This document shows, one piece after another, positions 1 through 64,000 of a stretch of DNA of 64,000 nt. A program made the position numbers and the translations under genes. The notes under the pieces are model-generated. The model was not told the DNA's origin. It saw only the letters and a list, made by a program, of their open reading frames with translations, and did no database searches. Each line of letters opens with the position of its first letter. The stretch's first letter is position 1. This DNA is from Vulcanimicrobiota bacterium (lineage in GTDB: Bacteria; Vulcanimicrobiota; Vulcanimicrobiia; Eremiobacterales; Eremiobacteraceae), in NCBI GenBank assembly GCA_963812135.1, contig CAWETU010000001.1:1184001-1248000 (forward strand), written 5' to 3'.

Positions 1-138
1 TCGACCGTTGAGGCCGCGCTGTTAAGCCGCGGAGCTGTTACTTTGGGCGAGGCGGTCGTGATCGTCGGCGGCACGCCGATGGGCGTGCGAGGGAAGACGA
101 ATTTCCTCAAGATCGTAAGGCCGGGGACCACCGCCTAA
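1..138 (+). CDS. pyk: Pyruvate kinase, C-terminal end (truncated by window)
   Basis: Frame 1 reads ...GEAVVIVGGTPMGVRGKTNFLKIVRPGTTA*, the typical PK C-terminal G-x-P-x-G-x-x-G-x-TN motif. Confidence 0.8.
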   Translation, partial: STVEAALLSRGAVTLGEAVVIVGGTPMGVRGKTNFLKIVRPGTTA

Positions 139-141
139 GCG

Positions 142-921
142 ATGCGCCCGCAGCTTCTTGAATTCTACGATTCCGAACTACGCGTCAACCCACCAGCGCA
201 GGTGGGGGTACGTTTTGAGCACGCGGAGGGTGTGCTTCGAGCTCGGGGCTCTGCCAACTGGATTTTCGCGCGTGACCTCAAAGCAGCAACGGTCGACTCC
301 GTCGTAACGCGCGAGGCGGATCTCTTCAGGCGCCTCGGCGAAGAGGTCGAGTGGAAAGTCTACGGACATGAAGCAGCCGTCGATCTTCCCGCGTGTCTGG
401 CCGCCAACGGCTTTGAGTCAGATGAAACAGAAACGCTTATGTTCCTCGATCTCGCTGCCTGGCATTCGTCACTTGGCGCACAGGAAGGCATACGGTTCGA
501 GCGCGTCGCTGACCAACAAGGTTTGCACGACCTCATGACAGTAGCGTCCGAAGCCTTTGGGGAGAACCGTGCCGATCTGCAACGTGCGCTGTTTGAAGAG
601 CTGAAAGTCACGTGTTTTGCGGCAGACCCGATCACCTTTGCGCATGTTGCGTACGCCGGCGAAATGCCAGTAGCCGCTGGAAGGATGGAAAGTGCGCCAG
701 GCTATGCGTTTGCCAGCATCTGGGGCGGCTGTACGATCCCTGCATTTCGGCATCGCGGAATCTTTCGAGGTCTTGTCGCCATTCGCGTCGATGAGGCACG
801 CCGCCGCGGCCACACCTACATGGCGGTGGACGCGGCTGATACGAGTAGGCCGATCCTCGAACGACTTGGCTTCCTACCAATCACGACTGTGACTGGTTGG
901 AGATTTCTCGTTCGACATTGA
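142..921 (+). CDS. GNAT family N-acetyltransferase
   Basis: Acetyl-CoA motif A TIPAFRHRGIFRGL; SRPILERLGF C-terminal motif. Confidence 0.85.
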   Translation: MRPQLLEFYDSELRVNPPAQVGVRFEHAEGVLRARGSANWIFARDLKAATVDSVVTREADLFRRLGEEVEWKVYGHEAAVDLPACLAANGFESDETETLMFLDLAAWHSSLGAQEGIRFERVADQQGLHDLMTVASEAFGENRADLQRALFEELKVTCFAADPITFAHVAYAGEMPVAAGRMESAPGYAFASIWGGCTIPAFRHRGIFRGLVAIRVDEARRRGHTYMAVDAADTSRPILERLGFLPITTVTGWRFLVRH

Positions 922-931
922 GGTTGGGCGA

Positions 932-1087
932 TCAGCCGTGCCAGCCGCTGCGGATGAGCAGCACGGCGTAGATCGCGAACGAGAAGACGACGATCAGCAC
1001 GACGATCGCGCAACCCGCGAGCCACATGCGCAGGTCGCGCGCGGCTTCGCGCTTCTCGCCGCGGTCGTATTCGCCATCACCAGGCAA
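932..1087 (-). CDS. Small single-pass membrane protein (51 aa), not in ORF track
   Basis: TTG start overlapping the tsaD stop; MPGDGEYDRGEKREAARDLRMWLAGCAIVVLIVVFSFAIYAVLLIRSGWHG* has one clear TM helix and GC3-biased codons. Confidence 0.55.
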   Translation of the reverse strand: MPGDGEYDRGEKREAARDLRMWLAGCAIVVLIVVFSFAIYAVLLIRSGWHG

Positions 1088-2093
1088 AGTTCGGATCCGC
1101 GTGCAGTGCGCTGACCGGGACCCGTGCGGAGGCGCCGCGATAAAATGCGGCTGCAGCGATCATCGCGGCGTTGTCAGTGCAATACGCAAGCGGCGGCACG
1201 AGCACGCGCAGGCCCTGGGCTTCTCCACGGCTGCGCAGCTGCGCGCGCAACGCTGAATTGGCCGACACGCCGCCCGCAAGCGCGACGGTGTCCACGCCGA
1301 GGTCGCGCGCCGCACGCAGCGTCTTCGCGCACAGCACGTCGACGACCGCCGCCTGGAAGCTCGCGGCGACATCTGCCGCGCGCTGACGCGCGTCGTCCGG
1401 ATGCGCGTCGAGATGGTAGCGCACCGCGGTCTTGAGGCCGGAGAAGCTGAAGTCGTTCGAACCCTCGGAGAGCAGACTGCGCGGAAAGTCGAACGCCTTT
1501 GGATCGCCGCCGCGCGCAAGCTGGTCGAGCAGAGGACCGCCCGGAAAGCCGAGCCCGAGCAGACGAGCCACTTTGTCGAAGGCTTCGCCTGCAGCGTCGT
1601 CGCGCGTGCGCCCGATGATGCGGTGCTGAGACGGAGATTCGACATGGATCAGATCGGTGTGTCCACCCGAGACGATGAGGCAGACGAATGGGCCGCTCGG
1701 CGGCGACTGATCGGGCATGTCCGGATTCTCGAGATAGTTCGCGAAAAGGTGGCCGTGCAGGTGGTTGACCGCGTAGGCAGGCAGATCGCGCGCGAACGCG
1801 ATGGCCTGCGCTGCCGCAACTCCGACAACGAGCGACCCCGCCAAGCCTGGTCCGCACGTAACAGCGACGCCGTCGAGGTCGTCAAACGTACGATGGGCTT
1901 TTTCAAGCGCTTGCTCCACCACGGCGCCGATGACCTCGGCGTGACGCCGGCTGGCGATCTCCGGCACGACGCCCCCGTATTCGCGGTGGAAATCGTCTTG
2001 CGACGCGAGCACGTTGCTGTGCACGACGCGGCCGTCCTGCACGACCGCCGCCGCCGTGTCGTCGCAGGAGGTCTCGATCCCAAGAAGGAGCAT
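1077..2093 (-). CDS. tsaD: tRNA N6-adenosine threonylcarbamoyltransferase
   Basis: LGIETSCDDT, GGVVPEIASRRH, VNHLHGH, SGGHT, DDAAGEAFDK, CTDNAAMIA motifs. Confidence 0.97.
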   Translation of the reverse strand: MLLLGIETSCDDTAAAVVQDGRVVHSNVLASQDDFHREYGGVVPEIASRRHAEVIGAVVEQALEKAHRTFDDLDGVAVTCGPGLAGSLVVGVAAAQAIAFARDLPAYAVNHLHGHLFANYLENPDMPDQSPPSGPFVCLIVSGGHTDLIHVESPSQHRIIGRTRDDAAGEAFDKVARLLGLGFPGGPLLDQLARGGDPKAFDFPRSLLSEGSNDFSFSGLKTAVRYHLDAHPDDARQRAADVAASFQAAVVDVLCAKTLRAARDLGVDTVALAGGVSANSALRAQLRSRGEAQGLRVLVPPLAYCTDNAAMIAAAAFYRGASARVPVSALHADPNFAW

Positions 2094-2141
2094 GCTTGCC
2101 GATGTTCGCCGTATGCGTGACGCGCCCTCGCCGACCGATAT

Positions 2142-2147
2142 TATAAT
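2142..2147 (+). promoter_or_regulatory. Putative -10 box (TATAAT) for the DUF11 adhesin gene
   Basis: Perfect TATAAT in a GC-rich intergenic region. It lies only 3 nt before ATG 2151, which favours the GTG start at 2202 with GGAG RBS. Confidence 0.55.
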
Positions 2148-2201
2148 GGTATGCGGCGTCTAAACCTCGCGTCGTTTCTGGATGCCTTCGCGGAGCCGAA
2201 C

Positions 2202-5200
2202 GTGATCTTGCGAATCATCGTCACCGCGGTGTTCGTGGCGTTAGCGATGGCAGCATGGTCGATGGTCGCGCGCACCGCGGGTACCGTCGGCGTCAATAAG
2301 GCATTCGCTCCATCAAGCGTCAGCTTCGGAACGGACTCGACGCTCACCATCACGCTGCTCAACAGCGATCCGACCGCATCGGTCAACATCACGACGATGA
2401 CGGACAATATGCCGGCCGGGCTGTCCGTCGATCTTGGCCAGCCTGCGACGACGACGTGCGCGGGGGGGGTCGTCGGCACGACGGTATCGAGCGTGACGTT
2501 GACGGGCGGCGTGATTCCGCAGGCGCCAGATTCGTTCAACCCCGGCACATGTACGGTGACGCTCTCCGTATACGGCGCTGCCACGCAGAATTATGTCAAC
2601 ACCATTCCCGCCGGCGGCCTCGTGACGAGCGCCGGCAACAACGGCACGCCCGGCAGCGCGACGCTGCAAGTCACCGACCCCGGGAACATCGGCGTCGCGG
2701 TCAGCGTCCTCCCGACGCAGGTGCCCGAAACAGCTTCGCCCGTGTACACGGTCACGATCACCAACCCGAACAAGCTTGCGCTCACCAACGTGACGATCCC
2801 GGGCACGTTGACGAGCCCCTCAGGCGGTGCCACGCTGCACATCGTCAGCGCGGTGAGCAGCTGCGGCGGTTCGGTCGTCGTCGTGAATGGATCGCCGACG
2901 ACGTTCACGGTCACCGGCGCGACGATACCCGCGAACGGATCCTGTACGGTGACGGTCACCGTCAGCGTCAACGGCCAGTTCAGCAACAGTCAGCGCACGC
3001 AACGGTTGACGATCGCAGCGGGCGCCGTCACTTCCGCACAAGGCGTGACGAATAGCACCGGGTCGCAGGCCGATGTCACATACTTCCCGATCACGCCGAC
3101 GATCTCCAAGACCTTCACGCCGAACGTGACGGTACCAGGGGCGACGGTCTTGGTGACGCTCAATGTGGTCAGTCGCGACACCGTCGCGCTCACCAACTTC
3201 GGCTTCACCGACGTGCTGCCGGGGGGGTTGACTCTTGGAGCACCGCCCAATCTCGCCAACTCGTGCGGTGGTCCGGCGGGTTCGATCTCGGGAACGACGA
3301 CGGTCGTCGTATCTGGGTTGACGATAACGCAGGCTGCGAGCCTGGGCGCAAGTGGTCCTACGTGCCACGTCTCGTTCAACGTGCTGGTGCCGCTGGCGCC
3401 TCCCAGCCAGACGCCCACGAATTCGGTCGGCGCCAGCAGCGTGGTCAATGATCAAGGGTTGAAACCCCTGTCCGCTGCGAGTGCCGTGCTGACGGTCGGC
3501 CCGACGCCGACCCCACAACCGACGTTTAGCAAGGCGTTCTCGCCATCGACCGTTGCCCGAGGCAATAACTCAACCCTCACCATCAACGTCATCAATCCCG
3601 CCGGCGGGCTGCAACTCAACAACGTGAGCGTCACCGACACCTTGCCGGGGGCCTTGACCATCTTCTCGGCCCCGACGGCGAATGCGAATTGCGGTGCCCC
3701 GACGCTGGGCGGCGCACCGGGCGGCACGGTGATCACGATGACCGGCGGAACTATTCTCGCCGGAGCGCACACTTGCACCATCTCGGTCGTCGTCTCGACA
3801 GCCAACGTGACGCAACCATTCAACGTCACCTTGAAGAACGACATTCCGCCCGGCGGTATCACGGCAGTCAAGTCAGACCTCACGCCCGTGAGCAACGCAG
3901 CCGACGTCACCGCGAACTTGATCGTCTCGCATGGGCTCAGCCTAGTCCATTATTTCTCGCCTACCGGGTCCACGACGGTCGGCGTCGCTCCGATCAAAGA
4001 CACCATCAGCGTCGAGGACAAGATCGTTTCGACGGCGGCGTCGGACGACCACAACCTCTCCGCAGTCTTCACGCTGAATGCGTCCGGGTCGGCCGTTGTA
4101 CTCGCCGCAGTGCCGAATTTCACATACGTGTGCACGAAGGGTTCGGTCTTGACGTTCACGCCCGGCGTGGGGGGCTTGACCTATACCGCGGCCTCGGCCG
4201 ATTTCATCTTCAAAGACACGTGCACGATCACATACTCGGTAACGTCGCTCACCGCTGGCACATTCACCGCCGGCAAGATGACCGTCTCGAGCACCGAGGA
4301 TAATCTGCAGACTCTTTCAGGCTCGAACAACGTGATCTTCGTTAGCCCAGGGAACATCAACGTCAACAAGACGTTCACGCCGAACGCGATCCCCGCGGCC
4401 GGCATCTCACACATGCAGATCACGCTGTCGAACGACGCCCATGCGGCGCCCGGCGGAATCGTCTTCAACGAGACCGGCGTCGCGCTGACGGATAACATGC
4501 CGGCGGGCATGACCGTCGCCGCAGTACCAAATGCGAGCACGACCTGCGCCTCGGCTACGCTGACTGCGGTCGCCGGCGCGAGCAGCGTGTCGATCAGCGG
4601 CGCTTCCTTGCCGTCACGCACTGCAGGCGATGCGTTGCAGCCGTGCACCATCACGGTCGACGTCACAGCGACCGTGCCAGGCAATCTCACGAACACGATA
4701 CCGGCTGGATCCGTCACCTCGGGTTCGGGTGCCACCAATGCATTCGCCGTGAGCGTGTCCTTGACGTCGTCGGCGAACATCGGCCTGTCGAAGGCGTTCT
4801 TGCTCACGACGATCCCGCCGGGCGGCTCGACCTGGGTCGCGCTGACGTTCACGAACGGGTCGAACATCAGCGAGACGGTCAACAGTCTAACTGACAATCT
4901 GCCCAGCGGTATCGTCGTCAAAGATATCGTGTCACAGCCGCCGCCCCAGGGCGGGGCGCCGCCGAACTGCGGCGCAACCGTCACCGGCGTGGCCGGCGGC
5001 AGTTCGTTCACGGCGAGCAATTTCACCCTTGCACCGGCAGCCAAATGCGTCACGTACGTCGCCATAACGACGTCGACACCAGTCCAATTCGGTGTCTTTA
5101 ACAACACGATTCCCGCTGGCGCGATCGTCTCGGGCAGCGGCTTATCGAACCTGCAGCCGGCCACCGCGACCATCACGGTGGCGGCGGTGTCGCTGTCACT

Positions 5201-5510
5201 GGGCAAGCTCGTGCGCAACGTGACGACCGGCGGCACCAACGGCACCACCGCCAACGCGTCGCCGGGCGATACGCTGCTCTACACGCTGACCTACACGAAT
5301 ACGAGTCCGTTCGCCGAAGCGAACCTTGCCATCAAGGACACATTGCCGCCCAACACGACATTCGTCAGCGCCACCTGCGGCACGCTCGGCGGCGGCTTGA
5401 CGGCATGTACGCCTTCGGGTCCGACCCTGGGCGTGGTGACCTGGACGCTGACCGGAACGCTCAACGCCGGTGGCACGGGGACGGTCTTCTTGACGGTGAC
5501 GGTGCAGTAG
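2202..5510 (+). CDS. Secreted multi-repeat DUF11-like Ig-domain surface protein (about 8 modules); putative fibre tip adhesin
   Basis: Signal peptide; repeated K(A/T)FxP...TDxLPxG...C...C...N(T/D)IP modules; terminal LGKLV...KDTLPP...VFLTVTVQ* domain. ORF track start is 2151; GTG 2202 preferred (RBS GGAG). Confidence 0.8.
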   Translation: MILRIIVTAVFVALAMAAWSMVARTAGTVGVNKAFAPSSVSFGTDSTLTITLLNSDPTASVNITTMTDNMPAGLSVDLGQPATTTCAGGVVGTTVSSVTLTGGVIPQAPDSFNPGTCTVTLSVYGAATQNYVNTIPAGGLVTSAGNNGTPGSATLQVTDPGNIGVAVSVLPTQVPETASPVYTVTITNPNKLALTNVTIPGTLTSPSGGATLHIVSAVSSCGGSVVVVNGSPTTFTVTGATIPANGSCTVTVTVSVNGQFSNSQRTQRLTIAAGAVTSAQGVTNSTGSQADVTYFPITPTISKTFTPNVTVPGATVLVTLNVVSRDTVALTNFGFTDVLPGGLTLGAPPNLANSCGGPAGSISGTTTVVVSGLTITQAASLGASGPTCHVSFNVLVPLAPPSQTPTNSVGASSVVNDQGLKPLSAASAVLTVGPTPTPQPTFSKAFSPSTVARGNNSTLTINVINPAGGLQLNNVSVTDTLPGALTIFSAPTANANCGAPTLGGAPGGTVITMTGGTILAGAHTCTISVVVSTANVTQPFNVTLKNDIPPGGITAVKSDLTPVSNAADVTANLIVSHGLSLVHYFSPTGSTTVGVAPIKDTISVEDKIVSTAASDDHNLSAVFTLNASGSAVVLAAVPNFTYVCTKGSVLTFTPGVGGLTYTAASADFIFKDTCTITYSVTSLTAGTFTAGKMTVSSTEDNLQTLSGSNNVIFVSPGNINVNKTFTPNAIPAAGISHMQITLSNDAHAAPGGIVFNETGVALTDNMPAGMTVAAVPNASTTCASATLTAVAGASSVSISGASLPSRTAGDALQPCTITVDVTATVPGNLTNTIPAGSVTSGSGATNAFAVSVSLTSSANIGLSKAFLLTTIPPGGSTWVALTFTNGSNISETVNSLTDNLPSGIVVKDIVSQPPPQGGAPPNCGATVTGVAGGSSFTASNFTLAPAAKCVTYVAITTSTPVQFGVFNNTIPAGAIVSGSGLSNLQPATATITVAAVSLSLGKLVRNVTTGGTNGTTANASPGDTLLYTLTYTNTSPFAEANLAIKDTLPPNTTFVSATCGTLGGGLTACTPSGPTLGVVTWTLTGTLNAGGTGTVFLTVTVQ

Positions 5511-5512
5511 CG

Positions 5513-7252
5513 TCAGGCTTTTGACGCGATCTCCTCGCCGAGTTTGATCGCGAATTCATCGGGCGTCATGGTCGTCTGCTCGCCCGAGCGCGAGCGCACG
5601 TTGACCTTGTTCTCCGCCACTTCGCTCTTACCAACCACGAGCATGTAAGGCACCTTGCGCATCTGTTGATTGCGGATCTTTTTCTGCAGCCGCTCATTGG
5701 ATCGGTCGACCTCGACGCGGAAACCGGCCGATGCCAGCGACATCGCGACGCGCTCGGCATAGGGCGCCTGATCCTCGGCGATGGGCAGCACGACCGCTTG
5801 GACCGGCGCCAACCACGCGGGAAACGCGCCGGCGTAGTGCTCGATGAGCACGCCCATGAACCGCTCCAGCGAGCCGCACAAGGCACGGTGGATCATCACC
5901 GGCCGGTGTTCGGAGCCGTCCGCGCCGGCATACGTCAGCCCGAAGCGCTCGGGTAAGTTGAAATCGACCTGCACGGTCGAGAGTTGCCACTCCCGGCCGA
6001 TCGCGTCGCGCACTTTGATGTCGAGCTTGGGGCCGTAGAACGCGCCGCCGCCCTCGTCGATCTCGTATTTCAAACCGGCGTGATCGCAGGCGGCTTTGAT
6101 CGCGTTGGTGGCGCGCTCCCAGAGCGCGTCGTCGCCGAGCGCGTTCGGGGGCTTCGTCGAGACGAACATCTTGTAGTCGTCGAACTTGAACGCCTTGAGC
6201 ACGGTCAGCGCGGCGTCGACGCAATCCTCGAACTCCTGCTGCAGCTGATCCGGCGTCACGAAAAGATGGGCGTCATCCATCGTGATCATTCGCACGCGCA
6301 GCAAGCCGTGCAGCGTGCCGGAGCGCTCGTCGCGATAGACGGTTCCGAACTCAGCGAGCCGAAGCGGCAGGTCGCGATACGAACGCGGCCGCGATTTGTA
6401 GATCAAGATGTGCCCCGGGCAGTTCATCGGCTTGACGCGATAGTGTTGTTCGTCGAGCTCGAACGGGCCGAACATGCTCTCGCTGAACGTCTTGAGATGG
6501 CCGGACGTCGCGAACAACGCCTCGCGCACCGCGTGCGGAGTGTACACGGGTTCGTAGCCGCGCCGGCGCAGCTCGCCGCGGATGAACTCCTCGATGACGC
6601 CTCGGACGCGACCACCCGCGGGATGCCAGAAGATGAGGCCGGGTCCCGCATCCTCCTCGATTGAGAAAAGATCAAGCTCTTTGCCGAGCCTGCGGTGATC
6701 GCGGCGTTCAGCTTCTTCGAGCTGCTTCAGATACTCGTCGAGCTCGTGCTGCGTCGGAAAGGCGGTGCCGTAGATGCGCTGCAACATCGGATTCTTCTCA
6801 TCGCCGCGCCAATACGCGCCGGCGACGGACAGCAGCTTCACGGCGCCGACTTCCGAGCTGCGCTCGACGTGGCCGCCGCGGCAGAGGTCGGTGAACTCGC
6901 CGATCGTGTACATCGACAGCGGCTCACCATCGGGAATGCCGGCGATGATGTCGAGCTTGAACGGCTGATCGAGCTTGGTGTAGTAGGCTAGCGCTTCGGC
7001 GCGCGTGACCGGCCTGCCGGTCATCTTGACGTCTTGCTTGATCAGCTCGCGCATGCGCGCTTCGATGCGCGGCAGATCTTCCGCCACGAACGGCGTGCTC
7101 TTGAGGAAGTCGTAGTAAAATCCGTCCTCGATCGCCGGCCCGATCGCGAGTTTGACATCATCGCCGAATAGATCGACGACCGCGTGCGCGAGCAGATGCG
7201 CCGCGGTATGCCGGGAGTGACCTAGGTCACGTTTTGTGTCTCCAGCGTCCAT
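5513..7252 (-). CDS. thrS: Threonine--tRNA ligase (lacks N-terminal TGS domain)
   Basis: RHTAAHLLAHAV, DLCRGGH, GAYWRGD, RDHRRLG, KPMNCPGH, GAFYGPKLD, HRALCGSLERF. Confidence 0.98.
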   Translation of the reverse strand: MDAGDTKRDLGHSRHTAAHLLAHAVVDLFGDDVKLAIGPAIEDGFYYDFLKSTPFVAEDLPRIEARMRELIKQDVKMTGRPVTRAEALAYYTKLDQPFKLDIIAGIPDGEPLSMYTIGEFTDLCRGGHVERSSEVGAVKLLSVAGAYWRGDEKNPMLQRIYGTAFPTQHELDEYLKQLEEAERRDHRRLGKELDLFSIEEDAGPGLIFWHPAGGRVRGVIEEFIRGELRRRGYEPVYTPHAVREALFATSGHLKTFSESMFGPFELDEQHYRVKPMNCPGHILIYKSRPRSYRDLPLRLAEFGTVYRDERSGTLHGLLRVRMITMDDAHLFVTPDQLQQEFEDCVDAALTVLKAFKFDDYKMFVSTKPPNALGDDALWERATNAIKAACDHAGLKYEIDEGGGAFYGPKLDIKVRDAIGREWQLSTVQVDFNLPERFGLTYAGADGSEHRPVMIHRALCGSLERFMGVLIEHYAGAFPAWLAPVQAVVLPIAEDQAPYAERVAMSLASAGFRVEVDRSNERLQKKIRNQQMRKVPYMLVVGKSEVAENKVNVRSRSGEQTTMTPDEFAIKLGEEIASKA

Positions 7253-7412
7253 TGCGGGACGTTTCTCAGAAACCCGCGTGAGGACCTAGCGTGCTGTATG
7301 TCGTTTTGACGATAGTAATATCAAGCAGCCCCAGTTACAAATTGTTTGTACCAGGGGTCACAATGTGTGGGAGCCGCCGTTTGGCGGCAAGTCTTGGGGG
7401 ACGAGGAACGTC

Positions 7413-7901
7413 ATGCGTTTAGTAGCCCGGGGTATTCTTGTGTGCCTGAGCGTGATCGCGCTCACCGCATCGGTCGCGCTCGCGCGACCCGATGTCGTTT
7501 TGCATTTGAGCGGCGCAACCGTGCAACGCACGGCCAGCGGCGAGAAGCTCGTACCGCTTGACCCCGCTGTCAAGCTCAAAGCCGGCGAGGTCGTCCGCTG
7601 GACGATCGTCGGCACGAACAAAGGTTCCGATCCAGCGCTGCACTTCACGCCGGTTGATAAGATCGCCGCGGGCACCGCGTACATCGCGGGATCCGCAACC
7701 ATCGTGGGAGGGCGGCCAGAGTTTTCGCTGGACGAAGGCAAGACGTGGTCGCCAAAACCCATGGTGGTCGTCCAGTCCCCGACGGGTCCCGTCAACAAGC
7801 CAGCGGACCCGTCTTCATTCACGAACATCCGATGGATCGCTGACAAATCGCTCGCGCCCAAAGCAAGCGCGCGGTTTTCTTTTGAGGTCCGGGTGAAATG
7901 A
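7413..7901 (+). CDS. Secreted single DUF11-like domain protein (putative chaperone/cap)
   Basis: RBS GAGGA then ATG 7413; signal peptide; AGEVVRWTIVGTNKG...VDKIAAGTAYIAGSA...IRW...FSFEVRVK*. Confidence 0.8.
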   Translation: MRLVARGILVCLSVIALTASVALARPDVVLHLSGATVQRTASGEKLVPLDPAVKLKAGEVVRWTIVGTNKGSDPALHFTPVDKIAAGTAYIAGSATIVGGRPEFSLDEGKTWSPKPMVVVQSPTGPVNKPADPSSFTNIRWIADKSLAPKASARFSFEVRVK

Positions 7902-10228
7902 CAAGGAGCAAAGCGAGACCCATGAACCAACCTCGGTTCGCGTCCCTTCTGCGTCCAGCGGTTGGCATAGCTGCTGCGGCGTTCGTCTGCTGCGCGCTGG
8001 CGTTCACGAGCCAGCCCGCCGCCGCAGCCACGGCAGCCGGCACCCTGATCTCGAACACCGCGTCGGCGACCTACACCGATACGAACGGCGTCAATTATTC
8101 GACCCAGTCGAACACCGTCGTGGTCGAGGTGCAAAACGCACCATCGCTCACGGTGTTCACCAATAACGGCGCAGCGCCCGGCACCGGCACCGGCGTGCCG
8201 AACTCGTGTTTCGCAGATGTCTACACGCTGACGAACACGGGTAACGGAATCGGTCACTTCCAACTGCCGACCATCTCGCCACCGTTCGCGGGCAGCGATG
8301 CCGGTTCGGTCACGACCACGTCGTATTCGCTGTCGATCAACGGCGGCGCCACGACCACGGGCATGACGCTGGCGGCGCTCAACGCGGCGCTCGCGGCGCC
8401 TGGCGGTCTGATCCCAGCCGGCGGCAACGTCGTCATCACGATCAACTATTGCATCGGTGGGGCGGTCGTGCCCGGCACGATCATCTCGACGGTGCAGGCC
8501 AACATCAAGTACTTCGCGGCCGACCAGCCCAACCCGGGTGGTCTTGTCGACACGACGTCGGCGAACGTGACGAACACGTACACCGATACGATCACCGGCG
8601 ACGCGCGGCTCGACCTGCAGAAGACGGTCTCGATCACCGGTCCGGCGGGCGCGCCCGTGGTCAACTACACGGTCAAGGCTGCCAACGGTGGCAACGCGGC
8701 GGCGCGTACGCTGACGAGCGTGCAGGGCATCGGCTCCGGCGCGCCCTTCACCACGCCCGGCGTGCTCGCGGTGGCTGACAAGATCCCGCTCTTCGCGGCG
8801 ACGACGTTGACGCTCAACGGCGTGCCGGCGTTGGCGACGAATATCGGCAACGGCTTTGTCGCAGGATCGGTCGCGACCATCGTCTACTCGACGGATCCCA
8901 CTGGCGCCACCAGCTGGTCGACCAGTGCGGTGAACGCGAAGTGGATCGGCGTGTACGTCACCAACGGGGCAGCCTACTCGCCGGTGTTCAACACGAACGG
9001 CACGTCGGCGGCCGGCAACGTCCCCAATCCGGCGATCACGCTGACGTTCTCCGTGAACGGGCCTACCGGACCTGGCTCGGGTAACCCGAACGCGGTCTGC
9101 AACATCGCCAACAGCGTCGTCGGTGGCGACGCCAATAACGCCAATCCCTCGCAGCTCATCGGACCGACGATCACCAGTTTGGTGAACGATGGGTCCGCGG
9201 GCGCAGCGACGCAGATCAACAACGCCATCAACAACACGACGGCTCTCGCGAACCCGAGCGGCGCGTCGCAGTTCGTCTGCGTCGCGATGCCGGCGAACCG
9301 CGCCGTGCTCAACGGTCCGCGGACCGCACCGGGCGCGACGGGCAGTTTCGACGGCGTCGTCGCGGTGAGCAACGACAATGACTTCACCGACGTCGGCTTC
9401 GTGCAACCTGCGTTCACGATCGTGAACGCCGGCACGGTGCCGGGCACGCCGAACGGCAACAACTTCTCCGCGGCCGTGTCGGGCATCAACGCCTCGAGCG
9501 ACGTCATGAACAACGGCAACGTGGACGACACCTACAACATCGTCGCCACCGCGCCGGCCGGTTTTACCGTGCAGTTGTTCCAAGACAACGGTGCGAACGC
9601 GCCGAGCGCGACGCCGCTTGGCGGCGCGACCGCCGGTGCGACGTCGACTGCCACGGGCGTAGCGGTCGCGTCGGGCGTGACGCTGCACTACTGGGCGGTC
9701 TACAGCGCGCCCAACGGCACGCAATCGCTCAAACGCTACGACGGCAACACCATCGCCACGAGCGGTGCCGATGCCACCATCCACAACGAGACGCACCATG
9801 AGCTGTATTCCAGCTTCGTGGCGCTGACCAAGTCGGTCGTGATCGTGACGAACTGCTCGGGCCCCGTGCCGGCCAACGGCGTGTGCCCGGGCGGCACGCT
9901 CACGTACACGCTTGACTACAGGACGATCGTCACGATACCTGGTGCGGGCAATACTGAGCCTGCGGCCGCGATCTTGACGACATCGGCCGGGTCGGTGGTC
10001 GTCACCGAAGACGGCGCCGCTGCTCCCAACAACTGGGCAACGTTCACGAATGGACTCAACGGAGCGGTGATCGACTCGAACGCCTGGGGCACCGTGTTCA
10101 CGTACACGCCTGGTCCAGGCCCGGCCACTGCGACGAAGTTCACGGCGCAGCTGGGCGGCGCGAGCGGGGTGCTGTCTCCGACGGGAACCGCGCAGGGCAC
10201 GCTGACCTTCGCCCTTACCGTGAAGTAA
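7898..10228 (+). CDS. Secreted DUF11-family protein, putative major fibre subunit
   Basis: ATGA overlap with upstream gene (alternative start 7922); signal peptide; mature N-terminus ATAAGTLISNTASATY; T/G/A/N/V-rich Ig repeats; ends LTFALTVK*. Confidence 0.8.
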   Translation: MTRSKARPMNQPRFASLLRPAVGIAAAAFVCCALAFTSQPAAAATAAGTLISNTASATYTDTNGVNYSTQSNTVVVEVQNAPSLTVFTNNGAAPGTGTGVPNSCFADVYTLTNTGNGIGHFQLPTISPPFAGSDAGSVTTTSYSLSINGGATTTGMTLAALNAALAAPGGLIPAGGNVVITINYCIGGAVVPGTIISTVQANIKYFAADQPNPGGLVDTTSANVTNTYTDTITGDARLDLQKTVSITGPAGAPVVNYTVKAANGGNAAARTLTSVQGIGSGAPFTTPGVLAVADKIPLFAATTLTLNGVPALATNIGNGFVAGSVATIVYSTDPTGATSWSTSAVNAKWIGVYVTNGAAYSPVFNTNGTSAAGNVPNPAITLTFSVNGPTGPGSGNPNAVCNIANSVVGGDANNANPSQLIGPTITSLVNDGSAGAATQINNAINNTTALANPSGASQFVCVAMPANRAVLNGPRTAPGATGSFDGVVAVSNDNDFTDVGFVQPAFTIVNAGTVPGTPNGNNFSAAVSGINASSDVMNNGNVDDTYNIVATAPAGFTVQLFQDNGANAPSATPLGGATAGATSTATGVAVASGVTLHYWAVYSAPNGTQSLKRYDGNTIATSGADATIHNETHHELYSSFVALTKSVVIVTNCSGPVPANGVCPGGTLTYTLDYRTIVTIPGAGNTEPAAAILTTSAGSVVVTEDGAAAPNNWATFTNGLNGAVIDSNAWGTVFTYTPGPGPATATKFTAQLGGASGVLSPTGTAQGTLTFALTVK

Positions 10229-10253
10229 CGGAGAAGGCGGTAGGAGCCTGACG

Positions 10254-12398
10254 GTGTTCCGTTGGTTGGTCCCGATTCTGGCGGCGGCTAGCGTCGGCGC
10301 GGTCGTACTTGCGACTGCGCCGGCGCTCGCTGCTACTCCGGCGGGCACGCTGATCAGCAACACCGCGTCCGCCACGTACTCGGACCAGTCCGGCACCGCG
10401 TACGCCACCGACTCGAATACGATCGTGGCGCAGGTGCAGGCGGTCGCGTCGCTGACGGTCTCGCCAAAAGAAGCGGTAGTCAATCCGGGGCTCGACGCGT
10501 ACGCGGTCGGCATGCCGGTGACGCGCCGCTTCATCATCACCAACACCAGCAACCTCACCGACGCATACACGATCCAATCCGCGACGACCAGCGCGGGCAC
10601 GATCACCGCGATCAATTTCGTCGTGCCTCCGGGTGGTCCGACCATCCCCGTCACCGTCGGCAGCACGATTTCGCCAAACGTCGTGCCGGGCGGCACGATG
10701 TTCGTGGACGTCACGGTGAACACGACGGGCATCCTCGTCGGCGCATCCTGGTCCATCAACATCAAAGCCCAGACCACGGTGGCGGGCACTGCGAACGGAT
10801 TGCAATCCGACACCGGTCAACGCTGGGCGATCGCGGTGCCCGGTCCCAACCTTAGCGGCATCAAGAAGTTGGTGGGCGGCCAGGCCTCGACACAGGCGGC
10901 ACCGGGCAGCACGGTCGCCTTTAGCATCTCGTTCACCAACACAGGCGGGCTGCCGGCAAACAACGTCGTCGTCACCGATGTCGTTCCCGTTGGCTTGCAC
11001 CCGCTCTTGAATTCCGTGCTCATCAACGGCGTCGCAGCCGGCGGCCAAGCGACCCTCGTCGGCCAAACGCTCACCGTCACGATTCCAACCGTCGCCGCCT
11101 CGCAGACGATCGTCATCGCGTTCAATGCGACCATCGACTCCGCTGCGGCGTTGGGCACGAGCTACGTCAATACGGCGCAGGTTGTCGCCACCGGCTTTGG
11201 CCCGGTGACTTCGCCGCCCGCGAGCGTGTTCGTCGGCACCGGCAACATCGTCTACGATGGTCTCGGCGGCGCGGGCCACCCGATCCCCGGCGCGCAGCTG
11301 ACGATCCTCAAGCCGCCGTCCATCACGCCGTACGCATTGACGGGTACGGGCGTCGCGCCGAACACATTGAACGCCAACCCCTATTCGACCGACGCCACCG
11401 GTTCGTATTCGTTCGGGTTCGGCAGCGGCCAGTTCGGCGGTGTCGGGGGCGACGCGCACTACACGCTCTTGGTGAGTGCGACCGGGTATCTCAACCGCCG
11501 CATCGACATCCTGCTGCACGCGGATCCGACGGGCACGTTGTACACGGCGACAATCACCGCGCTTGACGGGCAACTGCTCGCGGTGCCGGGCGGCTTCAAC
11601 CTGACATCTGGGCCGGTGGTGCTGAACAACGTCTTCAATCTGCTCGGGAATATCCCGATGTTCACCGCGCACCCGATCACCATTACGAAGACCGTCGATC
11701 AACAAGCGGTCGTCACCGGCAATCGCCTCATCTTCGCGGTGACCTTCGCGAACGCGTCGCTCGCGACGCTGACGAACGCGACGCTGATCGACACGTTGCC
11801 GCCGGGTGTCGCGTATGGCCCCGGCACCGCGCGCGTCGACGGCGTGCCGCAAGAGCCGCACGTGAATGGCCGCGTCCTTACCTGGACATTTGGCACCATG
11901 GCGCCATCGACGTCGCACACGATCGTGTACGGCGCCGTCGTGCTGCCGGAAGCGACGATCAACACGACGGTCGTCAACGTCGCCGCGCTGACGGCATTCG
12001 CGCAGGGCGCGCCGCTGAGCGCGTCGGCACAGGCATCGGTGGTGATCCTCGGCGGCGGCGCGTTCTCGTTCACGATTCCGATCACCGGGCGCGTCTTCAT
12101 CGACGTGGGCGGGCTCGGAAGGTTCGTCCCTGGCGATCAGGGTGTCTCCGGCGTTCGGCTGTATCTCGAGGACGGTCAGTACTCGGTCACCGACGCGCAA
12201 GGGCGCTACTCGTTCCCGTCGACACGGCCCGGCATGCACGTGATCAAACTGGATGCCTCGACGCTGCCGACCGGAGTGCGGCTGTTCCCCGATCCGCTCG
12301 ATTACGATAGTCCGCACAGCGCGACGCGGCTCGTGCACGGCATTCTCGACACTGGCCTGCTGCAAGACATCAACTTCGCAGTGGAGGCGGCCAAGTGA
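10254..12398 (+). CDS. Secreted DUF11-repeat protein with C-terminal SdrD-B/Cna-B-like domain (putative base/adaptor)
   Basis: AGGAG RBS; ATPAGTLISNTASATY N-terminus; two complete DUF11 modules; ITGRVFIDV...GVSGVRLYLEDG...TDAQGRYSF. Confidence 0.8.
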   Translation: MFRWLVPILAAASVGAVVLATAPALAATPAGTLISNTASATYSDQSGTAYATDSNTIVAQVQAVASLTVSPKEAVVNPGLDAYAVGMPVTRRFIITNTSNLTDAYTIQSATTSAGTITAINFVVPPGGPTIPVTVGSTISPNVVPGGTMFVDVTVNTTGILVGASWSINIKAQTTVAGTANGLQSDTGQRWAIAVPGPNLSGIKKLVGGQASTQAAPGSTVAFSISFTNTGGLPANNVVVTDVVPVGLHPLLNSVLINGVAAGGQATLVGQTLTVTIPTVAASQTIVIAFNATIDSAAALGTSYVNTAQVVATGFGPVTSPPASVFVGTGNIVYDGLGGAGHPIPGAQLTILKPPSITPYALTGTGVAPNTLNANPYSTDATGSYSFGFGSGQFGGVGGDAHYTLLVSATGYLNRRIDILLHADPTGTLYTATITALDGQLLAVPGGFNLTSGPVVLNNVFNLLGNIPMFTAHPITITKTVDQQAVVTGNRLIFAVTFANASLATLTNATLIDTLPPGVAYGPGTARVDGVPQEPHVNGRVLTWTFGTMAPSTSHTIVYGAVVLPEATINTTVVNVAALTAFAQGAPLSASAQASVVILGGGAFSFTIPITGRVFIDVGGLGRFVPGDQGVSGVRLYLEDGQYSVTDAQGRYSFPSTRPGMHVIKLDASTLPTGVRLFPDPLDYDSPHSATRLVHGILDTGLLQDINFAVEAAK

Positions 12399-15300
12399 GC
12401 GCGCGAGCTGCACTCGCGCGAATCACTCAAGCTGCGCTTGGGTGCTACATTCTGGCACTTTTGGCGGCGCCGGCGCTTGGCGCGCCGCCGACGGGCGCAA
12501 ACCTGAGCAACCTCACGTACACGGCGACCTCGGATCTGAGCGCGACGCTGTTGTCTCCAGCGGATAAGACCGCCTCGGCGACGAGCGCGGCGAAGATCCT
12601 CGTCTCCACCGTTGCGGGCGCCGGGGTCGAGCTGCGCGTGAATGGCAACGTCATTTCCGCGAAACAAATCGGCATGCGCTCGATCAACAAGAAGACGGGC
12701 GAGACGCGCTACGAGTTCTTCGGCGTCGTGCTCGAGCCGGGCCCCAACGTTGTGCAGTTGACCCCGCTCGGCGCAGACGACCAGCGCGGTCCGACAACGA
12801 GCTACACGCTGTTCGGTCCTGGCAAGCCCGTCCACTTCGCATTCGGACTCGATCGATCGCTGCGCGCCGACGGCGGCAACACGGTGTCAACGTTGATCAT
12901 CAGCGCGACGGACCGATGGAACAACCCCGCCATGCCAGGCGCCATCATCAAGGTCGGCATCGTGTCCGGCGACCTGCACCTGCTGGTGGCGACGTCCGCG
13001 GCGCAAGGCGAGCAGCCCCACTATCACCGCGCGAGCGCGGTCGAGATCCCGGTCGCGCCGGGCGGCATCGAGCAGCTTCCGATGGTGGCCGGATTGCTAC
13101 CCGGCGAAGCGCTCGTGCAGGTCACAGCCGCCGACGTCGTGACCAGCGAGCGATTCTACATCGATCCGAACCTGCGCAAGCCCTTCGTCGCCGGATTGAT
13201 CACCGCAGGCGCAGGTCCAGTGCCCGGATTCGCCGGCATGCCCGCCGCGGTGCCGGATGGGCAACAGACGCGTTTGGGCCGCATCGCGATTTTCGGCACC
13301 GGCGTCGTGAACCACGACATCCTGGCGACCATCGCATATGATACCGCGAACGTGCTGCAGCAGAATCTGCTCGGCCCGTACGTCGTCGATCCCTACGACC
13401 GCCCGTTCCAGACGTACGGCGACACGAGCTACCAGAACAACGACGCGTTGTCCCGCGACCATCTGTACGCGCGCTTCGACCGCAATCAGAGCAGCTTCGT
13501 CTGGGGCGAGTTCCGCCCCGACACCGGTTCGCCCGATCCCGACGGCGCGTTTCATCTCCTGGTGGACGGCGCCAAGCTCGAGCTTGGGACCAGCCGCACG
13601 CGCGTCGTCGCGTTCAACGCGAACAACGATTTCGCGTATGCGCGCCAACAGTTTAATCCGACCGGTCTCTCGCTCGGCGGTCAACTGCTCCATCCGAACA
13701 TCGTCGTCGGCTCAGACGTCGTGACGCTCGTCGTGCTCGACAAACGCACGGGTGCGGTTCTGAACCAGACCACGCTCGTGAACAACATCGACTACACGCT
13801 GGATTACTCCACCGGGCTGCTGCGCTTCATCAACATCCCGCTGCCCTACGATGACCATTTCAATCCTCAAGTCGTCCAGGTGCAGTACGAATACGGCGGC
13901 TCGGGCGTCAACTCGGAAACCACGGGCGGCCGCGCAAGCATGCTGCTCGATAGCAAGGGCAACCTGCGGCTGAACATCGGCTACGTCAACGACTCGACCG
14001 GCATGGCCAACTTCACGCTCTTCGAGCAGAGCCTGCAGGGCGCGATGCACGGCGGTTCGTGGAGCATCGCGCACATCGCGTCGAATGGCCCCGCGCTTGG
14101 CACGACGCTCGGTCCGACCGAGGCGGGCTCGTCGGTGCATGCGACATTCAGCGAGGTGTCCGGCTCCAACCGGCTCGCGTTTGATTTCACCACGGCGAGC
14201 GCCGGCTTCAACAACCCCTTCGGCGGTTTTGCGACGCCGGGCCTGACCAACTACAATTTGGAAGCCAAGCATCTGTTCAATCCGAACAGCGACATCACGC
14301 TCAACTACAACTTGCAGCACAACATCAGCACTGCGGGCAGCGAAGATCAGTCGCAAGCGTCGGTCGTGTATCACCACGTGTGGGGTGACCGGCTGCTCGC
14401 GAAACTCGGCGTGCAGACGAACGTCGTGTCGGGCGTGAGCGATCCGATCTCAGGCGCATCGGTGACCGGCTCCAACGCGCAAGCCATCCTGGGGCTCGGC
14501 TATAAGCTCTCGAAACGCCTGTCGCTCGGCGTCGAGGATATCGCGACGATCGGCGGCGGCACAACGACGCCGAGCGAGCCGTCGCAGACGATGGCGCAGC
14601 TCACCTATAGCGTGCCGAACAACACGAAGTTCTTCGTGCGCGAGCGCTGGAGTTCGCAGCCGACAGACAGTTTCGCGACGTCATCCGCGCCGTTCACAAC
14701 GGCGTCGCAGTCGACGCAGTCGTTCTCGGTCGGTTTCTCGCGCGACATGAGCGCCGCGATGTCGGTCGACAGCGAATGGGGCGTCGACCATACGAATAGC
14801 GGTCCGGACATCTACTCGGCATACGGCGTGCGCGAGAAGTTCAAGTTCGGCCGGAACCTGCAGGGCGATGCGTTCGCGCAGGACGGCAACGCGGTCGGCG
14901 GCGGGATGTCCGGGTTCTTCATCTACGGTCTGAACGCGTCGTACTCGAACACGCACAATTTCACCGCGGCCGCGTCGTGGCAGAACCGCACCGGGTCCCT
15001 GCCGGGCAGCAGCCTCACGGCCGGGTTCTCGGGTCCGCTCGGCACTAGCTTCGCGCTGCAGGGCACGCTGCAGAACTCGCGCACGCCGGATGCATTCGAC
15101 TATCAGGACCGCGTCGGCCTCGCATGGCGGCCGGCGAACAACGATCGCGGCGCCACGCTCGTCGAGTGGGATCATCGGATCGGCAATCTCTCCACCTTGA
15201 GCGAGCAGACGGACGTCATCATGGTGCAGCAGGTCTATCGCCCGACGCAAACGCTCGAACTGGCAGGCCGCTACGCGTATAAGATGGATGGCGGCGCGTT

Positions 15301-15589
15301 CTATCTGCCGCATACATCGCTGGTCGGCCTGCGCGCCGACGAGCGCATCGGCAAGCGTTACGATCTGGGCATCGAGACGCAGTTGGTCGAGCCGGCGGGC
15401 ATTCCGGCGGCGAAGTCCACCGATTTCGCGATCGAGAACGGTTACCGCATCGGCGGCTCGGCGCGGCTTGCGGTCGGTTACAACTTCGCGGGTTCGGCCG
15501 ATCCCACGCTCACCGGAGCTCCGGTGCGCAAGGGCGTTTACGTGACCCTCACGTCGATCGTCGACCGCATCTTCGGCTGGGGCCGGTAA
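12395..15589 (+). CDS. Large putative outer-membrane beta-barrel protein of the DUF11 operon
   Basis: GTGA overlap; signal peptide; N-terminal Ig-like segments then many amphipathic strands; C-terminal RLAVGYNFAG...KGVYVTL. Confidence 0.7.
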   Translation: MSARAALARITQAALGCYILALLAAPALGAPPTGANLSNLTYTATSDLSATLLSPADKTASATSAAKILVSTVAGAGVELRVNGNVISAKQIGMRSINKKTGETRYEFFGVVLEPGPNVVQLTPLGADDQRGPTTSYTLFGPGKPVHFAFGLDRSLRADGGNTVSTLIISATDRWNNPAMPGAIIKVGIVSGDLHLLVATSAAQGEQPHYHRASAVEIPVAPGGIEQLPMVAGLLPGEALVQVTAADVVTSERFYIDPNLRKPFVAGLITAGAGPVPGFAGMPAAVPDGQQTRLGRIAIFGTGVVNHDILATIAYDTANVLQQNLLGPYVVDPYDRPFQTYGDTSYQNNDALSRDHLYARFDRNQSSFVWGEFRPDTGSPDPDGAFHLLVDGAKLELGTSRTRVVAFNANNDFAYARQQFNPTGLSLGGQLLHPNIVVGSDVVTLVVLDKRTGAVLNQTTLVNNIDYTLDYSTGLLRFINIPLPYDDHFNPQVVQVQYEYGGSGVNSETTGGRASMLLDSKGNLRLNIGYVNDSTGMANFTLFEQSLQGAMHGGSWSIAHIASNGPALGTTLGPTEAGSSVHATFSEVSGSNRLAFDFTTASAGFNNPFGGFATPGLTNYNLEAKHLFNPNSDITLNYNLQHNISTAGSEDQSQASVVYHHVWGDRLLAKLGVQTNVVSGVSDPISGASVTGSNAQAILGLGYKLSKRLSLGVEDIATIGGGTTTPSEPSQTMAQLTYSVPNNTKFFVRERWSSQPTDSFATSSAPFTTASQSTQSFSVGFSRDMSAAMSVDSEWGVDHTNSGPDIYSAYGVREKFKFGRNLQGDAFAQDGNAVGGGMSGFFIYGLNASYSNTHNFTAAASWQNRTGSLPGSSLTAGFSGPLGTSFALQGTLQNSRTPDAFDYQDRVGLAWRPANNDRGATLVEWDHRIGNLSTLSEQTDVIMVQQVYRPTQTLELAGRYAYKMDGGAFYLPHTSLVGLRADERIGKRYDLGIETQLVEPAGIPAAKSTDFAIENGYRIGGSARLAVGYNFAGSADPTLTGAPVRKGVYVTLTSIVDRIFGWGR

Positions 15590-15610
15590 GCAGGACGAAG
15601 GAGCTCGCTT

Positions 15611-15634
15611 CGGTCGAGTAAACTCGACCGCTAC
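15611..15634 (-). repeat. GTAG-type REP-like palindrome between convergent genes
   Basis: Minus strand GTAG-CGGTCGAGT-TT-ACTCGACCG; near-identical copy at 61071-61094. Confidence 0.7.
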
Positions 15635-16663
15635 TTAACGAGTCGCGAAGACGGACACCCATGACGGATCTTCAGTCACGCGCTGCGAGCGGCTGACGAC
15701 GTACAGCTGGCCGCGTGCGTCGAGCGCGACGCCTTCGACATACGCGCCCAGGCCTGCGTCGCTGCCGCCGATCGTGCGCACCGGCAGCGCGTTGCCCGAC
15801 GCACCGGGTGCGTACACCGTCACGTTACTGTCCACGAGATTCGAGACGTAGGCGTAACCATCGCCGTCCACCGCGATGCCCTGCGGCGTGTCGAGCGCTG
15901 TCTGGCTGCCGGTGATGATCCGCGCCGGCTTCGCGTCGCCATTCGCGTTCGGAGCGAAGACGATGATGCTGTCGATGCCGAGGTTGACCCGGCCGCTGTT
16001 CACGACGTAGACGAAACCGTGCGAGTCAACCGTCAAGCCGAGCGGCGTGTCGAGCGTCGTGTGCGGACCGGAGATCGTGCGGACCGGAGCGGACTGCCCC
16101 TTCGCCCCGGGACCGTAGACCGTGACCGAGTTCGCGGCGCTGACCATCGCTCCGTAGTTCGCGACGTACAGATCGCCGTGCGGGCCGAATGCCAGTCCCT
16201 TTGGCTTGAGAATGCCGTTGGTGATGGTGCGCGCCGGCACGGAGTCGCCGTGCGCCGTCTTGTCAAAGACGAGGATCGCGCCCGGTCCTTCGCTCGTGCC
16301 GCCGCCCGAGGTGCCGCTGCTGGCGACGTAGAGCTCGCCGGCCGCATCGAGCGCGATCCCGCCCGGCCGGGCAAGGGCACCGCTGATCGTCCGGATCGGC
16401 GCGGTATCGCCGCTGCCGCTTGGCGCATAGACGGTGATCGTGTCGCGTTTTGCCGCCAGCGATCCATCGTTGCTGACGTAGATGTTGCCGTTGGGATCGA
16501 CGACGATGCCGCTCGGCCACAGCAGTCCGGTGTTCGCGCCTTTGATGATGCGCGCCGGCGTGCCGAGCGGCGCGCCGCCGGCCTCCGATGAGGGGCCGGC
16601 GATCAATGCGGCAAGACAGACGGTCGCACATAGCGCGAACACGACGCTGTGAGACGGTCGCAT
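15635..16663 (-). CDS. Secreted NHL-repeat (beta-propeller) protein
   Basis: Signal peptide; six PxGIAxDxxGxLYV...VYAP...PxRTIxG repeats. Confidence 0.85.
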   Translation of the reverse strand: MRPSHSVVFALCATVCLAALIAGPSSEAGGAPLGTPARIIKGANTGLLWPSGIVVDPNGNIYVSNDGSLAAKRDTITVYAPSGSGDTAPIRTISGALARPGGIALDAAGELYVASSGTSGGGTSEGPGAILVFDKTAHGDSVPARTITNGILKPKGLAFGPHGDLYVANYGAMVSAANSVTVYGPGAKGQSAPVRTISGPHTTLDTPLGLTVDSHGFVYVVNSGRVNLGIDSIIVFAPNANGDAKPARIITGSQTALDTPQGIAVDGDGYAYVSNLVDSNVTVYAPGASGNALPVRTIGGSDAGLGAYVEGVALDARGQLYVVSRSQRVTEDPSWVSVFATR

Positions 16664-16667
16664 GTGG

Positions 16668-17120
16668 CTAGGCGGGTTCGCGCTTTACTCCCGACACACC
16701 CGCGAGGATCGCATCGGTGTCGGGGAAGCCGCGCTCGTAGAAAACGATGCGGCCACCGCGATCGATGCCGACGACGGTGCGATTGATGACGGTGAACGGT
16801 CCCCATCGGGTCAACGCGTCATAGGCCCGCGACACCTTCAACCCCCGGTCGCTCAAGAGCGTTGCGGTGAATCCATGTCGTCGTGCGAACGCGCGATGCG
16901 AACGCACGCTGGCGCCGTTGATGCCGAACACCGTGACGCCGGCTTGCGCGTAACGAGCTGCGGCGCCGCGCACGGCGGCGAGTTGAAAATATCAGCCGAG
17001 AGTGTGGTCGAGGACGTAGAAGATCAAGACGGCTGCGTTGCTGCGCAGCACGGACGACAACGTGACCGGCGCGCCCTCGTGATCGAGCAGCGTGAAGTCC
17101 GGCGCGGTTTGGCCGAGCAT
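16668..17120 (-). CDS. BCP/PrxQ-type peroxiredoxin with in-frame UGA (selenocysteine) at the peroxidatic position, 150 aa
   Basis: ATG 17120 MLGQTAPDFTLLDHEG...IFYVLDHTLG-TGA(16994-16992)-YFQLAAVRG...VFGIN...SHRAFA...LLSD...RTVVGID. The TGA aligns with the Cys of FYPxDxTPGC, and the reading frame continues into track ORF 16668-16973. Confidence 0.8.
16964..16980 (-). promoter_or_regulatory. Candidate bacterial SECIS hairpin
   Basis: CGCCGC-CGUGC-GCGGCG stem-loop beginning 11 nt 3' of the UGA, with GU in the first loop positions. Confidence 0.6.
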
Positions 17121-17139
17121 CACGCTGCAGGCGAGGACG

Positions 17140-17997
17140 TCACGCGCGTGCGGCGACGCGTTTCTTCGCTTTGCCGTTCGATTCGCTCTTGCTCTTGCCG
17201 TTGGCGGCGACGGGCCGCTTCTTGCCCTGCTTGAGGCTTTGCTGCAGCACATCCATGAGGTTGACCACCTCGGTCGCCGGCTTCGCTTTGGCGGCGGCGA
17301 GCGCTTTGATCGGCTTGCCCTTGGCGCGCGCTTCGATCAGCGCCATCATCGCGTCGCGATATCGATCGTGGTACTCCTCCGGCTCGAACTTGTCGGTCAT
17401 CGTATCGATCAGCATCTTCGCGGCCTTCATCTCGCCGGGCGACGCCTTCTCTTTCCCTGGGGGAAATTCGAAGTCAGACGCGTCGACGATCTCGTCCGGG
17501 TAGTGCATCAGCTCGAGCACGAGGGCGTTGCCGTTCGGTTTGAGCGCGCACACGTATTCCTTCGTGCGGATGACGACGCGCGCGATGCCGACCTTATTCG
17601 ACTCGGCGAGCGCATCGCGCAACAGCGCGTACGCGTGGCGGCCTTTCTTCTCGGGCTCCAAGTAGTACGGCTTGTCGAAAAGTATGGGGTTTATCTCGGA
17701 GAGGTCGACGAACTCTTGGATGTCGATCGACTGCGTCGCCTCGATGCGGACGCTCTTGATGTCCTCGTCTGAGATGAGGACGTACTCGCCGTCACCGACC
17801 TCGTAGCCTTTGACGATCTCGTTCCACTCGACTTTCTTGCCGTCGATGCTGCACACGCGCTGGAAGTTGATGCGTCCTTTGTCCTTTTTGTGCAACATGT
17901 TGAAATGGATCTCGTTCTCGCGAACAGCCGTGAACAGGCGGACCGGGATCGTCACCAATCCGAAGTTGATCGAGCCGTTCCAAATCGCGTGCGCCAT
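17140..17997 (-). CDS. ku: Non-homologous end-joining protein Ku
   Basis: MAHAIWNGSINFGLVTIPVRL, EIVKGYE, FDKPYYLEP, YALLRDAL, VVNLMDVLQQSL, basic tail. Confidence 0.95.
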   Translation of the reverse strand: MAHAIWNGSINFGLVTIPVRLFTAVRENEIHFNMLHKKDKGRINFQRVCSIDGKKVEWNEIVKGYEVGDGEYVLISDEDIKSVRIEATQSIDIQEFVDLSEINPILFDKPYYLEPEKKGRHAYALLRDALAESNKVGIARVVIRTKEYVCALKPNGNALVLELMHYPDEIVDASDFEFPPGKEKASPGEMKAAKMLIDTMTDKFEPEEYHDRYRDAMMALIEARAKGKPIKALAAAKAKPATEVVNLMDVLQQSLKQGKKRPVAANGKSKSESNGKAKKRVAARA

Positions 17998-18085
17998 CAA
18001 AGTCCCCTCTCTGACTCTATTACTTCCCATCGGCAGCGAACGTGTGCTCCATCACAGGGCCAGAAGGAATCGAACATATCGCCGA

Positions 18086-18099
18086 CAAACATACGTTCG
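18086..18099. promoter_or_regulatory. LexA (SOS) box, GAAC-N4-GTTC type
   Basis: CAAAC-ATAC-GTTCG is one mismatch from CGAAC-N4-GTTCG; further CGAAC half-sites at 18037, 18071 and 18098. Confidence 0.6.
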
Positions 18100-18146
18100 A
18101 ACATACCCTTGTCTGCGCTCGAGCTCATAGACTTGGGGGTAGGGGG

Positions 18147-18506
18147 ATGCACAAGAAGCAACTCGCGGAGCAGTTCTGCAGCCGGCTGTGGGATTCGTTT
18201 TTCACCTCCTTGCGGGGCACCGACTTGTTGACGGCTTGCGAGAAACGGGTCCTCGAGAAGCTCTGGCTCTTGGGGACGATCAAGACCTCGACCTGCGATG
18301 CGTATCCGGGCCACGTCGAATTCGCACGCTCGCTGCGGGTGTCCGAACACCGGGTGAAGCTGGCGCTCAAGAAGCTCGAGATGAAGGGCTTCATTAAATG
18401 CGTGCGGCGCTCCAAGGCCGGCTTTGCCTATCTGCTCAACCCGCTGCTGCTCGAAGCGGCGTACGACCGCACCAAACGCGACTACCCAGACCTGCTCGCA
18501 TCCTAG
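18147..18506 (+). CDS. Small winged-helix HTH protein
   Basis: AGGGGG RBS; YPGHVEFARSLRVSEHRVKLALKKLEMKGFIKCVRR resembles an HTH_36/replication-initiator-type wHTH. Confidence 0.7.
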   Translation: MHKKQLAEQFCSRLWDSFFTSLRGTDLLTACEKRVLEKLWLLGTIKTSTCDAYPGHVEFARSLRVSEHRVKLALKKLEMKGFIKCVRRSKAGFAYLLNPLLLEAAYDRTKRDYPDLLAS

Positions 18507-18550
18507 AATAGCGAGGAGTTCGCTTACGACCCGCGGCAGCAGCTTCGGGC

Positions 18551-19312
18551 GTGGATGTCATAGCCCCATTCCGTCTCGACGGGCGCGTCGCTCTTGTGAC
18601 CGGCGCTTCCAGCGGATTGGGCGCGCGATTTTGCCGCGTGCTCGACGCCGCGGGTGCCAAAGTGGTGCTCGCCGCGCGCCGGATGGACAAGCTGGAACAG
18701 GTCGCAAAAGGCCTACATGACTCGCTGCCGGTGGCGTGCGACGTCACCGTTCAATCGGAAGTGGGCGGACTCGTGGACGCGGCGCTGCGGCGCTTCGGGC
18801 AGATCGACGTCCTCGTCAATGCCGCCGGCGACGCAGATCCGTATCGAGCAGAAGAAGAGCCGCTCGAAGAGTTCGCGCGGATCGTCGCGCTCAACCTGAC
18901 AGCGGCGTTTTCGGTGGCACAGCATGTAGGCCGCCACATGCTCGAGCGTGGCAGCGGCAGCGTGATCAATATCGCTTCCGTGTTGGGTTTGGTCGGCGGC
19001 GGCATCCATTCAACGCCCGGTTACGCCGCCAGCAAAGGCGGACTCGTCAATCTCACTCGTGAGTTGGCGATCGAGTGGGCCTCGCGCGGCGTACGCGTCA
19101 ACGCGATCGCGCCCGCGTATTTTCCGAGCGAGATGACGGCTGAGATTTTCGCGAGCGAGAAGGCGCTTTCGCTCATCGCCAAGATGACGCCGATGAAGCG
19201 GCCCGGCCGCGAGCACGAGCTTGACGGCCCGTTGCTGTTCCTGGCGAGCGACGCATCCAGCTACGTCACGGGTCACGTGCTCGCCGTGGACGGCGGGTTT
19301 CTGGCGGGGTAA
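18551..19312 (+). CDS. SDR family oxidoreductase
   Basis: TGASSGLG, VNAAG, YAASKGG, RVNAIAP. Confidence 0.93.
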   Translation: MDVIAPFRLDGRVALVTGASSGLGARFCRVLDAAGAKVVLAARRMDKLEQVAKGLHDSLPVACDVTVQSEVGGLVDAALRRFGQIDVLVNAAGDADPYRAEEEPLEEFARIVALNLTAAFSVAQHVGRHMLERGSGSVINIASVLGLVGGGIHSTPGYAASKGGLVNLTRELAIEWASRGVRVNAIAPAYFPSEMTAEIFASEKALSLIAKMTPMKRPGREHELDGPLLFLASDASSYVTGHVLAVDGGFLAG

Positions 19313-19340
19313 GGGCACCCGTACTAAAGTAGCGTCCCGT

Positions 19341-19769
19341 TCAGGGGCGGATCGCGACGACTGCCAACGCGACCGTCAGGACATCTTCCCCAATGGCCAC
19401 AGCTATGTCTGGGATTCTCGCTCGCACGGTCAACAGCCGGCGCATGCCGTAACCGCCATACGCGCCGATGAGCGCGCCGGCAATCCCGAACAACACCGCA
19501 AGCCAACCGTTCAGGCTTCCGTGCAGGAGAAAATACGCGGATGCGCCGCCAGAGATGCAACGGGCGATGAGCGAGAGCGGCATCGTGCGCGCAGGCGTCT
19601 TCGGCAGCTTGTCGCCGATCAGCTCGACGATCGCCAAAACGGCAAAAATCATCCAAAGATAAGAATTGCGTGAATAGGCGACCGCGGTCGGCGCGATCAT
19701 CGTGCGCAGACCTGCGACGATGCCGATGAGCAACGCGTGGCCGATTGCCAAAGTGATGCCATTCTCCAT
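19341..19769 (-). CDS. Membrane protein (DUF4126-like)
   Basis: GLRTMIAP...ELIGDKLPKTPART...IGED motifs; hydrophobic helices. Confidence 0.7.
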   Translation of the reverse strand: MENGITLAIGHALLIGIVAGLRTMIAPTAVAYSRNSYLWMIFAVLAIVELIGDKLPKTPARTMPLSLIARCISGGASAYFLLHGSLNGWLAVLFGIAGALIGAYGGYGMRRLLTVRARIPDIAVAIGEDVLTVALAVVAIRP

Positions 19770-19856
19770 TCAGTCTGCCGGTTCTACGCGTATCGCGCGT
19801 CGAAGAAACGTGTGGGCGCAGCTCATCAGCGTCACGGCGATCCACAGGAGGCTACC

Positions 19857-20267
19857 TTGAAGCTACATCTCATCGCGGCGTTCGCGATGGCCGATTTGTT
19901 GTCCGCATCGCTTGCACCAGCACTCGCAGATGCGACGGCCGGGTCGCGAACGCTCCATTTCTCGATAGCGATGGTCTCCCACCTCGGCGGAAAGCCCGAA
20001 CGCGACGGCGCCATGACGATTTCGATCGACGCAAAAGGCAACATCAGCGGCACCTACCACGGCAGCGCGCCGGCGTCAGACCCGTATTACGGCAAGGACG
20101 AGCCCGTTAGCGGCTCGCTTACCGGGGAGCGCATCCACTTGGAGATCGGCCAACAGGGCGAATTGCACGTCGACGGCGCGCTCGACGAGAACGGCATCAT
20201 CGCTACCGGTTCGATCGGCAGCGTACAGCTCTACGATTTCGTCGCGGTGCCGACGCCTTCAGGGTGA
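19857..20267 (+). CDS. Secreted hypothetical protein
   Basis: AGGAG RBS then TTG 19857; signal-like N-terminus; beta-rich body. Confidence 0.6.
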   Translation: MKLHLIAAFAMADLLSASLAPALADATAGSRTLHFSIAMVSHLGGKPERDGAMTISIDAKGNISGTYHGSAPASDPYYGKDEPVSGSLTGERIHLEIGQQGELHVDGALDENGIIATGSIGSVQLYDFVAVPTPSG

Positions 20268-21925
20268 GTGCGCGCGCCCGGCAGACCTGCGACTTGGAGA
20301 TATTGATGGACGAAGGCGATCGCCATCGAACCTTCGCCGACGCCTGCGGCCACGCGTTTGACCGATCCGGAGCGCACGTCGCCCACCGCGAAGATGCCAG
20401 GCACGGTCGTCTCCAATAGGTAGGGATCGCGATCCGAACTCCAGCGCCCTGACGCGCGCACGTCGGCACCGGTCATGACGAAACCGCGGCGGTCAAGCGC
20501 GATCTCTGCGGGCAGCCACCCGGTGTCGGTGTCGGCGCCGATGAACACGAATAGTGCCGGCGTTTCTCGTCGCGTCACTGTGTTTGCCGCGCGGTCGGCG
20601 ACGTCGATCGCTTCCAAATGCTCGGTGCCGTACACCGCGACGACTTCGGAACGTACCTCGCAGCCGATATTCGGACGTCGCTTGAGCTGCTCGACGAGAT
20701 AGTACGACATGCTATCGGAGAGGGACCCGCCGCGCACGACGATCGTCACGGTCTTGGCGTAATTTGCGAAATACAGCGCCGCTTGCCCGGCTGAATTGCC
20801 TCCGCCCACGAGGTAGATGTCTTGGCCTTGCGTGGATCGCGCTTCATCGCGCGACGCGCCGTAGAAGACGCCGCGCCCGATGAACCGATCGATGGAATCG
20901 AGCTGGAGCCTGCGCCATGTGACGCCCAGCGCAAGCACGACGGCACGCGCGTGCAAGACTACGTCGTCGTCGAGCGAGATGTTGAACGTGTCAGGCGAGA
21001 TGGAGCAAACGGCGCGCGTCACCACGATTTCGGCTCCCAAGCGTCGCGCCTGTGTCAGCGCGCGGTGCGCCAGCTCATCGCCCGAGACGCCGACCGGAAA
21101 TCCGAGGTAGTTCTCGATGCGCGACGATGTGCCGGCTTGGCCACCTGGCGCCTCGCGCTCGAGTAAAACGGTGTGCAAGCCCTCCGACGCCCCGTACACG
21201 GCCGCGGCCAACCCGCCGGGCCCGCCGCCGATGATGACGACGTCGTACTCGGTATCCGCCGGTGCAGTCGCCAGGCCGACCGCGTTCGCGAGATCGACCT
21301 TGGTCGGTCCGGCGACCATGGAACCGTCTTGCAGACGGACCAGCGGCCATCGCGTCGAGTCGCCGTCGACCGCCAGATCTCCGAGAATCGGGTCGTCCGG
21401 CGTCACCCAATCGAACGGCACTTGGTTGCGGTGCAAGAAATCGCGGATCTCACCCGTCGGAGGATCCCACTTCGGCCCGATGACGAGCAGTTCGGGCGCA
21501 GGCGGCTGTGCCGCGATGTCGTGCAAGCCCTCGATTCGATCAAGCGCCGCGGCGCCGACTTTTCCAGAAATCTCGGGTGCGGCGGCGCACAGCGTGTGGT
21601 ATGCGCTCGGTTCTAGACGCAGCAGGCGGGAAGGATCGACTGCGCGCATGCTCGCGAGAAACGGCGTGTTGAGGACCATCGGCACTTCGCCGAACAGCTC
21701 GCCTGGGCCGCGTATACCGATGACCGTCTCGACACCATCGATGATCTTCGTAACCTCGAGCTTACCTTCGATGACCGCGAAAAAAGCGCGCGTCTCGCCT
21801 TCGTGCACCGCATACTCCCCCGGGCTCAACTGGATGTCGGCGGCTGTCCGTGCGAGGTAGGCGAGTTCTTTGTCGGCAAGCGTGGAAAAGAGGGGAATCG
21901 CGCGAAGTTCGTCAGTTGTGATCAT
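20231..21925 (-). CDS. cNMP-binding-domain FAD-dependent oxidoreductase (TrxB-like, no CXXC)
   Basis: N-terminal cNMP domain (GELFGEVP); GGGPGG, GGQAGTSSRIENYLGFP, GGGNSAGQA, GIFAVGDVR. Confidence 0.88.
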   Translation of the reverse strand: MITTDELRAIPLFSTLADKELAYLARTAADIQLSPGEYAVHEGETRAFFAVIEGKLEVTKIIDGVETVIGIRGPGELFGEVPMVLNTPFLASMRAVDPSRLLRLEPSAYHTLCAAAPEISGKVGAAALDRIEGLHDIAAQPPAPELLVIGPKWDPPTGEIRDFLHRNQVPFDWVTPDDPILGDLAVDGDSTRWPLVRLQDGSMVAGPTKVDLANAVGLATAPADTEYDVVIIGGGPGGLAAAVYGASEGLHTVLLEREAPGGQAGTSSRIENYLGFPVGVSGDELAHRALTQARRLGAEIVVTRAVCSISPDTFNISLDDDVVLHARAVVLALGVTWRRLQLDSIDRFIGRGVFYGASRDEARSTQGQDIYLVGGGNSAGQAALYFANYAKTVTIVVRGGSLSDSMSYYLVEQLKRRPNIGCEVRSEVVAVYGTEHLEAIDVADRAANTVTRRETPALFVFIGADTDTGWLPAEIALDRRGFVMTGADVRASGRWSSDRDPYLLETTVPGIFAVGDVRSGSVKRVAAGVGEGSMAIAFVHQYLQVAGLPGARTHPEGVGTATKS

Positions 21926-22094
21926 GCGTTCGCTCTCATGATGGGGACTTAGGGCGTTAGCGGAGCGGCGCAAGCCGCCCTCCCCGGGGCACAAAGCCTG
22001 AGCGGGCGCGGCCTTTGCGGTAGGGCACAGCTCAATGCGATTCGAACGGCCACCGTCCACTTCTACGACGCCATCTAACGGGGTGAGCAATCAA

Positions 22095-22568
22095 ATGAAG
22101 GCACCGAGCGGAAAAGACCCCAAAGCCTTGACGCGCAAGCGCCTCGCTGAACTACTCAACGAAGATCTTTCGCGCGAATATCAGGCGATCATCGCCTACG
22201 TCATCTACTCGCAAGTCCTCAAGGGCGCCGAGTACATGAGCATCGCCGACCAGCTCGAGACCCACGCCAAGCAAGAACTCGAGCACGCGCTCATCATCTC
22301 ACGGCAGATCGACTATCTGGGCGCGATGCCAACATCAGTGCCAAAAGCCGTCCGCATCTCTCCAAAGCCGAAAGACATGCTGCGCTTCGATCTCGACAAC
22401 GAGAACGAGACGATCCGCAACTACCGGGAACGCGTGAGGCAATGCGAGGAGCTCGGCGAGTTCGCCATGGCCGAGCAGATCCGGGGCATCCTCGTCAACG
22501 AACAAGACCACCAGATCGACCTCGCGACAGCGCTCGGCGTTGACCCGCCCGATCTGACGAAACGGTAG
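22095..22568 (+). CDS. Ferritin-like (bacterioferritin-family) protein
   Basis: EYQAIIAY...ELEHA...ENETIRNY...EQDH di-iron motifs. Confidence 0.85.
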   Translation: MKAPSGKDPKALTRKRLAELLNEDLSREYQAIIAYVIYSQVLKGAEYMSIADQLETHAKQELEHALIISRQIDYLGAMPTSVPKAVRISPKPKDMLRFDLDNENETIRNYRERVRQCEELGEFAMAEQIRGILVNEQDHQIDLATALGVDPPDLTKR

Positions 22569-22569
22569 A

Positions 22570-23421
22570 CTACAGCAGCGTCAAGTCGCCGGCGGCAAAC
22601 ATGCGCTTCAAAAATGCGTCGTGTTTGTACGACGACGACTTGCCGAAATGCGCGATGACCGTGTTGCGTGACGGCGCGATGTACAGCCCCTGACCTGCCG
22701 ATCCGCTCGCGTACACCAGGTCAGGCGGGGCGTTCGCGGCTCCCAACCACCAACCTAAGCCATAATGCGGGTTAGCGGCTGAACCCGCAAAGCATTCCGC
22801 GAATTCTTCGCGCCGCTCGCAGACGAGCCGGCCGTACTTCAACCATTCGTGCGCCGAGACGAACGCGCCGGTCGGCAAAGGACGCGTGCCGTCTGCGAGC
22901 GTGCGCCATTTCGCGACGCGCATGCCGATCGGATCGAAGATCCGCGCTTGAAGGTACTCGTGCGGCGTTTGCCCGCGCGGCTCGAGCTTGCGCGCAAATA
23001 CCGCGCCAAAGACCTGCAGTGGGATTCCGCTGTAGGTGAACTTCTTTCCCGGTTCGTTCTTGAGCTCGACTGCAAGCGCTTTCGCGTACGTCGGAACCGC
23101 CGATCCCATGCCGCCAAAGCCGATGCCGCTCGTGAGCTGCAACAGATGCCGCAGCGTGACACGCCTTTTCCATTCATCGGCCTGCCATTCCGGAAACGTT
23201 TCGGCGACGCGCTCATCAAGTCGCAGAATCCCATCGCGCTGCGCCGCGAGTGCGGCGACGCCCCAAAAGCTCTTGGTGCCGCTGTAGAGCGCGTGAGGGG
23301 TCGAACCGTCGTGACCTTCGCCATAGGTTTCGCTGACGATCCGGCCATCTTGGAAGATGACCAGCGCATGCAACGCGTGCTTGCGCGCGTACTCGATCGC
23401 AGCTTGGTTGGAGGCGGTCAT
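22570..23421 (-). CDS. Serine hydrolase, beta-lactamase-like (class C family)
   Basis: SGTKS (SxxK), VTLRHLLQLTSG, PGKKFTYS, YGLGWW. Confidence 0.85.
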   Translation of the reverse strand: MTASNQAAIEYARKHALHALVIFQDGRIVSETYGEGHDGSTPHALYSGTKSFWGVAALAAQRDGILRLDERVAETFPEWQADEWKRRVTLRHLLQLTSGIGFGGMGSAVPTYAKALAVELKNEPGKKFTYSGIPLQVFGAVFARKLEPRGQTPHEYLQARIFDPIGMRVAKWRTLADGTRPLPTGAFVSAHEWLKYGRLVCERREEFAECFAGSAANPHYGLGWWLGAANAPPDLVYASGSAGQGLYIAPSRNTVIAHFGKSSSYKHDAFLKRMFAAGDLTLL

Positions 23422-23586
23422 CGCGGTTCCGGTTGTCAGCGCGCACAATTCTAACCTTCTTGTAATCTTGGGAGCGAGCGAATGAGCGCGGCGAGAGGAC
23501 AACGCGCGCGACGATGACAACGCAGTAGCCGATCCTGGGAACTTCCTGACTGACTGCTGACGTTTCAGGGCCAACGGAGGGTCGTC

Positions 23587-24807
23587 ATGTTCCAGATTCG
23601 TTCATTCGTTCTTATCTGCGCGGTGTTCCTCATGGTTTCGGCGCTCGGCGAGCAAGCGCGCGCGGGCTATTCGGTCGCCAACGCGACGAACACCAACAAC
23701 AATGCTCACATGGTCACACCCCTGCCGCGGCCGACCGCCAAGCCGCCGCCGCCGCCGGCGCCGATCCCGGCACCATTTCACGTGCGCCCCGTGCAGAGCA
23801 AACACGACTGCGCTGCCGGGCTGAGCCTCTTGGCAGCAATCTGCGACGCGGACGTCAAGGCGGGCGGCTTGCAATTACTGTGGAATGACCGCGCGACCAA
23901 GCTTGACGGGTACAAGATCTATCGCGGGAGCGGCGACAGCCGCAAGCTCGTCCTGACGCTGTCGAACGGGCCATCGCCGAAATACGGCGCGATCAGCAAG
24001 CCAAGCGGTGGCTACGATCACAACTGCTATGCGGTGACCGCGTACGTCGGATCACGAGAATCAGCGCCAAGCGCAGCGTATTGCGTCCAGCCCGGTGCGA
24101 CCGCGCAAACCGCGACGTTCGCTCCCGCTCACGTGCGCTCGTACATATCGATCTCGAATCCGGGCCTCTTGGATCCGAACAACAACTCCGGCCAGCTTTC
24201 GTTGTCGACGGATCTCTCGAAGCTGCAGTCGACCGGTTTTAACAGCCTGCTCCCGTCGCAGGTCGCCAATTCCGCGCACGGCGCCTCCATCAGCGGAACG
24301 GCCTACGTAGGGTATCAATCCGGATACGTGAAGTCACCGGTCCCCAACAATGGCGAGTTCTACACCGGCGCAAGTCAGGGCTGGGTCACGATCAGATCGC
24401 GCGCCGGATATGATTTCAACCTCAGCAGATTGACCAACCACTCGATCTATTCCGCGATCCTCACGCTCAACGTCTCCCAAACAGCACGCGACAACAAGTA
24501 CCATAGCCACTTTGACCTAAGCGACTATTCATGCACCGACCGGTATCTGCTCGGCAAGGACTTCTGGTGGAGCCAGCCCGGCGCGCTCAACAACGCCTCG
24601 ACCGGCGCCGAATTCGGCCAGGGAAAAGGACCGGTCGTCACGGTCGATGTGACGAAGACGGTCGCTGACTGGGCGGCGGGTGCGTCTGATTACGGGTTCA
24701 TTCTGAGCAACGCGCTCGCCGATGCCACGGGTGCAAAGCCGGCGTACCCTGACCTCGGCTGCTTCACGAAATACTACAACGCTTCGCTCAAAGTGATATA
24801 TTTCTGA
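23587..24807 (+). CDS. Secreted protein, FN3-like plus DNRLRE-like C-terminal domain (paralog family member)
   Basis: Signal peptide, Pro linker, LLWN..GYKIYR..CYAVTAY..ES, VDVTKTVADW..DYGFIL. Confidence 0.7.
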   Translation: MFQIRSFVLICAVFLMVSALGEQARAGYSVANATNTNNNAHMVTPLPRPTAKPPPPPAPIPAPFHVRPVQSKHDCAAGLSLLAAICDADVKAGGLQLLWNDRATKLDGYKIYRGSGDSRKLVLTLSNGPSPKYGAISKPSGGYDHNCYAVTAYVGSRESAPSAAYCVQPGATAQTATFAPAHVRSYISISNPGLLDPNNNSGQLSLSTDLSKLQSTGFNSLLPSQVANSAHGASISGTAYVGYQSGYVKSPVPNNGEFYTGASQGWVTIRSRAGYDFNLSRLTNHSIYSAILTLNVSQTARDNKYHSHFDLSDYSCTDRYLLGKDFWWSQPGALNNASTGAEFGQGKGPVVTVDVTKTVADWAAGASDYGFILSNALADATGAKPAYPDLGCFTKYYNASLKVIYF

Positions 24808-24908
24808 TCTGAGAAGCTAGCGCGACGGGCGGCCGGATGTCTACGGCAACCTCAAGGAATTCGTACGGCTGTTCTCGACTAGTACGCCTCCAAAGGAGGG
24901 CCCGTGCA

Positions 24909-25403
24909 ATGTTGGAGTTTCGCAAGCCCCTAGTGATCGCCGCATTTGTTCTTGGAATCGCATTTGTGGGCCAAACAACGAGAGCGAACGCTCTTCCAAC
25001 AGATCTCTGCGCGCTCTTGCCGGCGGCCGAGGTCAGCAAGACCTTAGGTCAAACCTACGACGCCCCGCAAGAGAGCGTCGCGCCCCGTCCCTTTCCCGGC
25101 ACGAATACGGGGACGGATTGCAATTACGAATCCAAGGGAGCGAACGGAAAGCTCTGGTTCCGGATGTACGTCGATCCGTCGGCGCCCGCTGCGACGGATT
25201 TATTCGCGAAACTGAAGGTGTACTATAGCCCGCCGACCGCGGTCCCCAAACTGGGCGACGAGGCGTACCTGGATCCCCAGCACGCCCTTCACGTCCGAAA
25301 AGGGAAAGTGCGCTTCTACCTCAATCTCTCGCCGGTCGGCGACGCGTCCGCGACTGAGAAGCAGTTGGAGAATCTTGCGGCACAGGTCGTTGGAGCGCTC
25401 TGA
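24909..25403 (+). CDS. Secreted hypothetical protein (DUF3558-like)
   Basis: GGAGG RBS; signal peptide; DLCALLPAAEV...C.Y...VPKLGDEAY. Confidence 0.65.
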   Translation: MLEFRKPLVIAAFVLGIAFVGQTTRANALPTDLCALLPAAEVSKTLGQTYDAPQESVAPRPFPGTNTGTDCNYESKGANGKLWFRMYVDPSAPAATDLFAKLKVYYSPPTAVPKLGDEAYLDPQHALHVRKGKVRFYLNLSPVGDASATEKQLENLAAQVVGAL

Positions 25404-25425
25404 GGCCGCTTTCGGGTTAGAGATA

Positions 25426-26250
25426 ATGAGAGGAATTTCTCGATTCCTTGCGGTTGCCACGAGCTTCGTCGCGATAGCAGCAGCCCACGGCGTCGCGGCC
25501 GGCGCAACCGCGCCGAGCGTGTATCTGACGTTCAATGGAAGCAACAGCTATGTCGAGGTGCCAAGCAGTCCGGATTTTAGCCTGAGCAGCGCGGGGCTCA
25601 CCATCGCAGTCTGGATGCGGCCTGACAGCCTGACGTTTTCCAAGACTGAGGGTAGCCTCGCCTCGCAACAATACGTGCACTGGTTCGGCAAAGGTGAGAA
25701 CGCACAACAGGAGTGGACGTTTCGGATGTATAGCTTGACCCAACCCGGACCGCGCCAAAACCGGATCAGCTTCTACGCTTTCAAATTGGAAGGTGGTCGC
25801 GGATGCGGCAGCTACTTCCAAGACCCGATCCAGCCCGGGCAATGGCTGCAAGTCGTCGGCGTGGTGGATCAGAGCGTGAGCAAGGTCTCGATCTACAAGA
25901 ACGGTCAATTCCGGCACAGCGATTCGTATGCTTCGCTCGTGCCCGGGCCGCAGCCGGGATCGGCGCCGCTGCGCATCGGGTCGAAAGATCTGAGCAGTTA
26001 TTTCCAGGGCGCGATCGGCCCGATACGGATATGGAACCGGCCCCTGTCGGCTTCGGAGGTCGGCGCGTTGTTCTCGTCTGGCGCCGTGCCGCAAACCGGC
26101 TTGGTCGCTCAGTACCTCATGAATGAAGGCACGGGAACGACCATTCGAGACTCCGTGGGAGGTCACAACGGCGCGATCTCCGGCGCGACCTGGGGTCACG
26201 GAGGCGGGACCATAGGCGCCGGCGGCGGCCAAAGCGGAGGCGGCTGCTGA
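25426..26250 (+). CDS. Secreted LamG/concanavalin-A-like domain protein
   Basis: LTFNGSNSYVEV, TIAVWMRP, WLQVVGV, LRIGS..FQGAIG.IRIWNRPLS. Confidence 0.85.
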   Translation: MRGISRFLAVATSFVAIAAAHGVAAGATAPSVYLTFNGSNSYVEVPSSPDFSLSSAGLTIAVWMRPDSLTFSKTEGSLASQQYVHWFGKGENAQQEWTFRMYSLTQPGPRQNRISFYAFKLEGGRGCGSYFQDPIQPGQWLQVVGVVDQSVSKVSIYKNGQFRHSDSYASLVPGPQPGSAPLRIGSKDLSSYFQGAIGPIRIWNRPLSASEVGALFSSGAVPQTGLVAQYLMNEGTGTTIRDSVGGHNGAISGATWGHGGGTIGAGGGQSGGGC

Positions 26251-26270
26251 TCGCAGCCGTCGGAGGTGGT

Positions 26271-26624
26271 ATGAAAAAGTTCCTGATCGGTTTGACTGCA
26301 TTGTGCGTGGTGACGACGGGTGTGGCCCTTGCGGCCGACGTCGGGTCGCCCGCGGACGTGGCCGCGGTGCGCTCGGCGGCGCACCAGAAGAATCCGAGCG
26401 ACCATGTCGCTGGAGTCCACGTGGTAGGCAATTACGCGTTGACCGATTGGTATGGCGGTGAGGCGTCGGGCTATGCCGCGTACAAGCGCATCTCAGGCGA
26501 GCAATGGAAGCAGATCGACTGGGGCGGCGGCGCGACAGACCCGCAGCTTCTCGCTCAGCATGGCGTACCGGCATCGATCGCGCAAAAGCTTTGCCCGGGG
26601 TGGGGCAGCTCTTCGCCCTGTTGA
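26271..26624 (+). CDS. Small secreted hypothetical protein
   Basis: GGAGG RBS; MKK signal peptide; VGNYALTDW...GVPASIAQKL. Confidence 0.7.
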   Translation: MKKFLIGLTALCVVTTGVALAADVGSPADVAAVRSAAHQKNPSDHVAGVHVVGNYALTDWYGGEASGYAAYKRISGEQWKQIDWGGGATDPQLLAQHGVPASIAQKLCPGWGSSSPC

Positions 26625-26645
26625 AAGGCGCCCTATTCCCGCGAC

Positions 26646-26996
26646 TTAATGCACCAGCGTGATCTGAGTCGGAGTCTCGACCACGGTTCCATCAACCGTT
26701 TCCTTGACGACGGTGATTTTGACGCGGGTTTTACCAAGGACGAGTTGACTTGGCCAACCATCGCAAGGAAAACTGGGGCACCACGGTAACGGCTTTCCTT
26801 GGAACAGCGGTTTCTTCATATTGTCGAACCACAGGGCGTGACTTCGTCCGTCGCTCGTCCTGATGGTCATGTCGGTGCCCTTATTGCCGCTGTCATAACT
26901 GGCGATCACGCCGTCAAGTGTGTCGCCTCGTGCGCTACTCGCGACTGCCAATGCGATGATCATGCCAAGCGCACATGCCATAGCCACATGTTTCAT
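26646..26996 (-). CDS. Small secreted hypothetical protein
   Basis: Signal peptide; WCPSFPCDGWP Cys pair. Confidence 0.6.
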   Translation of the reverse strand: MKHVAMACALGMIIALAVASSARGDTLDGVIASYDSGNKGTDMTIRTSDGRSHALWFDNMKKPLFQGKPLPWCPSFPCDGWPSQLVLGKTRVKITVVKETVDGTVVETPTQITLVH

Positions 26997-27132
26997 GTCG
27001 CGTTTTTCCGGAGACTGGCTGATTTGCCCTTGTGCTCAGCGTTCTCCGTACGTCATTACGACGATGTGACCCGGTATCGTGATGCTTAAAGATCGTTCTT
27101 AAAGCCGCCATTGGCGCCGCCGCCCGCAAAAT

Positions 27133-28131
27133 TCACATTGCCGCCGCAATGTATCCGTGCCTTCGGAACCAGTCGACTGCTCGCGCCAGCGCGTCGCCGA
27201 CCGGTCCCGCGTGGAACCCCAACTCGCGGATGGCTTTGCTCGCGTCGACGTACTGGAATTCTCGCGACATGCGCACGCCCTCGAGCGGCACGAACGGCAC
27301 TGCATTTGGTTGGAGGCGGCAACGAAGTTCGTCGGCGTACGCTGCCAAGACGGTCAGACCATAGGGCACGCGCCAGCGCGGCGCCGTTCGTTGCGTCGCC
27401 TCCGCGAGCAACTCCCAGGCCCGATCGAACGATACGTTTTCGCCGCCGATGATGTAGCGCTCTCTGGGTTTGCCGCGCTCTAGCGCAGCGACATGCGCGC
27501 GCGCCACGTCCTCGACGGCGACGAGGTTGAAGCCGCCGGTGCTTGGTCGCGCTCCGATCCGCCCACGCGCGAAGTCGAGGACAAGCTTGCCCGTCGGTGT
27601 CGGTTTGTGATCTCCGGGACCGACGGGCGCGGTTGGCAGCACTAACACCGACGGAAGACCTGCGGCAAGAACAGCCTGTTCTTGCTCAAGCTTTGAGCGG
27701 TGATAGGTCGACGCGTGTGCGTCTGCCAAATTGTCGGCTTCCGTGGCGGGTACGCCGTCGTGCGCCGGTCCGACCGTCGCCGCACTTGAAGTGACCACCG
27801 CGCGCTCGACGCCGGCGGCAAGGGCCGCCTCCAAAACGCTCGTCGTTCCGGCGACGTTGACGCTCCGTATCGCGGCGCGATCTCGCGGCGCGAAGGAATA
27901 GAGCGCTGCGCAGTGGACCAGGTACCGGCAGCCTTGCATCGAGGCGATGACATCGCTCGCACGGCGTACATCGCCATCGACCCACTCGATGCTGGTCGGG
28001 GCGTCACGAGGGGCGCCGTGGGGTGCATGCGCGAGGGCACGGACACCGTAGCCCGAAGCGATGAATTCGCGCGCGACGTGAGCGCCGATAAAGCCGCTCG
28101 CGCCGGTTATGAAGACGAGGTCGCTTGGCAC
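27133..28131 (-). CDS. NAD-dependent epimerase/dehydratase (HpnA/dihydroflavonol-reductase-like)
   Basis: ITGASGFIG, HCAALY, YHRSK, PVGPGDHKPTPTG. Confidence 0.85.
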   Translation of the reverse strand: MPSDLVFITGASGFIGAHVAREFIASGYGVRALAHAPHGAPRDAPTSIEWVDGDVRRASDVIASMQGCRYLVHCAALYSFAPRDRAAIRSVNVAGTTSVLEAALAAGVERAVVTSSAATVGPAHDGVPATEADNLADAHASTYHRSKLEQEQAVLAAGLPSVLVLPTAPVGPGDHKPTPTGKLVLDFARGRIGARPSTGGFNLVAVEDVARAHVAALERGKPRERYIIGGENVSFDRAWELLAEATQRTAPRWRVPYGLTVLAAYADELRCRLQPNAVPFVPLEGVRMSREFQYVDASKAIRELGFHAGPVGDALARAVDWFRRHGYIAAAM

Positions 28132-29432
28132 GCGTTTACGCTTCGGGCAGCGATAGCTCGCATACTTTTGACGTCCTCGTGATCGGCGCGGGGATGGCGG
28201 GCGTGACGGCCGCACGAGCGCTCGTGCGCGCTGGTTTGCGTGTCCGTGTGCTCGAGGCGAAGCAGCGTGTGGGCGGGCGCATCCACACGCTGCGCGATTT
28301 TTGCGACCTGCCGGTCGAAGCAGGCGCCGAGCTTATCCACGGGCGGCGCGCCCAAACGTGGCCTGAGGTCGAAGCCGCAGGCCTCACCGTGCGGCCCAAT
28401 TCGCACTCGATGAGCGCGCTGATGATCGATCTCGGCTATGGCACGCAGTGGTTGTCGCGCGCCTTGCTGCACCCGCAGACGTGGCGGGCATTCACGATTT
28501 TGCGGCGTCTCGCGCGCCGGGAATCACGCGACCTGTCTGCGCGCGAGTTCATCGAACGCCGCGGATACCGCGGCCGAGCCCACTCGCTGGCTGAGATGGT
28601 GTTCACCACGCATCTCCCGGGAACCACGAATGAGATCGGGATCCACGGCTTTCTCGACGATGGTGTGCTTGAGCTTGAGACCAGCGCAGACTATCGCGTC
28701 AATGAAGGCTACGATCGAATTGTCGAATACGTCGCGCGGGATCTCGAGACCGAATTCGGGTTCGTGCTCGGAACGATTGAGTGGTCGCCGGAGGGTGTAA
28801 AGATCAGCGCTCGCGATGGACGCGAGCGCATCGCTCGGGCTGCGATCTCAACGCTGCCCGTGGGCGTGCTGCAATCCGATGCGATTCGATTCACGCCCGA
28901 ACTCCCCGAGAGCAAACGCGAGGCGCTGCGCGGGATGGTCATGGGGCCGGTGCTCAAAGTCCTCATGCGTTTCGAAGAACCGTTTTGGCCACGGCACCTC
29001 GCGGCGCTGTGTTCGAGCGCTGGACCAGTCGCGCTCTATTGGAACGTGTTCTACAAGGCCAAGATCGAAGCGCCGGTTCTGACGGCCTACTGCACCGGCG
29101 AGCGCGCCGCGACACTGGCGCGAATAAGCGAAGAAGAAGCACTCGCACGTGTCGTGCAAGATCTGCGCCGTCACTTCCCCAAGGCAAAGCCGAAGCTCGC
29201 GGAATGGCGTCTGATCGATTGGAGCGCTGATCCGATGGCCTGCGGCGGATACACGTTCTTGCGTCCGGGCGCGGCTGGGGCGCGAGCGCGTCTCGCGGCG
29301 GCTGATACCGGTGCGCTGTTTTGGGCAGGTTCTGAAACAGCGACGAAACCGATCGCGGCCACGGTCGCGGGGGCGTATGCCACAGGTCTGCGAGCAGCTG
29401 CAGAAGTGGTTGCCAAGGTCGAGGTAGGCTAA
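28125..29432 (+). CDS. Flavin monoamine oxidase family protein
   Basis: VIGAGMAG, LEAKQRVGGRI, EAGAELIHG, TLPVGVLQ, WSADP..GGY, FWAGSET. Confidence 0.88.
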   Translation: MARVYASGSDSSHTFDVLVIGAGMAGVTAARALVRAGLRVRVLEAKQRVGGRIHTLRDFCDLPVEAGAELIHGRRAQTWPEVEAAGLTVRPNSHSMSALMIDLGYGTQWLSRALLHPQTWRAFTILRRLARRESRDLSAREFIERRGYRGRAHSLAEMVFTTHLPGTTNEIGIHGFLDDGVLELETSADYRVNEGYDRIVEYVARDLETEFGFVLGTIEWSPEGVKISARDGRERIARAAISTLPVGVLQSDAIRFTPELPESKREALRGMVMGPVLKVLMRFEEPFWPRHLAALCSSAGPVALYWNVFYKAKIEAPVLTAYCTGERAATLARISEEEALARVVQDLRRHFPKAKPKLAEWRLIDWSADPMACGGYTFLRPGAAGARARLAAADTGALFWAGSETATKPIAATVAGAYATGLRAAAEVVAKVEVG

Positions 29433-30304
29433 CAGCCTGACGCTGCAGACATGGCGCGGCGAAGCAGAGCCGGTGCCTTCATTCGGTCGGCGAAGCGATC
29501 GAACTCCGACCGCGGCCCCTCCCAACGAAGATCCTCGATCTTGCGAAAGACCGGCACGTCTAATCGTAAGGTTGCCAGCGTGCGAAACAGCAGGGCGTCG
29601 TCCCAAGCGCTGTTCAGCGCCTCGGACAGCGAGCGCGCCCGTGGGATGGAGGGATGCCACTTGCGCCAGTCCTTCGGAATCTCCTCAAGGTGGCCATATC
29701 GCGACAGCGTTGTGGCCGCGGCCTTAGCACCCCAGCCTGCCACGCCTGGAAATCCATCCGCGCTATCCCCGACCACGGCCAGGTAATCCGGAATCGAACT
29801 CGGTGTCACCCCGAACTTGGCGACCACGCCGGCCTCATCGCGCACGACGTCGCGCCGGCGATCCAGCTGAACGACGCGCGTGCCCACGACGGACTGGCTC
29901 AGATCCTTGTCGGGCGTACAAATGAACACGCGGCTCACGCGATCGTCCTTCGAAGCCTTGACCGCGGCGGAAGCCAACGCATCATCGGCCTCGTAGTAAA
30001 CCATCGGCCACACCACGACGCCCATCGCCTCAAGGGCTTCCTCTAAGATCGGAAACTGCGAAGCCAACTCGGGTGGCACACCTTCGCCGGTCTTGTAACC
30101 GCTATACAGATCGTTTCGAAAGGACTCGACGACGTGATCGGTCGCGACACCGATATGCGTGACGTCGCGCTCAAGCATCGATAAAACCGAAGACAAGACA
30201 CCGCGCACGGCGCCCACTTCTTGCCCATGCACGTCCGCCGTGGGTGGTACGGCGAAAAAATGTCGGAACAATTCATAAGTTCCGTCAACCAAATGTACCT
30301 GCAC
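29429..30304 (-). CDS. Stand-alone 5'-3' exonuclease / flap endonuclease
   Basis: LVDGTYELFR, EADDALAS, TPDKDL, DYLAVVGDSADGFPGVAGWGAKAA (H3TH). Confidence 0.9.
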   Translation of the reverse strand: MQVHLVDGTYELFRHFFAVPPTADVHGQEVGAVRGVLSSVLSMLERDVTHIGVATDHVVESFRNDLYSGYKTGEGVPPELASQFPILEEALEAMGVVVWPMVYYEADDALASAAVKASKDDRVSRVFICTPDKDLSQSVVGTRVVQLDRRRDVVRDEAGVVAKFGVTPSSIPDYLAVVGDSADGFPGVAGWGAKAAATTLSRYGHLEEIPKDWRKWHPSIPRARSLSEALNSAWDDALLFRTLATLRLDVPVFRKIEDLRWEGPRSEFDRFADRMKAPALLRRAMSAASGC

Positions 30305-30343
30305 GGGAAATGATGTCTTCGCTTTTGCCGTACGATTACCGGC

Positions 30344-31393
30344 CTATCGCGTGTACTGCGACTGCTGACGCAGTGCTTGCTGCATGGAGAAGTACGCAGG
30401 CTTCGGCGCGTAGTTCGCATCGAATTCCAGCGCCGCGCCTTCACCGGGATGACGCGCCGGAATCCACGAGTACTTGTCGGTGAACCCCCACGTTTGCAGC
30501 CCTTTGCACGCCGGTTGCTTCAGGCACGTTTGGAGGACGTCACTGTAGACCTTCGCCTGCGCTTCCATATCAGCTTGGCTGATCGGCGTCGGGTAGCGTA
30601 CGTCCATCTCCGTGACGTAGATCTGCAAACCCAAACGGGCGAAGCGCTGCATGTTGGCCGCCAGGCTTGACACGTCGATGCCGCGGTCGAGGTGCATTTG
30701 GAATCCCACCGCATCGATCGGCACGCCCTGTTGTCTCAGTTTCGATATCAAGGCGAGTTCAGCAGTGGATTTCGCGTTGACGGTCTCTACGCTGTAGTCG
30801 TTGTAGACCAAGACGGCGTTCGGATCATCGGCGTGGGCCTGCCGATACGCCAGCGCGATATACTGCGGCCCGATCGTGGTCTCCCAAATGGTTCGGCGGA
30901 GCGAGCCGTCGCCGTTCAACGCCTCATTGACGACGTCCCACAGCGCGATCTTTCCTTTATAGTGTCCGATCTCCGCGTCGATGTGTTTGGTCATCACGTC
31001 GGTCAACTGGGCCGCGGTCCAGCTCCTGCCCGTGACCCAATTCGGCAGCTCATGGTGCCACACCAGACAATGGCCATGCACCTTCATCCCATGCGCTTGG
31101 GCGAACTGGACGTGCCTGTCACCGGCGGCGAAATCGAACACGCCTTGCTGTGGCTCGGTGTCTTGGAACTTCATCTGGTTCTCGGGCGTGAGGATATTGA
31201 ACTCGGCGCTCGCAGTCGCTTCGTAGGTCGCGACATCGGGCAACGTCCAAAAGCTGTCATTGGACGCATACCCGATGAGAAAATCTCCAGCCAGGTCCCG
31301 CAGGTGGTCCTTGATGGGTTTGTCATCGCCGTTGACGGGCGCGGTTCCACACAGTAATAACACCGCCAGGAAGAACCATACGACCCTCTTCAT
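30344..31393 (-). CDS. Secreted GH10 endo-1,4-beta-xylanase
   Basis: TPENQMK, HGHCLVWH, WDVVNEA (acid/base), YNDY, GFQMH, VTEMDV (nucleophile), WGFTDKYSW. Confidence 0.93.
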   Translation of the reverse strand: MKRVVWFFLAVLLLCGTAPVNGDDKPIKDHLRDLAGDFLIGYASNDSFWTLPDVATYEATASAEFNILTPENQMKFQDTEPQQGVFDFAAGDRHVQFAQAHGMKVHGHCLVWHHELPNWVTGRSWTAAQLTDVMTKHIDAEIGHYKGKIALWDVVNEALNGDGSLRRTIWETTIGPQYIALAYRQAHADDPNAVLVYNDYSVETVNAKSTAELALISKLRQQGVPIDAVGFQMHLDRGIDVSSLAANMQRFARLGLQIYVTEMDVRYPTPISQADMEAQAKVYSDVLQTCLKQPACKGLQTWGFTDKYSWIPARHPGEGAALEFDANYAPKPAYFSMQQALRQQSQYTR

Positions 31394-31585
31394 GGCGTCG
31401 GGTTCGAGAGGAGGGCCGCGATGCCCTCGCGTCCCTGGGTCAGGTAGACCGAGGGGAACGCCAGCTCGCTACCCTTGCAACCACACGGTTTTCCTCCGGC
31501 GCCATCAGCTGGACGCATTGTGGACGTGCTCATGGTAAGGTTAGCGCGATCGAGACAGTCCTTACTGTGCCGAGGGGATGAGCAT

Positions 31586-33001
31586 ATGAAACAATGGCTG
31601 GTTGCGTTTTTCGCGCTTTGCGTCCTAATCGCCCAGCCGCGTCTTGCGAACGCGGCGGTCACCGCTTCGATGTCGCTCGTCGGGTCAAATCCGATCAATG
31701 GGTGCCCTGCCAACGTCCAATTCACCGGAACCATATCCGGCACGCCCGGCACAGCATTCACCTACAGCTTCAACCGCTTCGTGGACAGCGTGCAGCAGGT
31801 TGCCGGCGGCACTGTGGTGACGATGCCCCCGAGCGGCTCGATCACGGTGAGCGACTCTATTCCGATCGCGGCATCGACGAACGGCGTCACCTTCGACCAG
31901 ATTTGGGTGCACAACATCGGCGCCTTTCAACCCGACGTGTATTCAAATAAAGTAGCCTTCACCGTCAACTGCGTCACCGCGACGCCGACGCCAGGATCAT
32001 CACTGGCCCCCGGACCGCCCCCTCCCTCGATCCCCAACGGCTTGACCAGCACGAACGATCCGGCGGTGTGCACGTCGCACGGCGGCCTTGCCGCGGGTCT
32101 CGCGTGCTCGGGTGGCTTCACCACGGGCATGCTGGCGCTTATCTGGAACAGTGGCGGCGGTTGCGCCAACTGCAGTTCGGGCTATCGCGTGTATCGCGTC
32201 GACGGGGGGCAGCACGCGCTCGTCGTCACACAGAGCAACGGCAAGGATGTGACGGTCGCGCTCTTAGACAAGCCGAGCGATGGCTTCAACGGCAAGTGCT
32301 ACGCGGTCAGGTCGTATGAGCTCTTTGCGGAATCCGGCGACAGCGCACCCTACTGCGTCAACGGCGCCGTGGACACGGCATTCGTGCGCAACTTCATCGT
32401 ACAACCGAGCAACATTCGCCACGTGGAACACCACCACCATTTCGAAGGCTTTGCACCCGGATGCGGCTTGCCCGACTGGGGCACAGGTCCGACCACGACT
32501 CTCTCCGTGGGCTTCCTCCACCGCTACTCGAGCGCCGGCCCATTCGCGTGCGATCAAGACACGTGGGTGGACCAGGTCGCGATCAGTTTCGCCGAGCTGG
32601 GCAGCGCGGGCATTCTCTTGCGCAATCCAAAAGCAAGCGTCAAAAAAGCGATCCTCGCGTTCAACCGAGTAAGCAAAGGCAATGCCTCATGCCTGGCCGG
32701 CGTGCACCTGCCGACAGGCGACTGGTCGAACGCGCAGGACCTCATCCCGAACAAGGATTACATCAGCGGCATCCCATGGAGCGGCGGCAACGACTGGACC
32801 AACACGGTGAAGATCTCAGGCCTGATCTATAATATCGACGTCTCGTCCGCGATCAACAACTTCGCAAAGGGGATTTGGCCGGACCACGGATTTGTGCTCG
32901 TCGGCGGCAACGAAGACACCAGCGGATTTCACGACAACAACGAGTGCGACTCCGTATTCGGCGATTTCTCGCTCGATCTTCAAGTCATCGTCCAACCATG
33001 A
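31586..33001 (+). CDS. Secreted three-module Cys-rich protein (paralog family member)
   Basis: Signal peptide; closely similar to 41175-42575 across its length. Confidence 0.8.
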   Translation: MKQWLVAFFALCVLIAQPRLANAAVTASMSLVGSNPINGCPANVQFTGTISGTPGTAFTYSFNRFVDSVQQVAGGTVVTMPPSGSITVSDSIPIAASTNGVTFDQIWVHNIGAFQPDVYSNKVAFTVNCVTATPTPGSSLAPGPPPPSIPNGLTSTNDPAVCTSHGGLAAGLACSGGFTTGMLALIWNSGGGCANCSSGYRVYRVDGGQHALVVTQSNGKDVTVALLDKPSDGFNGKCYAVRSYELFAESGDSAPYCVNGAVDTAFVRNFIVQPSNIRHVEHHHHFEGFAPGCGLPDWGTGPTTTLSVGFLHRYSSAGPFACDQDTWVDQVAISFAELGSAGILLRNPKASVKKAILAFNRVSKGNASCLAGVHLPTGDWSNAQDLIPNKDYISGIPWSGGNDWTNTVKISGLIYNIDVSSAINNFAKGIWPDHGFVLVGGNEDTSGFHDNNECDSVFGDFSLDLQVIVQP

Positions 33002-33035
33002 CACAGCTGGCGCTTGTCGCCAAAGGAGGTCTCCC

Positions 33036-33425
33036 ATGAGGAGCTCTAACGCGTTGCTATCGGTCGCGATATTCGCAGTGTTGACGGCCGTGTTCGCTCT
33101 CGGCCCGATCATCGCCGATCAAAACCAGGTCCGCGCTGATCAGCCTGGCGGAAACAACATTCACATGGTGTACACTCCACCGCCAGCTCCATCGACGGCG
33201 CAACTCCAGACTGAGATCGATAGCCTGACGAAGACTGTCAAAGATCTGCAGATCGCGTATGCATCGCATTGCCACAAGATGACCGGCCTTGCGTATGTAA
33301 GCCAGACGGTTCCGCCAGACATACGGCCCGGTACCAATACAACCCAATACTATTTCGTGGCCACGCTGTCAAGCGGCGCGGGTTCCTACGGCTGGCAGAA
33401 AACCGGCGGCCCGATCTCGTGTTGA
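33036..33425 (+). CDS. Secreted hypothetical protein with short coiled coil
   Basis: AAGGAGGT RBS; signal peptide; LQTEIDSLTKTVKDLQ. Confidence 0.7.
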   Translation: MRSSNALLSVAIFAVLTAVFALGPIIADQNQVRADQPGGNNIHMVYTPPPAPSTAQLQTEIDSLTKTVKDLQIAYASHCHKMTGLAYVSQTVPPDIRPGTNTTQYYFVATLSSGAGSYGWQKTGGPISC

Positions 33426-33438
33426 GATTCCGTCTTGA

Positions 33439-33729
33439 CTAATGAGCGCCAGCGTGTGGGGCCAGACCGAATCGCTTGATGGCGCGTGCCTTCGCCCGTG
33501 CGGCCTCCTCGTTCCGACTCTTGGGCGGTGCGTTCGTTTCGAGCGTGCGAAGCAGACGGGTCGAGGCACGGGCTATCTCATCGACGGCAGCGTCGAACGC
33601 GGCTTCGTTCGCTTTGGACGGCTTGTTGAAACCGCTGATTTTTCTGACGAACTGAAGCGAAGCCGACCGAACGTCTTCGGCGCTCACCGGCGGCTCGAAG
33701 TTGAAGAGCGTCTTGATGTTTCTGCACAT
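33439..33729 (-). CDS. DUF2277 family protein
   Basis: MCRNIKTLFNFEPP...ASLQFVRKISGF.KPS.ANEAAF. Confidence 0.85.
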   Translation of the reverse strand: MCRNIKTLFNFEPPVSAEDVRSASLQFVRKISGFNKPSKANEAAFDAAVDEIARASTRLLRTLETNAPPKSRNEEAARAKARAIKRFGLAPHAGAH

Positions 33730-33744
33730 TTCCAAATACCTCGG

Positions 33745-34488
33745 TTACTTGACCGGTTGAAGCGTCCCGTCCGACCACCTCTTTACGCCGACGACGAAGA
33801 CGCGCATCGGTGGCAGGCCGTGGGCTTGTGGGTTATCGTCGTCGTTCGGGAACCAATACGACGAAGATGCGATTGGTGACTTGGGCAGATCTGCACCCCA
33901 AATTTGGCCATTTGGGAATGTGTTATAAAACATGACGTGGGCCAGATTGTGGTGATCATCGTCGGTGAGGTACGCCGACTTCGACATCATGTAGCTCATC
34001 GCGCCGGGCGCAAGCGCGGGCAATTCCTTCTTCTGGAACGCCGCCTTAAGAGCAGCCATGATAGCGGCCTCGGAGTCGCCAGCTAATGTCATTTCCGTCT
34101 TCTTGTACACGATCGGCAAAAGGGACTGCGCGGCTGGTGCATTTAGGCAAACCGGACCCAAAAGTTTAGGATTCCACAGCTCTGGCCAGTCTATAGCGCT
34201 TGTCCACCCGCGATCCACCATGCAGACGAAGCCGTTCTTACCGTTGACGGCCGTTTCGTATCCGTGTCTTCCGAGCACGAGGACTGTCGCATCGCGGGAT
34301 ATGGCCTCAGGTGCTGCGCTTCGTGCCAATGCAATTTCAGCATTACGGTCCGGAATCAGATACTGTTCGACCGGCGCCATTTTTGGGTACCGCGGTTTTG
34401 CATCCTCAGCTCTCGCCGGCATCACGACGCTCAGGAGGGCGATTACGGCGAACGCTCCCAAAACTGTGGTTCTCTTGAAGCTTCTCAT
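33745..34488 (-). CDS. Secreted conserved hypothetical protein
   Basis: Signal peptide; EIALARSAAP...GFVC...P.C...MSYMMS...HVMFY. Confidence 0.75.
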   Translation of the reverse strand: MRSFKRTTVLGAFAVIALLSVVMPARAEDAKPRYPKMAPVEQYLIPDRNAEIALARSAAPEAISRDATVLVLGRHGYETAVNGKNGFVCMVDRGWTSAIDWPELWNPKLLGPVCLNAPAAQSLLPIVYKKTEMTLAGDSEAAIMAALKAAFQKKELPALAPGAMSYMMSKSAYLTDDDHHNLAHVMFYNTFPNGQIWGADLPKSPIASSSYWFPNDDDNPQAHGLPPMRVFVVGVKRWSDGTLQPVK

Positions 34489-34735
34489 GACTGCGACTTT
34501 TTGGAAGGCCCGGTCGTTGTCATCCTTCGATCGCGGGCACTGCCTGAATTTTGCTCCGATGCCCAGGTCCGCGTCGCTGGTGCACCGTCTGATCCTGTCA
34601 TCAATCGTCCGAATGTACCGAAAAGTTCGCTGCGCGTGCCGCCAACCTCCAGCCTACAAGAATGTCCCGTTGCGATGCAAGAAGAAACGAAGAACTTCAC
34701 GGCGCCTCAAGAGTCCCGAAACGAATCGTATCGAT

Positions 34736-35605
34736 ATGCAAGAACGCGCCTGGATGCAGCTCAACGAAGGGAAAATGCAGTTTTCTCTTCGACACACAAG
34801 CCACGAGAGGTTCTGGACCGGGTTCGAGGCAGCCCTCATCGAGACGTCGGGCGGTGTCAGCCAAGCCCGGTACAACAACGCACACGGCATATCCGTGCAG
34901 GTGGGAGCGCCGATTCGCACGACTGCTCGTTGCGACGGGGCCGTGACTCGACGGTTGCAGGTCCCGGGCAGCATCGATCTGATGCCGCTAGGCTTTTCCG
35001 GAGAGTGGCAGGACGAGGGCCCAACGGCCTTCTTGTGCATCCACCTTAGCCCATCGCTCGTGCAATCGACGGCAGAGGCAATGGACGTGAATCCCGATCG
35101 CGTCTCGCTGCTGCCGCTGCTGCAGTTCATGGATCCGCAGATCGAGCACATCGGCTGGGCGCTCAAAGCCGAGTTGGAGACCCCCGAGCCCTCAGGTCGT
35201 CTCTACGCCGATGGTCTGGGACTGGCGCTGGCCGCGCACTTGCTGCGGCAGCACGCGCCGCTCGTGCCCCGCGTCACCAAAGGCTTACCGAAACGCCGGC
35301 TGCAACTCGTGATGGATTACATCCGCGACCACCTGGCGCAGGACCTCAGACTCGTCCAGCTCGCGGAAGTTGCAAGCGTTAGCCCGTCGCATTTCAAGTG
35401 TTTGTTCAAGCAATCCGTCGGCGTGCCCGTTCATCAGTACGTGCTCCGAAGCCGCGTGGACTATGCGGTCGACCTACTGGTGAAGAGCAAGCTTCCACTG
35501 AGCGATGTGGCGCTCCAGGCCGGTTTTGCAAACCAGAGCCACATGGCCCGCTGCGTGCGGCGCGCCACGGGACTGACTCCGAGCACTCTGCGCAACTTGA
35601 TCTAA
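34736..35605 (+). CDS. AraC family transcriptional regulator
   Basis: SPSHFKCLFKQSVGVPVHQYV...VALQAGFANQSHMAR; start inferred from the paralog at 52417. Confidence 0.9.
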   Translation: MQERAWMQLNEGKMQFSLRHTSHERFWTGFEAALIETSGGVSQARYNNAHGISVQVGAPIRTTARCDGAVTRRLQVPGSIDLMPLGFSGEWQDEGPTAFLCIHLSPSLVQSTAEAMDVNPDRVSLLPLLQFMDPQIEHIGWALKAELETPEPSGRLYADGLGLALAAHLLRQHAPLVPRVTKGLPKRRLQLVMDYIRDHLAQDLRLVQLAEVASVSPSHFKCLFKQSVGVPVHQYVLRSRVDYAVDLLVKSKLPLSDVALQAGFANQSHMARCVRRATGLTPSTLRNLI

Positions 35606-35819
35606 CGACCCGTCCGCCTTAAAAACGCCATTCCGTCCGTTCGTGTGCTAGACCGCCCAAACGTGAGCGACGACGGCGCCACATGCTGGTTACGCTTTCA
35701 CTTGCTGGGACGCACGGGTCTGCTTACGCCCGTGTGCGACCCGGGCTCCCAGTGTCCGTCGATCTTCGCTGGTCGGCGGACTTCATCGCTACGGGCTCTT
35801 CGAGAAGGAATGAGAGACC

Positions 35820-38800
35820 ATGAAAGGCTTGCTCAGATACGCCTTCTTGACGATCGCGGTGCTGCTTGCACAGGTAACGTGGACACTGGCAGGCGTCACC
35901 GGATCGTTGAACGGCACAGTTCTGCAGCAGCAAACGCACGCGCCGGTCGCGCAAGCGAAGGTGACGGCGTCCTCTGCTAGCCAGACAACAAGCACAACGA
36001 CCGACAATGGTGGTCACTTCGGTTTCGTCTCCTTGATCCCCGACACGTACACCGTGACGGTGGATAAAGAAAACGTCATCGAGACGTTCGTGCAGCGCGG
36101 CGTGACCGTGCTCGCGGACCAGGTCCAAAACCTCACCATCATCGCACATCCAGCGATCAAGACGCTAGCCACGGTGACGACACGCGGGTCGGCCGATCTC
36201 GTCAAACCCGGCACGACCGCGAACGTGTACTCGGTCAACGCTGCCGCGCAGGCGCGCAGCGCAGTGCTCGGCGGCGGCGGCGGCGCCAACCAAGGCTACT
36301 CCGCCATCGCAGCGCTCCCGGGCGCGTACGTTCCACCAGGCCAATCGGGCTGGTTCCAAGTCGTCAACATCCGCGGCGGCGACTACGACCAGGTCGGCTA
36401 CGAGTTCGACGGCGTACCGGTGAACCGGTCGTTCGACAATTACGCGTCGAGCAATCTGTCCGCCATCGGCCAGCAAGAGCTGCAACTGTACACCGGCGCG
36501 GCGCCTGCCACAGCCGAGGGTCAGGGCTTGGCGGGCTACATCAACCAGGTCATCAAGAGCGGCACGTATCCCGGCTATGGCAACGTCGACCTCGGGATCG
36601 GCGGCCCCAACCTGTACAACAAAGCGAGCATCGAATTCGCCGGCGCGACCCCCAACCGGAACTTCTCCTACTACGTCGGCGTTGGCCTCGCCAACCAAAG
36701 CCCGCGCTTATACGACGAGAACAACGGCGCTAGCCAGAACTCGACCTACGGGCTGGTGTATGACATGGCACCGTCGGCGACCGTCGGCGGGACCTGCGCC
36801 ACCGACGCCATGCCTTCGAACTACGTGAAGTGCTACGCCAACACCGCGAACTCGATTCTCGGCCAGCCTGTCGGGCCGGGCGGCTACTACCTCGGTTCGA
36901 TGAACATCCTCACGCCGAAGAATGTGCAAGACCATGAAAACGTCTTCAACTTCCACTTCGGGATCCCGCACAAGAACGACACCGGCAAAGACGACATCCA
37001 ACTTTTGTACGACACGTTCCAGGTATACACGAATTTCTACAACAACCCCAACGATTGGGGCGGCGGCGCCAGCTTCTTCTCGCACAACCCTGGAACGGTC
37101 GAGGGGCCGGGCCAGCCGTTGTTCTTCTCGGGCGCACAATACATGACACCTGTCGGCACGCTATTCACGTCGGCTGCGCCCGGCGAGGTCAACAACGTCG
37201 TGCCCTACGCCTACCCGAACCAAGGAAACGCGTTCCTGAACAACTCGTTCACCGGCTTGGCCATCCCGGGCAACAGTTACGAAGGGTACAGCAACGGACT
37301 GTCCATCTACAAACTCCAGTATCAGCACAACATCGGGACCTCGTCGTACCTGCGCGTGTACGGATACATCGACTACTCGTGGTGGTTCATCCAGGACCCG
37401 ATGGGGGCCTATAATCTGGACTTCTCCCTCGCCCCCGACTACGAGCTGTCGACGCATACGCGCGGCGCGTCGGTCAACTACGTCAATCAGCTCTCGCCCA
37501 AGAACCTGCTCAACATCGAAGGCACGTATTCGACAGCGAGCACGGTGCGCGACAACAACACGCAGATGTTCGACACGCTGTCCGGCGCGCGCGGCGACGC
37601 GGCACAGCTCGTCAGCGCCGCGAATCCGACGATCGGCATCTGCTACAACGTGGCGAATCCCGGCGTGCCGGCATCGTGCCTCAAGGCGAGCACCGTCGGC
37701 GGAACCGCTCCGGCGGGTTTGCTGGGTGGCAACTACCTCTCGCTTGGCAACCTCACGTGCGGTGGCAACTGTCTCGGATCGATCGGCAATTTCTTCGGTC
37801 CGGGTGTGGGCATACCGGCCCCAAGCGCCACAGCGTGTGGCGGACCCTGTGCGTGGTACGTGTCCGAGAACGGTCCATATGCAACGTTCAACACGGTCAC
37901 GCCGCGCTTCTGGGGTGCTTCAGTACAAGACACCTGGAAGCCGAACGATCGCCTGAACTTCAACATCGGCCTGCGAGATGACATCTACACCTTCGTCTAC
38001 ACGCCGACGGGTACAGGAACGCGTCCGTATTGGTTCAACGCTTGGAACGCGGTGTCGTGCGTCAATCCGCTCTTCAACGGTGGTAATCCGATCGACGAGA
38101 CGGCGCCGGGCGGAGGGCTGGTTCCTCAGCAAGCCGGCACGCCGTGTTCTGCGCTCGGCGCCGGGTTCACGCAGGCGACGCTGACCGATACGACGGCCAA
38201 CGGCGGCCAGATCACCTACAACGAACTCGAGCCGCGGTTCGGCGGAACGTACACGTTCAGCATCAACGACGTGCTGCGCTTCTCGGCGGGTCGCTACTCC
38301 GAGCCAGCCAACGCGGCGTTCCAGCAGTACGACAGCTTGGACCAAGACCTGCCCGAGCATCTGCTCGGTTCGCTGTTCTACAAGTACGGGTTCACGTCGC
38401 CCGACCATATCGTCAGCCCGTCGATTTCGTACAACTACGACCTCTCGTGGGAGCACCAGTTCGCCAACTCGCAGACGTCGTTCGTGCTGACGCCGTTCTT
38501 GCGCAAGACGAACAACCAGGTGCAGCAGATCTACATCAGCCCGCAGACGGCGTTTGTCTCCGGCCTGAACGTCGGCAACGAGACGAACCTCGGGCTCGAG
38601 TTCTTGGCAAACATGGGCAACTTCAACAACAACGGCTTCGCGGGTCAGGTGGCGTACACGTATACGCATAGCTACATTACCTACAACCCGCTGCCGACCG
38701 GACAGTCCGTGTTGGGGCAGGACAACATCGACATCCAGCACTACAACTCGTTCACCTCGGCGTGCGTCGGTGCGGTGGCGTCCTCCAGCCCCACAAGCCT

Positions 38801-39563
38801 GTGCGGCACGGATGGCGGCAACAATGCGATAGCGACCGAAGCGGGCGGCGTCGCGAATCCATACTTCAACGCGCCGGCACAAGGGTTGCTGAGCTCGACC
38901 GCACAGTACGCGCCGTACAGCATCGTTCCCGTCGGCGTGCAGCTGTCGTCGCTCAGCTACGTGGTGCCGCACGTCGCGACGCTTATCGTCCAGTACAAGA
39001 AGGACAAGTGGGCGTTCACTCCGTCCTTCCAGTTCCACGGCGGACAGAAGTACGGCGCGCCCGAGACGACGTATGGCTTCGATCCCAGCACCTGCACGGG
39101 TATCGCGGCCAGCTCGCCGACGGGCGATCCGCGCTATCCGTACGGCGGCAGCGGCTTAGCTGCTGACGCACCGACGTGCACGGGCAGTCTCGTCATGCCC
39201 GATCCGTACACCGGCAAATTCGATCAACCCGGTGCATTCACTGAACCGAACCAGTACAGCTTGCACATGGGCATCTCGTATGCCGCAACGCCTCGGGTCT
39301 CGTACCAGCTCAACCTGGCGAACATCGTCAACTACTGCAGCGGCGGATCTAAGGAGCCCTGGATCTTGAACGACAACCACTGGTGCTTGTATAGCAACAG
39401 TGCCGGGTTCTTCCCGCCGGTGGGCAACTTCTACAATCCTGGGAATACGATCCAACCGCAGTTCAAGTATCCCTACTTCGTCAACGCGACCGGCGACAAC
39501 GGCGCAACCTATGGCGTGGTCGTTCCGTTCAACGCCACCTTCAACGTCCAGATCAAGATGTGA
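35820..39563 (+). CDS. TonB-dependent receptor with N-terminal carboxypeptidase-regulatory-like domain
   Basis: TGSLNGTV...TTTDNGGHFGFVSLIPDTYTV; plug IRGG..GYEFDGVPVN; QDTWK.NDRLNFNIGLR; EPRFG. Confidence 0.88.
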   Translation: MKGLLRYAFLTIAVLLAQVTWTLAGVTGSLNGTVLQQQTHAPVAQAKVTASSASQTTSTTTDNGGHFGFVSLIPDTYTVTVDKENVIETFVQRGVTVLADQVQNLTIIAHPAIKTLATVTTRGSADLVKPGTTANVYSVNAAAQARSAVLGGGGGANQGYSAIAALPGAYVPPGQSGWFQVVNIRGGDYDQVGYEFDGVPVNRSFDNYASSNLSAIGQQELQLYTGAAPATAEGQGLAGYINQVIKSGTYPGYGNVDLGIGGPNLYNKASIEFAGATPNRNFSYYVGVGLANQSPRLYDENNGASQNSTYGLVYDMAPSATVGGTCATDAMPSNYVKCYANTANSILGQPVGPGGYYLGSMNILTPKNVQDHENVFNFHFGIPHKNDTGKDDIQLLYDTFQVYTNFYNNPNDWGGGASFFSHNPGTVEGPGQPLFFSGAQYMTPVGTLFTSAAPGEVNNVVPYAYPNQGNAFLNNSFTGLAIPGNSYEGYSNGLSIYKLQYQHNIGTSSYLRVYGYIDYSWWFIQDPMGAYNLDFSLAPDYELSTHTRGASVNYVNQLSPKNLLNIEGTYSTASTVRDNNTQMFDTLSGARGDAAQLVSAANPTIGICYNVANPGVPASCLKASTVGGTAPAGLLGGNYLSLGNLTCGGNCLGSIGNFFGPGVGIPAPSATACGGPCAWYVSENGPYATFNTVTPRFWGASVQDTWKPNDRLNFNIGLRDDIYTFVYTPTGTGTRPYWFNAWNAVSCVNPLFNGGNPIDETAPGGGLVPQQAGTPCSALGAGFTQATLTDTTANGGQITYNELEPRFGGTYTFSINDVLRFSAGRYSEPANAAFQQYDSLDQDLPEHLLGSLFYKYGFTSPDHIVSPSISYNYDLSWEHQFANSQTSFVLTPFLRKTNNQVQQIYISPQTAFVSGLNVGNETNLGLEFLANMGNFNNNGFAGQVAYTYTHSYITYNPLPTGQSVLGQDNIDIQHYNSFTSACVGAVASSSPTSLCGTDGGNNAIATEAGGVANPYFNAPAQGLLSSTAQYAPYSIVPVGVQLSSLSYVVPHVATLIVQYKKDKWAFTPSFQFHGGQKYGAPETTYGFDPSTCTGIAASSPTGDPRYPYGGSGLAADAPTCTGSLVMPDPYTGKFDQPGAFTEPNQYSLHMGISYAATPRVSYQLNLANIVNYCSGGSKEPWILNDNHWCLYSNSAGFFPPVGNFYNPGNTIQPQFKYPYFVNATGDNGATYGVVVPFNATFNVQIKM

Positions 39564-39587
39564 CGCGTCGCTGATCTGAACGTCCAC

Positions 39588-39622
39588 GAGGCCGGCGGCT
39601 CAGATGCCGCCGGCCTCTTTTT
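39588..39622 (+). terminator. Rho-independent terminator
   Basis: GAGGCCGGCGGC-TCAGAT-GCCGCCGGCCTC-TTTTT. Confidence 0.85.
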
Positions 39623-40977
39623 CATGAATGCACGACGGTCAGCGTGGCGGCGCCGAGCTCGGTACGGCACTCGGTCGACTCCGCGACAAGATTCTCGTTG
39701 CTGCCGCGCAACACGAACCCGTAATTGGGCATGCCGCCGGCCACCCAGGCTCGGACGATGCTGGTGACGTCCAGGCCTCCTGCCAGCGACCCGCCCGGCG
39801 CGAGGAAATTGCCGCCGATGTACGTGTTTGGGACTTGCGTCCAATCGGTGTCTGCCGCTGCGAGCGCGGAGAAGCAGTTGAGGCTGCCACCGATCGGTAT
39901 CACCGTGAGCGTCGCGCTCGCGATGTAGTGACCTTGGATGGAGTTCAAACCGTCGAAACGATAGTAGGCGCGGACATTGTCGGCGTACCACCAGATCGGA
40001 ATGATGTTCGGTGCGATGATCGACGACTGGTCGTGGTGCCATCCGACGCACATCGCAGTGTTGCAATCGGCGCGGAATGGCACGCCGCCGTATTGGCTGG
40101 CTTCGCTTCGTATGGTTGAGGCGGTCGGCTGGTACGAATCGGTGACGTTGCCGACGGTGCCGTTGCCCAGACACACCACATTGCTTCGGCCCGATTCCCG
40201 CTTGTCGCTCATCACCGCAGTGACGGCATAGCACTGATTCGCGAACCCGCCTGGCGGCGGGCTCACGGAGCCTGCGGTAGGAAGATTACCGCCGTTGTCG
40301 GGATTGACGTTATCAACAACGACGTGCTTGCCGTTGTCGACCTCATAGACGTTGAAAGCTTTGATGTTCTGCGACGTCGATGCGGGGTTGCAGCCGGCGG
40401 GCTGCCAGCACCAAACCAACACCAGATATCCGTTCGACATCGCGATCGGGCAGCCAAAACCGAAGCCGTGCGCGCCGCACTCTTGTTCGTTGGTGGTCTG
40501 CTTCACGTTCGTCGGCGCGTTCGGCGGTGCGAGTTGGTAGACCAGGGGATTGTTGAACTTGAAGCCGGGTGACGGCGACGGCGTCGGCGGCGCAACGCAG
40601 GTGACCGAAAAGTTCAGCTTGGTCGAATATTGGTCGGGCTGAAAGGTGCTGATCTTTTGCACGATGAGCTGGTCCTGGGAGCTGCTGCTCGACGACGTGA
40701 ACGTCATGCTGTCGCTAATCGTGGGGATCGAGCCGCTCCCCGCGCCGGTCGAAAAGAGATTCGGCTGCTGCACGCCGTTGGGGAAGTGGATGAAGCCATA
40801 CGTGTAGCTGGTGTTGACTGAAGCGGTGATCGACCCGGTGAACGTGATGGTCACCGGGCACGGACCCACGTAGCTCGTGTTCTTCGTCGTGATGGTCACC
40901 ATCGTGACGTTTGCGAACGCCGGGCCCGCGACGATCAATGCAACAATGGAAGCACAGATGCTGACGAGAAACCGCAT
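39622..40977 (-). CDS. Secreted three-module Cys-rich protein (divergent paralog; DNRLRE-like C-terminus)
   Basis: GPCPVTITFTGSI; LVLVW..YEVD..CYAVTA..RES; LDVTSIVRAWV..NYGFVLRGSNE. Confidence 0.75.
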   Translation of the reverse strand: MRFLVSICASIVALIVAGPAFANVTMVTITTKNTSYVGPCPVTITFTGSITASVNTSYTYGFIHFPNGVQQPNLFSTGAGSGSIPTISDSMTFTSSSSSSQDQLIVQKISTFQPDQYSTKLNFSVTCVAPPTPSPSPGFKFNNPLVYQLAPPNAPTNVKQTTNEQECGAHGFGFGCPIAMSNGYLVLVWCWQPAGCNPASTSQNIKAFNVYEVDNGKHVVVDNVNPDNGGNLPTAGSVSPPPGGFANQCYAVTAVMSDKRESGRSNVVCLGNGTVGNVTDSYQPTASTIRSEASQYGGVPFRADCNTAMCVGWHHDQSSIIAPNIIPIWWYADNVRAYYRFDGLNSIQGHYIASATLTVIPIGGSLNCFSALAAADTDWTQVPNTYIGGNFLAPGGSLAGGLDVTSIVRAWVAGGMPNYGFVLRGSNENLVAESTECRTELGAATLTVVHS

Positions 40978-41174
40978 GGCGACGATCCTCCTGCTTAGTT
41001 GTCAAGGGAACGCACCGTCGGACGATTTTGTTCCTCTTGGTCCCCAAACAAAACGCCTCCTATTGAGATCGAGACGAAGGTTTCCGCAACGCGGTAATGC
41101 ACAAGCGTAACAGAATCGGCTGAAATGGAGTTATAGGGTTTGATACATCCATTTGCTATACGGGGGCATTTGAC

Positions 41175-42575
41175 ATGAAGAGATGGATATTTGCGGGCTT
41201 TGCGTTTTGTTTGCTGATCGCGCAGCCACGACTTGCCAATGCGGCGGTGAGCGCATCGCTGTCGATCGTCGGGCCGAGCACGTACAACGGCTGCCCGGCC
41301 ACCGTCAAGTTCACCGGTACCATCAACGGCGCCGCCGGTACCAAACTCACGTATAGCTTCAACCGCTTCATCAACGGCACGCAACAAGTCGTCGCCGGCG
41401 CGACCATGACGCTGCCGGCTACTGGCTCGATCAGCGTCAATGACTCCATCACACTATCATCATCGGCGACCGGCAACACGTTCGACCAGCTATGGGTGCA
41501 CGGCATCTCCAGCGGTCAACCCGACGTGTACTCTAATGAAGCGCATTTCACAGTCAACTGCATCGTCGCAACGCCGACACCAGGTCCGACGCCGCCCCCA
41601 GCGCCCAATTCCTTGAGCAGCACCAACGATCCGCAGGTCTGTACTGCGCACGGTGGTTTTGGCGCCGGCCTCGCCTGTTCAGCCGGATTCCACAATGGCT
41701 GGCTCGCGCTCATCTGGAACGCGCCCAACGCGTGCGGGAATTGCATCGATGGCTATAACGTCTACCGCGTCGACGGCGGACAGCACACCTTTGTCTACAA
41801 GCAGAACAACGGCAAAGACGTGACCGTCGCGCTGGTGACCACGCCGAGCGACGGTTTCAACGGCAAGTGCTATTCGGTCACGGCGTACACCGGCAATCGG
41901 GAGTCAAATGACACCGGACCGTTCTGCGTGAGCGGCCCGATCGACACACCAGTCGTGCGCAGCTTCAACGTCACGCCGAACGCCTCGCGCTACGTGTATC
42001 ATCACTACACCTACACCGGTTTTGGGCCGGGCTGCGGCCTGAGCACGACGGGCACGAAACCGCCGAACGGACTTCCCGTGGGCTTCCAGCACGACTACGG
42101 AAGCTCGGTCGGCATCACGTGCTACGAAGACACGTTCGTGTATCAGAGCGCGGTGAGCTTCGATCTCGGCAGCGCGGGCATTCTCTTGCGCAACTCGAAG
42201 GCCAGCGTCAAGAACGCCACCATGACGTTCCAACGAGTCGACGGCGACGGCAGCTGCCTCGCCGGTGTGCATCTGCCGACGGGTGACTGGTCCAACGCGC
42301 AAGATCTGATCCCGAACACCGACTTCATCAGCGGTATTCCGTGGAGCAGCAACCCGATCAGCGTCAGCATGCCTGGAGTGAAGATCTCATCGGGTGGGAG
42401 CTATTCCATCGACGTGACCTCGGCGATCAACAACTTCGCGAAGGGGAATTGGGCGGATCACGGATTCTTGCTCATCGGCGGCAATGAAGACACGAGCGGA
42501 TTCCACGACAATAACTCGTGCGAAACAGGGTATGGGAACTTCTCGCTCAACGTGCAGGTGATCATCCAGCCCTGA
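41175..42575 (+). CDS. Secreted three-module Cys-rich protein (paralog family member)
   Basis: Signal peptide; NGCPA..FTGTI; NGKDVTVAL..PSDGFNGKCY; CLAGVHLPTGDWSNAQDLIPN. Confidence 0.8.
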   Translation: MKRWIFAGFAFCLLIAQPRLANAAVSASLSIVGPSTYNGCPATVKFTGTINGAAGTKLTYSFNRFINGTQQVVAGATMTLPATGSISVNDSITLSSSATGNTFDQLWVHGISSGQPDVYSNEAHFTVNCIVATPTPGPTPPPAPNSLSSTNDPQVCTAHGGFGAGLACSAGFHNGWLALIWNAPNACGNCIDGYNVYRVDGGQHTFVYKQNNGKDVTVALVTTPSDGFNGKCYSVTAYTGNRESNDTGPFCVSGPIDTPVVRSFNVTPNASRYVYHHYTYTGFGPGCGLSTTGTKPPNGLPVGFQHDYGSSVGITCYEDTFVYQSAVSFDLGSAGILLRNSKASVKNATMTFQRVDGDGSCLAGVHLPTGDWSNAQDLIPNTDFISGIPWSSNPISVSMPGVKISSGGSYSIDVTSAINNFAKGNWADHGFLLIGGNEDTSGFHDNNSCETGYGNFSLNVQVIIQP

Positions 42576-42617
42576 GCTGGGCTGCTGGGGCGCGATCAAT
42601 ACGGAAAGGCGGCTTTT

Positions 42618-43130
42618 ATGCGATGCTTCGCACTACTGACCGGTTCAGTGTTGGCTCTGGTGCTCGCTTTGCCAGCTTCGGCTCGGGCGGACTATGCTGG
42701 GGAAGCGCAAACTAAAAGACTCTTGCCCCTGCTTGGAACTTGGACGTGCACCAACAACGGTATACTACCGGCTCAACGGAACCCCGAAGTTTGGACGGTC
42801 ACGCAAGAAGGCGGTTGGGTCGTTGCGAGCATCACCGGCGACAACCCAGGCATGAACTACAAGCGATTTGATCTTGTCTTGCAAAAGTACATTCAGGTCG
42901 ACATACGTTTCGACATCGGCCAGGGGGGCTTGGCGTCCACTTCTGAAACGAGCGATATTGATCCGCTCAACGCGACCTGGAGACGGTCAAACCCCTTTAG
43001 CTATCCCAGTAGTTATTATGATCCGTCTCCGGAGAAGGAGACGTTTTCGGGGAACACGCTCACGTTGGTTGGGCAATACACTCATGGAGGAAAAGCCACT
43101 CCGTATAAAACGGTCTGTACCAAGTCATAG
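42618..43130 (+). CDS. Secreted hypothetical protein
   Basis: Signal peptide; LLGTWTC...VCTKS; less GC-biased codons. Confidence 0.65.
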   Translation: MRCFALLTGSVLALVLALPASARADYAGEAQTKRLLPLLGTWTCTNNGILPAQRNPEVWTVTQEGGWVVASITGDNPGMNYKRFDLVLQKYIQVDIRFDIGQGGLASTSETSDIDPLNATWRRSNPFSYPSSYYDPSPEKETFSGNTLTLVGQYTHGGKATPYKTVCTKS

Positions 43131-43133
43131 GCG

Positions 43134-43922
43134 TCAGCGCTCGCGCGCTTGCTGATCGTCGCGCTGGACCGCCCAATGCAGATAATTCGGTACGCCGGTC
43201 GGTCCGCTCGTGAAGCGCACGACGGCGATGCCGACAAATAGAGCGGCGAGCGCTGCCGCAGAGATGCCCAGCGCGCGTCGTGTTCGCGCAGGTCGCAGTT
43301 CGATCGTCCCGGTGATCATCGAGAGCACCGTTGGGATGCCGGCGCGCATGACCTGTACAAGATGGATCGCGATGAAGATCAGAAAGAGCGTGGCGATCGC
43401 GACGTGCGCCGCCAGAACCACGTGCTGGCCGCCCAGGGAACCGATAAGCCACGGGAGCTGGCGTCTGAACCAGAGCGCGAGACCGGTGACTATCATCAGC
43501 GCGCCGAGCGTGAGGACACCGGTGTAGGCGACCTTCTGCGCCGCGTTGTACTCAGCTCGGTGCATCGTCTTCGCGGGATTGCGCAGTTCCGCGATGGTCG
43601 CGCGTATGGCGTCCCCGAGCCAGGTTTTTGCGTTGGGTACAAGGCGTCGCCACGACGCCGTTCGCAGCGCGACGACACCGTACCAGAGCGCATTTGCGAT
43701 CATCACAAGCGCGAACCCCAGATGCCATGCGCGGCCCGCGGTTGCGTCTGCACGCAACTGCAACGCGGAGAAGAGCCAGCCCGGTAGCGCGTGGACGATC
43801 GTCGCGAAGTGGCGGTCGCTCGCGAACATCGCGAAACCGCTCCACAGCAAGACGAATATGGTCAGCGCGTTGATCCAGTGGCCGATCCGCACGTGTAGTG
43901 GGCGCGTTTGCTCATGTGACAT
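43134..43922 (-). CDS. Cytochrome b/b6 domain membrane protein
   Basis: RIGHWINA..LLWSG, WHLGFA, YNAAQKVAY, TGLALW, AHV..F..IHL. Confidence 0.85.
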   Translation of the reverse strand: MSHEQTRPLHVRIGHWINALTIFVLLWSGFAMFASDRHFATIVHALPGWLFSALQLRADATAGRAWHLGFALVMIANALWYGVVALRTASWRRLVPNAKTWLGDAIRATIAELRNPAKTMHRAEYNAAQKVAYTGVLTLGALMIVTGLALWFRRQLPWLIGSLGGQHVVLAAHVAIATLFLIFIAIHLVQVMRAGIPTVLSMITGTIELRPARTRRALGISAAALAALFVGIAVVRFTSGPTGVPNYLHWAVQRDDQQARER

Positions 43923-44045
43923 AGGTTTACAGTAGCCTCGCCGGCTGAGAACGTGCCATGAGTCAGTCAGAATCTCACCTGGCATTCATCCTCGGGAACG
44001 GCTTAGAAGCGCTTGCTTGTACGGGCCCCGTTCTTGGCCCAAGGC

Positions 44046-44080
44046 CGGGGACGCGCTGGCAACGCCAGGTGTGTTAGCGT
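44046..44080 (+). promoter_or_regulatory. SARP-type heptamer repeat promoter (leaderless)
   Basis: CGGGGAC-N4-TGGCAAC-GCCAGGTGTGT-TAGCGT, with ATG 7 nt later; same layout as 47806-47840. Confidence 0.55.
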
Positions 44081-44087
44081 GGCGCTA

Positions 44088-44279
44088 ATGGACAAGCGGC
44101 GGCACCTCGCCTTCGTGGTGAAGCTTTGGCTCGAACCGAGCGACGCAGCGGATGCGCGCTGGCGTGGCGTCGTGCAATCGCTGGACGACCAGCGCCGACG
44201 CTATTTCTCCGACCTCTCGGATGCGGTCGAGTTCTTGCGCGCGGCGATGAAGGTGGAAAGCTCCGCGCCGCCGCCGTAG
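44088..44279 (+). CDS. Small hypothetical protein upstream of the BTAD regulator
   Basis: MDKRRHLAFVVKLWLEP...WRGVVQSL...RRYFSDLSDAVEFL. Confidence 0.65.
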   Translation: MDKRRHLAFVVKLWLEPSDAADARWRGVVQSLDDQRRRYFSDLSDAVEFLRAAMKVESSAPPP

Positions 44280-44324
44280 GCCAGACCGGGCGGGCTTCCG
44301 CGCGCGCCTCCTGAACCTTCCGTC

Positions 44325-47300
44325 ATGCCCGAGACAGTCACGGTTAGACTTCGGCTTCGTCTGCTCGGTCCACCGCAGATCGTCGACGACGCCGATCCGG
44401 GATGGCGGTTTCTCCCCAAACGCAAGAGCCTCGAACTCTTAGCGTATTTGGCGCTGCACGCGGAAAGCCAGCTCGGGCGAGACACGGTCGCATTCGCGCT
44501 TTGGCCGGACGCCAATGAGGAGGACGCCCGCGCCAACCTACGGCGCAACCTGCACGTGTTGGTCCCGTTGCTGCCGGCCGCCGCGACGTGGATCTTGGTG
44601 CAGCCCGAAACCTTGCAGTGGAACGTAGAGGCGCCGGCGTGGTGCGATGTCGCCGCCTTCCGCGCTGCCGTCGAGCAGCGTGATTTCGCCGAGGCGGCGC
44701 GGCTGTATCGCGGGGAACTGCTGGCCGGCTTCTATGACGAGTGGATTCTCGAAGAGCGCGAGCGGCTGGTCCGCGCTCATCACGATGCGTTGACGCAGCT
44801 CGTGCGCGAGCACCGCACGCGGCGCGACTTCGCCGCGGCCGCCGGCTACGCGCAGCAACTGCTCGATAGCGATCCGTGGCGTGAAGACGCAGTGCGCCAC
44901 TTGATCGCGATTCGCTACGAAGCCGGGGATCGGGCCGCGGCCCTCCGATGTTACGACTCGTTCGCCGAACGCCTGCGCGCAGAGATGAACGTCGAACCGA
45001 TGCCGGAGACCCAAGCCCTGCGCGACGCAATCCTACATTCGCGCTCGACCGGCGACGTGCGCGGCGCAGCGGCGACGATCGCATCGGTGGCGCCGAGTCA
45101 AGCCGAGCCGGCGTGGACGCTGCCCTTCGTGGGCCGAGAGCGGGAGCTCGACACGCTGCGCGCGTGGTGGAACCGCGCCGCGACCGGCGCCGGGGCGGCG
45201 GTCTTCGTCGGCGGCGAAGCCGGGATCGGCAAGAGCAGCCTGGTGCGAGCCTTCGCCGCGCAGGTCGGTGACGAGGGCGGGCGCGTGTTGTATGGTGGCA
45301 CGTCGAGCCCCGAGCGCTTTCCCTATCAGGCGGTGCTCGACGCGCTGGCAGGAGCATCATCGTTGATCGCCGCCTCTGGGGTGGAGTCGACCTGGTTGCG
45401 CGAGCTGGGTGAACTGCTGCCAGAGCTCAAGATGCTACGAACGGCAGCCGAGGCGCGCCGCGCGCCGCCGAGCGAGCTTGACCCCGAGCGCAGGAGGATG
45501 CGTCTATTCGAGGCCATGGCTCGGGTGATAGAGACGCTGGCCGAATCGCGCCCATTGGTGCTCGTCGTGGAAGACGTCCACTGGGCCGGCCCCGCGACGC
45601 TCGAGCTCTTGGGTTATCTCGTATCGCGTCTTGCGGAAAGCCATGTTCTGATCGTCGCGACGTATCGCGCTGACGAGCTGACTAGCGGCCACAAGCTTAC
45701 GGACTTACGCCGGGATTTGATCGCCCGCTCGCGCGCCGCAAATGTCCAGCTCGGGGCGCTCTCGCGCGAAGAAGTCCAAGTCGTGGTGCAAAGCGTTTGG
45801 AAGTCGGATAGCGCCGCGCCCTCAGGGGTCCAGTGGCACGAGCGCAGCGCCGGCAATCCGCTGTTCCTGAGCGAGCTGTTACGCGACGCGATCGAGGCCG
45901 GCTCGACCGACGCGCTGCCGGCTCACATCAAAGACGCCATCGCTGCACGCCTCGACCGACTATCGGACACCGCGCGCGCGACGATCAACCTCGCGTCGGT
46001 CGTCGGTGAGGCGGTCGACTTCGAAGTGATCGGCGCAGCATCGGGTTGGGACGAGAACAGGATTGCGGACGCGCTGGCAGAGTTGCTCGAACGCCGTATG
46101 CTGCGGGAGACGTTCGATCGGGCGAGGCTGCGCTACGCCTTCACGCATGACCTCGTGCGCCAATCCGCATACGCATCGATTCAACCCGACCGCCGCCGGA
46201 CGAATCATCGCATGGTGGCGCGGGCGCTGGAACGGACGTTCTCGGGTCGCCTAGATGAGTACGCGTTCGAGATCGCGTCGCACTACGACGCCGGCGCGCA
46301 ACCTACGGCCGCCGTGCCGTGGTACCTGAGAGCATCGCGCGCCGCCTTGGCCAGCTTCGCGAATGCCGAAGCTGCGGAATATGCGTCGCGCGGTTTGGCG
46401 CATGCGGACGAATCGGCGCAAGCGCAGCTGTTCCTGATCCGCGCAACCGCGCGCGGTCGCCTGGGTGAACAAGAACGTGAGATGGCCGATCTGCAGATGC
46501 TGGAGCGGCTGGCGCAGCAGCGGCCGGATCGCGCGCTTGGCCTGGAGGTGCTCGAACGCCTCATCGGCCGCCATCTCGACGCTGGACGTCTTGAAAGCGC
46601 GACCGCCGAACTCGCAAAAATGCGCGCGCTGCTCGCCAAAGATAGCGGACTCGGCACCGCGCTCGCGGACGAGCTCGAGGCCCGCATCGCCTATGAACAG
46701 GGGCGCTACGACGTTGCTGATGCGCTTTTCGAACGGACGTCGCGCGCGTACCGCCTTGCCGCCGATGCGCGCGAGACGCGAGCCGCAGGATACCATGCGG
46801 TTGCGCTGCGTCGGCAGGGCAGGTTCGACGATGCCGCGGCGATTCTGGAGCACGCGGCCGAGTCGCTCGCAACGGTCGACGATCCCGTTCGGCGCATCCA
46901 GCACTTCCAGGCGCGGATCTTGGTGGCGAGCGCCAAGCAAGAACACGCTGCGAGCAAAGCAGATGCCGACGAGATGCTGAGCCTCGCCAAGCAGATCGGC
47001 GATCGGCGCGCCGAAGCCGACGCGCGGCACTACCTGGGGATCGCGTTGGGCAAGCTTGAGCAGTTCGACGCCGCCGAGGAGCACTTCGCGGCGGCCATCG
47101 CGATCAACAAGCTGATCGGCCAACGCGCGGCCAATGCGGCGGTGCTGCGCAACTACGCGGCGATGCAAATGGATCGCTATCGCTACCGCCGCTGTTTGGA
47201 GCTCACGCGCGAAGCGGAGGAGCTTTCCGATCAGACGTTTCACCTCGCCATCTGCGCCTACAATGAGATGGTAGCCCTGCGCCATCTCGACGAATTCGAG

Positions 47301-47792
47301 GCTGCCCTCGCGCAGGGCAAGCGCGCCGCTCAACTCGCGGTGGCCGAATCACATGCGGCGCTGCGCGGAGCGGCCTTGACCTGCATCGGACGCTGCCTTT
47401 TGGCGCTCGGTCAGCCTGACGAGGCACGGCGCAGCGTTGATGAGGGCGTCGGACTGCTGCGCGGCGCAGGCATCAGCGCGCATCTCGGAATCGCGCTCGC
47501 TGATTCGATCGAGGTCTCGTTGGCGGCCGGAGCCGTCGGCAAGGCCGAGGCGTCCGCTCGAGAGATTCTCGCGCTGCGCGATGGGGGTACGGCGTTGCTT
47601 GAGCGGGCGAGCGTTCTGGAAGCCGCCGCGCGGGCATTGCAGGCCAGCGGGGACACGAACGCCGCGTCCGGCGCGCAGCGGGATGCCCTGCAGGCGCTGG
47701 AAGCCACCCTGATCGCGGTCGGGTCGGACTCGCCAGAGGCGATGTGGCTGCGTGGGCAGCCGTGGTGCCGGCGGTTGCTTATCAGCGCTTGA
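44325..47792 (+). CDS. SARP/BTAD - AAA (STAND) - TPR transcriptional regulator
   Basis: LLGPPQI..LLAYLAL..LWPD; BTAD; FVGRERE; GEAGIGKS; VVEDVHWA; GNPLFL; FTHDLVR; TPR tail. Confidence 0.92.
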   Translation: MPETVTVRLRLRLLGPPQIVDDADPGWRFLPKRKSLELLAYLALHAESQLGRDTVAFALWPDANEEDARANLRRNLHVLVPLLPAAATWILVQPETLQWNVEAPAWCDVAAFRAAVEQRDFAEAARLYRGELLAGFYDEWILEERERLVRAHHDALTQLVREHRTRRDFAAAAGYAQQLLDSDPWREDAVRHLIAIRYEAGDRAAALRCYDSFAERLRAEMNVEPMPETQALRDAILHSRSTGDVRGAAATIASVAPSQAEPAWTLPFVGRERELDTLRAWWNRAATGAGAAVFVGGEAGIGKSSLVRAFAAQVGDEGGRVLYGGTSSPERFPYQAVLDALAGASSLIAASGVESTWLRELGELLPELKMLRTAAEARRAPPSELDPERRRMRLFEAMARVIETLAESRPLVLVVEDVHWAGPATLELLGYLVSRLAESHVLIVATYRADELTSGHKLTDLRRDLIARSRAANVQLGALSREEVQVVVQSVWKSDSAAPSGVQWHERSAGNPLFLSELLRDAIEAGSTDALPAHIKDAIAARLDRLSDTARATINLASVVGEAVDFEVIGAASGWDENRIADALAELLERRMLRETFDRARLRYAFTHDLVRQSAYASIQPDRRRTNHRMVARALERTFSGRLDEYAFEIASHYDAGAQPTAAVPWYLRASRAALASFANAEAAEYASRGLAHADESAQAQLFLIRATARGRLGEQEREMADLQMLERLAQQRPDRALGLEVLERLIGRHLDAGRLESATAELAKMRALLAKDSGLGTALADELEARIAYEQGRYDVADALFERTSRAYRLAADARETRAAGYHAVALRRQGRFDDAAAILEHAAESLATVDDPVRRIQHFQARILVASAKQEHAASKADADEMLSLAKQIGDRRAEADARHYLGIALGKLEQFDAAEEHFAAAIAINKLIGQRAANAAVLRNYAAMQMDRYRYRRCLELTREAEELSDQTFHLAICAYNEMVALRHLDEFEAALAQGKRAAQLAVAESHAALRGAALTCIGRCLLALGQPDEARRSVDEGVGLLRGAGISAHLGIALADSIEVSLAAGAVGKAEASAREILALRDGGTALLERASVLEAAARALQASGDTNAASGAQRDALQALEATLIAVGSDSPEAMWLRGQPWCRRLLISA

Positions 47793-47805
47793 CGCCCTCG
47801 CGCCT

Positions 47806-47840
47806 CGGGGACGCAGCGGGGACACCCGGTTTGTTACGCT
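47806..47840 (+). promoter_or_regulatory. SARP-type heptamer repeat promoter
   Basis: CGGGGAC-GCAG-CGGGGAC-ACCCGGTTTGT-TACGCT (11-bp period, extended -10). Confidence 0.6.
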
Positions 47841-47893
47841 TCCTCCCGACATGCAGCCGCCCAGCTTGAAACGCTGGGGCGGTGCTGTGGAGG

Positions 47894-48949
47894 ATGGTCA
47901 TGAGACCCTGGCTTCTCGTCGTGTTCTTCATCGCGCTCGCCATGGCGACGGCGCGGCCCGCGTTGGCCAACATCACCGGGGCATCGATAGCCGGCGCGCC
48001 GTCGTTCACAGGGCTGTGCCCGGATTCCATGACGTTCAGCGGAACCGTCACGGGGACACCCGGCACGACTTTCAGCTATGCGCTCAACCGCTTCATCAAC
48101 GGGGTGCAGCAGATCGCCGATCAGGGCGCGCACCAGATGCCGGCTTCCGGTCAGTTTCCGGTAAGCGACGCCATCACGATCAACGCCACCACATCGGGCG
48201 CCACCTTCGATCAGATCTGGGTGCACGGCATCGCCGGCGGCCAGATGGACGTGTATAGCAACAAGCAGCCTTTTGCGGTCAACTGCCGAGTGGCGTATCC
48301 CATCGGCATCGGCCCGGGCGTCACCAGCGCGATCGAAACAACGGTGGCACTCGCCCCCTCGAACATGCTGAACACGTACGCGTACCGCGAGACGCAGATG
48401 GCGGGCGGCGGCACACTAGGGTTCGACGTTTGCACCTATTTCGCCCAAAGCAATGGCTCGTATCGAGAGGATGCATGGGCGGGCAAAGAGATCGTCGTCG
48501 GATACGAGCAGCAGCAAGGTTCATCGTGCGACTTCCATGGCAACTACGTCTATCGCGGGGCAGTGAAATTCGATCTTTCAAGCCTGGCGGGTAAGACCGT
48601 CCAAAAAGCGATCTTGACGTTCCACATCAGAGGCAGTCACCAACCGTTGCAGGTCTTTGTTCCGCTTAATTGCGCCGCCGGAGTTTTCATGGGCACGACG
48701 GACTGGACCGTCGGACCTTACCCTGAGAGCTGGGAAGTGCCGGTCGGTGATCTCGTCGGTCCTGTGAGTCAGATCGGCTGGAACGTGAGTCCGATCGACG
48801 TCACCAGTCGCGTCAGCTCGTGGGTGCACGGCGACGTGGCGAACGATGGGTTCACGATGAAGGGCAAGATGGAGAACCTCCATGCGACCGGCGTGGATAT
48901 CTGCTCGACGTACTACAACCAATTCAAGCTGACCGTAACGTACATCTAA
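47894..48949 (+). CDS. Secreted two-module protein (paralog lacking the middle FN3-like module)
   Basis: GLCPDSMTFSGTVTGTPGTTFSYALNRFING..TFDQIWVHGI..DVYSNK; then KFDLS..IDVTS..DGF. Confidence 0.8.
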   Translation: MVMRPWLLVVFFIALAMATARPALANITGASIAGAPSFTGLCPDSMTFSGTVTGTPGTTFSYALNRFINGVQQIADQGAHQMPASGQFPVSDAITINATTSGATFDQIWVHGIAGGQMDVYSNKQPFAVNCRVAYPIGIGPGVTSAIETTVALAPSNMLNTYAYRETQMAGGGTLGFDVCTYFAQSNGSYREDAWAGKEIVVGYEQQQGSSCDFHGNYVYRGAVKFDLSSLAGKTVQKAILTFHIRGSHQPLQVFVPLNCAAGVFMGTTDWTVGPYPESWEVPVGDLVGPVSQIGWNVSPIDVTSRVSSWVHGDVANDGFTMKGKMENLHATGVDICSTYYNQFKLTVTYI

Positions 48950-48967
48950 ATCTAAAAGGAGAATAAA

Positions 48968-49918
48968 ATGGCTGGATCCATTCGCAGAGTGATATTCATC
49001 ATCGTCGGGCTGGCGCTCGTGGGCTGCAGCTCGGCGTCGACGTTCAACGGCGGGCCGTCACCGACGCCGACACCGTCGTTGACGCGCCTGTATGTCGGCC
49101 TCTCACCGTCCGGCGGACCTGGAACAGTTCCGATCTTCGTGCCGCCGCTGAGCAATGCCAGCACGGCATCGGTCACGGTTCCATTGGCCGGCGCCGGCAG
49201 CCGCGTCTTCGGCATCGCATTCGACTCCTCCAAGACGATGTATGTAGCGGACTACGGCGACGCCAACATCCAGCTGTTCGCGCCGCCGCTGTCAAACGCG
49301 AGCACTCCGACGCTGACCATGGCCAACGGGAGCCTGATTCTCCCCACCGGACTAGCGTTTGACGGCACCGGCAGGCTCTTCGTGGTGGACGGCTTCAACG
49401 AGAACGTCCAAATCTACACGCCGCCGTTCACCGCAGCGGAAACGCCGGCGGTGACGTTCGGAACCGCCACCAATCCGTACAAACTCGCCTTCGACGCGGC
49501 CGGCAAGCTCTACGTGGCGAACTTTACCTCAGCTAACGTCCAGATCTTCACGCCGCCGTTCAGCAATGCGACCACAGCGTCGACGACGATAACGATCGCC
49601 GGCGCCCAACCCGAAGGAGTCGCCTTGGATGCGGCGGGCAATCTCTACGTCTCGGACTACACCAACAGCAAGATCTTTATCTTCAATCCGCCCTTTACCA
49701 ATGCGAGCACGCCTACAACCACGATCAGCGGCGGCACGAGCGGCCTCGCCCACCCGTCGGCGCTGACGTTCGACTCCGCTGGGAATCTCTACGCCGCGAA
49801 CGAGGCCGGGCCGACAGTGACCGTCTACAGCCCGCCCTTCACCGCGTCAAGCGCGCCGGTGACGACGATAACGACTGCCGCTGGAAGCGAGCCGTTCGCC
49901 ATCACCTGGGGCCCGTGA
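48968..49918 (+). CDS. NHL-repeat lipoprotein
   Basis: Lipobox LVGC; repeated (G)LAFDxxGxLYVA..VQIFxPPF. Confidence 0.85.
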   Translation: MAGSIRRVIFIIVGLALVGCSSASTFNGGPSPTPTPSLTRLYVGLSPSGGPGTVPIFVPPLSNASTASVTVPLAGAGSRVFGIAFDSSKTMYVADYGDANIQLFAPPLSNASTPTLTMANGSLILPTGLAFDGTGRLFVVDGFNENVQIYTPPFTAAETPAVTFGTATNPYKLAFDAAGKLYVANFTSANVQIFTPPFSNATTASTTITIAGAQPEGVALDAAGNLYVSDYTNSKIFIFNPPFTNASTPTTTISGGTSGLAHPSALTFDSAGNLYAANEAGPTVTVYSPPFTASSAPVTTITTAAGSEPFAITWGP

Positions 49919-49987
49919 CGAGTCGGGGGCATTTCGGCGGAGGTCTCGATAAAGGTACCTGGCCATTCTTGGCAATACCATCGCAGC

Positions 49988-50023
49988 ACGCAAAACAGCG
50001 CAACCGCTTGCGCTGTTTTGCGT
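49988..50023. terminator. Perfect 16-bp inverted repeat, likely terminator
   Basis: ACGCAAAACAGCGCAA-CCGC-TTGCGCTGTTTTGCGT. Confidence 0.65.
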
Positions 50024-50263
50024 TGTGAGATCAAATGGTTGGTAAGCATGTGGTCAGCTATCTCTAAAAAGCATGCAGCAAGTCTCGCGAGCGCTGCTGA
50101 TACACTAACGGCCGATTGCATAAACCTCTAGGGCGTGCCCCATGTGTCGCGTTTGAGCGGGAATGCCTTGCGGGATGCCTAACCGTCCCGGCAATCTTTG
50201 AACAGCGCGACAGGTCATGTTGTGTCGTCCGCTGTTTTCGATTTCCGAGATGGAGGAAACTCT

Positions 50264-51502
50264 GTGACCACTCCGCCTCTTAACATCGGCAACACAGGAT
50301 TCATGCTCATCTGCGCGAGCCTCGTCATGCTCATGACGCCTGGCCTCGCGTTCTTCTACGGCGGTTTGGTGCAGCGCAAGAATGTGCTGACCATCATGAT
50401 GCAGAGCTTCGTGTCGCTCGGCTGGACGACGGTTATCTGGTTCGCCTTCGGGTACTCTGAGAGCTTCGGGCCTGATTGGCATGGCATCGTGGGCGATCCA
50501 ACCCACTATGCATTTCTGAGGGGAATCACCCTGCAGACTATGTTCACCGGCAACAACGCCGGCATTCCGCTTGTCGTGCATGTGGCCTATCAGATGATGT
50601 TTGCGATCATCACCCCGGCCTTGATCACCGGGGCATTCGCGAACCGCGTTACCTTCAAGGCGTATTTCTTATTCCTTACGGCCTGGCTCGTGCTCGTCTA
50701 CTTTCCGTTTGTGCATATGCTTTGGAGTCCCGACGGCATTCTTGCCAAGTGGGGCGCACTCGACTTTGCCGGCGGTATTGTGGTGCACGCCTCCGCTGGA
50801 TTTGCGGCGCTGGCTTCGGTCCTCTACATAGGGCGCCGCCACGTAGTGGACAACAAACCACACAACGTTCCACTGATCGCGCTTGGCACGGGACTGCTTT
50901 GGTTCGGCTGGTATGGATTCAACGCGGGTTCGGAGTTGCAAGTCGACTCCGTGACGGCCTCCGCTTTCCTGAACACCGACATTGCGGCGTCCTTCGCGGC
51001 TATCACGTGGCTATTGGTCGAATGGTTCCGCGGTAGTCAGCCTAAGTTCGTCGGTCTTCTGACCGGCGCGGTGGCGGGACTTGCGACGATCACGCCTGCT
51101 GCAGGTTACGTTTCGCCGACCACGGCGGTAATATTCGGCATTTGCTCGGGATTGATCTGCTACTTCGCCGTTGCGCTGAAAAACCGTCAGGGTTGGGATG
51201 ACGCGCTTGACGTCTGGGGCGTGCACGGAGTGGGCGGCTTCCTTGGCATCGTTCTGTTGGGCGTGTTCGCCTCCAAGGCATGGAATCCGAATGGCGCTGA
51301 CGGGTTGCTTCTCGGCGGCACAGCATTTTTCGCCAAGCAGTTCATAGCCGCGTTGGTCTGCAGCACTTGGGCATTTTGCTTCACGTACGGCATGCTGTGG
51401 TTGATCAATCGTATCACGCCCGCGAAGGTCGATCCCGTCGCCGAGGAGCGCGGTTTAGATGCCGAGCTCCACGGTGAGGAGGCTTACCCGGTAGCCATGT
51501 AG
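50264..51502 (+). CDS. amt: Ammonium transporter
   Basis: GGAGG RBS then GTG; MTPGLAFFYGG, DFAGGIVVH, LLWFGWYGFNAGS, DDALDVWGVHG. Confidence 0.95.
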   Translation: MTTPPLNIGNTGFMLICASLVMLMTPGLAFFYGGLVQRKNVLTIMMQSFVSLGWTTVIWFAFGYSESFGPDWHGIVGDPTHYAFLRGITLQTMFTGNNAGIPLVVHVAYQMMFAIITPALITGAFANRVTFKAYFLFLTAWLVLVYFPFVHMLWSPDGILAKWGALDFAGGIVVHASAGFAALASVLYIGRRHVVDNKPHNVPLIALGTGLLWFGWYGFNAGSELQVDSVTASAFLNTDIAASFAAITWLLVEWFRGSQPKFVGLLTGAVAGLATITPAAGYVSPTTAVIFGICSGLICYFAVALKNRQGWDDALDVWGVHGVGGFLGIVLLGVFASKAWNPNGADGLLLGGTAFFAKQFIAALVCSTWAFCFTYGMLWLINRITPAKVDPVAEERGLDAELHGEEAYPVAM

Positions 51503-51517
51503 GCTGGCGACCGCAAA

Positions 51518-52417
51518 CTAGGTAAAGTCGCGCAAATTGCCTGGAGTCAGACCGGTGGCGCGCCGCACGCAACGAGCCATGTGGCTCTGGTTCGCAAAAC
51601 CGGCCTGAAGGGCCACATCGATCAATGGAAGCTTGCCGTTTAGGAGCAAATCGATCGCATATTCCACGCGGAGCCGGATGACATACTGATGAACCGGCGC
51701 GCCCACGGATCGCTTGAACAGCGCCTTGAAGTGCGAGGGGCTTAGGCTTGCGACTTCAGCGAGTTCGGCCAAGCGGAGGTCATGCGATAGGTGGTCGCGG
51801 ATGTAGTCAACCACACGTTGCAGTCGCCGCTTGGGCAAGCCATTGGGGATGCGCGACTCGACCGGTGCGTGGTGCGACAGCAGGCGCGTCGCCAGCGCCA
51901 ATCCGAGACTATCTGCGTACAGCCGACCGGTAGGCTCGCTCGCTTCCAATTCGGCCTTGATCGCCCAGCCGACGTGCTCGATTTGCGGATCCCTGAACTG
52001 CAGCTGCGGCGGCATCGAAACCCGATCTGGGTTCACATCCATTCCTTCGGCCGCCGTCTGCACGAGCGACGGGCTTAGACGGATGCACACGAAGGAGGTC
52101 GGGCCTTCGTCCTCCCATGCTCCGGAAGAGCCCAGGGGGATGACATCAATGTCACCCGCGATTTGCAAACGACGAGATACGGTCCCGTCGCGACGACATG
52201 TCGTCCGGATAGGCGGTCCTACTTGCATGCCGACCGTGAGTTGTTTCATGCACGGCACTTGGCTCACGCCGCCAGACGTGTCGTAGATGGTCGCTTCGAA
52301 CCCGGTCCAGAAGCGCTCGCGGCTGGTTTGCCGCGGCGAGAATTGCATTTCGCCTTCGTCGAGCGGAGTGTACTGCATTTTTCCGTAGCTCAGCCGAGCC
52401 GAAGATGTGTCTTTCAT
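51518..52417 (-). CDS. AraC family transcriptional regulator (paralog of 34736-35605)
   Basis: Shared blocks ERFWTGFEA, DPQIEH.GWA.KAELE, GLPKRRLQ.V.DYIRDHL, ALQAGFANQSHMARCVRRATGLTP. Confidence 0.92.
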   Translation of the reverse strand: MKDTSSARLSYGKMQYTPLDEGEMQFSPRQTSRERFWTGFEATIYDTSGGVSQVPCMKQLTVGMQVGPPIRTTCRRDGTVSRRLQIAGDIDVIPLGSSGAWEDEGPTSFVCIRLSPSLVQTAAEGMDVNPDRVSMPPQLQFRDPQIEHVGWAIKAELEASEPTGRLYADSLGLALATRLLSHHAPVESRIPNGLPKRRLQRVVDYIRDHLSHDLRLAELAEVASLSPSHFKALFKRSVGAPVHQYVIRLRVEYAIDLLLNGKLPLIDVALQAGFANQSHMARCVRRATGLTPGNLRDFT

Positions 52418-52555
52418 ATCGATCGCGTTCGCGTTTGGAATCCGTAGCCGCCGTGACGGTGTCTATTTCGGCTTTCGGCACAGCGCGACATTTTCCCATC
52501 CGGCGTGACCTGAACACGTTCTGACTATTTAGAATAGAAATAGACGACGCGATCC

Positions 52556-53239
52556 CTAAATCACATCAACCTCAAATACAGCTAGAGTTGTGAAGAATTC
52601 TTGAGGCGAAAGTGCCCGTTCGCCCGGATTCGGGGCGACAAGGATGCCGAAAGTCGGCATTGGACCGCTATGGGGATATGGATCCCGAACCACGGCTCCG
52701 GCGACTTTCAACGGCTTACCGGCCGCATCAGCGTAGTAATAGACCGCGGTTAGCACCATTGCGTGCGACGGTACTAGGATCAGCAGTGGATTGTCGTTTG
52801 CCAACGCCGCGACGACCCTTGGCAGGTTCCCACTGAGCGATGTGCCGCTCGTCGTCACTGTCGAACCATCAGCACCGCTGGTGTACGTATGGTTAAGGTA
52901 TTTCGGAATGGCTTGCGTCGGAAGAGCCACAGGTATGGCCGCGCCAAAGAGGTCCTTGACGATGTCGTTTTGGGAAACAGTCCCGCCATGGTATGCGATA
53001 ATCATCGCCATCGATGCTGCGTAGCACCAAACTGGAGTTGTTTGAAACCGAAACGCGGGGTTCATCGAAACAGACGTGATTCCAGCGCCACATATTCGGG
53101 CGCCGGGGGATACTGGGTGACATGGAATCGTCGCCGCCAAGGCAGGCGCTCGATTCGTAGACTCAACGATCGCAAACACCAAGCTAAGGTGAAGCACGAT
53201 CAGAAAAACGAACCGTCTATTCACAAGAAAGTAACTCAC
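52556..53239 (-). CDS. Secreted papain-like cysteine peptidase (C39/C70-like)
   Basis: FQTTPVWCYAASMAM (QxxxxWC), SHAMVLTAV, VRDPYP. Confidence 0.7.
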   Translation of the reverse strand: MSYFLVNRRFVFLIVLHLSLVFAIVESTNRAPALAATIPCHPVSPGARICGAGITSVSMNPAFRFQTTPVWCYAASMAMIIAYHGGTVSQNDIVKDLFGAAIPVALPTQAIPKYLNHTYTSGADGSTVTTSGTSLSGNLPRVVAALANDNPLLILVPSHAMVLTAVYYYADAAGKPLKVAGAVVRDPYPHSGPMPTFGILVAPNPGERALSPQEFFTTLAVFEVDVI

Positions 53240-53376
53240 TATCAGGAATCACCGGCGATAAGCGAGACCGGCACAAGCTGGCGTTCTGTGCGTTGGTTTC
53301 AGGAGCCTGTCTGAATGTTCCGCGGCATCGTCATCGCGTTGTTTATCTTGTTGTTCGCCGTTGCGTCGCATTGTAA

Positions 53377-53421
53377 TGGTGGGCGCGAGAGGTCTCGAAC
53401 CTCTGACCCCTACAGTGTCAA
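53377..53421 (-). repeat. attR: exact 45-bp duplicate of the tRNA-Val 3' half
   Basis: TGGTGGGCGCGAGAGGTCTCGAACCTCTGACCCCTACAGTGTCAA identical to 56301-56345. Confidence 0.92.
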
Positions 53422-53504
53422 AGAGCGAATGAAGTGCCAGCCTGAGAAGTTACGGTGCTTCTGGTGCCAGCCGGTATCAACGAATCGCCGCCCGTACCAG
53501 GTAG

Positions 53505-53525
53505 TTGGTCAGCATTTGGTCAGCA
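53505..53525 (+). repeat. Tandem TTGGTCAGCA x2 (putative integrase arm sites)
   Basis: TTGGTCAGCA-T-TTGGTCAGCA about 85 bp inside attR. Confidence 0.65.
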
Positions 53526-53632
53526 ATTTGAAGCGCGGCTGACAAGCCCCCTCGACCCCTTGCTGGCCCTGAAAATGGAACTTGATCGTCGGGTGCGCAG
53601 TTCCAAAATGTTTCAAGAACTTTTCGCCGACT

Positions 53633-56074
53633 TCAGATCTTCAGCGCTTCTTCGATCGCCTGATCTTCTGACCAGGCAGCGCCTTCCGACATCAACTGCT
53701 CGAGGTACTTCTTGCCGAGATGCTCGACCAATGGCTGTTGAATCCAATCGACGCTTTCTTCTGTGAACATGTCTTCGAGCCAGCGCCATGATACCGGGCC
53801 TGCTCGCCCGCAGCCAAGCAACCGAGCCGCGCTTTCGAACTCGCCGCGCTGCATCGCAACGCCGGCGAGCGCTCGAAATGCGACTGAGAGCCCAAAGCCG
53901 ACGAATTCTTGGCGTGCGTGCGTCACTGCGTTGTGGGCGGTAGTCCTCGCCTCAGCCACCTTGTCTGCTCGTACTTCGTAGTACGCTCTGCTGCTTTGGG
54001 CCAACAGCGCCAAGCCCCGATCGCCCATCTCTTCCGCGATGTGTTGTACTTGTTCGATAAACTCTATCGCTCGGCGGGTATCGCCTGTCTGCTGCTCCAA
54101 CGTCGCGCGGTCAATCAACGCGAGCGCATAATTGCGGTTTACGGGAGAATCCTTATGCAACCCAAGTGCCTCATCAGAGAGCTTGCGCGCAGCATTGAGG
54201 TCCCCACGCTTGCGGTTCAGTTGCGCTAGCACTCCAAGCGCAGACGCGGCACGAAAGGGATTCGCGAGCTTGCGCGCTAGCGCGAGATTCTCGGATAAGA
54301 TGGATTCGGCTTCATCGAAACGATTCTTGTAAACGAGAGACTCGCCGTGATATTGCAACGCCCGAAGAAGCAGACGTTCGTCTTGTACGGCGCGTGCTGT
54401 TTGTAGCACTCGTTCGGAGGCGGCGACAGCGTCTTGCGGAGCGGTAAACACGATCATGCGTTGGGTGGCAAGCGCAAGACCAAGGGCAAGCAACGGGTGT
54501 CGCTCCGCGTCTATGAGCAGGAGCGCCGTCTCCGTCCAACGCCGCCCTTCGCGGAAATCCCGATCCATCCAATAGGAGAAAAGGACTTGCGCCATGTCAG
54601 CGCCGACCTTGGGGTCATTGCGTTGTGCGAGGCACCAGTCGAGCGCCGCGCGGATGTTGTCGATCTCCTGATCGATGGCCGCAAGATATACACTTTCAGC
54701 AACGGCAGAAGTGTCGTTAAGCACGCGCTTCACGTACTTGTGGTAGCACTGCGCATGCCGTTGTGCGATCGCGTCGAAGACGCCGGAACGTGCGAGAATT
54801 TCAGCGCCATATTGACGCAGCGACTCCAACAACCGATAGCGCTGCGACTCGCCACTAAACTCTACGACGACGAGCGATTTGTCGACGAGCGACGAGAGGT
54901 AGTCTAGAATCGCGAGCTCGTCGAGCGTTTCGCTTGCGCACACATCGCTCGCGGCCTGGAGCGTCCAACCGCCCTGAAAGATTGACAGGCGGTCGAATAG
55001 CGTTCGCTCGTCTTCGGTCAGCAGTTCGTAGCTCCAATCAATCGTGGCTCGCATCGTCTGCTGGCGCCGCAGGGCCGTACGGTCGCCTCCGGTGAGCAGA
55101 CGGAGGCGCTCTCCTAACCGCTGAGCCAGCTGGCTGGCGCTCAGGATCGTGATGCGCGCGGCCGCCAATTCGATGGCCAACGCGATGCCGTCCAAATGGC
55201 GGCAGATGTCGGCGACGATCGCCGATTTGCTCTCGTCAAACTCAAAGCGCGCATCGGCGGCGCTGGCCCGCGCGACAAACAACGCTACCGCACCGTAACC
55301 CAAGGCCTCTGCCGGGGACAGCGTCGCGTGGTCGGGCGGCACAGCAAGCGAAGGCACGCGATACACATGCTCGCCACTCACGTTGAGCCGTTCGCGGCTT
55401 GTCGCGAGAATCTTTACGTCGGGGCAACCCTTTAGGATGGCGGCTACGAACCGCGACGCTTCAGCCACAACGTGTTCGCAGTTGTCGAGGATCAGCAGCA
55501 GCCGTTTGCTCTTGAGGTACTGACGCAGCTGATCCAACGGCGCCCGCTCTCCTTGGAGTCGGATTTCGAGCGCCGTCGCGATCTCAGGGAGCACGAAGTC
55601 AGCCCCAGTCACGTGCGCGAGATCGACGAACCAGACGCCGTCGTCCAAGTCGTTGAGCAGGTCCGCCCCGGTTTGCAGAGCGAGGCGTGTCTTGCCCACG
55701 CCGCCGGTACCGACGAGCGTGAAGAACCGCGCGTTTGCAAGCTGAGCCTTCACCTCGTCCAGTTCTGCGTCACGTCCGATGAAGGTCGTCTGCTGAATCG
55801 GGAGATTGTTCAGAGGAACATGAGGCTGGCTCGAAGGTGCAGCCCGGGCAAACCCACTCCGAAGAACGGCCGCGGCGAGATCAACCCGCGAATGCACGTC
55901 CAACTTGCTGAAAATCGAGCTGACATGACTTTCGACCGTCCGCTCGCTTAGGTAGAGCACGTCGGCGATCGCACGATTCGACTTCCCGTGAGCGACCAAT
56001 TCAGCAACTTCGCGCTCGCGAGCGGATAGAAGGTTCGTCTGCACTACGTCATTTGGCGTCGTGTCGTTGTCCAT
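53633..56074 (-). CDS. LuxR-HTH - NB-ARC/ATPase - TPR (STAND) regulator
   Basis: [69 protein letters not shown]. Confidence 0.92.
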
Positions 56075-56208
56075 AAGAAGGCGATGGTATCGTGACCATC
56101 AGTGAGACAGTAGTTAAGTTGGGATCCGGTCCGAGCTCTGTTCGCCGAGGTTCGCCGCGAACTCTGCCGCCGGCAAGTTTGCCAAGGGCCGACGGATCGC
56201 CGCACCAC

Positions 56209-56228
56209 TTGGTCAGCATTGGTCAGCA
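56209..56228 (+). repeat. Tandem TTGGTCAGCA x2 (putative integrase arm sites)
   Basis: TTGGTCAGCATTGGTCAGCA about 72 bp inside attL. Confidence 0.65.
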
Positions 56229-56300
56229 TTTTTGGAGAGTACCACAAGCGCTGAAGCGGTTGAAGAAGCCACAGGGGGCCTGTGGCATCAAGGTTTCCGA

Positions 56301-56375
56301 TGGTGGGCGCGAGAGGTCTCGAACCTCTGACCCCTACAGTGTCAATGTAGTGCTCTACCCCTGAGCTACGCGCCC
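56301..56375 (-). tRNA. tRNA-Val(GAC)
   Basis: GGGCGCGTAGCTCAGGGGTAGAGCACTACATT-GAC-ACTGTAGGGGTCAGAGGTTCGAGACCTCTCGCGCCCACCA; cloverleaf with encoded CCA. Confidence 0.96.
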
Positions 56376-56477
56376 GAGACACGTGCTTTTCTCGCCTACC
56401 GACAAACCGCCCTCCGCGCAACGCCATCTGCTGTGTCGGAAAGGGAGCTCTCACCATGAGGCGCTAACAGGGCTGTC

Positions 56478-57047
56478 TTGGGACTCGTGATATCCGCGGA
56501 ATACTTAACCGCGGCCGCTTCCATTGGAACGTTCATCGTGATCGCCGCAACGGCGATCGCCGCAATCGTGCAGTTGCGTCACATGCGCGCTAACAATCAA
56601 TTGACCGGCTTGCTCAACGTGCTGGCGCGCATTGAAGATCCAACCTTCAACGAATGGGCCGACATGGCACGAGAACAAATCGCCGAAAAGCTATCGGATC
56701 CGACGTATCGGCGTGCGCTCGAAGATGGGTCGTTCCCCCGTCGGAACAACGCCTGGCTCAATCTGTGTAATTCCTACGAGTGGGTCGGCAGTCTCATCAA
56801 ACACGACCTGATCCCGGAGGAACCATTCATGGATGTCTACTCCGCGCGGGTCTTGTCCACGTGGGCCGTGATCGAGGAAGTCGTCGCGATCAGGCGACGC
56901 AGCGGTGACTCGTCGTCATGGGAGAACTTCGAATACCTCGTCGTTCGTGCGCGAGAATGGGAACGTCAGTTTCCCAACGGCTCGTATCCCAAGTCGTCGC
57001 CGCGTTTGCAGCTCAAGGACAAGTGGCTGCCGCACGATCGCAAATAG
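56478..57047 (+). CDS. Membrane-anchored hypothetical protein (DUF4760-like)
   Basis: N-terminal TM helix; NSYEWVGSLIK...WENFEYL. Confidence 0.7.
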   Translation: MGLVISAEYLTAAASIGTFIVIAATAIAAIVQLRHMRANNQLTGLLNVLARIEDPTFNEWADMAREQIAEKLSDPTYRRALEDGSFPRRNNAWLNLCNSYEWVGSLIKHDLIPEEPFMDVYSARVLSTWAVIEEVVAIRRRSGDSSSWENFEYLVVRAREWERQFPNGSYPKSSPRLQLKDKWLPHDRK

Positions 57048-57052
57048 ACGGC

Positions 57053-57634
57053 TCAATCCGAAGCGCTGCTAAGGACCTTCGACACGAATGCCGCGCGTGA
57101 CGGCGCACGCGCCTTCGTCAGCACGCGCTTGATGTGGCTCTCCACAGTATTCTGGCTGACCTGCAAGCGTTCAGCGATCGCCCGATTCCCCAAGCCGTCG
57201 AGAACGAGCTCAGCAACCTCAGATTCGCGGTGCGTCAGTCGATAGGCGGCGAGACTGTGCCGCGGGCGGCGACGGGCGATCGGTTCAAAAGAGATCAGCA
57301 AATAATCGCCGGCCTCGCTCTGCATAAGCTCGCCGCGGCAACACAGATCCGGGGTCACCGCTGAAACGGGCGGCTCCCCCGAGGCGAGCGCTTTGCGTAG
57401 CGCGCGCACATGCCGGCGAAAAATCTCGGGGATGACGGCGAAATCATCAGCGCGTCCAGCTAGCCCGAACTGTTCCCGCATCAGCTCGACCGCGCGCGAG
57501 CTCGCCATCGCAAGGGCGTCATCCGGCGCGATCAACGCCACCTGGAACGCTTGGCGATGCTTCGCGGCCGCAAGCGAGTCCGATCCGTCAAACTCCGAGA
57601 TCTCGACCAGGTCGACAGGCGCGTGCTCGGACAT
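57053..57634 (-). CDS. LuxR C-terminal HTH transcriptional regulator
   Basis: LTHRESEVAELVLDGLGNRAIAERL.VS.NTVESHIKRV. Confidence 0.85.
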   Translation of the reverse strand: MSEHAPVDLVEISEFDGSDSLAAAKHRQAFQVALIAPDDALAMASSRAVELMREQFGLAGRADDFAVIPEIFRRHVRALRKALASGEPPVSAVTPDLCCRGELMQSEAGDYLLISFEPIARRRPRHSLAAYRLTHRESEVAELVLDGLGNRAIAERLQVSQNTVESHIKRVLTKARAPSRAAFVSKVLSSASD

Positions 57635-57715
57635 CTCACTAACTCTTGTACCCAGCGGCCTGCGTCCGGGAACGCCCACGAAGGTCCTTTCGGCCTCGGA
57701 TTGAAGCGGCAATGC

Positions 57716-58324
57716 ATGCGAGCCTTACGCCCCGCATCGGAGTTCACGTTGAGCGAGCTGCGCAAATTGCGTAGCTTGCGCACGCCCGCCGGCGTCCAGA
57801 AGTTCATCAATCAGATGACCTATCATGACGCCGACACGGCCTGGTCGCCGCGGCGCGTGCTGCGCGAGCGCACGGCGCACTGCCTCGAAGGCGCCATCTT
57901 CGCGGCCGCGGCATTGCGCGTGATCGGCTTTCCGCCGCTCGTCCTCGACCTCGAGGCCGAGCACGACACCGACCATGTCATCGCGCCGTTCAAGATCGGT
58001 TCGGCGTGGGGCGCGGTCGCGGCGTCGAACTTCACCGGCGTCAGAGGCCGCGAGCCGGTCTACCGCACGCTACGCGAACTCGCCATGAGCTACTTCAACG
58101 ACTATTTCAATCTGATGGGTGAGCGGTCGCTGCGGCGCTATTCGCGCCCGGTCAACCTCGCGCGGTTCGACAATCTCCATTGGATGACCACTGAGAAATC
58201 GGTCTGGTTCATCGCCGAGCGGCTGGTCGACGTGCCGCACATCAAACTGCTGACGCCGCCGATGATCAAGCGGCTGACGAGGGTGGACAAGCGCGGCGTC
58301 GGCGCCGGCATCTTCGGGCGCTGA
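57716..58324 (+). CDS. Conserved hypothetical protein, transglutaminase-like Cys/His motifs
   Basis: SPRRVLR..AHCLEGAIFAAAAL..DHVIA..WGAVA.SNF..REPVYRTLRELAMSY. Confidence 0.75.
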   Translation: MRALRPASEFTLSELRKLRSLRTPAGVQKFINQMTYHDADTAWSPRRVLRERTAHCLEGAIFAAAALRVIGFPPLVLDLEAEHDTDHVIAPFKIGSAWGAVAASNFTGVRGREPVYRTLRELAMSYFNDYFNLMGERSLRRYSRPVNLARFDNLHWMTTEKSVWFIAERLVDVPHIKLLTPPMIKRLTRVDKRGVGAGIFGR

Positions 58325-58367
58325 CCCGCAAAGAGGACCGTGCTCGAGCGACGGGCTAACACAAGGC

Positions 58368-59129
58368 ATGGCTGAAAACGGCACACCGCTGTTGTCGACC
58401 CGTGGTCTGGTCAAAGAGTTCGCGGGCTTTCGAGCGGTCGACGGCGTCGATCTGCGCGTGCCCGAAGGCCAGACACTGGCCATCATCGGCCCCAACGGCG
58501 CCGGCAAGACGACGCTTTTCAATCTACTCTCGGGCTTCATGCTGCCCACCGCCGGCCACATCGAGTTCCGCGGCCAGGATATCACCAAGCTCGATGCGGC
58601 GAGCGTCGCGCGACTCGGCATCGTGCGCAGCTTCCAGATCAGCAGCATCTTCGCGCATCTGACCGTGCGCGACAACGTCAAGGTGGCGCTGCTCGCCAAA
58701 CACCCCGCCGCTCAACGCTTCTGGGTCCCGGGCTCGACGATCGACGAACTCGATGCACCCGCTGATGCGCTGCTCGCACAGCTGCGCCTCACGGACGAAG
58801 CTTCGCGGCTCGCCGCCGTGCTGCCGTACGGCAAGAAACGCGCGCTCGAACTCGCGATCACGCTCGCGCTCGACCCCGTGCTGCTGCTCTTGGACGAACC
58901 GACGAGCGGGCTCGGCACTGAAGACGTCGACCCGATCATCGAGCTGGTCATCGGCGCATCGCGCGGACGGACCGTGGTGCTGGTCGAGCACAACATGAAC
59001 GTCGTCGAACGACTCGCGCAACGCGTCGTCGTCCTCCAGTACGGCAAGATCATCTGCGAAGGCCCGTATGCGACCGTCCACGAGGAGCCGCGCGTGGTGG
59101 AGGCTTACCTCGGTGGCATCGATGCTTGA
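58368..59129 (+). CDS. livG: Branched-chain amino-acid-type ABC transporter ATPase
   Basis: GPNGAGKT, RSFQ, LPYGKKRALE, LLDEP, VVEAYLG. Confidence 0.88.
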   Translation: MAENGTPLLSTRGLVKEFAGFRAVDGVDLRVPEGQTLAIIGPNGAGKTTLFNLLSGFMLPTAGHIEFRGQDITKLDAASVARLGIVRSFQISSIFAHLTVRDNVKVALLAKHPAAQRFWVPGSTIDELDAPADALLAQLRLTDEASRLAAVLPYGKKRALELAITLALDPVLLLLDEPTSGLGTEDVDPIIELVIGASRGRTVVLVEHNMNVVERLAQRVVVLQYGKIICEGPYATVHEEPRVVEAYLGGIDA

Positions 59130-59814
59130 GATCCGCGATCTCAACGCGTGGTACGACGAGAGCCATGTGCTTCACGGCGTGAGCCTCTCGGTGAAGCGCG
59201 GCGAAGTCGTGACGCTGGTCGGGCGCAACGGTGCCGGCAAGACGACCACGCTGAAGTCGATCATCGGGATCATCAATAAGAAGAAGGGCGAGATCGAGTT
59301 CGACGGCTCCCCGATCCAAGGCATGCAATCGCACCGGATCGCCCGGCGAGGCATCGCGCTGGTACCCGAGGATCGCGGGATCTACGCCCAGCTCTCGGTC
59401 CTGGAGAACCTCATGATGCCGCCGGTCGTGCGGCCCACTACTTGGACGGTCGAGCGTGTCTTCACCCTGTTCCCGCGGTTGCGCGAGCGCCAGCGCGCTC
59501 CCGGCACCACGCTCTCCGGCGGGGAACAACAGATGTTGGCCATCGCCCGCGCCCTGCGGACCGGAGCGCAGCTCTTGCTGCTCGATGAGCCGACCGAGGG
59601 CTTGGCGCCCTCCATCGTAAAGGCCATTCGCGACCTGATTCTCGAAATCAAGCGCGACGGGATCACCGTGCTCCTGGTGTCGCAAAACGTGCGTTTCGCT
59701 ACCAAGGTCTCGGATCGTCATTACTTGATGGTCAATGGGAAGATCGTGGAGTCGCTCGCGAACGCGCAGGTCATCGACCGGGAGCATGAGCTCTTGGACT
59801 ACCTCGGCGTCTGA
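59122..59814 (+). CDS. livF: Branched-chain amino-acid-type ABC transporter ATPase
   Basis: GRNGAGKT, VPEDRGI, LSGGEQQMLAIAR, DEPTEGLAP. Confidence 0.9.
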   Translation: MLEIRDLNAWYDESHVLHGVSLSVKRGEVVTLVGRNGAGKTTTLKSIIGIINKKKGEIEFDGSPIQGMQSHRIARRGIALVPEDRGIYAQLSVLENLMMPPVVRPTTWTVERVFTLFPRLRERQRAPGTTLSGGEQQMLAIARALRTGAQLLLLDEPTEGLAPSIVKAIRDLILEIKRDGITVLLVSQNVRFATKVSDRHYLMVNGKIVESLANAQVIDREHELLDYLGV

Positions 59815-59835
59815 TATGATGGGGATTGAAACGAG

Positions 59836-61053
59836 ATGAGACAGCACATCCGAGCCTTATGTTTTGCCGCCGGCGCAGTGGCGCTGGGGCTCATGCTCCA
59901 GCTTGGCACGCCTGCACCGGCGAGTGCGGAGAATCCGATCTTCATCGCGGTGTTGAACGACCAATCCAAGATCTACACCGATCTCTCGGGCCAGGGAACG
60001 GTTTCCGCGGTGCGCATGGCGGTGCAAGACTACGGCGGCGCGGTGCTCGGCCGCGAGATCAAAGTCCTGTCGGTCGACCACCAAAATGATCCGGCGCTCG
60101 GTTCGACCAAAGCGCACGAGCTTTACGAACAAGACCACGTCGATGCGATCTTCGACGTGCCCACCTCGTCGGTCGCGCTCGCCGTCGCCGGCGTCGCGGC
60201 ACAGGACCACAAGGTCTTGTTCGTCACGACCGGCGGCACGGACGCGCTCAACATGGCGCAGTGCAACAAATACACGTTCCACTACGGCTACGACACCTAC
60301 GCGCTGGCGCAGAATACGGGCCGGATCATCACGGAGAACGGCGGCAAGCACTGGTACATGCTCACCGCCAACTACGCGTTCGGCCAGTCGATGCTGTCAA
60401 ATTTCACGGCGGCCATCAAGTCCGCCGGCGGCGACGTGATCCATAACGATTTCGTGCCGTTCCCGAACACGGACTTCTCATCGTACCTCATCAATGCGCA
60501 GTCGATGCGACCGGATGTCATCGGGCTGATGAACGCCGGCGATGATACGGTCAACGCGATGAAGCAGATCAACGAGTTCGGCATAAAGAAACGCACGCAG
60601 ATCGGCATCGGCCTGTTGTTCGAGAGCGATATCGCTGCGCTCGGCCCTGATTATTGGTCGGGTAGCACGATCACCGTCGGTTCGTATTGGAACCTTGACG
60701 ACAAGACGCGTGCGTGGGCCGCGCGCTACAAGAAACGTACCGGTAAGATGCCGACCTGGGTCATGCTCGGCAATTATTCAGCGGTGACGCAGTATCTCGA
60801 CGCCGTCGCGCGCGCCAAGACCGACGATGCCGACGCGGTGATCAAGCAGCTCGAAGGGTATCACTTCGAAGACGTCTTCGCGCGGCATGCGTACATCCGT
60901 GCCCAGGACCATCTGTTGATCCACGACATGTACGTCGCCAAGATCAAGCCGGCCTCGGAGGTCAAAGAGCCGTACGACTTCCTACAGATCGTCAAGACGG
61001 TACCCGGCGATCAATCGTATCGGCCGCTGTCGCAATCGACGTGCCATCTGTGA
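59836..61053 (+). CDS. ABC transporter substrate-binding protein (LIV/HAAT family)
   Basis: LNDQS..Y.DLSG.G, DHQND, DVPTSSVALAV, TDFSSYL. Confidence 0.88.
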   Translation: MRQHIRALCFAAGAVALGLMLQLGTPAPASAENPIFIAVLNDQSKIYTDLSGQGTVSAVRMAVQDYGGAVLGREIKVLSVDHQNDPALGSTKAHELYEQDHVDAIFDVPTSSVALAVAGVAAQDHKVLFVTTGGTDALNMAQCNKYTFHYGYDTYALAQNTGRIITENGGKHWYMLTANYAFGQSMLSNFTAAIKSAGGDVIHNDFVPFPNTDFSSYLINAQSMRPDVIGLMNAGDDTVNAMKQINEFGIKKRTQIGIGLLFESDIAALGPDYWSGSTITVGSYWNLDDKTRAWAARYKKRTGKMPTWVMLGNYSAVTQYLDAVARAKTDDADAVIKQLEGYHFEDVFARHAYIRAQDHLLIHDMYVAKIKPASEVKEPYDFLQIVKTVPGDQSYRPLSQSTCHL

Positions 61054-61094
61054 CGGTCGAATAAATTCGACGGTCGAGTAAACTCGACCGCTAT
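61054..61094 (-). repeat. REP-like palindromes (one degenerate, one full copy)
   Basis: CGGTCGAATAAATTCGAC then CGGTCGAGTAAACTCGACCGCTAT; matches 15611-15634. Confidence 0.7.
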
Positions 61095-61105
61095 ATTAGG
61101 CGGGT

Positions 61106-61987
61106 ATGGAGCTTAGCTACCTCGCGCTGCAGATCTTCAACGGGCTGGTCAGCGGCGCGTACTACGCGCTGCTGAGTCTAGGCCTAGCGATCATCTTCGG
61201 GATGATGCGCATCGTCAACTTCGCGCACGGCGCGATGTACATGCTGGGCGCGTTCGGCGCCTATCTCGCCGCCAAGTACCTGGGCCTGCCGTTCTGGTGG
61301 GCCCTCGTGCTTGCACCCCTGGCGGTCGGCGCGCTCGGCATGCTGTTCGAGCGCTCCCTCATCCGGCGGCTCATGCCGCTCGATCCCCTCTACAATCTGT
61401 TGCTCACGTTCGGTCTCGCGCTGGTCATCGAAGACTTCATGAAGCTGTTCTTCGGTACGCAGGGCACGCCGTACGCGATACCCGCCAGCCTCACCGGAAT
61501 GGTCGATTTCGGCATCATCGGCTATCCCAAGTACAGGCTGGTGGTCATCGCCATCTCGGCGCTGGTTTGCGTGGTCGTCTGGATCGCGATCGAGAAGACG
61601 CCGCTCGGTGCGAAGATCCGCGCGGCGACGGAGAATCCGAGCTTGACGCAAGCGTTCGGCATCGACGTCTCGCTGCTGACGACGCTCGTGTTCGGCTTCG
61701 GCGTCGCCCTCGCCGCGCTCGCGGGCGTGCTCGCCGCGCCGACGACCAACGTCACGCCGCTCATGGGCTCGGACATCATCATCACGACATTCGCGGTGGT
61801 GGTCATCGGCGGCATGGGGTCCATCAAGGGGTCGATCCTGACCGGGTTCATCGTCGGCATCGTCGCCGCGCTTGGCGCCGTGCTCTATCCGCCGATCGCC
61901 AACACGCTGATCTTCCTGATCATGGCGTTGATCCTGCTGGTCCGGCCCGCCGGTTTGTTCGGCGCACCTGAGACGGGCGCACGGTGA
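61106..61987 (+). CDS. livH: Branched-chain amino-acid ABC permease
   Basis: LSLGLAIIFG..IVNFAHG; FAVVVIGGMGS. Confidence 0.9.
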   Translation: MELSYLALQIFNGLVSGAYYALLSLGLAIIFGMMRIVNFAHGAMYMLGAFGAYLAAKYLGLPFWWALVLAPLAVGALGMLFERSLIRRLMPLDPLYNLLLTFGLALVIEDFMKLFFGTQGTPYAIPASLTGMVDFGIIGYPKYRLVVIAISALVCVVVWIAIEKTPLGAKIRAATENPSLTQAFGIDVSLLTTLVFGFGVALAALAGVLAAPTTNVTPLMGSDIIITTFAVVVIGGMGSIKGSILTGFIVGIVAALGAVLYPPIANTLIFLIMALILLVRPAGLFGAPETGAR

Positions 61988-62967
61988 TCGCCCGCGTCGC
62001 CGGCGCGCCGGGGCGCACCGCGCTTTGGCTCAGCCTGGCCGCGATCGCCGCCGGCTTCATCCTGCCGCACGTCGTCTACATCGGTTTGGCAACCGACATC
62101 GTCATCTGGGCGCTCTTCGCGGCAGCCTTTGATCTGCTGCTCGGTTACGCCGGCTTGCTGTCGTTCGGACACGCGATGTTCTTCGGCGGCGCGTCATACG
62201 TCGCGGGTCTGCTGATCTTGCGCTCGCACTGGTCGTTTATCCCGGCGGTGCTTGCGGCGGTCGCCAGTGCGGCGCTGCTCGCCGCGGTCGTCGGATTGGT
62301 CTCCATCCGCCGTCAAGGCATCTATTTCGCGATGATCACGCTCGCCTTCGGTCAGATGATGTACTTCCTCGCAAACCAGTTGGGAGATCTCACGGGCGGT
62401 CAGGACGGTCTGCAGAACGTCCCTCGCCCGGCGCTGCTCGGCTCTGTCCGGCTCGACGATGACCGCGTGCTGTACTATCTGACGCTCGCGCTGGCGGTGG
62501 TCGCGATCGCGTGCATGCTGCGCGTCGTCAATTCGCCGTTCGGCCGGGTCCTGGGCGCCATCCGAGAAAACGAACAGCGCGCCACCAGCCTCGGGTATCG
62601 GACCAACGTCTATAAGTTCGTCGCTTTCGTGATCTCCGCCGCGTTGTCGGGATTGGCAGGCGCGCTGTTCGTCATCGCGCATCGCTTCACGTCGCTTGAC
62701 ACGCTCGATTGGCATACATCGGGTGAGGTCGTGATCATGACCGTGCTCGGCGGCATGGGGACGATCTTCGGGCCGCTGTTCGGCGCTCCGTTCTATCTCA
62801 TCATCAACGACAAGCTCTCGACGCTGACCACGTCGCCTGGGCTCGTGCTCGGTATTATCTTCATAATCGTGGTCAGCGTGTTCCGCCGCGGCATCGTAGG
62901 TGAGGTGCTTCGAATGCTCCAACGCTCAAAAACCGAGCCTACGCAGCGTCCCTTGCCGCAGCACTAA
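61984..62967 (+). CDS. livM: Branched-chain amino-acid ABC permease
   Basis: LLGYAGLLSFGHA; GIYFAMITLA; TGGQDG; SPFGR.L.AIRENE. Confidence 0.9.
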   Translation: MIARVAGAPGRTALWLSLAAIAAGFILPHVVYIGLATDIVIWALFAAAFDLLLGYAGLLSFGHAMFFGGASYVAGLLILRSHWSFIPAVLAAVASAALLAAVVGLVSIRRQGIYFAMITLAFGQMMYFLANQLGDLTGGQDGLQNVPRPALLGSVRLDDDRVLYYLTLALAVVAIACMLRVVNSPFGRVLGAIRENEQRATSLGYRTNVYKFVAFVISAALSGLAGALFVIAHRFTSLDTLDWHTSGEVVIMTVLGGMGTIFGPLFGAPFYLIINDKLSTLTTSPGLVLGIIFIIVVSVFRRGIVGEVLRMLQRSKTEPTQRPLPQH

Positions 62968-63029
62968 GGCCAACCGTAGAAAAGCCTGGGAAAGAAAGCG
63001 CGGCCGGATGCGGAAGAAGCATCCCATCC

Positions 63030-64000
63030 ATGCAGGCCCATAACCGCCTCCTCACGCGCATCCTCGCCGTGACGCTGCTCGCAACGCTCGCCGTCCAGTC
63101 CGGCGCTCTGCCGGCGCTGGCCATGAGCACGCAGACCGAGATCGCCCAAGGCACCACGGAAAACGCGGAGATCGACGCCAGCAGCGTCGTGATCAGCGAC
63201 CCGTTTCTCGTGAGCTGGACGAATCAGATCGGCGCGAAGCTCGCCGCGCACCGCAAGCGGCAAGACATCACGTATCGCTTCACCGTGCTCGACGACCCGA
63301 GCATCAACGCGTTCGCGATCAAGGGCGGCTATGTCCACGTCAACGTCGGGCTGCTGAACTTCGCCTCATCGGACGACGAGTTGGCGAGCGTCATGGGTCA
63401 CGAGATGGGGCACGTCGAGATGCGCCACGTCGTCAAGTCGTCGAACATCAACACCGTGATCGGCATCTTGACCGCAATCGTCTCGATCCTCTCGCCGGTC
63501 GCATCGGTGCTCGGTGCGCTCGGCGGCGAACTCGCGAACGACAAGTACAGCCGCACCGACGAGCTGCAAGCCGACCACTACGGCCTGTCGCTGATGTCCC
63601 AAGCGGGATACGATCCCAACGCGATGATCGACATGATGACCAAACTCGGGCAAATGGACCCCGGCCCTGATTCGCGCGCGGACAAAGCGTTCTTGGACCA
63701 CCCGAACCCGAGCGATCGCGTCGCCCATCTGCTCGGCTACCCTGAGCTCGACAAGCCGACGAGCCAGTCGCTGTTCGCTGACGTGATCCACAATCAGACA
63801 GAAGGCCGCTACAGCTATGCGCGCGCCGAGCTCACGTCGCTCTCCACGGCGCAAGATCCGCAGATCGACGCGCACGTCGTCCAGCTGAACTATGCGCTGC
63901 GCGAGTCCGGCCCGAAAGCCGCGCCCGACGGGCGCGTGTTCGTCACCGTCGTCGAACGCAACGACCCCGCGCGCGTATCAGCGGTCAAAGCGATCACGGC
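63030..64000 (+). CDS. M48 family metallopeptidase (runs off window)
   Basis: Signal peptide; INAFAIKGGY..V.VGLL..DDELASVMGHEMGH; ELQADHYG; HP. Confidence 0.88.
   Translation, partial: MQAHNRLLTRILAVTLLATLAVQSGALPALAMSTQTEIAQGTTENAEIDASSVVISDPFLVSWTNQIGAKLAAHRKRQDITYRFTVLDDPSINAFAIKGGYVHVNVGLLNFASSDDELASVMGHEMGHVEMRHVVKSSNINTVIGILTAIVSILSPVASVLGALGGELANDKYSRTDELQADHYGLSLMSQAGYDPNAMIDMMTKLGQMDPGPDSRADKAFLDHPNPSDRVAHLLGYPELDKPTSQSLFADVIHNQTEGRYSYARAELTSLSTAQDPQIDAHVVQLNYALRESGPKAAPDGRVFVTVVERNDPARVSAVKAIT

Follow-up and report, generated by a model that had tools for sequence, protein, structure and literature searches.

Why should three proteins of one locus (P0001, P0002 and P0003) stop on the same strand of an Ig-like domain, and why should two (P0003 and P0004) begin with a two-strand hairpin? 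The locus lies in a window of 64,000 nucleotides, the whole stretch of DNA analysed, from a Vulcanimicrobiota bacterium. The initial annotation had read these ends as complementary parts of a self-crosslinking pilus. All the strings that it quoted were found at their positions in the translations, and the three open ends and two N-terminal hairpins are real, as profile matches and alignments agree. The features are collected in Table 1.

Table 1. Genes and domains of the split-domain locus (positions in the window).
Feature	Position	Strand	Description	Basis
P0001	2151..5510	+	1119 aa, alternative start 2202; tip-type subunit	translation, Pfam
Open CLIPPER/DUF11 domain of P0001	5148..5510	+	residues 1000-1119; Lys1019 at 5205-5207, Asp1063 at 5337-5339	DUF11 match, open-domain profile
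P0002	7365..7901	+	178 aa from first start codon; Met17 at 7413 is the likely start	translation
P0003	7898..10228	+	776 aa; shaft-type, N-terminal donor hairpin and C-terminal open domain	translation, homologue alignment
Donor hairpin of P0003	8030..8152	+	residues 45-85; Asn53 at 8054-8056	hairpin profile iE 2.4e-16
Open domain of P0003	9776..10228	+	residues 627-776; Lys645 at 9830-9832, Glu704 at 10007-10009	open-domain profile
P0004	10254..12398	+	714 aa; anchor/terminator-type subunit	translation, Pfam/NCBIfam, orthologue alignment
Donor hairpin of P0004	10335..10457	+	residues 28-68; Asn36 at 10359-10361	hairpin profile iE 1e-15
Complete CLIPPER domain 1 of P0004	10836..11243	+	residues 195-330	TIGR04226, 202-310 covers 4-120 of 123
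Complete CLIPPER domain 2 of P0004	11667..12062	+	residues 472-603	Pfam DUF11
P0005	12395..15589	+	1064 aa; proposed outer-membrane platform	translation, model fold matches

Behind its signal peptide, P0001 has five isopeptide-type Ig domains of DUF7933 (five stretches in Pfam, E 3.2e-86) and the open domain; the hairpin-profile search gave no match in it, and an N-terminal hairpin is absent. In P0004 an Ig-like domain and both complete CLIPPER domains come after the donor hairpin, the C-terminal domain is SdrD_B-like, and the protein does not end in an open domain. The stop codon of P0002 overlaps the start of P0003 (ATGA), as that of P0004 overlaps the start of P0005 (GTGA), and thrS, on the opposite strand, stands between P0001 and the operon; a P0001-like gene adjoins the operon in only two other loci (L001 and L013). 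The complete order P0002-P0003-P0004-P0005 is present in nine loci in addition to the window. The succession of small protein, shaft, anchor and large outer-membrane barrel is recurrent in Eremiobacterota and is also found in Acidobacteriota, Deinococcota, Pseudomonadota and one Latescibacteria-labelled bin; Meiothermus granaticius NBRC 107808 is among the carriers. Outside Eremiobacterota, anchor and barrel are often a single protein, and in 11 loci (Acidobacteriota, Pseudomonadota) they form one ORF that keeps the N-terminal hairpin. In many loci the donor-plus-acceptor type is represented by two different proteins, or the acceptor-only type by several.

P0001, P0002 and P0003 end with ...VFLTVTVQ, ...FSFEVRVK and ...LTFALTVK, respectively, and in each case this strand is the one that precedes the last two strands of complete DUF11/CLIPPER domains. 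In fact, residues 1033-1118 of P0001 (of 1119) match positions 10-84 of the 114 of Pfam DUF11, so that about 30 profile positions, and with them the Asn-bearing strands, are missing, as compared to positions 2-97 for residues 475-580 of P0004; the TIGR04226 match likewise covers 14-85 of 123 positions in P0001 vs. 4-120 in P0004. The last position of the open-domain profile falls on the last residue of P0001, and all 30 aligned sequences, from the 62 homologues of P0003 that were found, end no more than 2 residues from the final strand. In further proteins, the best DUF11 stretch stops at or before position 85 in terminal domains (5/5) and reaches at least 96 in internal ones (3/3). The last domain of P0003, previously taken as a DUF11 domain, gave no DUF11 match in Pfam or NCBIfam, and E704, rather than D705, is its likelier catalytic acid.

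The hairpins of P0003 and P0004 directly follow the signal peptide and share 27 of 41 residues (45-85 and 28-68, respectively). Within the P0003 family (alignment of 30 sequences) no part is better conserved than the hairpin, with T45, I51, N53, A55, D61, S71, N72, V78 and P82 invariant; N36, S54 and N55 are invariant in 10 orthologues of P0004, as are the cis triads of its complete domains, K205/D242/N306 in domain 1 and K479/D513/N575 in domain 2. Isolated hairpins had no match in Pfam or NCBIfam, and custom profiles of the last strands of the P0004 domains recovered no hairpin at a significant E-value.

A census covered 2031 ORFs, taken from 31 related loci and from 26 kb of the window. With the hairpin profile 57 matches were obtained at iE ≤1e-3, 56 of them N-terminal, and with the open-domain profile 101, counts that describe a pattern and are not a test of membership, the profiles having been built from the same loci. 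The single internal hairpin match (L022, residues 347-385, iE 2.6e-11) comes after a ...TFHVRAK strand and supplies the final strand pair of a domain that is internal and complete. In 67 of the 101 open-domain matches the model end is reached no more than 5 residues from the C-terminus of the protein (32 with an N-terminal hairpin, 21 of at least 300 aa without hairpin and 14 small proteins); nine matches reach it inside the protein, and all nine continue in cis with the Asn-bearing strands (G..xVN.A strand), the remaining 25 being partial. The Lys is present in 51 of the 53 shaft and tip open domains, the other two being unaligned, and the acid in all 53; in the hairpins the equivalent of Asn53 is found in 55/56 and that of Asn72 in 49/56. 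Conservation of the acceptor Lys and of the donor Asn (ISN), on which the initial annotation had staked its reading beforehand, thus extends across phyla. When the genome was scanned (2.79 Mb, 9920 ORFs of at least 100 aa), matches were limited to P0003 and P0004 for the hairpin profile and to P0001, P0002 and P0003 for the open-domain profile; two donors and three open ends genome-wide, all at this locus, indicate that the pattern is more than chance. These data support the view that open domains of CnaA type (CLIPPER/DUF11-like) form the C-terminal ends and that the N-terminal hairpins are the two strands absent from them.

Strand insertion was then modelled with the open domain (residues 632-776) and the hairpin (43-86) of P0003. 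The hairpin was placed in the open domain with a score of 0.82 (runs 0.82, 0.73 and 0.83), as compared to 0.00 for the best of three control partners; the score mark, reached by 116/157 solved complexes and 2/215 mismatched pairs, is approximate here because a custom alignment was used, and the test can be passed by split-domain halves through their likeness to solved complete CnaA domains and is blind to cis vs. trans. Contacts were common to the runs for at least 98%, with a partner pLDDT of at least 80, and involved hairpin residues 43-45, 49-62, 64 and 67-82. In the model the hairpin pairs with strands 638-647 and 699-706 of P0003: its strand 1 lies against 699-703, adjoining E704, and its strand 2 against strand A, with A55 in contact with L643. 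Among the 25 best-defined contacts, those of K645 are to residues 71, 72 and 74, and N53 is not one of its partners. The pLDDT of the open domain was 80-84 with the hairpin vs. 64-66 with unrelated partners, a gain of about 18.

The reading that we favour, with slightly more confidence than doubt, is that of a modular surface fibre with split domains, whose pieces rejoin by hairpin complementation in the order tip, shaft, anchor and barrel, with a probable isopeptide lock. It would amount to a fibrillar adhesin of tandem Ig domains distributed over several secreted proteins, the break falling within a CnaA-type (CLIPPER/DUF11-like) domain at the loop ahead of its last two strands. The open end presented by each upstream piece would supply the Lys for the isopeptide bond (K645 and K1019 in P0003 and P0001, respectively) together with the catalytic acid (E704 and D1063), and the mature N-terminus of each downstream piece would be the two-strand hairpin with its Asn (N53 in P0003, N36 in P0004). 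Insertion of the hairpin in trans would complete the domain and join two proteins head to tail, and the reconstituted Lys-acid-Asn triad would probably form a spontaneous isopeptide bond, making the joint irreversible. The content in donors and acceptors implies the order tip, shaft, terminator: P0001, acceptor only, would be the distal tip; P0003, with both elements, a shaft able to add to itself and so to polymerise; P0004, donor only, the chain end. The large outer-membrane barrel P0005 would hold P0004; in other phyla its counterpart makes up the C-terminal portion of a joint polypeptide. The order tip, shaft, base and outer-membrane barrel put forward from the outset fits this pattern, base and barrel being the parts that are fused in the 11 loci.

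P0002 has a place of its own in this scheme. It is a small secreted protein. Its single domain is a homologue of the open domain and stops at the same strand; the protein contains an Asp-box-like insert (FSLDEGKTWS) and scores 29.3 bits against TIGR01451 (cut-off 24). Its AF2 model alone has a pLDDT of 96.8, which means that stopping on that strand need not imply an unstable open fold; by VIA, the model matches CLIPPER 9ifr (Z 8.0) and 7wrk (Z 8.2), and it also matches the CnaA-type domains of BcpA, RrgB and EbpB (Z 7-8). The initial annotation stood as to domain anatomy, triad conservation, order and sortase-free setting, P0002 being the point of difference: its family has the Lys in 0/14 and the acid in 1/14 sequences, and therefore it cannot be a covalent acceptor and must differ in role. 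Most likely it would bind the hairpin reversibly, as initiator, cap or periplasmic hairpin holder, and this is the least certain step of the mechanism.

The signal peptide of P0005 precedes Ig-like domains of the intimin/invasin type (about 45-258), after which comes a very large beta-barrel region (about 260-1057) with about 40 predicted strands; the protein matched nothing in Pfam and NCBIfam. The best fold matches of its AF2 model (pLDDT 74.6) are outer-membrane barrels, namely Occ porins (Z 15) and the FimD pore (Z 14.6), followed by LptD (Z 13) and PapC (Z 12.9), all with high rmsd and generic in kind; residues 46-258 match intimin D00-D0 (Z 11). Omp85 is present in the genome (98.4% complete), in which no sortase, usher, PapD_N or PapD-like chaperone was found, in agreement with the sortase-free assembly first proposed. 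Export of the subunits may proceed via the barrel or alongside it; neither a chaperone nor an export route for them was identified.

The joints described above need not make a polymer. The donor/acceptor logic requires heterotypic joints only, and a single copy each of tip (or P0002), shaft and anchor might be stacked into a long surface-anchored adhesin of defined length in which P0003 does not add to itself; the two donor-plus-acceptor or several acceptor-only proteins of many loci are what a defined order of distinct pieces would lead one to expect. We consider this rather unlikely, because the homotypic P0003 pair passed the complex test (0.82 vs. 0.00) and because the 27/41 identity between the two hairpins means that an open P0003 should take either, which favours chains of variable length. 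The complex model is equally compatible with cis and trans, and the shaft hairpin might complete the C-terminal domain of its own chain, giving closed, perhaps self-crosslinked monomers that act as independent adhesins; other strand-complemented fibre subunits have been modelled closed, as described for tafi (PMC11821415). Such self-closure seems improbable to us, since an open domain occurs without a hairpin in P0001 and in 20 further large proteins, and a hairpin without an open domain in P0004 and the fused anchors, all of which are completable only in trans. Moreover, judging from the topology of complete domains, the hairpin would exit opposite to the entry of the acceptor chain, as it does in tandem arrays generally, so that a multi-domain rod would have to fold back.

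Even less probable, in our opinion, is that these are ordinary separate DUF11-type adhesins, with C-terminal domains that are complete shorter Ig variants, a hairpin that belongs to the first domain, and no complementation. The confident model of P0002 alone and the failure of family libraries to recognise the hairpins are in line with this idea, as is the report that DUF11 domains devoid of isopeptide residues are common (PMC12617251). However, it leaves unexplained the Lys (51/53) and acid (53/53) in Asn-less domains and the Asn in 55/56 hairpins, the hairpin-like continuation of 9/9 internal domains, the gain of about 18 pLDDT points with the hairpin, and the anchor-barrel fusion in other phyla.

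In natural sortase-assembled Gram-positive pili the domain bond is intramolecular and sortase joins the subunits at the LPXTG motif. Their CnaA-type domains are of the same kind and carry the same triad, and P0004 is above the cut-off of TIGR04226 (RrgB D2 isopeptide domain); unlike them, P0001-P0004 have no LPXTG tail, and the genome has no sortase. In SpyTag/SpyCatcher an isopeptide domain is split into a religating tag and catcher; its source is a CnaB domain with a one-strand tag, whereas the locus has a CnaA-type domain and a two-strand tag. DogTag/DogCatcher is reported as a further engineered split of this type (PMC8878318), and with respect to such pairs the split found here is apparently natural. 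The CLIPPER (DUF11) adhesin B9T28_05395 of Acinetobacter silvestris (PDB 9IFR) has a stalk made of domains of the same family and is described as a surface adhesin whose N-terminal part is adhesive and whose C-terminal part anchors it in the outer membrane; the triad Lys715/Asp748/Asn806 of the solved domain lies on the first and penultimate strands (PMC12617251). As presented there it is one polypeptide with intramolecular bonds only, whereas in our locus the stalk is shared among several genes and split at the loop preceding the Asn strand; the accessible text of that CLIPPER survey deals with single-chain models and says nothing of split domains.

Chaperone-usher pili (type 1, P) are described as having an acceptor-only tip, a rod with both elements, a donor terminator and a large outer-membrane barrel as platform (PMC13721041), and the FimD and PapC pores are among the P0005 fold matches (Z 14.6 and 12.9). 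They differ in several respects: no PapD-like chaperone or usher family was found in the genome of the locus; the donor is one strand there and a two-strand hairpin here; the usher has 24 strands as compared to about 40 predicted in P0005; the locus has a CnaA/CLIPPER fold with a Lys-acid-Asn triad, which would probably make the joint covalent; and terminator and barrel are fused in many phyla. The thread of Sulfolobus acidocaldarius (Saci_0406) is reported as a head-to-tail fibre formed by donor-strand complementation, with a proposed sortase-free intermolecular isopeptide bond (PMC9715654). It is archaeal, with no outer membrane and no Pfam domain, no homology to the locus proteins was detected, and the reported bond runs from Asp24, through its N-terminal alpha-amine, to Asn57 in subunit n+2 (PMC9715654), whereas the bond proposed here is Lys-Asn within one reconstituted domain. 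In the BsaA (TasA family) fibres of Clostridium perfringens, according to the account available, an N-terminal segment enters the sheet of the neighbour, an isopeptide bond arises from an Asn-Glu-Lys triad to which both subunits contribute, and mutation of any triad residue abolishes oligomers (10.1101/2024.11.04.621531). Unlike our case, that account concerns a monoderm Firmicute, a TasA/camelysin-like fold with a single strand, and SipW-dependent secretion in association with type IV pili, and it presents neither a barrel anchor nor a modular tip/shaft/anchor set. The principle of strand complementation with an isopeptide lock is already known from archaeal threads and clostridial BsaA. In the literature searched we found no published description of such a split-domain fibre, as the initial annotation, unable to match it to a named system, had anticipated. 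If our reading is true, this would be a kind of cell-surface fibre previously undescribed in diderm bacteria.

The stop codon of the gene for the small protein P0002 overlaps the start codon of the gene for the shaft-type protein P0003 (ATGA), the stop of the gene for the anchor P0004 overlaps the start of that for the barrel protein P0005 (GTGA), and a gap of 25 bases lies between P0003 and P0004; therefore, P0002 to P0005 form a single tight operon. Housekeeping genes (TsaD, an NHL-repeat protein and Ku) flank the locus, and the names of homologues assign the organism to Eremiobacterota (Vulcanimicrobiota). The threonyl-tRNA synthetase gene that follows the tip-type protein P0001 has an equal position in one related locus (L001); its ORF begins at the second additional domain, with no N-terminal TGS domain found by Pfam. 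Two very long open frames antisense to P0003 and P0004 were regarded as a mechanical effect of base composition; they probably result from the G+C content of 65% together with the biased codon use of these Thr/Ala/Gly-rich genes. The scan for promoters and terminators gave counts that were not above those of shuffled sequences (3 vs. a mean of 2.0, and 11 vs. a mean of 9.1).

Coordinates of the genes of the locus and of related features (window positions, unless a related locus is named by its L number)
Feature	Position	Strand	Size	Remarks
P0001, tip-type	2151-5510	+	1119 aa	secreted
Threonyl-tRNA synthetase	5513-7252	-	579 aa	between P0001 and P0002
P0002, small protein	7365-7901 (likely start 7413)	+		secreted
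P0003, shaft-type	7898-10228	+	776 aa	secreted
P0004, anchor	10254-12398	+	714 aa	secreted
P0005, barrel protein	12395-15589	+	1064 aa	secreted
Ku-domain protein	17140-18030	-		bacterial non-homologous end joining; ~1.5 kb downstream of the operon
Antisense open frame	7358-10813	-	1151 aa	over P0003/P0004
Antisense open frame	10215-12413	-	732 aa	over P0003/P0004
Second large open-ended protein	L002:17926-20379
Second large open-ended protein	L005:17880-20333
Second large open-ended protein	L006:17814-20690
Second large open-ended protein	L008:8140-11058
Second large open-ended protein	L011:19489-20658
Second large open-ended protein	L012 (end at 11044)
Short open-ended subunit	L015:1920-2993
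Short open-ended subunit	L016:11504-12586
Short open-ended subunit	L023:11278-12567
Short open-ended subunit	L030:11451-12506
Anchor-type protein, Deinococcales	L022:5332-6566

The initial annotation had claimed that P0004 contains complete DUF11 modules and that P0001, P0002 and P0003 are truncated at the C-terminus, and each string that it quoted was found in the translations. Two complete modules are indeed present in P0004: residues 475-580 cover positions 2-97 of the 114 of the Pfam DUF11 profile, residues 202-310 cover positions 4-120 of the 123 of TIGR04226, and their triads (K205/D242/N306 and K479/D513/N575) are invariant in 10 orthologues. P0001, P0002 and P0003 all stop on a β-strand (...VTVQ, ...VRVK and ...LTVK, respectively). 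In P0001, residues 1033-1118 of 1119 match DUF11 positions 10-84 of 114, and the same last domain matches TIGR04226 positions 14-85 of 123; the C-terminus falls at the point where the Asn-bearing strands would start. The DUF11 scores of P0001 and P0004 (50.0 and 58.6 bits) both exceed the cut-off of 24.6 (PF01345), and P0002 scores 29.3 bits on TIGR01451 (cut-off 24) as compared to only 18 bits on Pfam DUF11. The last domain of P0003 is recognized by neither Pfam nor NCBIfam, its last 145 residues giving no DUF11 match, and for this reason it is assigned only by our own profile and by the complex model described below. The Lys/Asp/Asn triad, present within one domain in both internal domains of P0004, lacks its Asn strand in the terminal domains of P0001 and P0003; since these end before that strand, they are truncated rather than complete members of the DUF11/CLIPPER group.

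The same pattern was observed in the related loci. The best DUF11 stretch ends at position 85 or earlier in five of five terminal domains from other proteins (the match reaches the last residues in two and ends 14-45 residues short of them in three), and it reaches position 96 or beyond in three of three internal domains. In all 30 aligned homologues of P0003, an F.V.VK strand lies within two residues of the C-terminus. Among 2031 ORFs of the 31 related loci and 26 kb of the window, the open-domain profile gave 101 matches, a count that, like those of the hairpin profile, describes a pattern and is not proof of membership, as both profiles were built from the loci counted. In 67 of these the model end is reached within 5 residues of the protein C-terminus, 25 are partial, and the remaining nine lie inside proteins and reach the model end; in all nine, a loop and a hairpin-like G..xVN.A strand follow in cis. 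Twenty-one proteins of at least 300 aa have an open domain but, with the threshold applied, no hairpin. At the N-terminus they differ (DUF7933, SpaA_3 or unknown), they are often encoded downstream of the barrel gene, and a few members from Sphingomonadales may carry divergent hairpins.

The strand pair absent from the open domains had been proposed to stand at the N-terminus of P0003 and P0004, and hairpins were located there, at residues 45-85 and 28-68, respectively, with 27 of 41 positions identical. Conservation within the P0003 family is highest in the hairpin. Isolated hairpins gave no match in Pfam and NCBIfam scans with E up to 10, and profiles that we built on the two complete P0004 domains, or on just the final 35 residues of each, gave no significant hairpin match (best N-terminal matches, E 1-5). 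The reverse search, carried out with the hairpin profile, recovered the tail of a complete internal domain. Among the 57 matches at iE ≤1e-3 in the same 2031 ORFs, 56 are N-terminal and a single one is internal (L022, residues 347-385, iE 2.6e-11); the latter corresponds to the final two strands of a complete domain inside the protein and directly follows a ...TFHVRAK strand. This domain (residues 216-392 of the anchor-type protein) resembles DUF7925 weakly, at 22 bits and below the cut-off; Distant relatives of P0003 likewise bear DUF7925, as do the closest clusters in the Atlas, some of which are labelled Cyanobacteriota. Look-ups in the ESM Atlas gave unnamed or DUF7925/DUF11 clusters, which are leads only, and a phmmer search of P0004 against PDB sequences gave no match. 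The whole window genome (9920 ORFs) contains exactly two hairpins (P0003 and P0004) and three open ends (P0001, P0002 and P0003), all of them in this locus.

In the solved CLIPPER domain 9IFR, Lys715 is on the first strand, the catalytic residue is Asp748 and Asn806 is on the penultimate strand (PMC12617251). Here the equivalents of these residues are divided between the two elements. The donor Asn and the acceptor Lys, expected to be conserved in homologues, were kept: in the terminal domains of shaft and tip type the Lys is present in 51 of 53 (the other two being unaligned) and the acid in 53 of 53, and in the N-terminal hairpins the equivalent of P0003 Asn53 is found in 55 of 56 and that of Asn72 in 49 of 56. 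The catalytic acid of P0003 is most likely E704, because position 704 is D/E in 30 of 30 homologues and acidic in 53 of 53; D705, to which a MAFFT alignment pointed, was set aside, its position being variable. P0001 and P0003 have both Lys and acid. P0002 itself lacks Lys, acid and Asn; among the 14 members of its family, none has the Lys and one has the acid. The conservation of a triad divided between partners is suggestive of a lock at each joint in the form of a Lys-Asn isopeptide bond.

Insertion of the hairpin into the open domain was modelled with P0003 residues 632-776 and 43-86, using 30 aligned rows for each. The hairpin was placed in the open domain, with a score of 0.82 (runs 0.82, 0.73 and 0.83) as compared to 0.00 for the best of three controls. 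Of 157 solved complexes, 116 attain this mark, as do 2 of 215 mismatched pairs, a calibration that is only rough because our own alignment was used; the halves of a split domain may also pass such a test through their likeness to solved complete domains. The runs share at least 98% of contacts, partner pLDDT is 80 or higher, and the pLDDT of the open domain is 80-84 with the hairpin vs. 64-66 with unrelated partners. In the model, hairpin strand 1 runs antiparallel to residues 699-703, adjoining E704, and strand 2 pairs with strand A, where K645 contacts residues 71, 72 and 74 and A55 contacts L643. Completion of an incomplete Ig fold by the N-terminal extension of the next subunit, as in chaperone-usher pili, would agree with the predicted insertion, but the prediction does not distinguish cis from trans; the model shows complementarity and not binding in the cell.

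P0002 modelled alone reached a pLDDT of 96.8. Its best fold match is TTHA1873 (7wrk; Z 8.2), and it also resembles CLIPPER 9IFR (Z 8.0, 88 residues, rmsd 2.0) and the CnaA-type domains of Gram-positive pilins; its last strand is the one on which the open domains stop. TTHA1873 was rejected as a sequence relative, no such relationship being detectable with the family or with its Meiothermus member. The family has an insert with a conserved Asp-box-like motif, S.D.G.TW (FSLDEGKTWS in P0002), and its profile matched in the PDB only sialidase Asp-boxes (E 2e-4 to 0.1) and, weakly, 9IFR (E 0.017). The number of clusters in the family is 671 or more, and the names of some of them come from Moraxellaceae, Burkholderiales and Allosphingosinicella. 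A whole-library search gave 45,258 matches, mostly giant repeat DUF11 proteins (the best being multi-repeat proteins of 1,500-7,700 aa), and is uninformative on the spread of the system. Being without Lys and acid, P0002 would bind hairpins only reversibly, and we propose, with low confidence, that it is an initiator or cap, or a periplasmic holder of hairpins.

P0005 gave no Pfam or NCBIfam match. In its model (pLDDT 74.6), Ig-like domains at about residues 45-258 resemble intimin D00-D0 (Z 11) and are followed by a region of ~800 residues with ~40 predicted strands. The best folds, all at high rmsd, were Occ porins (Z 15), the FimD pore (Z 14.6), LptD (Z 13) and PapC (Z 12.9), so that the likeness to the FimD/PapC pores is no better than that to porins; Foldseek and VIA searches with the model gave generic barrels only. 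The modelled fold class is clearly an outer-membrane barrel, without a specific relative. Residues ~260-702 and ~730-1053 each align with whole barrels of 16-19 strands, and the model could represent two barrels rather than one giant one.

Survey of gene neighbourhoods across phyla, which the initial annotation had proposed, revealed that the operon order recurs. P0002-P0003-P0004-P0005 is complete in nine loci besides the window, and four further loci that break off at contig ends agree with this order. A single ORF of 1,070-1,990 aa matches both P0004 and P0005 in 11 loci with the labels Acidobacteriota, Sphingomonadales or other Pseudomonadota (two of these ORFs being cut by contig ends), and the fused proteins still have the hairpin at their start. 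Further loci come from Meiothermus granaticius, other Deinococcota, a Latescibacteria bin and a Limnocylindria-labelled bin. In public records these proteins go by no more specific names than 'DUF11 domain-containing', 'beta strand repeat-containing' or hypothetical. In loci of the Eremiobacterota type, a second large protein with a P0003-like open C-terminus and no hairpin follows the barrel gene; none was found 3' of the barrel gene in the window, where the upstream P0001 may fill its role. Loci from Sphingomonadales and other Pseudomonadota have two short open-ended subunits (~330-430 aa), the second with a weaker or undetected hairpin, which may be major and minor subunits. Of 201 genomes of the phylum, 40 matched the barrel protein at E ≤1e-10, and 34 of these matched strongly. 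Five genomes (G130, G118, G164, G147 and G198) gave two barrel-protein matches each; at least in G130 each match is a full-length copy of its own, which suggests that a cell may have several such systems.

No PapD-like chaperone (PF00345), usher (PF00577) or sortase (PF04203) was matched in the window genome, which is 98.4% complete; control genomes were matched by the chaperone and sortase profiles, and Omp85 is present in the window genome. An LPXTG-type signal with a hydrophobic tail is likewise absent, P0001 to P0003 ending on their strands and P0004 on ...AVEAAK, in agreement with the claim that the system is sortase-free. In its proposed plan, with a tip, a rod and a terminator placed on a barrel, the locus follows chaperone-usher pili, although their defining proteins were not found here. 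Classical type Va autotransporters are alike only in the order of N-terminal passenger and C-terminal barrel: their barrel has 12 strands as compared to the ~40 predicted for P0005, and PF03797 matched neither P0005 nor the fused anchors. TasA/BsaA fibres and archaeal threads split the isopeptide residues between donor and acceptor as here, a likeness of mechanism and not of membership, and neither TasA/BsaA nor Saci_0406 families were among the Pfam and NCBIfam matches of P0001-P0005. Strand complementation is combined with an isopeptide bond in the archaeal threads (PMC9715654) and in BsaA of Clostridium perfringens (10.1101/2024.11.04.621531). In both, the fold is unrelated, only one strand is donated and the cell lacks an outer membrane, whereas the donor here has two strands and the fold is that of CLIPPER. 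Gram-positive pilins and CLIPPER adhesins share the domain with the locus, but their bond is intramolecular (PMC12617251). The accessible part of a 2026 review treats the strand-complemented pili of diderms as non-covalent only, and covalent sortase-built pili as a speciality of Gram-positive, monoderm bacteria (PMC13721041). In literature available as full text, outside subscription journals and supplements, we found no split CLIPPER/DUF11 domain and no such operon. The system would be a new, non-homologous implementation of an already known principle.

Good support for the structural reading, namely a split domain whose halves complement each other, comes from the sequence, its conservation, the synteny and one model. 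That complementation is absent altogether is very improbable, considering the divided triad and the nine of nine internal domains that continue with hairpin-like strands. Complementarity in the model is equally compatible with closure of each protein on itself in cis; the existence of acceptor-only and donor-only proteins argues against this, and we consider it improbable. Binding in trans, polymerization, covalent locking and a path of export that leads through the barrel or alongside it are our inferences. In the simplest reading, the proteins would correspond to a fibrillar adhesin divided into modules, cut at the loop preceding the last two strands of the CLIPPER domain. A hairpin bound in trans would set the donor body in line past the last domain of the acceptor, giving a linear head-to-tail chain, since the last strand of a complete domain runs into the next domain. 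From donor and acceptor content, P0001 or another acceptor-only protein would be the tip and P0003 the self-adding shaft; P0004 would be the donor-only anchor, followed by the barrel P0005. The same parts might make a defined stack with one of each protein and not a polymer, which we regard as unlikely. The boldest proposal, to which we give somewhat less than even chances, is that loci with at least five phylum-level labels encode an unrecognized class of diderm fibre, in which a natural split CnaA/CLIPPER domain serves as a pair of tag and catcher. The two-strand hairpin would be welded by an autocatalytic Lys-Asn bond into the open domain that ends the preceding subunit, giving a covalent polymer built without sortase, chaperone or usher. 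The last subunit would be fused or docked to a giant outer-membrane barrel, and Lys-less open domains of the P0002 family would keep hairpins reversibly until these are passed to a covalent acceptor.

If this proposal is true, strand complementation and the covalent pilus would be combined without sortase, chaperone or usher machinery, and the question is raised of how subunits are kept apart in the periplasm and pass through a barrel of ~40 strands. The idea is directly testable in cultured carriers, such as Meiothermus granaticius NBRC 107808 and Allosphingosinicella vermicomposti. SpyTag/SpyCatcher is based on the principle of a split isopeptide domain; nature would have devised such a domain as an assembly device, and orthogonal natural pairs of hairpin and open domain from many phyla may serve as protein-ligation parts. 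Finally, a widespread set of proteins that at present bear only the generic public names cited above would receive a function.
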